A stretch of DNA of 63,209 nucleotides, filler included, from Collodictyon triciliatum (Eukaryota), in NCBI GenBank assembly GCA_043381765.1. It is 8 parts of 8 records of this genome, joined end to end, with 100 filler letters (N's around TTAATTAATTAA, not from the genome) between each part and the next. Parts side by side here need not be neighbours in the genome. Positions count along the whole stretch, not along the records: positions 42,123 to 51,121 come from JBHJMP010003208.1; 7 more parts are not named here. The stretch is one strand, 5' to 3'. A program made the position numbers and the translations under genes. The notes beneath the pieces are model-generated. The model had not been told where the DNA came from, did not search any database, and saw only the letters and a list, made by a program, of their open reading frames with translations. Each line of letters opens with the position of its first letter. The first letter of the stretch is position 1. This document shows positions 1-63,209 of this stretch, one piece after another.

Positions 1-36612: not shown

Positions 36613-37425
36613 AAGAGATTCCGGAAGAATGACTCCTTTTCCGGCTGCAAGCCCAGATGCCTTGATTACAATCGAGTAGTTGACGGAACGGACATACTTG
36701 AGAGCAACTTCATAATCCTGGAATGTGCGATAAACCGCTGTCGGAATACCGTGGCGAACCATGAAGTCCTTTGAGAACGCCTTGCTGGCCTCTAATTGGG
36801 CGGCCTTTGCACTTGGACCGAAACATTTGAGCCCCTATTTACCCACGATAAATAATTAGTGAAAAATCCAAGTTGAGACAAGAGACAGGCAACTGGTTTG
36901 GTGAGAAGTGGATTTCAAAGTGGAAAGGAATAAAATGTATGACATCCACAAAAAGCAAATAAATAACAGAAGTAGACAGATTAAAATAAATAGCAATTGA
37001 AGACTAAAATGTAGAAACGAAAAGGTAGAGAACGAAACGATATCAAGCAGAGTCTGGAACTGTTATCTCTCAGGAGAAAATATCCACGTATGTGTGCAAC
37101 AAAGAATCATGTGAAAGTTAGCTTTGATAAGCTAGTTATTGTGGCGATAGGGACAAACCTTGTCGTTAAATTTGTCTACAATACCAGCAGCCAAAGGTGC
37201 TTCTGAGCCGACAAAAGTGAAGTCTATGTTCTCTGTCACGGCGTAGTTGAGAAGTGCTTCGATATCCTCTGCATTGATGTGAGGAAGGCGAAGCAGCTTC
37301 TGGCCATCGTCAGTGCCTGCATTTCCGGGAGCCACAAGGACTTTCGAAACCAGAGGCGACTTGGCCAGCATCAGAGCTATGCAGTGCTCTCGTCCGCCAG
37401 AGCCAACCACAAGGACTTTGGCCAT
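36613..37425 (-). CDS. purD: Phosphoribosylamine-glycine ligase (PurD domain; possibly N-terminus of a GART/Ade5,7 fusion), first two exons
   Basis: KVLVVGSGGREH, APGNAG, FGPSAKAAQLEASKAFSKDFM, VIKASGLAAGKGVI. Confidence 0.93.
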
Positions 37426-37949
37426 CTTCTTTCAAGACTTTGCTGCTGTTGTATTTCCCGCACAAATTAGCTTCGAGCCAGTATTGCGTGCTTTGCTTCT
37501 TAGGCGCGAGCCACGAGCAGAGCAAAGACTCTCACTCTCGGCTGGGCTTGGAGGCATTAGAAGGAGGAGGCAATAAGGCAAGAAGGCAAGAATAGGCAGA
37601 AGTGATTCATCTCCAATCAACTGTGTATGTGCACACACTTGTTTCGGAGCAGTGGCCCGCTTTTACTCCGCGGCTTGCTTTCCTGGACTGCTCCACCGAC
37701 TAGGCCTCGTTTCTGATTGTTCTCGCCAGACCAAACCACGAAACGGGCGGTGCAGAAGGTAAATTGGCTGGTTGTGCTGGATTTGGCGCTGTGGTCATGC
37801 GAATTGCTTATCTGGAATTTGGCTTTGCGGTGCTGTGGGGGGTAGATGCCGCCGCTGGTGGTGAGTCTAGGCGGTTCGATTCCGAATGTGTGGCGGGTAT
37901 GTACCATCCCTCACCTCCGGCTTTGTGTGCACTGTTGTTTCTTTTGCGT

Positions 37950-40900
37950 TTATGAGCGGGTCATTGCGAAGGCGACGGCCATGACTAAGATAGCAACGCT
38001 AATCATCAATATCAATCCTTGATTTGAATTTGCCTGCTTTGATGGAGATAAGGTCTGTGTTGTTACAGATTCTTGGCCCCCAGAGATGAGGGTGTTGCCG
38101 TCCGGGGGGTTGTTTGATGGGTCCGTTTCCTCGTTTTCTGCGTGATCGTCGTGATCTGTGTGGGACTGGAGTGGCTGGAGAAACACTTTTCCTGTTGCAA
38201 TTTTATTTTCTGATTAATTTTTGATTGAAGCGATAGACTTTTGCAGAAACTGAAGATGGAAGAAATTTAAAATTTGGCAAAGTCGGCCATGAGGGCTTTT
38301 GGCCTGATTATTCAACCAAACACAATAATAGTAATAATAATAATAATAATAAGACGAAAAGAATTGACATATGTGCCTGTTCAGATATTTTTGTAAACGA
38401 TATTAAGGAGTTGTGTTTTGAAAATCATAATACCTCCTTCATGTGTCTCCTCAATGTCCTCGATTTCTACCTCATCGAGGGGAGTCTGGATGCCGGTGAG
38501 TTCCTGCATGCGAGAGTAGATGTCTTGTTTTTTTTCAGACTCCACTGCGTAATCCAAAAAAATAATAGAGCCTGGTTGTCGGAAAAGGACACGCTTCGGA
38601 AGAGGGTCAGATCCGACATCGAGAAACGACCTCAGTATAGTTGGATCGTCAGATATTCTTGTCATGAAGGGATTTTGTCCATTTTCTGTATGGGTTGAAT
38701 GCCTCAAATCAACAATTGCTCATTCACCCGCATTGCATTCTGTCTTTACTGAATTATTCCAACTGTAGTTGCATATTAAACAAACCATCCTCCGCCCCTT
38801 GGGCTACTAATTCTAGGCGAGTGCAGATGCTTTTTACAAAGTCATCTTTCAAGTACTAGGGGTAAGTGAATGAGTGGTGAGAGATGAATAAAAGGACTGA
38901 GAAGATACCCAACAGCACAAAGTCAGCTTTTCTTTCATAAAAGACAGAGAATTTGTAATGAAAATGTCTGCAGGTATCACCTCTATGGCAGAACCATAGG
39001 TTTCCCGTCCTTGTGCTAATGCATAGCCGCGAATCGAGCCCTGGACGCGCATCGTCCACTCTGCTTTACTCAAGTTAAGCTGCTCGCCATCCAGGATTCC
39101 TTCTGTTGAAGAGAGTAACTCTACATAACGTGCGGGCTGATCACTAATCTATGGGCAATCGTATGTTTCAGTTAGTACTATATCTGCGGAAGTATTTATG
39201 CATACTTCCTTGTTTCTGTTTGACATTTTCTTTTTCAAAAAAAAAAGAAAAAAGAAAAAAGAAAAAAGAAAAAAGAAAAAAGAAAAAAGAAAAAAGAAAA
39301 AAGAAAAAAGAAAAAAGAAAAAAGAGAAAAAAAGAAAAAGAGAGAATGAGGGAAAACGGGAAAACGGGAAAACGGGAAAACGAGAAAGAGTACGAGGTTT
39401 TGGCAAGGTAGTGAAGGATTGTTTTGGATCGTACTACGGAAAGTTCGCTGATTTGCAGAAAATATAGAACCATAAGAAAATGAACTTACAGTGTCATCTT
39501 TTCGCCCTTTGGTCTTTTTTTCCACCTAAGATATGGGCATAGCGATTATTAAGTTGAGTGAACATGTTGCTCTTTCTGAGGGTAAAGGGGTCTGAAAGAT
39601 ACTATAAAGATATAGAGTCCAAAGAGAGAGAGAAAACTCACAGAACTGGAGACGATTTCTTCGTCTGCCACAACTAGCCGACCACCTGAGGCGGCGGTGG
39701 ATGCTCGGATACCATGAAAGAGAGGTAACAGCCCATGCTAAATGTTAACCCAGAACTTATTTAATTTTCTTTCAGAAACAGGATGTAAGTTTCAGTAACA
39801 TAGGCATGAGATGATGACCAATGTGTATATATTTGTTTTATTTTACTTGGCTGAACAATTGAAATAATTGTATAATTATTATGTAATTTTGAGCACATAT
39901 TATGTAGAGATAGAGGAACTCCAAACAAACCATCATTTGCTGGAACACAGTCTTTGAGGAGTCTCTTAATATGGAATGGTAATTATCAGAGAAATATTTT
40001 TGCAAGCGATTGGCTAAGTTTCAAAATTACACGAGGCTATCATGCGAAGTAGGGATATAGTTTCGAATACACGTCAACTAAGATGAAAAATTGTTTTTGA
40101 GGAGATGAAGTACATGGAGAGGGGAACCAAATAGTCGATTTCAACAGAAGATTCAAACAGACAGAGTTTGGAGATGACTGGCTGCAATTTAATGTCAACA
40201 GGCCTTCCCTGTTATCATATATATCAATAATTGTTTTCGCATCAAAAAGATAATTTTTGAAAAAAATTAAAGACAAAGTGGCATAAACTCGACACTAACC
40301 TTGGGCTCAACCTCCTCAAATAGCCTTCCAGTAATACTGTGTAGAGAAAAGTAAATTGTTGTGTAATCTATCAATAAAATGAATCGAGCATGGGTTTATG
40401 AACATATTTTGACTCATGAAATATAAGAATTAATTGAACATACACTTTGGAGTATGGGCATATGTTGAGTAGAAGATGATGTCCTGGATTTGCAGGAGCC
40501 TCTGGACCAGCTTTTCGGGTAGATTCATACGTATCCACACAAACTTGTCTTAATGAACCGGAGATGGCATCTAAGTTAGTAGGAAATGTCTTTGAAGCAG
40601 TCACAGCATACATCCCGATCACTTTCACCCCTCCGGGACTTATTCGGCGGACCTAGTCAATTGGTTGAAGAAGCGCAAATGCATGTAGAATAATGAGGAA
40701 CGTGCGAAAATTATTGTATATGCAGTTGAAAACAACAAAGAATATAAAAGATATGGCAAATCCTCAAATTATCTTTAATATTTTAATTTTCACTTTTTGT
40801 TTTGTTTTGTTTTGTTTTGTTTTGTTTTGTTTTGTTTTGTTTTGTTTTGTTTTGTTTTGTTTTGTTTTGTTTTGTTTTGTTTTGTTTTGTTAAACAGGTA

Positions 40901-41478
40901 AAATAAACTGGTTGAACTTGCTGAGGAATACACAATGAGTGTCAGCGCAAAATAAAAAAAAACATGAAAGTTTAAATGGCCATTCAGTTACATCACCTGC
41001 ACGGCGTGCTCTACCGACCAATTGGTGTCGAATTGAATGGACTGGATCTTTCCTTTCCCTGGTTCACATACATGGCTCTTTATTAAAACTCCTGACAGCT
41101 AGACCATAGAAGATCAAATAGCAAACAAAGGACTGCAAAGAATTCAACCTACCTTTCGGTTTCGGAGCCGCAGGGGTAGGTACGAATCGAAAGACTGCAT
41201 CTTTCTCCCCGCTGTGGACCTAGGTTAAATAAGTTGTTAGTGATTTGCAGTCAGGTAACAAGTTGAAAGAGAGTTGACTTCAAAGGAAAAAAATGAACGG
41301 GAGATAGATAACAGAAAGGGAGGATAAAGTCACGCAGGCGAGATAAAAGAGGATCAAGTAAAAAAAAAAAAAAAAAAGAGATAAAGACCTGCCCGAGGAT
41401 TAGACCAAAACCGAATTCCTTCGTTACCCGAAGCGCCTCCTCCACAGCATCCTGGTCCACGATCACTTGCTTGGCCAT
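37950..41478 (-). CDS. ODR4: ODR-4 homolog (ER membrane, GPCR trafficking)
   Basis: FGLILGQ, FDTNWSVEHAVQ|VRRISPGGVKVIGMY, LPKRVLF...FLDY, and a C-terminal transmembrane segment LILMISVAILVMAVAFAM. Confidence 0.8.
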
Positions 41479-41922
41479 CTTCAAGACAAAGAGTGGTTTC
41501 AGGGTCAGTCTAGGCAAGTGCAACAGGCGATGAGGTTGTTTGTTTGTGCGCTTGGATTCTTCTTTCTTGGCCTGGAAACTTGGCGGCCGATTTGCAGGAA
41601 GAAGTCAGACAGTACTTATCACAAATGTGGAAAACATTGATTTTCTCAATTCTAGACCGTAATAAATGACTATAGTTGTTGCAATATAAAATTAATTTGT
41701 CCATGATGCAATTTTTATATTTGTTAGGTACATCTTTTCTATCATCTCCACTCTTGAGATCGGGTGAGCTTAATCAGAGTTGCGTCAAGGAAACAACAGA
41801 AAGAAACAAAAAAAAAACAAAAAAATATTACTAGAAATGAAAAATAGGAAAAGGTTATTCAATACAATTTTTGGATCGGGTTATCGAAAAAATCATAATT
41901 ATTGATATTGAATTATATGCCA

Positions 41923-41964
41923 TGATATCTATATATACTTAATATTAAGTATATATAGATATCA
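41923..41964. repeat. Perfect 42-bp palindrome
   Basis: TGATATCTATATATACTTAATATTAAGTATATATAGATATCA equals its own reverse complement. Confidence 0.95.
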
Positions 41965-42022
41965 CTTTAACCCTGCAATCTCGAAAATTCACCTGGAAAC
42001 CGTTCGCTGATACTATATTTGG

Positions 42023-42122
42023 NNNNNNNNNNNNNNNNNNNNNNNNNNNNNNNNNNNNNNNNNNNNTTAATTAATTAANNNNNNNNNNNNNNNNNNNNNN
42101 NNNNNNNNNNNNNNNNNNNNNN
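42023..42122. other. Artificial contig spacer
   Basis: N-TTAATTAATTAA-N 100-bp linker. Confidence 0.97.
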
Positions 42123-43690
42123 GTGAAGTATTCGCTGCAGGCTTCGAAAATGTCAGTCCAGCTGACACCCAGCGGTATGTTAGACAGGTGCGCAACCTTT
42201 GTGACAGTTTTTGCTGGCATGGGTGTGTAAAGGTGGTTGAGGAGCTGGAAATATATCCTCTTTAATGAAGCCAGCCGCATTTTCTTTTCTTGGGAAGGCG
42301 ATTCTGAGCACAAGGGCAGGGCTGTACACCATAAGAGTCACGTCCTTCTCGTAGCACTTTCGGGCTTCCATAACCTCCCGCAGTTTCTTGCACATGTTAC
42401 TACGGTTTGTGAAGGCAAAAGATTCTTCATAATCTGCCACGAAGGTAGACAGAGCTAGAAGTCTTTGATAAGCTCATTATAAATCGCAAACCTCAATCGT
42501 GGTATGTAAAAAATGGTTGATTGGGAGGTTCTGCTTCCCGATGCAAGTTCGGCGATGGTTAGCGTTGACTGCCAGCATTTTACTTCTGGTGTGGTTGGAG
42601 TCCATCGATAGTTTAATTCAATCAGCCAATATCGAAGAGATCTTATTATTAATTCTATAAGTTAATAAATAATGCATGAATTTTAATCATAGACATAGGT
42701 ATCTGATTATTCATTTATTATTTTATTTTCCAATAATAGAAAAAGGATGTGGCTCTCTGTTTTTTTGCAATTCCGAGAAATTAACCCGATTATTTTCCAT
42801 TCCAAAAATTGCCATAAAATTCCAAATTGACTTAGAAATCAATGACATTTTTCAGAAATAGCTAATCTTTGGTACTCCAGCACGCATAAAAATTCGCTGC
42901 ACCTTTTTGGAAGAGAAAAGACGCGTTTCCAAAATGCATTTTTTGAACCCGGATTTGGGCTCGTGTTCCGCCGGAATTCCCCTCGCGTTTTTTCTCCCAA
43001 TCACACAAAGAATTGATGAATGCAGTATTTCTCTTCCAAAGAGTACGCATTGGGTGTTTTTCCATGGAAGACAAACCGCCCCACTTTTCCGTCCCCATAT
43101 TTTTTTTTCCGTCTTGTCTTTGATCAAAAGAGACTTGTTTGCGGCTAGTGTGAATCAGCACAGCCCGCTTGCCATAGCGTGGATCAGCGACGAAGCAGGT
43201 TAAAAATACGACTGCAGCTCAAAGTCTCGATCGAAGGAGGAATCAATAGGCTTTAATATCTACATGAAAAAAAAAATGAATGTTGTAAAACCGATCGCTT
43301 CGAAGACAACTCACAAGCTTAGGGGAAAAAATGTTGCTGAGCTTGTTCTCTCTAAAGTCGCTGTAAGGGACATATTTGCAGGGCAAAGTTGCTCAAAGTC
43401 CTTTTTTTTTTCCTGCCCTCTTATTTCCCCTTCTTTTTTTCTTGGCTTGATGTTTTGTTGCTTTGTGAAATATCAAACTCTATGAACTCAACTCCAACAA
43501 CCGGTTGAAATACATCACAGCATCTCACTTGTCCTCAAAAACGAAAGGTGTTATAAGCCCGAAAGACACAATTACAACTAGTCAGGGAAGCTCTGTCTCT
43601 TGGAATTAGAGAGAAGTGGTTACCTTTCCGAGTTCCCAGTGCGATTTCTCACACCTGTTTGTGATGTAGAAAAGAAAACAGACAAAGCAA

Positions 43691-45595
43691 ATGGGTTGCT
43701 GCGGTGGTGACAGTTCTGAGGACACGTCCAACAGCCGAAACATCGACGCACAGTTGAAGAAGGACAAGGCTAAAATGCGCAGTGAAGTGAAGCTCCTTCT
43801 TCTCGGTACGTCATCCACAAATCCTTTCAAGCAACGACACAATAACAGGCATATAAACACAAGCAACAACATATTTACACTCGTCCTGGGTCCAAGAATA
43901 GCAGCTGATCCTTATACTTTTATCTCTATCGTCAGTCAGGACTTGCTTTTATCTTGTTCTTCTGTTCCCTCTAATAATCTATGTTGTTTTCTTACTTTGT
44001 AGGGACTGGTGAGTCGGGCAAGAGCACCATCCTCAAGCAGATGAAGATCATCCACCAGGAGGGCTACAGTGAGCAGGAACGTGTTGCATTCAAGGACATC
44101 ATCTTCAACAATATCATTCAAGGAATGAAGGGGCTGATTTCCAACGCAGCCAAGCTGGGGATCAAAATCGAGACTGCTGAGAACGAGGTAGACTTGAAAA
44201 TTTACAGCTGTGTAGCTTACTCGCTCAAAGAGCCCAAATCGCTATTGCTTTTGACTCTTATATATATATATATTTGTCTTTCGCATAGACTCAGTAGGAG
44301 TTCAATTGTATCTTACTTTCCCCTTAAACAACTTTGTTGCTAACCTTTTAGGCTCGTTCGCAACGCATTTCTGGCATCGAAGTTGGCGAAGGCTGGACCT
44401 CCGAAATCGGCAACGAAATCGCCCAGTTGTGGACAGACAAAGGCATCCTTGAGACTTACGCCCGCCGCTCAGAGTTCCAGCTGGATGACTCTGTTAAATA
44501 GTATGATCTTTATGTATTAAGTCCACGAGGTGGCAGCTTCTTAAAATGATATCTACATGAATGATAAGTGTAATGTTATGGATCGTTGAATTTACTTTTA
44601 TTCGACGTCCAGCTACTTCGACAGCCTGGATCGCATCAACTCCGCATCTTACGTACCTGACGAGCAAGATATTCTACGCTCACGTGTCCGCACAACTGGT
44701 ATTGTCGAGATCCAGTTTGTTCTCCAAGACTTCCGCTTCCGGTACGCTTGTTTATGTTGAGACTCTATCTCCATTTTCTCTGTATTTATTTATTTATTTA
44801 TTTATTTTTGGCTTCACATATTCATGAGAGATGATAGTTTCAATGTGTCAGACGAATTAATTCTGTGACTTAGCATCTTCGACGTCGGAGGTCAACGAAA
44901 CGAGCGCAAGAAGTGGATTCACTGTTTCCAGGATGTCACAGCTGTCATCTTCTGCGTGGCTATCAGCGAATATCCTTTTCAATGAATAAGATATCAATGG
45001 ACTTCAGAAAGCCCATATAGATGTACAAATACTGTCCCCTTTTTAATGCAGAAGTAAATTAAGCAAATTAAATATCACCGAGAATATTCTCAGTAATCAT
45101 GATGAATGCATAATCCTTAACCTGTATGCACATATGATCAAAAGCTCTTTGAGGATGAATCCCAAAACCGCATGAAGGAGTCCCTTCTCCTTTTTGACGA
45201 AATTTGCAACAGCCGCTGGTTCTTGGATACATCCATGATTCTTTTCTTGAACAAGACAGATATTTTCCGTGAGAAGATCCAGAAGACCGACCTGAGCGTT
45301 TGCTTTCCCTCCTACAAAGGTATGTCATGAAACTAATTTCAGTGTCTCATTCTTTCGTCTTTCGTTGCCATCTTCTTGCCCACAGTCCTCAAAGCTATGA
45401 CACAACCCAGGTGGAAAAGACTACGAGAAGGCCACCCTTTTCATTCGCCAGCGATTCGAAGAGCTCAACAAGACAGACACCAAGCAAATCTACACCCACT
45501 TCACATGTGCCACAGACACGAACAATATCAAGATTATCTTCAACGCCGTGAAGGATATCATCCTGCAAAAGGCTCTCCGTGACCTTGGTTTCTAA
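43691..45595 (+). CDS. Heterotrimeric G-protein alpha subunit (7 exons, one U12 AT-AC intron)
   Basis: MGCCGG N-terminus (myristoylation/palmitoylation), [43 protein letters not shown] at 45593-45595. Confidence 0.97.
44970..45131 (+). other. U12-type (minor spliceosome) AT-AC intron
   Basis: 5' end ATATCCTTTT, branch site TCCTTAAC at 45114-45121, 3' end GCAC; removal restores [11 protein letters not shown] in frame. Confidence 0.93.
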
Positions 45596-46258
45596 GCCTG
45601 GAGCTGTTCTTTGTATGGCTATCCCCTTTTCTTTTCATAGCAGCCGAATCCCTATTCTCTCCCTAATGCCGATATGTTTTAATCATATTTTCTTCTTGTC
45701 CCATTCCCAGGAACTTGTATGGAGCCTTCTCAGTTCTCCTTTCGTCGCTGTTCTATTCTTTTCTTTTCTTTATTTCCCATCACACTTTGACCTGGACTTC
45801 TCCCTTTGCGCTTCCGGTCGACTCTGATATTGGCTACACAAGCTTATTTTCCTTTCGCCAGCTGCTCTTCAACCACTCTTCAGATATGGACTATTGTTGT
45901 GGCAAGCCGTGGCGCTGATACTTTAAACCAACACCCGGCGGACTGTTTGAACGATGCCATCCACCACCCAAAACATCCGCATCCATAAACCCAACGCGTA
46001 TCGCTATGCACTTATTCACTCATCCACCACCACCACCACCACCACCACCACCACGCATTCAGCAGATATCCCCAGAAGACACGAGTGTTTTTTCTTTATC
46101 ACTATTACTACCTTTTTTTTATCTTCCTCAGAACACAAACAGCTGGCAATACATACGAGAATATGGACACAAGGAGTGGGTTGCAGGCCGAGGAGTGATG
46201 CCGTTTTATTCGACGCGAAGAAGGTTGGGCTGATTGTATGTACTGGGAAAGGGCATCA

Positions 46259-46697
46259 CTAGAGGTAGTAGAGCTCCAGCCCCATCCCGTCGTGGATCTC
46301 GTAGTCCTCCAGTGTGATGTGGTCTTTGAAAACTGTGTACCATTTTTGAAGGCGGATCTTCTCGGGCCGTGTGCCTGGCGAGCCGCGGGTGTGGGAAAGT
46401 GAGGCGCGTTCAGAGCGAGGATAACAGGGTGAGAAAATAGAGGTGATTGATGTCAACCAAGCGCGAGATTCAAGTTATGTTTGAGTACAAATGGATAAAA
46501 ATACAGATAGTAATTAAATAATAATAATAATAAAAAAAAAAAAAAGAAGCAGAATAACGAGACAATGGAAGGGAAAATGAATAAAGCAAACCGGTTTGCG
46601 CAGCGATGAGCTTTTTGAGATCTCCGATGGTATCGTCTGGGTTGCATTTGACTCGCACTTTTTTCCCAAGGCGATCGTTACAGACAACTTCGATCAT
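46259..46697 (-). CDS. UBL5: Ubiquitin-like protein 5 / Hub1 (2 coding exons)
   Basis: [73 protein letters not shown], with the diagnostic C-terminal YY. Confidence 0.97.
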
Positions 46698-47169
46698 TCT
46701 ATACACATCAACGATTTGTTCAACAGTGTTCGGAGAGGGCTGTTTGACGGCGAGCATGTGGTGGGATGAGAGTCACGCATGCGGTTTGTTGGAGCACTCA
46801 CCCGCTTCTCCCTCGCCCCAAGGAGATGGCCCGAATAGATCGGATTCAAGAATGGTTGTTGGCGTGTAATCATAACAAATGTGGAAAATATGTAACATGG
46901 TTCAAATCTATTCTATCCTTTTCGCCCACACAACACACACCTTTTATAAATACTCTTACGATTGTTTTGCTTTGTTATGTCTGTTGTCATTCCTGTGGTG
47001 CTTATATGTCTGATGTAAACAAAGTATTACGCAGCCGCCCAAGAGCATCTTTGTTTATGCGCTACAGCCTTGGCATAACGTGTCACGGAAAAAGGGTTGG
47101 CTCTAGCCGACCCACAGGAAGCCCACAAAACTTCCAGAGAACACAAATGTCATTAAACATTCCAAGGAA

Positions 47170-47440
47170 TTTATCGCACCCGGCGATACTGTAAACCATT
47201 GTGCCTGGCAAAGGCGCGGTATGGCAGAAATACACGACAAAGTACGCTACATAGAGGACAAGGGGCTGGGGCTCTGCCTTGATTCATCTTTCTTTTTATA
47301 CCACAAGGGGCAAACCAATCGGAAGATTGGTAAACTTGGTGCGCTAGTATCCAAGGTCTCGCCACTTTTTTCACAAAGATCGTGTAGTGGTGAAGGCTGC
47401 CAGGAAAGACCCAAAAGCCTGATTTTTTAGAGGAAGATGT
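47170..47440 (-). ncRNA. Candidate Fanzor omega-RNA / right-end region
   Basis: Directly 3' of the Fanzor ORF; hairpins at 47314-47331 (7-bp stem, 4-nt loop), 47362-47390 and 47172-47188. Boundaries are not determinable by eye. Confidence 0.4.
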
Positions 47441-49449
47441 ATGCATATTTGGAAGGATTAAAAGAACTTTCTTGAGTATATTTTTAGCGCTTTTAAAGTC
47501 CCTTGTCAAGGATATAGTTTGTTTGTTTTCTGAGCGATTGCATTCTTTACATATGAGACATATATACATCTGTTTTGAATTTCCTTTCGGTTGCATATAT
47601 TCCAGCTCTTTTTCGCAGTTGCAGCACATCTTGGAGGTTCTAAATTCATCTATACTAACTATCAAAACGTTTGTATAGTATTTTTCGTAATCTTCCAATT
47701 GTTGGCATAAAATGTTTTATCGGAGATTTTCTGCTCCAGTCTCCAACGCCAGTACAACATCCTTGCCAAATGTCTTTTCAATTCAGTCCATAAACAATTG
47801 TTCACTTCTTTTTTTTACTAACATACTGTCTCCATCTCATCTTTCGAAAAGTGACTTGTTCATAAAATCTGGATAATTCTATCTGGTATCTTGGTTTCAT
47901 AGATACATATTTTCGAAGTTTTTCATAATCGACCGTGCATAAATTATGTTTACTCAATTCTGTCTCTAAATCGATTAAAGATACTCTTGACGTCTCAAAT
48001 AGCTGATTCTCTTCAAAAGTCTTGAGACCAAAATAAACAGCACTTTGTAAACCTGTTGCCATGCATATCCCTGAAGCATTGTACTTTTTTTTTTCTCGCG
48101 CAAGAGTATTTTGTGATTTTTAAGAGATTTGCTATCATGTCTTTTTTGGTGCGGTGTAACGTAATTTCTTACCTGTCTCATCCACCATGTAAACCAAATC
48201 AAACTTACATGCATCCACTCCAACTATTATTTTTTTGTCGCTAATAAAGATAACTGCTCTTCGGAAAGTTCATCTATATAATCATTTTGGGGGGTTTTTT
48301 TTTGATTTTTTTGAATTTGAATTTGAAATAGCTTTCTTTTCAAACAGTAAAGACACCACCAAGTCGCCTGTTTGTGTCATATATTTAAAATTGTAATCTC
48401 TCTGATGAAAGACCCTCTTCTTCATTTCAAAGAACTTATCCCATAGTGTCTCTTTGCATCCTGATATATTCTTCATTAATGATGTTTTTTTTTTTTTACA
48501 GATAATGCTAATAGATATATCAAACATGCAGTATCTATAGTAACATGACATGGCGTATTGTTAGTTCTTACAGAGATTGGTTGAAACAGTTTCGTTACAA
48601 TGTCCCAAAAATGCGATTCATGTAAATCTGACATGGAATGTACTTATTTGGATTGACTTTGGCGTCATATTCGATCCCTTTTGCAATATCGCTGGGAATG
48701 ATATGATGCAAATGCGTTATAGCCCATCCTTAATATTGCTCCGGTATTTCGAGTTTCTTGAAGATGGTCTTTTTTAACTTTCGTAACTCTGCCTTTTTAA
48801 TAGCTTTCATAATATTCTCATCTTTAGGAACTATTTGATTTATAAAGCGCATTAACCTCTTTACAAATGTTCCTTAATTTTATTATGATAAGCTGTTAGC
48901 ATTTACTTCGCTAAGTACGGCAGTACATGAGACAGTCCAACCAATGGAAAGCATTCTTCTTGGGACAAAAGGAATCGAAAATCGTAGAGATAAAAAGTCA
49001 TCATGTCTTTACTCATTTCTGGATTTTCTTAATCTTGCGGGTCTGTCTTGTGAAACTATTCCGACTGTCTTTAAAGCGAACAAAAAAACAAAAAACAAAA
49101 AACAAAAAACAAAAAACAAAAAACAAAAAACAAAAAACAAAAAACAAAAAACAAAAAACAAAAAACAAAAAACAAAAACAAACAAACAAACAAACAAACA
49201 AACAAACAAACAAACAAACAAACAAACAAACATTTCATCGATTGTTGGGACTTGTTGTGATTTCAATATGTAACATCTTGCAGACAGATAAGTGTCAGTG
49301 ACCAAATTATGACACAATAAAACCGTATCGTTGATTTTGTAATCGTCATCCAGATTCTTTACAATCGACTTTAGAGATGTTTTCACATTTCGCTAGCCTG
49401 GTTTTACATGCTTTAGATTCTCAAACTCAAGATGTTTTCTTTTCTTCAT
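47440..49449 (-). pseudogene. Fanzor1 (TnpB-derived RNA-guided endonuclease) pseudogene
   Basis: Collinear frameshifted fragments: VKTSLKSI, LPYLAK*MLTAYHNKIKEH / KRLMRFIN, YDAKVNPNKY...IYMN, YNFKYMTQTGDLVVSLLF, RuvC-I VGVDACKFDLVYMVD, FRKMRWRQY, GDWS, RuvC-II IDEFRTSKMCCNC, CKEC, RuvC-III TRDFKSAKNI. Confidence 0.85.
49078..49231. repeat. (AAAAAAC)n/(AAAC)n microsatellite inside the Fanzor pseudogene
   Basis: Visible tandem repeat lying between codons IDEMF and FALKTVG. Confidence 0.95.
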
Positions 49450-49963
49450 CTGAAAGTCTTTGTTTTACTTTTTCCTTTTGAAAACTACCAAGTTTTCAAT
49501 TTTGATAAAACTTTAGTCAATCAGTCAATTAGTCAATTTAATAAAAAAAAATGCATTAACTCAATTTATGTAAAATTAAGCATATACTGAGACTCTCAAA
49601 GTGTGCGCATTGCGGTAAACAGACACACAAAGTTTTTTTAGAAGTGATTTGAGACAAAACGCTGAGAGCCGATTCAGCGAGTTCGAAATGACAGCCATAT
49701 AGCCATTGCGGCTGAAAGTCAACATATCGGCCCCAAATAACATGATTACCACCGCAAGTGTGGATAGTATGCTTTTTTGATATGCATGTTTGGTGGCAGG
49801 TTTATAGGGTGGGTTCTGTCTAGGCCAATGCAAGGGCTTGTTTGCAATTTTTGAATTTGTGAATTAATATTACAGAATGGAAAATAAAATGTAAATTGAT
49901 TGTAGGAATAGAGTGAAATAATTTAGTATTTTAAACCTTATTATATTCTAATCACACTATTAT

Positions 49964-50059
49964 ATTATTCAGGTTGTTTCTTGCCAACATCTCAACCATC
50001 CTGCACAAAATTGAAAGGAAGAATAAAAAAAAAAAAAAAATTATTCAGGTTGTTTCTTG
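49964..50059 (+). mobile_element. 5'-truncated poly(A)-tailed retro-insertion with 20-bp target-site duplication
   Basis: ATTATTCAGGTTGTTTCTTG at 49964-49983 and 50040-50059 flanks 56 nt ending in AATAAA that runs into a poly(A) tract. Confidence 0.65.
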
Positions 50060-50744
50060 GATTCATCAAAGCTCCTGCTTTTGTCTATCCATATTTAATT
50101 CGTTGGTTGTCTGTGCAATAAATGGCTATATATTTATATGGGTACACTTTTGATGTATAAAAAGTGTTGTGACTTGAAAGGGATAAACCCAAGTTCGTCA
50201 CAACCTTTGTAGTGAAGTTTATCCATTTACAGGCTGAATGCGACCGAAGAAAAAAGAAAAAAGAAAAAAGAAAAAAGAAAAAAGAAAAAAGAAAAAAGAA
50301 AAAAGAAAAATAAGAAAATTAGAAAAAAAAGAAAAAAAGAAAAAAAGAAAAAGAAACAGACGAATGAATCAGAGCAACTAACACTGAGCACCATAATCAT
50401 AATTATCTTGTCACGCCCATGGGTCGATGGCTAGAGCTCGATTCGTCTTTTTTTCTTTCCCTTTATTATTCGTTTCAAAGAGCTCGCTCCGTCTTATTAG
50501 TAGGTTGTTGTACTCACAGATCGGTGGCTGGCGGGGTCTTGATCGTCGGCGTGTCTCTGTGCATAACCTGTGTTGCAAGGGATGTGATAAAGTGACCTTT
50601 TCGCTCTCTGCGTTGACTGCGTCGGCCTTCCCGGTTTGCGTACGATCGGTAGGCATTCTGCGGGGTGCCGGTCTCCTGGTAGGCGGTCTCCTGGTAGGCG
50701 GTCTCGTCCTTCTCGAGATCGCTCTTTCCGATCACTTGTGTTTT

Positions 50745-50783
<39 letters not shown>

Positions 50784-50948
50784 TTTTATTCCGGCTTCAC
50801 AATGCAGCAGGTCGAGAAAAGAAGGAAAGGAGGAGCCCCGGTTCAATTATATTTTCTGGAGAATGTGCCCTTTGTCTCTCTCTGTGTTTATTATTTCTCA
50901 GCAAATTAGACTTTTTCTTATTCCTTGTGGTTTTCTATTGCTCCTCTA

Positions 50949-51020
<72 letters not shown>

Positions 51021-51121
51021 GTGTGATCGCCACATTTATTCACATCGGCGCACGATGCAATCGAAACAAACAAACAAACAAACAAACAAACAAACAAACA
51101 AACACACAAACAAACAAAAAA

Positions 51122-51221
51122 NNNNNNNNNNNNNNNNNNNNNNNNNNNNNNNNNNNNNNNNNNNNTTAATTAATTAANNNNNNNNNNNNNNNNNNNNNNN
51201 NNNNNNNNNNNNNNNNNNNNN
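51122..51221. other. Artificial contig spacer
   Basis: N-TTAATTAATTAA-N 100-bp linker. Confidence 0.97.
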
Positions 51222-51392
51222 TATTATTTTATATTATTTTATATTATTTTATATTATTTTATATTATTTTATATTATTTTATATTATTTTATATTATTTT
51301 ATATTATTTTATATTATTTTTTTCGGTCGTATGGACGAAAAAAAATCACTATTTGCTGGGTCGCTACTGCAATACAAAGAGAGAGAAAAAAC

Positions 51393-51507
51393 CTGTGAGC
51401 CTGAGATCCAGAATGAAGTTCTGCGAGAGGCGTTTTGTGGCCTTGAGTCCATAAATGCGGAGGATGTCCTTGATCTTCGGCAGAGACGGCAAAGGAAGCG
51501 TGGTCAT
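51393..51507 (-). CDS. TFB1M: Mitochondrial rRNA dimethyladenosine transferase (KsgA/TFB1M family), exon 1 only
   Basis: [38 protein letters not shown] followed by a GT donor; LSQNF(I/L)LD motif. Confidence 0.85.
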
Positions 51508-51626
51508 CTTGCGTGACAATGGACAAGTATCGGAGTGTGTTTGTCTCTCTGTTCCTCGGTGATGTCCCTTGCAAGTCCCTGCCCGTCTGTTTTCTCCTAG
51601 ACCAAAAGAAAGCAGTTTGAAAAAAT

Positions 51627-51666
51627 TGCGCTCTCCGGGAATCGAACCCGGGTCGACCACGAGCGC
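51627..51666 (-). tRNA. Internally deleted tRNA-Gly-like element (acceptor stem + T arm only)
   Basis: GCGCTCG-TGGTCGAC-CCGGG-TTCGATT-CCCGG-AGAGCGC-A, followed by T6 at 51620-51625; D loop and anticodon arm are missing. Confidence 0.7.
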
Positions 51667-52527
51667 CTCTTATCCCCGAAGGCAGGATATATGACACCTA
51701 AAATACCATAACTTATATTTCTTACTCTGGAAAATTTATTTTAAATAGTACAACTTAGGACAGTAGCGACTCTCAGCACCTAAGGCACCGCGCAAATCAC
51801 ATTTATTAACCACAAGACAACATCTGCCTAGCTGTCCTGGCCTGGAACATGTATTCCAGCAGAACATCCGCCTTAACTCAATGAAAATGCATCAATCAGT
51901 GCACTCTCACCGAAAGTTCTTCGTTAAGTGGGACATGTGTCGAACACTTCCTTTTACGTTTCCTTCTTGTCGCGGCTGTGTGCGTGTGCGTGTGCCGCGC
52001 CAAGTCTCGGTGGTATGAATCAGCCGGATCGGACTGGAAAAGCGGCGACCGTGCCATGCGACAAACAAGACAACGCGTGATACGCGCAGAATAAAAACAG
52101 TACAGAGTTTCTCGCGGCACAAGACTTCTTGCAAGGAAACCTTTGAGCAAGCTCAAATAAAAACAAAAACAAAAACAAAAACAAAAACAAAAATAAAAAA
52201 TCAAAGGAAAAAAATAAAAATAAAAATAAAATACGTGACTGTCAGGACAATAATACATTCACACAAGACTTGGCGCTGGCGCTCGTCCGACTCTGCGGTC
52301 ACAAAGCCTAGTCCGTGACTACGTCCCTTGATCATTCCCCCAAGGAGAAAAAACTGGAATTAATGACAATAAATATCAAAGAATAAAAGATAAATAATAA
52401 TAATAACAATAATGATAATGATAATGATAATGATAGTGATAACGATAACGATGAAGTAAGATAAAGATCAGAACAACCCCAAAGTGACTTTATCCCCTCC
52501 TTTGTTCGTGAGTAGAAGTAACCTGCC

Positions 52528-54074
52528 ATGTCAGAGGAAGACGACTTGGAAATACTTTCAGAGGTGCTCGGTTGGGTCTACTTCTTGGCCTGGAGTGTTT
52601 CATTCTACCCCCAGGTTATCCTGAACTACCAGCGCAAAAGGTTCGACAAGTTCAACCAGATCTCTCTCCTTTGGCTTGCTTGCCTGCTTTTTCTTTCTTT
52701 TTCCTCCCGCTTCTTTCCTTACCGAAGCACACGGCACACCATTTGTCTTAAACAAGGAAAGAAAACTTGGACCAACTCCGCAGCCGATGGCCTCTTTATT
52801 CATCTCTGTGCATACATTATTCAATAGTGTCGTTGGGCTTTCATTCGACTATATCCTATATAATGTAATTGGATTCTCTGCCTATACGGCGTATAATCTG
52901 TATTACTACTTTGAGGAAAAGAAAGATAGCATCAAAATAAACGACCTGTTTTTCGCCATTCACGCGGTGGTCTTGACGCTCGTTACAGTTTTCCAATGCT
53001 ACATTTATGAGGTTTGCGGTTACTTTTCAGCTCTGTCCTGAAACGCAGCTTTGTCCGAATCCAAGTGTAGCCCCAAAAAAGAAAAGAAAAGAAAAAAAAG
53101 AAAAGAAAAAAAAAAGAAAAGAAAAGAAAAGAAAAGATTTGAGCTGCTTTGGAAATCATGTATCTGACTTAGATTCTACCATGACTTCATCACTTACGAC
53201 ACACATAATTTATTTGTAGAAAAAGGATCAGCGAGTCTCCAAAGTGGGGATTATCATTTCGCTTTGTTTTGTGTTGACATCCATTATTGCCGTGATTCTG
53301 GGAGGCTCTGGCTCCGTGGAATGGACAACCTCTATGGATATCCTCGGGTACATTAAATCAGGGACTTCATTTGTGAAGTACGTCCCTCAGGTATATTCGC
53401 TCATATCGTAAGAAGCATGTTTGTATATGTCTTTCAAACAGCAAGATGTGTAAAAGAATGCGGAGTCAAATAACCCGCTACTTCGAATCCAAGCATGGAT
53501 CATCACATTTTGGTTGATAAGCATCTCATTCCCATAACATAGTGGGCTGGGGTGGAATACGTAAGAAGTTAGACATTATAATCAAACACATTATGTCTCC
53601 TCTAGGCCTATATGAACTACAAACGTAAAAGCACTCAGGGCTGGAGCATCCACAATATCCTTTTGGATATCACTGGCGGCCTCTTATCATTTATGCAGCT
53701 TCTCATTGACTCTGAGATTGAAAGTTTGTTCCTCTATCATTCGTGAAAATGTAGTTTTTGATTTTGATTTTGATTTTGATTTTGATTTTGATTTTGATTT
53801 TGATTTTGATTTTGATTTTGATTATTTTAAGATAAAAGAGGACAATAGTGATGTTTTATCATTAATAGATGACTACTCGGAGCTGACTGATAACATCCCG
53901 AAGCTACTCCTCAGCCTCGAGAGTGTATTCTTCGATGTTGTTTTTATTGTCCAGCATTATGTGTTGTATGGAGAAAAGTATGAGCCTCTTGTGGACCCCA
54001 ATGAATATGCTGGTGCCGACGGTTATCGAGCGAACGAAAGCGAAGGACGCCTCAAGGCAAATTCATTTGCTTAG
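52528..54074 (+). CDS. CTNS: Cystinosin-like PQ-loop lysosomal transporter (5 exons)
   Basis: [86 protein letters not shown]. Confidence 0.93.
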
Positions 54075-54836
54075 ACTCCATGAGCAAACTTCAAGGGATT
54101 ACTCTTACAATTATCGGTAGCTGTCACTCACATTTCTACCTCACCTCATCTTTCCTCTTTCCTCGACTCACAACTTGCTTGACCGATCCTCATATCTCAT
54201 AATCCCATCTCTTTGCCAGCCTCTACCTACTCAGATAAAGAAATCATCTAGAAAGAGACTGGTATGACGGTTTTTTTTTTTTTTAGAAATGGCATATTCC
54301 CCACTACAACAATAGTAATGCTTGCCCACACTAACCACGTTTGGATGCCTGATGATTCATATATATTGCATACTTTGCAGCTGTCGTACCACATCTATCA
54401 AGGCAGCTGGCATATATGAATATGTGGGAAAAGGGTATAGCCATACTGTGCTGCCGATAGCCAAGCCTGGCACAGTACCTTTCTTCTGCCTATTCTTTTT
54501 ATTGTGTCAATTTTCCATTTGTTATTTCTTTATATCGGTTTATTCCAAATTACTTTGACAAAAGTCTATTTCAACTTTGACTGCTAAAGAAAAAAAAGAA
54601 GAAAAATAGTGGATGGAGAAGTGGTCGTAAGCTTGTTGCCATGTTTTCCTTGGGATAGAGAGGAACGAGGACGAGGACAAAGTGAAATATGACACTTCTT
54701 GGGAGGGAGTCAAAGTATTGGGCCACTTGTGCGAAGTCGAATAGAATGATACTGGATGAATACTGCTATCCGGTTCTGGGATGCCTATGCGGTTTCTATT
54801 GCGTCATTCTCTCTTTGTCCTTTCATGCTAACCCGC

Positions 54837-57677
54837 CTAATTGCTGATGGGACCTGCTTGAATGACCTCTGCGGCGCAGCCCTCCTCGAATGCGGTGAAG
54901 TTTGTTTGGAAGAGTTTTGCCACTTTAGCCAGTTGTTGGTCATCTGCAAACCAAAGGAAATAATAATAATAATAATAATAAAAAAAAAGTGTTGTATATC
55001 TTTGCCCTTACTCGGGTCGCATGGCACGTCAAAGCACACACACGTCAGAATAGAGAAGTCAAAGTTGATGACGAATCATAATGAAACCACAAAAACACTA
55101 CTATCGCCCTGCTACATAAGATGATTACATTGTTCAACTGAGGGCCACCCAGTACGAGGGGTCAAAACAGTGCTTGGGACACCAGGGCAGGATGAGGGTA
55201 TGGCAAGGTTAAATACCGGCATTACCTGGTGAATGAGTCCAATTATTTATTAATGTTTTTGTAATTATCATTATTTTTTTTTTAAAAAAAAGTTGAACAC
55301 AAGTACACCAGCGTGTCATGACCACCAGTCTTAATGAGTGCTGACCTCATACTCGACTTTCCCCTCTTTCAAATCCCCGTTGTGGATGGCATCGATGATG
55401 GAGCGGGTATACTTCAGACTAATTCTCTTACCAATTCCATATCCACCTTGTCGAAAAGAAAATAATCATTATAGAAAGATTCCTGAATCTGCCAGCATAT
55501 GGCTCTCGATTTTAAATAAAAAAAATATATCAAGAGTTGTTGCGCACAGCCTCACCGAAAATATAGGCTCACCATTTACCCATCCAGTATTTACCAAATA
55601 AGCATCAACGCTATACTGTCTCATCTTCTCGGCGAGGATGGATGCGTACTTTTGTGGGTGCCAAACCATAAATGGTGCTCCAAAGCAGGCAGAGAATGTG
55701 GCGGTGGGTTCTGTAATCCCTACTTCCGTTCCAGCTACTTTTGCAGTGTACTAAAATATGAAACGATGAAGAAGGCTAAATTGCAATTCTAAACATATCA
55801 ATTATTATTTGCGGCTTCATCCTGTAGGTGACTACATATGTTGATTAATGTTCATCGGAGCTCTACTCCTACTCAATGAAACTTACCCCACTGATAAAGT
55901 GATACATAACTTGTTCAGGGGTAAGCTTGGAGACAGGCGGAAGAACACCAAAGGCATCGCACGTCAAGAAAACGATATTCTTTGGGTGCGGACCTGTAAA
56001 ATTACAATTAAATTTACTAAATTATACATAATCACCGCTAAGGTCACCTTTCCCCCTCTCATAATTGTGATGTTTATCGAAAAATGATGAATTATTCGTC
56101 CAATTACCGATGCAGGGGATCTTTGCATTTGGGATATACTCGATTGGATAAGATGCACGAGTATTCTCCGTGATAGTAAGGTCATCAAAGTCTACAGAGC
56201 GATGATGCTCATCGTATACCACGTTTTCCAGGACTGAGCCGAATCGAATGGCATTGTATATTTCTGGTTCGTTCTCCGAAGACAGCTGATGGATGCAGAA
56301 AAAAAGAAAAATGGTTCCCATCAGTCTATTGCTTATAATCTTACAATTTTTAAACTTGTCCTCCTTTTTTTTTTTTTTTTGAGCAGAATGGGATGATAAT
56401 ATGACAATATTAGAGGAAACAGGTCATATTCCCACATTGCAACACTTTGCATAACAGCCCCCTTCAATATTAAAGACACCGTCGTTTGTCCAGCAGTGTT
56501 CGTCATCACCTAAAGATATGACGACGTTAATGTAAATTACAAGTCATCCTGGAGCATTTAATCCATATTTTTCTCATATGTAAATAAATAGAGCCCATGA
56601 TGTTTTGCCTGATCATATTTGCCAGTATTTAATTTTCATAAATATCAACTCCTCACCAATAAGTTTGCGCATGGGGTCTGCAGACAAGGTAGTCTTTCCT
56701 GTCCCACTGAGTCCGAAAAATACTGTGACATCTCCATCTTGGCCTTCGTTGGCACTAGCATGCATGGAAAGAATTCCTTGCTTGGGCATCAAGTAGTTCA
56801 TTATTGTGAAAACACCTTTCTTCATTTCTCCTGCGTACTCTGTTCCGAGAATAACCATCTCTCTGAGACCGAAATGAATGGCCACCGAAGCAGCTGATGT
56901 CATTCCCTCGGTATGGCGGTTTGCGGGAAAAGCACCGGCATTGTATATAGTATAGTCCGGTTCCCCGTAGTTTTCTAGTTGCTCTGGCGTTGGTCTAATA
57001 AGCATGTTCTCCATGAACAAAGCGTGATAGGCTCTGGATGTAATGACCCGTATTTTGATGCGGTGCCTAATTTGCAGAGATAATAAATACAGTTAAGGGA
57101 TGCGTACATGTCGTAGAGAAGGGGAAGTAGGCGAGTATTTGTTGGTTTACTTTCATCTTTGTATAATTGATTGAATACAAAAACCTCTCATCCCATCCAG
57201 CAAATCCATCGACGATGAACAGACGGGGCTGCAGGTTCAGATAGTCGATGGCTCGCTCCCGATTAATTATGAAGGACTTTTCTGGTAGCTTGATATTTAC
57301 TTTGCCCCACCAAACATCCTCCACAGAGCCTGGCTCTTCAACTACTCTCTTGTCACTGGGCGAACGGCCAGTCTTCTTTCCGGAGAGAGTTGCCAGTGCC
57401 CCCGAGCGAACGATGGCACTTCCTTCACGTCGGTATAATGTGAATAGGTGTACCACGATATATAAAGCATATATCTTTCGCGTAATGTGTATGAGAGCCA
57501 TGGATTACCCTCCTCATGTCGGATGGCCAGCTCATATAGCTTTGCAGCAGAGGGGTTTCTCATAATTGTTGCATTCTTCCCCATAATCCCATACTTTTCA
57601 AGACTGGCAACCATCTTGATGAATCGGGTTCTCACAGGAGAGTCCGTGGCAATGGCTGAAGCGATTAGGGATTCCAT
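54837..57677 (-). CDS. pckA: Phosphoenolpyruvate carboxykinase (ATP-dependent)
   Basis: [65 protein letters not shown] introns; TAG at 54837-54839. Confidence 0.96.
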
Positions 57678-58665
57678 TATTTGCACTGTTTTGGTGGTGG
57701 TATTCTAGACAGTTGATACTGGGTATTGAGTTCTTGTTAAATCAAGTATTGCCAAGGTAAAGAGAAACCTTTTATACTTGGTGGTTTGTAAGATAAGGCG
57801 AAACCAAAAGGGTAGTGATTATATCCCCCAGGTTGTGACATTCAGGGACAGACAAAAGTTTTACTTCTGGGGAAACGAAAATTCATTTTCTTTTTGACTA
57901 GCAGTTAAAAAAAAAAACCGAGGTGGGATGGACGTACTGACTGGACCGATAAAAGGAAGCAAAAGGTATCACATTTAACATATAAGTGCCCCAAGAAGCT
58001 GGGTTTGAAATCGAACCCTTGCGTCTTTCTATGTGTTCCAATCGAGACCGTTTTTTATTTCGCACCATTACTCCCTAGAATTAACAGCAAAACAAGGCTG
58101 CTGGGCAGTAGCGCTACTTGTGGTTCTCTATCAGTGTCATGGTGTGGTTTCTCTTTAGGCTGTTTCTGAAGGGGTGCTGATACGCTCTGATTGAATGAGG
58201 GTGAAAGAAAAGTTAGTGGAGGACGACTGAGATACCAAGATTCCCTCAACCGCATCCTACCCACAGGCAAATCATGTGCCTCTAAATACCCCAAAGCAAC
58301 CTAAACACCGCCACGTGATGAACGCGTGTCGCACTCGACCACCGTTCCTCGACATCATCATCATCATCATCATCATCAAAACGAAATTACCTATCGTCAT
58401 CGCCATCGTCACTATCTTCACCACCATAACAAAGTTATCTATCGTCATCCCCTATGACACGCTAATATCCAGTAACTTGCTTGCGTAATCGATGACGCCA
58501 CGCCCAATCGTTTGCCCACCACCTTCTTTCGGACGCACATTTCCTGGCCTCAATTGAGAGTTCAAATCTGGAAAATAAAATATCAGGACGCTGTTGTCTG
58601 ACGAGTTTGCTTTTTACAACCTGACCACTGCCCATCGGCGGCAGAGCGATGTTGGTATCTACCTA

Positions 58666-59576
58666 GTCGACCCGCAAGAAAGAAGTCACAGAGCTTAAGC
58701 ATCAGTTTGGTTCGGTCTGCTATCACTTGGCAAGTATCTCAACTCGGGCTGGACATATGTTAGGTATGAGGATAATGTGTCGCAAGCCCGTTTTGGTTTT
58801 TTTTTTTCTTCTTCTTGACCCACAGTAGTATCTTAGGATGCCCTGTCTATATTTCTTTTACTTTCTATATATTAAAATTATGATTATCATGATTGTAACA
58901 ACTGTTTTTGTAATTGTTTTGAAAAATGCACAAGAATAGATACCTTTTGCACTGGATAGCATGAAACCAGTCGCGTATCCTGAGTTCGTTTGGTATTGTG
59001 CGTCTGGCCGAGATTTTGGAATGCCGTGAAGAAGAATGTGTATCTGTTTCATATTTTCTTTTAGTTGACCTAATATTCTATTTTAATTCTCTCTTTCAAT
59101 TACCATAAAATTAGAGGCGATATTATGCAGAGGAATCACGATTGCTTTGCATATCTGTGTTGGCAACTATTTTTTGGATACCGTGCAGGAGATGGTAGCG
59201 AACAACATGTCCATGCGCGTTCCGATAGAGGTTCATACTTGCATACAAATTTTAGAAGAAAACCGAATGACCTTCTCCCCATGTTCTGGGACTCTTTTCA
59301 TGACGTGTTAGTGAGAGCAAAGTCAATCCAAATGAATTGACAACATCATGACTTTATATAATCGTTTTTAAAGGCACTGAACCACTACGAGACTTTCTAC
59401 CTACGAATCAAATAGTCCAAAATTACATTGTTATCCCCTTTATTTTTCTTTTTAAGAGATACTGCACGTAGGTGCTGCGGCGTTGCTTCGAGGTACTTGG
59501 GGCTCGTTTGCATCCCGCCCAGAATCTGCTGAATCGCCATGATTACGGTGGGAATGAGGTGTTGGTGGAAGAAAAG
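58666..59576 (+). CDS. Probable spliced gene of unknown function (fragmentary exons)
   Basis: Open segments bounded by AG/GT, e.g. SRILSSFGIVRLAEILECREEE and VLRRCFEVLGARLHPAQNLL; splice phases not fully resolved. Confidence 0.3.
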
Positions 59577-60128
59577 GTACGATTCGGGAAGGTGAAAGCG
59601 GATGGGATGGACCTGCCGCTGTTTGGTCTCCTAGTTGGTGTCCATCTAAAAGTTCCAAATTCTTTGGTCCATATGATATAATCCTACAAAGATATCAGCT
59701 TCGTAAGTTAGCATATATAAGTAACTTCTTGTCAGAAGGACTATATCCAGAATGGCTGTATAGTGTAGAATTCATAGCCATATGTGCTTGCTCAAAAATA
59801 GTAACAACACCTCTAACTCACATCATTTTATATTCACCCTTTCTGGAAATCGGATTTCCTCGAAGCACCAGCTCCTTTAAAGCTGGAAAGTGACTCATTC
59901 CTTTTGTTGTAGAGACACGATTTGCAGCTAGATTTAGCTCTTCAAGAACAGGGCAAGTTGGGAGCTCCTAATCCATACCACGAATATTAGGATGTAGCCC
60001 ACCATCGTTTCTTAAATGATACATGATTGAAAAATAATTTTCAGGATTATTCTTTGGTAATAGTAATAATAGTAATAATAGTAATAATAGTAATAATAGT
60101 AATAATAGTAATAATAGTAATAATAGTA

Positions 60129-60219
<91 letters not shown>

Positions 60220-60319
60220 NNNNNNNNNNNNNNNNNNNNNNNNNNNNNNNNNNNNNNNNNNNNTTAATTAATTAANNNNNNNNNNNNNNNNNNNNNNNNN
60301 NNNNNNNNNNNNNNNNNNN
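60220..60319. other. Artificial contig spacer
   Basis: N-TTAATTAATTAA-N 100-bp linker. Confidence 0.97.
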
Positions 60320-60867
60320 TTTGTTTTGTTTTGTTTTGTTTTGTTTTGTTTTGTTTTGTTTTGTTTTGTTTTGTTTTGTTTTGTTTTGTTTTGTTTTGTT
60401 TTGTTTTGTTTTGTGTTTCGGACATTGCTACTCCTGATCGATGTTTTCGGCATCGTCAAAGAGAACTCTGGTAGCCAGCCGACTTGGAGCGACAGCACAC
60501 AGCGAACTACATTTTTCGTGCTGCGCTGGAGTACGTGTTGCCTGCTGCAGTCTGTGTCTGTGTCTGTGTCTGTGATCACCGGCGGACAATGTCACCGATT
60601 GTTTGCGATTCGAGTGTTGTGGTGAGATCATTACAAAGGCCGACATAAGATCACAAACGGTTCTGTGGGACATTTGTGGAATTTAAATTTTCCAAAGACG
60701 GAAAAGGGCTTGGCGCGACAGAGACCGCAAAAAAATAAGAGGGTGTGTTGTGCTTTCGAGGTGCTTGCAGGTGTTATTTGTTTTTGTGTGTCAGAGTATC
60801 TTTATGATGGTATAAGATAATGTGCTGCAGCGACGTAAGATGTTCATTATTATCAATATAACAAGTT

Positions 60868-62031
60868 TCACCATATGCTTACTGACCCTTCGCTACTGTT
60901 AAGCATGTAAAGGCTTCCATCAATCCCAAACACAGCCGCCCGATAGTAGTCCAAATTCATCTCGCGGATTTTGATGCCAGTGTGGTCGTAGAATTCTACA
61001 ATTCCCTCAGAATAATTGCAAATTAAAAATCCTCCGTACGAACTTCTGGATAGGACCATATCACCAGATAAACCGAGGCTAATCGACCTGATGACATTCC
61101 CAAGGGGGCTTAAAAAATGAAGAACAGTTGGGTACTTCTGAAGCAGCATTAATTCTCGTCTTTCATTAAATGAAATACTATGAATGGTGACACTTTTTCC
61201 GATGACATAATTAGGAAAACGAAACGACCGTTCCACATTACCGGATATGTCTACCACGTAAACTCTTTGGGTGTGAATATCTGCGAGGTAAAAATTATCA
61301 TCTGCATCCACAGCAACAGAAGCGATACAATGTGTTTCCTCGTGGAATGTTGAATATTGTTCACTTGTCGCCTTGATAAAAACTCGCTTGTGCTCAGGGT
61401 CAGCTAGGACAGGTGTTTTCCCGCCATATAAAATCAGACAAGTTCCATCCGATGCTACTGCAATTCCATCAGGATACTCAATATTTGTTCGTCCGTTAGG
61501 CAACGGGTTAAAATAGATCAGATGTTCGAGCTCCTTGCTAAAAACATCAATTCGGTCTTTAAATTTGTTGCAGACATATACATCTCCTGACATTGGGTGA
61601 ATACACATTGCCCTTGGTCTATCAAAAAACCCTGGTCCTCGCGCCTTTTTTCCGAAAGTTTTTACAGGCTGTTTGATTGACGCAAGGTCTCTTGTTATAG
61701 GGTAAAAAGAAGAGCGAACCCAAATGAGAGCCGAATTTTTTATATCCTCAGATATTGTTATAGACGTGTGAAATGAAGCACGTATTCTGCTAGGGGTCGT
61801 GACTGGAGGAAGTTTTTGAGATAAAAGAAGAACAAGCTGTTTACAGATAGATGCATTGACAAGCAGCGATGCTTTCTTCATGTACGGTTGTTTTCCTTGA
61901 GCCTTTGGGTCATCATTTGCCTCGACTTGGGTTGCAAAACACTTCATCAACTTTAAGCGATCTCGGCTCCTATTCATTTCTATTTCTGAAACTGAAAGTG
62001 GCTTCACGAATCGGATCCTAGAAAAGTTCAA
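60868..62031 (-). CDS. NHL-repeat beta-propeller protein (large terminal exon; possible coiled-coil exons up to ~62546)
   Basis: 387-codon ORF with FGKKARGPGFFDRPRAMCI...GDVYVC...RIDVF, YPDGIAVASDG and VAVDADDNFYLADIHTQRVYVVDISG. Confidence 0.75.
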   Translation of the reverse strand: MNFSRIRFVKPLSVSEIEMNRSRDRLKLMKCFATQVEANDDPKAQGKQPYMKKASLLVNASICKQLVLLLSQKLPPVTTPSRIRASFHTSITISEDIKNSALIWVRSSFYPITRDLASIKQPVKTFGKKARGPGFFDRPRAMCIHPMSGDVYVCNKFKDRIDVFSKELEHLIYFNPLPNGRTNIEYPDGIAVASDGTCLILYGGKTPVLADPEHKRVFIKATSEQYSTFHEETHCIASVAVDADDNFYLADIHTQRVYVVDISGNVERSFRFPNYVIGKSVTIHSISFNERRELMLLQKYPTVLHFLSPLGNVIRSISLGLSGDMVLSRSSYGGFLICNYSEGIVEFYDHTGIKIREMNLDYYRAAVFGIDGSLYMLNSSEGSVSIW

Positions 62032-63166
62032 CTAAAAGAAAAATCAAGTAAAATGAATATGTTACAGTGGAATTGTTTAGAAAAAGATGCAGCTATCCTG
62101 CCAAACAAGTATAGAATAAATATGGACAACTTGCTATTAGTCGAAAAGGTCTCATCTAACTTGAGGGCAAATTAAAAAAAAAATGCGCGCTGGAGCTATA
62201 TACATGTATTTAAAATTCTTATATTATGCGTCTCTTCACTTCATCTGTGACGGCTGTGAGTAGCCGATCTACAAACGACTTGTTGGCGTCGAGCTTTCTG
62301 CGGATGTGATTATCTTCTTCCTCAAAAATGTCAGAGATCTGTAGTGATTACTATCATTAACTCAATATACCTCTGCTTCACTTTTCAAGTATTGCAACAG
62401 GCTGCAACACCCAGAATTATTCACAGAACTGGTAAAAAAAAAATATTGATTAATGAGTGTGATAGATGTTTATGTACAGCGTCGGCCGCTTCCTCAAACG
62501 AACGAAGCCTCTCCAGAGTGGTCTCGGCCAGCTGCCTTGTGTCCATGGGTGGAGGCCCTGGTGAAATGGACAACTGTCAGCTAGGCGGCAGGAATTGGCT
62601 TCTGTCTGATCCTTTGTGACCATCATTTTCGGAATGACCGAAGATCGTGGGTGGAATGAGCAGATTAAAATAAAACGACTTGTGGGTGGTTGTGAGCTGT
62701 CCATGCGGCGGTATATCCCAAGAAAACAAACATGAAAGCCACTGACACACTTAAAATATTCTGAAATATAGATTGATTAATATTAGTGCGTATGGAATGA
62801 TAAAAATGATAAAAAAAGGCTATTGATATTAAGAAAATATATATTCCAGTTCTAATAAGTTAAATCTTTGTCTTCATCCCGATCTGGAATCCCTCATCTG
62901 CGTTTGACAGTTTCTTTTGGGCTTCCTGGTCTTGCGGCTCGATCTCACAAACACAGAAACACAAATACGCAGCGACAATATTTGCGCGCACCCGTTGGGT
63001 AAGAGGAAACACATGACCAATCCGACATCGCCTTTACTTGTGAACTATAAACTATAAACTATGAACTATAAACAAGACGAGGCTGAAATGTGCGCGTATC
63101 ACTCACGTCAATACAACCAAACCCCGAGGGACTATCACTTTATTTTTTTTTTTGTTTGTTTTTTTT

Positions 63167-63209
<43 letters not shown>

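What the first reader, a model, noticed from the sequence alone, without database searches (positions are those of the whole stretch)
47440..49449. Near full-length Fanzor1 RNA-guided nuclease relic with the RuvC D-E-D triad retained
Seen: short minus-strand ORFs stitch across frameshifts and stops into one collinear ~2-kb gene, from MKKRKH...*RNVKTSLKSI to TRDFKSAKNI. The three candidate catalytic codons remain: D 48213-48215 (VGVDAC, where GxDPG is usual), E 47645-47647 (IDEFRTS), D 47498-47500 (TRD). The zinc-finger cysteines CCNC...CKEC and the GDWS motif (47733-47744) also remain. Established: this motif order and the long N-terminus characterise Fanzor1, the eukaryotic/giant-virus descendants of TnpB that cut DNA using an omega-RNA. 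Inference: this lineage hosted, and may still host, its own Fanzor family. This copy is dead and no transposase is seen on the contig, but its completeness should allow consensus resurrection.
Basis: partly seen in the sequence, partly recalled or inferred. Interest (0 to 1): 0.88.

Follow-up and report, generated by a model that had tools for sequence, protein, structure and literature searches.

The report
Dead Fanzor1 nuclease gene relic
A decayed but nearly full-length copy of a Fanzor1 RNA-guided nuclease gene, of the kind carried by cut-and-paste transposons, lies between ordinary host genes of a microbial eukaryote; such relics are ordinary, and intact relatives exist elsewhere.

Summary
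On the minus strand, 49449-47383 aligns collinearly across three frames with residues 1-642 of P0001, an intact 648-aa metagenomic protein. 389 of 625 aligned codons are identical, and tblastn gives E 3e-90 and 5e-83.

P0001 and a 46-member family profile match the three solved Fanzor1 nucleases. The profile gives SpuFz1 4e-104, PpFz1 1.5e-103 and GtFz1 4e-76, and does not reach Fanzor2. An AlphaFold model of P0001 superposes on SpuFz1 at TM 0.72-0.78.

The copy is dead:
- 4 stop codons
- 11-13 frame changes
- a 154-bp microsatellite inside the coding region
- DPG degraded to DAC

No transposase, terminal repeats or guide-RNA scaffold were detected.

Relatives are very abundant: 3147 cluster representatives, and 449 giant-virus contig loci, many inside TIR elements with a DDE_3 transposase. 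Four public runs hold many diverged copies, some lacking this copy's defects.

Verdict: a real but ordinary new member of a known kind. Interest is low.

The parts
47383..49449 (-). Fanzor1 pseudogene body, collinear with residues 1-642 of the intact relative P0001. The conserved part ends near 47423.
   Evidence: tblastn and frameshift-aware alignment: 389 of 625 codons identical, 13 frameshifts, 4 stops.
49420..49449 (-). Start codon and basic N-terminus MKKRKHLEFE. A nuclear-localisation role is inferred only.
   Evidence: Aligns with MKKRKRQTTE of P0001. N-terminal NLSs in Fanzors are described in passages of PMC10530073.
49079..49232 (.). Microsatellite, (AAAAAAC)n/(AAAC)n on the + strand, inserted in the REC-domain coding region. 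It is absent from P0001.
   Evidence: TRF and alignment gap. It has no AG before coding resumes, so it is not an intron (sequence read).
48207..48224 (-). RuvC-I motif VGVDAC. D at 48215-48213 is retained, but the family-invariant P and conserved G of 'DPG' are lost.
   Evidence: D364 and P365 invariant in 46 sequences. Aligned with SpuFz1 D383 (residue numbers from PMC10432273).
47986..48084 (-). 99-nt GT...AG segment (33 codons) shared with P0001 but absent from 7 closer-to-viral relatives. It is either a candidate unspliced intron or a disordered insertion.
   Evidence: Alignment A2 and script. P0001 residues 417-438 have pLDDT below 50.
47733..47744 (-). GDWS: the canonical RuvC-II position, where Fanzors carry G or P instead of E.
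   Evidence: G521 is invariant in A1. Aligned with GDWS of SpuFz1. Passages of PMC10530073.
47645..47647 (-). Alternative catalytic glutamate in IDEFRTSK.
   Evidence: E555 is invariant in A1. Aligned with SpuFz1 E541.
47540..47626 (-). C4 zinc finger (TNB domain), CCNC...CKEC.
   Evidence: Cysteine codons located. Weak PF07282 hit, E 0.0022, below the gathering score. PF07282 is found in 25 of 46 family members.
47498..47500 (-). RuvC-III aspartate in TRDFKSAKNI.
   Evidence: D604 and N610 are invariant in A1. Aligned with SpuFz1 D606.
49393..49395 (-). In-frame stop TAG where P0001 has Tyr19.
48903..48905 (-). In-frame stop TAA where P0001 has Gln137. This stop is private to this copy.
   Evidence: All covering contig depth of runs X1 and X4 reads a sense codon here (table 3).
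48730..48732 (-). In-frame stop TAA next to P0001 residue 193.
47783..47785 (-). In-frame stop TGA where P0001 has Lys507.
47230..47422 (-). 3' flank, where a guide (omega) RNA scaffold and the right transposon end would be expected. Nothing recognisable is left.
   Evidence: No hit of model R1 here. Fold z-score -0.52. No inverted repeat with the 5' flank.
42023..42122 (.). Artificial spacer (N44-TTAATTAATTAA-N44): left border of the real contig that holds the relic.
51122..51221 (.). Artificial spacer: right border of the real contig.

Best explanation
The stretch is the decayed remnant of one insertion of a Fanzor1-carrying DNA transposon in the nuclear genome of a microbial eukaryote.

In life, the gene encoded a protein of about 650 aa, an omega-RNA-guided, TnpB-like RuvC nuclease. 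Its parts were WED and REC domains, a split RuvC with Asp (DPG), the 'alternative' Glu (DEFRTSK) and Asp (RD..N), and a C4 zinc finger.

By analogy with characterised Fanzor1s, a structured RNA transcribed from the 3' end of the element would have guided the protein to cut DNA next to a target-adjacent motif.

The family's mobility partner in its giant-virus relatives is a DDE_3 (Tc1/mariner-IS630-type) transposase acting on 28-33-bp terminal inverted repeats.

This copy lost function after insertion. It accumulated stops, frameshifts, a microsatellite expansion and loss of the DPG signature. Its transposon ends and guide RNA are no longer recognisable.

Shown here: homology, collinearity, motif retention, the defects, and the absence of partner genes.

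Inferred: the former RNA-guided cleavage activity, the type of transposon that delivered this copy, and the order of decay.
For: 1. The relic is collinear with intact P0001: E 3e-90 and 5e-83, 62% identity over 625 codons.

2. P0001 matches solved Fanzor1 structures by sequence: GtFz1 2e-28, PpFz1 3e-24, SpuFz1 4e-23.

3. The 46-sequence profile A1 covers SpuFz1 over profile positions 8-603 of 613 at 4e-104, PpFz1 at 1.5e-103 and GtFz1 at 4e-76.

4. An AlphaFold model of P0001 (pLDDT 85.5, pTM 0.84) has the seven Fanzor1 chains as its top seven PDB matches, with TMq 0.65-0.73. The next match is a Cas12 at TM 0.31, and ApmFz2 scores 0.21.

5. The family-invariant D364, E555 and D604 align with SpuFz1 D383, E541 and D606, offset 394 in the MBP fusion chain (residue roles from passages of PMC10432273). 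The relic keeps all three codons.

6. Defects: 4 stops, 11-13 frame changes and a 154-bp microsatellite.

7. The same 9-kb contig carries a G-alpha exon and a UBL5-like exon, and no viral or transposase gene.

8. Relatives are mobile. The viral copies share sharp homology borders and 28-33-bp TIRs. L001 carries a 346-aa DDE_3+HTH transposase inside the TIRs. 26 of 80 viral loci hold a homologue of that transposase within the fetched flanks.

9. Contigs of 4 runs from 4 studies align to the relic at 80-100% identity: X1 163, X2 5, X3 14, X4 317. At the TAA stop 48903-48905, all covering depth in X1 and X4 reads a sense codon. Some contigs carry 1-base differences at the frameshift sites near 47745, 47809, 48084 and 48605. 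So several defects are private to this copy.
Against: - Pfam on the relic's own fragments gives only a sub-threshold PF07282 hit (E 0.0022). The 80-aa C-terminal fragment alone does not reach significance against PDB: Fanzor1 E 0.41, TnpB 0.53. Fanzor1 membership therefore rests on the bridge through P0001.

- About half of the frameshifts lie in A-runs (sequence read), which is also where sequencing errors arise. Some of them may be assembly artefacts.

- No TIR, target-site duplication, transposase or omega-RNA was found, so delivery by a transposon is inferred from relatives, not seen here.

- The DNA of P0001's own contig could not be fetched, so the element type of the closest clade is unknown.

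- The host organism is not identified.
Confidence: 0.9

Rival explanations
1. The gene is alive. On this reading the apparent frameshifts are assembly errors in homopolymers or unrecognised introns, and the locus encodes a working Fanzor1.
For: - Roughly half of the frame changes sit in A-runs.
- Contigs of other runs lack several of them.
- Fanzor genes of eukaryotes can carry introns (passage of PMC10530073).
- One 99-nt GT...AG segment is a candidate intron.
Against: - Four stops of all three kinds fall at positions where P0001 has Tyr, Gln or Lys, or sits next to a conserved block. Substitutions are not homopolymer errors.
- The frame changes at 47746, 47660, 48600, 48866 and 49026 are not in long homopolymers.
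- The invariant DPG reads DAC.
- A 154-bp T/G-only repeat with no splice acceptor sits inside the REC domain.
- Neighbouring host exons on the contig are open.
Confidence: 0.03
2. The relic is a fragment of an endogenised giant virus, not a remnant of a transposon that moved within the host genome.
For: - The nearest protein-atlas clusters are 92-100% viral, Nucleocytoviricota.
- 449 IMG/VR loci encode relatives, many in GVMAG contigs.
Against: - On the 9-kb contig the relic is a single gene between cellular, intron-bearing genes: a G-alpha exon and a UBL5-like exon.
- No viral hallmark gene or transposase is present.
- The best viral identity is only 44-47%, against 62% to the metagenomic P0001.
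- Hundreds of short diverged contigs in runs X1 and X4 look like a dispersed repeat family.
- P0001 and P0153 lie on contigs of 2610 and 2597 bases, about the size of one element.
Confidence: 0.06
3. The sequence has been exapted, for example as a regulatory element or non-coding RNA, and is kept for a reason other than the nuclease.
For: None found. The only hint is that a near full-length body has persisted.
Against: - Defects are spread over the whole length.
- The 3' flank shows no structure signal, z -0.52.
- Other copies differ at hundreds of positions: 40 differences are listed and 501 more are not shown.
Confidence: 0.01

Closest known systems
Spizellomyces punctatus Fanzor1 (SpuFz1; PDB 8GKH, 9CEU-9CEZ), Parasitella parasitica Fanzor1 (9CF0-3) and Guillardia theta Fanzor1 (9CER-T)
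   Same: - Homologous over the whole length: profile E 4e-104, 1.5e-103 and 4e-76.
- Same fold, TM 0.65-0.78.
- Same D / alternative-E / D triad and GDWS at the canonical RuvC-II site.
- Same zinc finger.
   Different: - About 20% sequence identity.
- The window's copy is a pseudogene without recognisable inverted repeats or omega-RNA.
- SpuFz1 has DPN where this family has DPG.
- Activity was not tested.
Mariner-type Fanzor1 elements of giant viruses and oomycetes (PGv-1 of Phaeocystis globosa virus; PUl-1/PUl-4 of Pythium ultimum; Bao & Jurka 2013, PMC3627910, passages read)
   Same: The relic's viral relatives have the same layout: Fanzor1 alone, or together with a mariner-like/DDE_3 transposase, between TIRs with TA at both junctions.
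   Different: - I could not compare sequences with PGv-1 or PUl. The supplements are closed and no reference sequences are held.
- The window's copy has lost any such ends.
Non-autonomous Fanzor1 element of Spodoptera frugiperda ascovirus 1a and its three-stem reRNA (Yoon et al. 2023, PMC10711439, passages read)
   Same: The viral relatives found here are Fanzor-only TIR elements. Their 3' end folds into three stems, with the right TIR forming part of the last stem.
   Different: This RNA model does not detect the five viral loci closest to the relic (L001-L005), nor anything at the relic's 3' end.
Fanzor2 (ApmFz2, PDB 9B0L) and IS607/IS605 TnpB (ISDra2)
   Same: RuvC plus zinc-finger core, and RNA-guided DNA cleavage in the characterised members.
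   Different: - The profile does not reach Fanzor2 at E <= 0.001.
- TM is only 0.21-0.27 to ApmFz2 and 0.20-0.32 to TnpB.
- Fanzor2 and TnpB lack the long REC/WED insertions.

Membership tests
Fanzor1 | Significant whole-length similarity to experimentally characterised Fanzor1 nucleases | tested here: met
   Relic to P0001: E 3e-90, 62% identity. P0001 to Fanzor1 structures: 2e-28 to 4e-23. Family profile: 4e-104 to 4e-76. The relic's short fragments alone are not significant.
Fanzor1 | RuvC-I aspartate within a DPG-type motif | tested here: inconclusive
   The Asp codon is kept (48215-48213), but the motif reads DAC. P365 is invariant and G366 conserved in relatives. The motif is degraded, as expected of a pseudogene.
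Fanzor1 | Gly/Pro at the canonical RuvC-II position and an alternative glutamate downstream (DE.xTS) | tested here: met
   GDWS at 47744-47733 and IDEFRTSK with E at 47647-47645. G521 and E555 are invariant. E aligns with SpuFz1 E541. Definition from passages of PMC10530073 and PMC10711439.
Fanzor1 | C4 zinc finger followed by RuvC-III 'RD' ([TS][TS]-x-x-C4-x(5,50)-RD; Bao & Jurka 2013) | tested here: met
   TSKMCCNC...CLICKEC...TRDFKSAKNI is all in one frame, 47716-47477.
Fanzor1 | WED-domain TDG motif (Yoon et al. 2023) | tested here: inconclusive
   In family alignment A1, T312 is invariant and D313 and G314 are at least 90% conserved. The relic reads T-G-D at that place, so the motif is scrambled.
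Fanzor1 | Fanzor1 fold (REC2 kinked helices, WED, split RuvC) rather than the Fanzor2/TnpB fold | tested here: met
   Tested on the intact relative P0001, not on the relic. The top seven PDB matches are Fanzor1 chains, TMq 0.65-0.73. ApmFz2 scores 0.21.
Fanzor1 | Intact open reading frame | tested here: not met
   4 stops, 11-13 frame changes and a 154-bp microsatellite insertion. It is a relic of a member, not a working member.
Fanzor1 | Structured omega/reRNA at the 3' end of the element | tested here: inconclusive
   Model R1 from viral relatives gives no hit at 47200-47440. The best hit in 45000-52000 has E 0.14 and lies in low-complexity sequence. Fold z-score is -0.52. R1 also misses the five closest viral loci, L001-L005, so the negative result is weak.
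Fanzor1 | RNA-guided, TAM-dependent DNA cleavage | not testable with these tools
   Needs biochemistry on an intact relative.
Tc1/mariner-IS630-type (DDE_3) transposon carrying Fanzor1 | DDE_3 transposase and terminal inverted repeats around the Fanzor gene | tested here: not met
   Present in viral relatives: L001 DDE_3 at 1.3e-13 plus HTH, TIRs, and 26 of 80 loci with the transposase. In the window there is no transposase hit (best E 3.3), no TIR-like motif and no inverted repeat between the flanks (best 10 nt, E 0.4).
Fanzor2 / IS607 TnpB | Closest similarity to Fanzor2/TnpB, and association with an IS607 serine recombinase | tested here: not met
   No Fanzor2 chain reaches E <= 0.001 with the family profile. 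TM to ApmFz2 is 0.21/0.27. No recombinase is present on the contig.

The most novel reading that the evidence does not exclude
The relic and its intact metagenomic relatives (P0001, P0153) may be a host-resident branch of a Tc1/mariner-type Fanzor1 transposon family that is otherwise hugely amplified in giant-virus genomes.

This branch may bear an intron. It may still be live in related freshwater protists, given the hundreds of diverged copies in runs X1 and X4.

If so, the relic would be a trace of traffic of an RNA-guided nuclease transposon between giant viruses and their hosts.
Probability: 0.35. Interest if true: 0.4.

Novelty: new member of a known kind. Interest (0 to 1): 0.2.

Why it matters
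The relic itself matters little. Fanzor1 genes and their decayed copies are already known from many protists, fungi, animals and giant viruses (passages of PMC3627910, PMC10530073 and PMC10432273). This family alone has 3147 cluster representatives.

The relic records that this unnamed microbial eukaryote was once colonised by such an element. It also points to an intact 648-aa relative, P0001, at 62% identity.

The clade as a whole is somewhat more useful. It is compact (about 620-650 aa), very abundant in giant-virus contigs, and has clear ends, a partner transposase and a conserved three-stem 3' RNA. It could therefore serve as a natural series for studying how Fanzor1 guide RNAs co-evolve with transposon ends.

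Tried and rejected
- **Own genome.** Searching it for paralogues was not possible, because no genome is held.

- **Pfam.** On nine single-frame fragments, the only hit to a TnpB-related family is the sub-threshold PF07282 match on one fragment; the other matches (up to E 1) are to unrelated families. On P0001 there was no hit in the local copy, although a precomputed label PF26935/DUF8286 exists.

- **PDB search with fragments.** The 80-aa C-terminal fragment was not significant.

- **The search for related loci.**
  - P0001 in viral contigs: 36 pattern matches, none confirmed.
  - Alignment A1: too diverse to search with.
  - P0001 in metagenome contigs: one distant locus, L081, at 21% identity. 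The DNA of the closest clade was not obtained.

- **The listing of cluster members.** No names or accessions, only P0153 and a 160-aa fragment.

- **TIR search between the flanks.** Nothing beyond 10-nt chance matches.

- **Viral TIR motifs and the L001 transposase against the window.** Nothing found.

- **Omega-RNA.** Covariance model R1 on 45000-52000 gave no credible hit. Folding the 3' flank gave z -0.52.

- **RNAalifold on the mixed-clade alignment A3.** Poorly resolved, so I redid it on one clade.

- **Sequencing runs.** No RNA holder is listed, and all shares are small at 0.05-0.11. This says nothing about expression. Run X4 is only guessed to be RNA. The joints do not match the candidate intron. 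Parts without cover are not interpreted.

- **Host identification.** Pfam on host ORFs and the protein atlas were not decisive. An amoebozoan guess from a SibA-like Ig hit is not supported by anything else, and I dropped it.

- **Phylogeny.** I did not build a tree against labelled Fanzor1a-d/Fanzor2 sequences, because no labelled reference sequences are held and the papers' supplements are closed.
Full report
**What is there**

A search with the longest single-frame piece (47802-48119, 105 aa) found an intact 648-aa protein, P0001, at 55% identity over 99% of the piece. It also found a 209-aa fragment, P0002.

tblastn of P0001 against the whole window gives three collinear minus-strand HSPs in three frames, covering residues 1-629 (E 2.75e-90, 4.95e-83, 2.75e-90). 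Every other hit in the 63 kb has E >= 0.23.

A frameshift-aware dynamic-programming alignment that I wrote pairs 625 codons, 389 identical (62%), from Met1 at 49449 to residue 642 at 47383.

**Is it Fanzor1?**

- Pfam does not recognise the pieces beyond a sub-threshold PF07282 hit (E 0.0022). My local Pfam copy finds nothing in P0001.
- P0001 does hit the three solved Fanzor1 nucleases directly: GtFz1 2.1e-28, PpFz1 2.7e-24, SpuFz1 3.7e-23.
- An exhaustive HMMER search gave 3147 cluster representatives at E <= 1e-3, of which 537 are at E <= 1e-30. 150 of the 151 proteins then held hit the relic itself by tblastn.
- A profile of 46 full-length members (A1) matches SpuFz1 over profile positions 8-603 of 613 at 4.4e-104, PpFz1 at 1.5e-103 and GtFz1 at 4.1e-76. 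Beyond these, only LaTranC appears at about 4e-4, and no Fanzor2 chain appears.
- PF07282 is found in 25 of the 46 members.
- An AlphaFold2 model of P0001 built with A1 (pLDDT 85.5, pTM 0.84) has seven Fanzor1 chains as its seven best PDB matches, with TMq 0.65-0.73 and E 3e-26 to 7e-23. The next match is a Cas12 at TM 0.31, and Fanzor2 of mimivirus scores TM 0.21/0.27.

**The catalytic triad**

Saito et al. (PMC10432273, passages) name D383, E541 and D606, plus N385, as the metal-binding residues of SpuFz1.

In the profile alignment to chain 8gkh_P, 'IDPN', 'LDEYKTS' and 'NRD' fall at chain positions 777, 935 and 1000. That is those three residues with a constant offset of 394. They pair with the family's invariant D364, E555 and D604.

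The relic keeps all three codons: 48215-48213, 47647-47645 and 47500-47498.

GDWS (47744-47733) sits at the canonical RuvC-II place, where Fanzors carry Gly or Pro. The E in IDEFRTSK is the 'alternative' glutamate (passages of PMC10530073 and PMC10711439). Bao & Jurka 2013 already noted this conserved G and E (passage).

**How dead is it?**

The alignment contains the following.

- Four in-frame stops:
  - TAG 49395-49393, in place of Tyr19
  - TAA 48905-48903, in place of Gln137
  - TAA 48732-48730
  - TGA 47785-47783, in place of Lys507
- Thirteen frameshifts. The last (47422) is in the unconserved tail. Two (48326, 48294) lie in a weakly conserved linker and may be one event. At least 11 frame changes are therefore anchored by conserved blocks on both sides.
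- A 154-bp (AAAAAAC)n/(AAAC)n microsatellite (49079-49232) interrupts the REC region. It has no splice acceptor, so it is not an intron.
- The invariant DPG reads DAC, and the WED 'TDG' reads TGD.

About half of the frameshifts lie in A-runs and could in principle be sequencing errors. The stops and the other shifts cannot.

**Context**

The window is not one contig. Seven N44-TTAATTAATTAA-N44 spacers join separate contigs; I recall that a six-frame stop linker of this kind is a common way to concatenate contigs.

The relic's real contig is 42123-51121. It also holds a G-alpha exon (PF00503), a UBL5-like exon (46470-46772; my reading of the translation, with no Pfam hit) and simple repeats.

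On this contig I found:
- no second copy
- no transposase (best E 3.3)
- no TIR-like motif
- no inverted repeat between the flanks (best 10 nt, E 0.4)
- no structured 3' RNA

The host is a eukaryote with an ATP-type PEPCK, TCP-1, a proteasome subunit and thioredoxin. I could not name it.

**What the relatives show**

The nearest protein-atlas clusters are 92-100% viral, Nucleocytoviricota, and are labelled PF26935/DUF8286.

In IMG/VR, 449 of 546 pattern matches encode relatives. The 80 loci kept have intact ORFs of 555-637 aa in 78 cases; the other two are cut by the locus end. The best identity to P0001 is 44-47%.

Copies on different contigs share DNA only between sharp borders. Those borders are 28-33-bp terminal inverted repeats (TTTACACC...AAAACGCC), with TA at both junctions. 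In 75 of 80 loci a right-end motif lies within 260 bp of the stop, typically 75-84 bp after it.

In L001 the TIRs enclose 3.3 kb holding the Fanzor1 gene and a divergent 346-aa protein with DDE_3 (1.3e-13) and HTH_28 domains. I recall DDE_3 as the Tc1/mariner-IS630 type. A homologue of this transposase lies in the fetched flanks of 26 of 80 loci.

This is the layout Bao & Jurka described for Mariner-type Fanzor1 elements, with PGv-1 in a giant virus and PUl-1/PUl-4 in an oomycete (passages).

The last 135 nt of 27 such elements fold into three stems. There are compensatory changes in stem 1 (4-9 sequences per pair) and in the stem that pairs a subterminal segment with the right TIR. This agrees with the three-stem reRNA, with the TIR in the scaffold, reported by Yoon et al. 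(passages).

The covariance model R1 built from these 27 ends finds exactly one hit, just 3' of the ORF, in 73 of 80 loci. It misses L001-L005, which are the closest to the relic, and two truncated loci. Its silence in the window is therefore weak evidence.

**Other copies in public data**

No run holds the stretch as such; shares are 0.05-0.11.

Laid at 80% likeness or more, contigs of four runs from four studies align along most of 47280-49070: X1 163, X2 5, X3 14 and X4 317. X1 to X3 are freshwater metagenomes, and X4 is a coded organism. By identity band (>=99 / 95-99 / 90-95 / <90%), X1 has 13/32/62/56 and X4 has 31/71/114/101.

This is the picture of a dispersed, diverged repeat family in the same or related organisms.

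- Where the relic has the TAA at 48903-48905, all covering depth in X1 and X4 reads a sense codon, the one P0001 has.
- At the third residue of the degraded DPG motif (DAC here), most or all covering depth in X1, X3 and X4 reads Gly.
- Some contigs carry one-base differences at or next to the frameshifts near 47745, 47809, 48084 and 48605, and a one-codon insertion at 47690 where the relic lacks a residue (tables 3-4).

Several defects are thus private to this copy. At 80% likeness some contigs may come from other organisms. Contigs cannot show expression.

**Mechanism, as far as supported**

In life, the element would have made a Fanzor1 protein of about 650 aa and a 3'-end guide RNA. The complex would have cut DNA matching the guide next to a short adjacent motif, as shown for SpuFz1 and others (passages of PMC10432273 and PMC10530073). 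A DDE transposase supplied in cis or in trans would have moved the element.

For this copy, all of that is inference from homology. What is shown is a gene that can no longer encode the protein.

**Novelty and score**

Fanzor1 genes, their association with Mariner-type and other transposons, their presence in giant viruses and the alternative glutamate are all in print.

The relic is a new member of a known kind, and a broken one. Interest is 0.2.

The most novel reading still open is that it marks exchange of this transposon between giant viruses and a protist host lineage in which the family is still alive.

Noticed in passing
window 9029-9128, 18140-18239, 27242-27341, 36343-36442, 42023-42122, 51122-51221, 60220-60319: Seven identical spacers, N44-TTAATTAATTAA-N44. 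The window is a chain of separate contigs joined by a six-frame stop linker, so genes on either side of a spacer need not be neighbours in the genome. Two plain N gaps also occur, at 20087-20586 and 22304-22931.
   Followed up: yes
L001-L080 (IMG/VR contigs), e.g. L001:3637-6952, L037:4512-6913: A very abundant Fanzor1 transposon family in giant-virus contigs, with 449 loci. It has 28-33-bp TIRs (TTTACACC...AAAACGCC) and TA at both junctions. It occurs as Fanzor-only units of 2.0-2.4 kb and as 3.3-kb units with a divergent DDE_3+HTH transposase. The transposase homologue lies near 26 of 80 loci.
   Followed up: partly
L007:6770-6904 and 26 other loci (alignment A4); model R1: The last 135 nt or so of the viral elements, overlapping the stop codon, form a conserved three-stem RNA. 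The right TIR pairs with a subterminal segment, and stems 1 and 3 show compensatory changes. R1 finds it once in 73 of 80 loci. It is a candidate omega/reRNA scaffold.
   Followed up: partly
window 47986-48084 (-), and P0001 residues about 408-440: A 99-nt GT...AG segment (33 codons) is shared by the relic and P0001 but absent from seven relatives. Removing it gives ...EKKKVSLIDLETELS, as in the viral proteins. The segment has low pLDDT in the model. It could be an in-frame unspliced intron or a disordered loop. Its GC content (0.39) is higher than its flanks (0.24-0.26), which does not favour an intron.
   Followed up: partly
window 24664-27297 (+): An 877-aa open frame without introns runs into a spacer. 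It has DUF4114, a SibA-like Ig domain and bacterial cadherin-like domains. The nearest atlas clusters are bacterial, at a score of 0.89 or lower. It is either an adhesin-like gene of the eukaryote or a contaminant contig.
   Followed up: partly
whole window, e.g. 13132-13769, 50247-51320, 7080-8074: The window is unusually dense in microsatellites, including (TC)n, (AAAC)n, (AAGAAAA)n, CAT/CCA repeats and a 10-mer array. One of them has expanded inside the relic.
   Followed up: no
L055:1-2654 versus L036:4064-6724: L055 holds a second, inverted copy of the element upstream of the matched one, so some viral contigs carry two copies close together.
   Followed up: no
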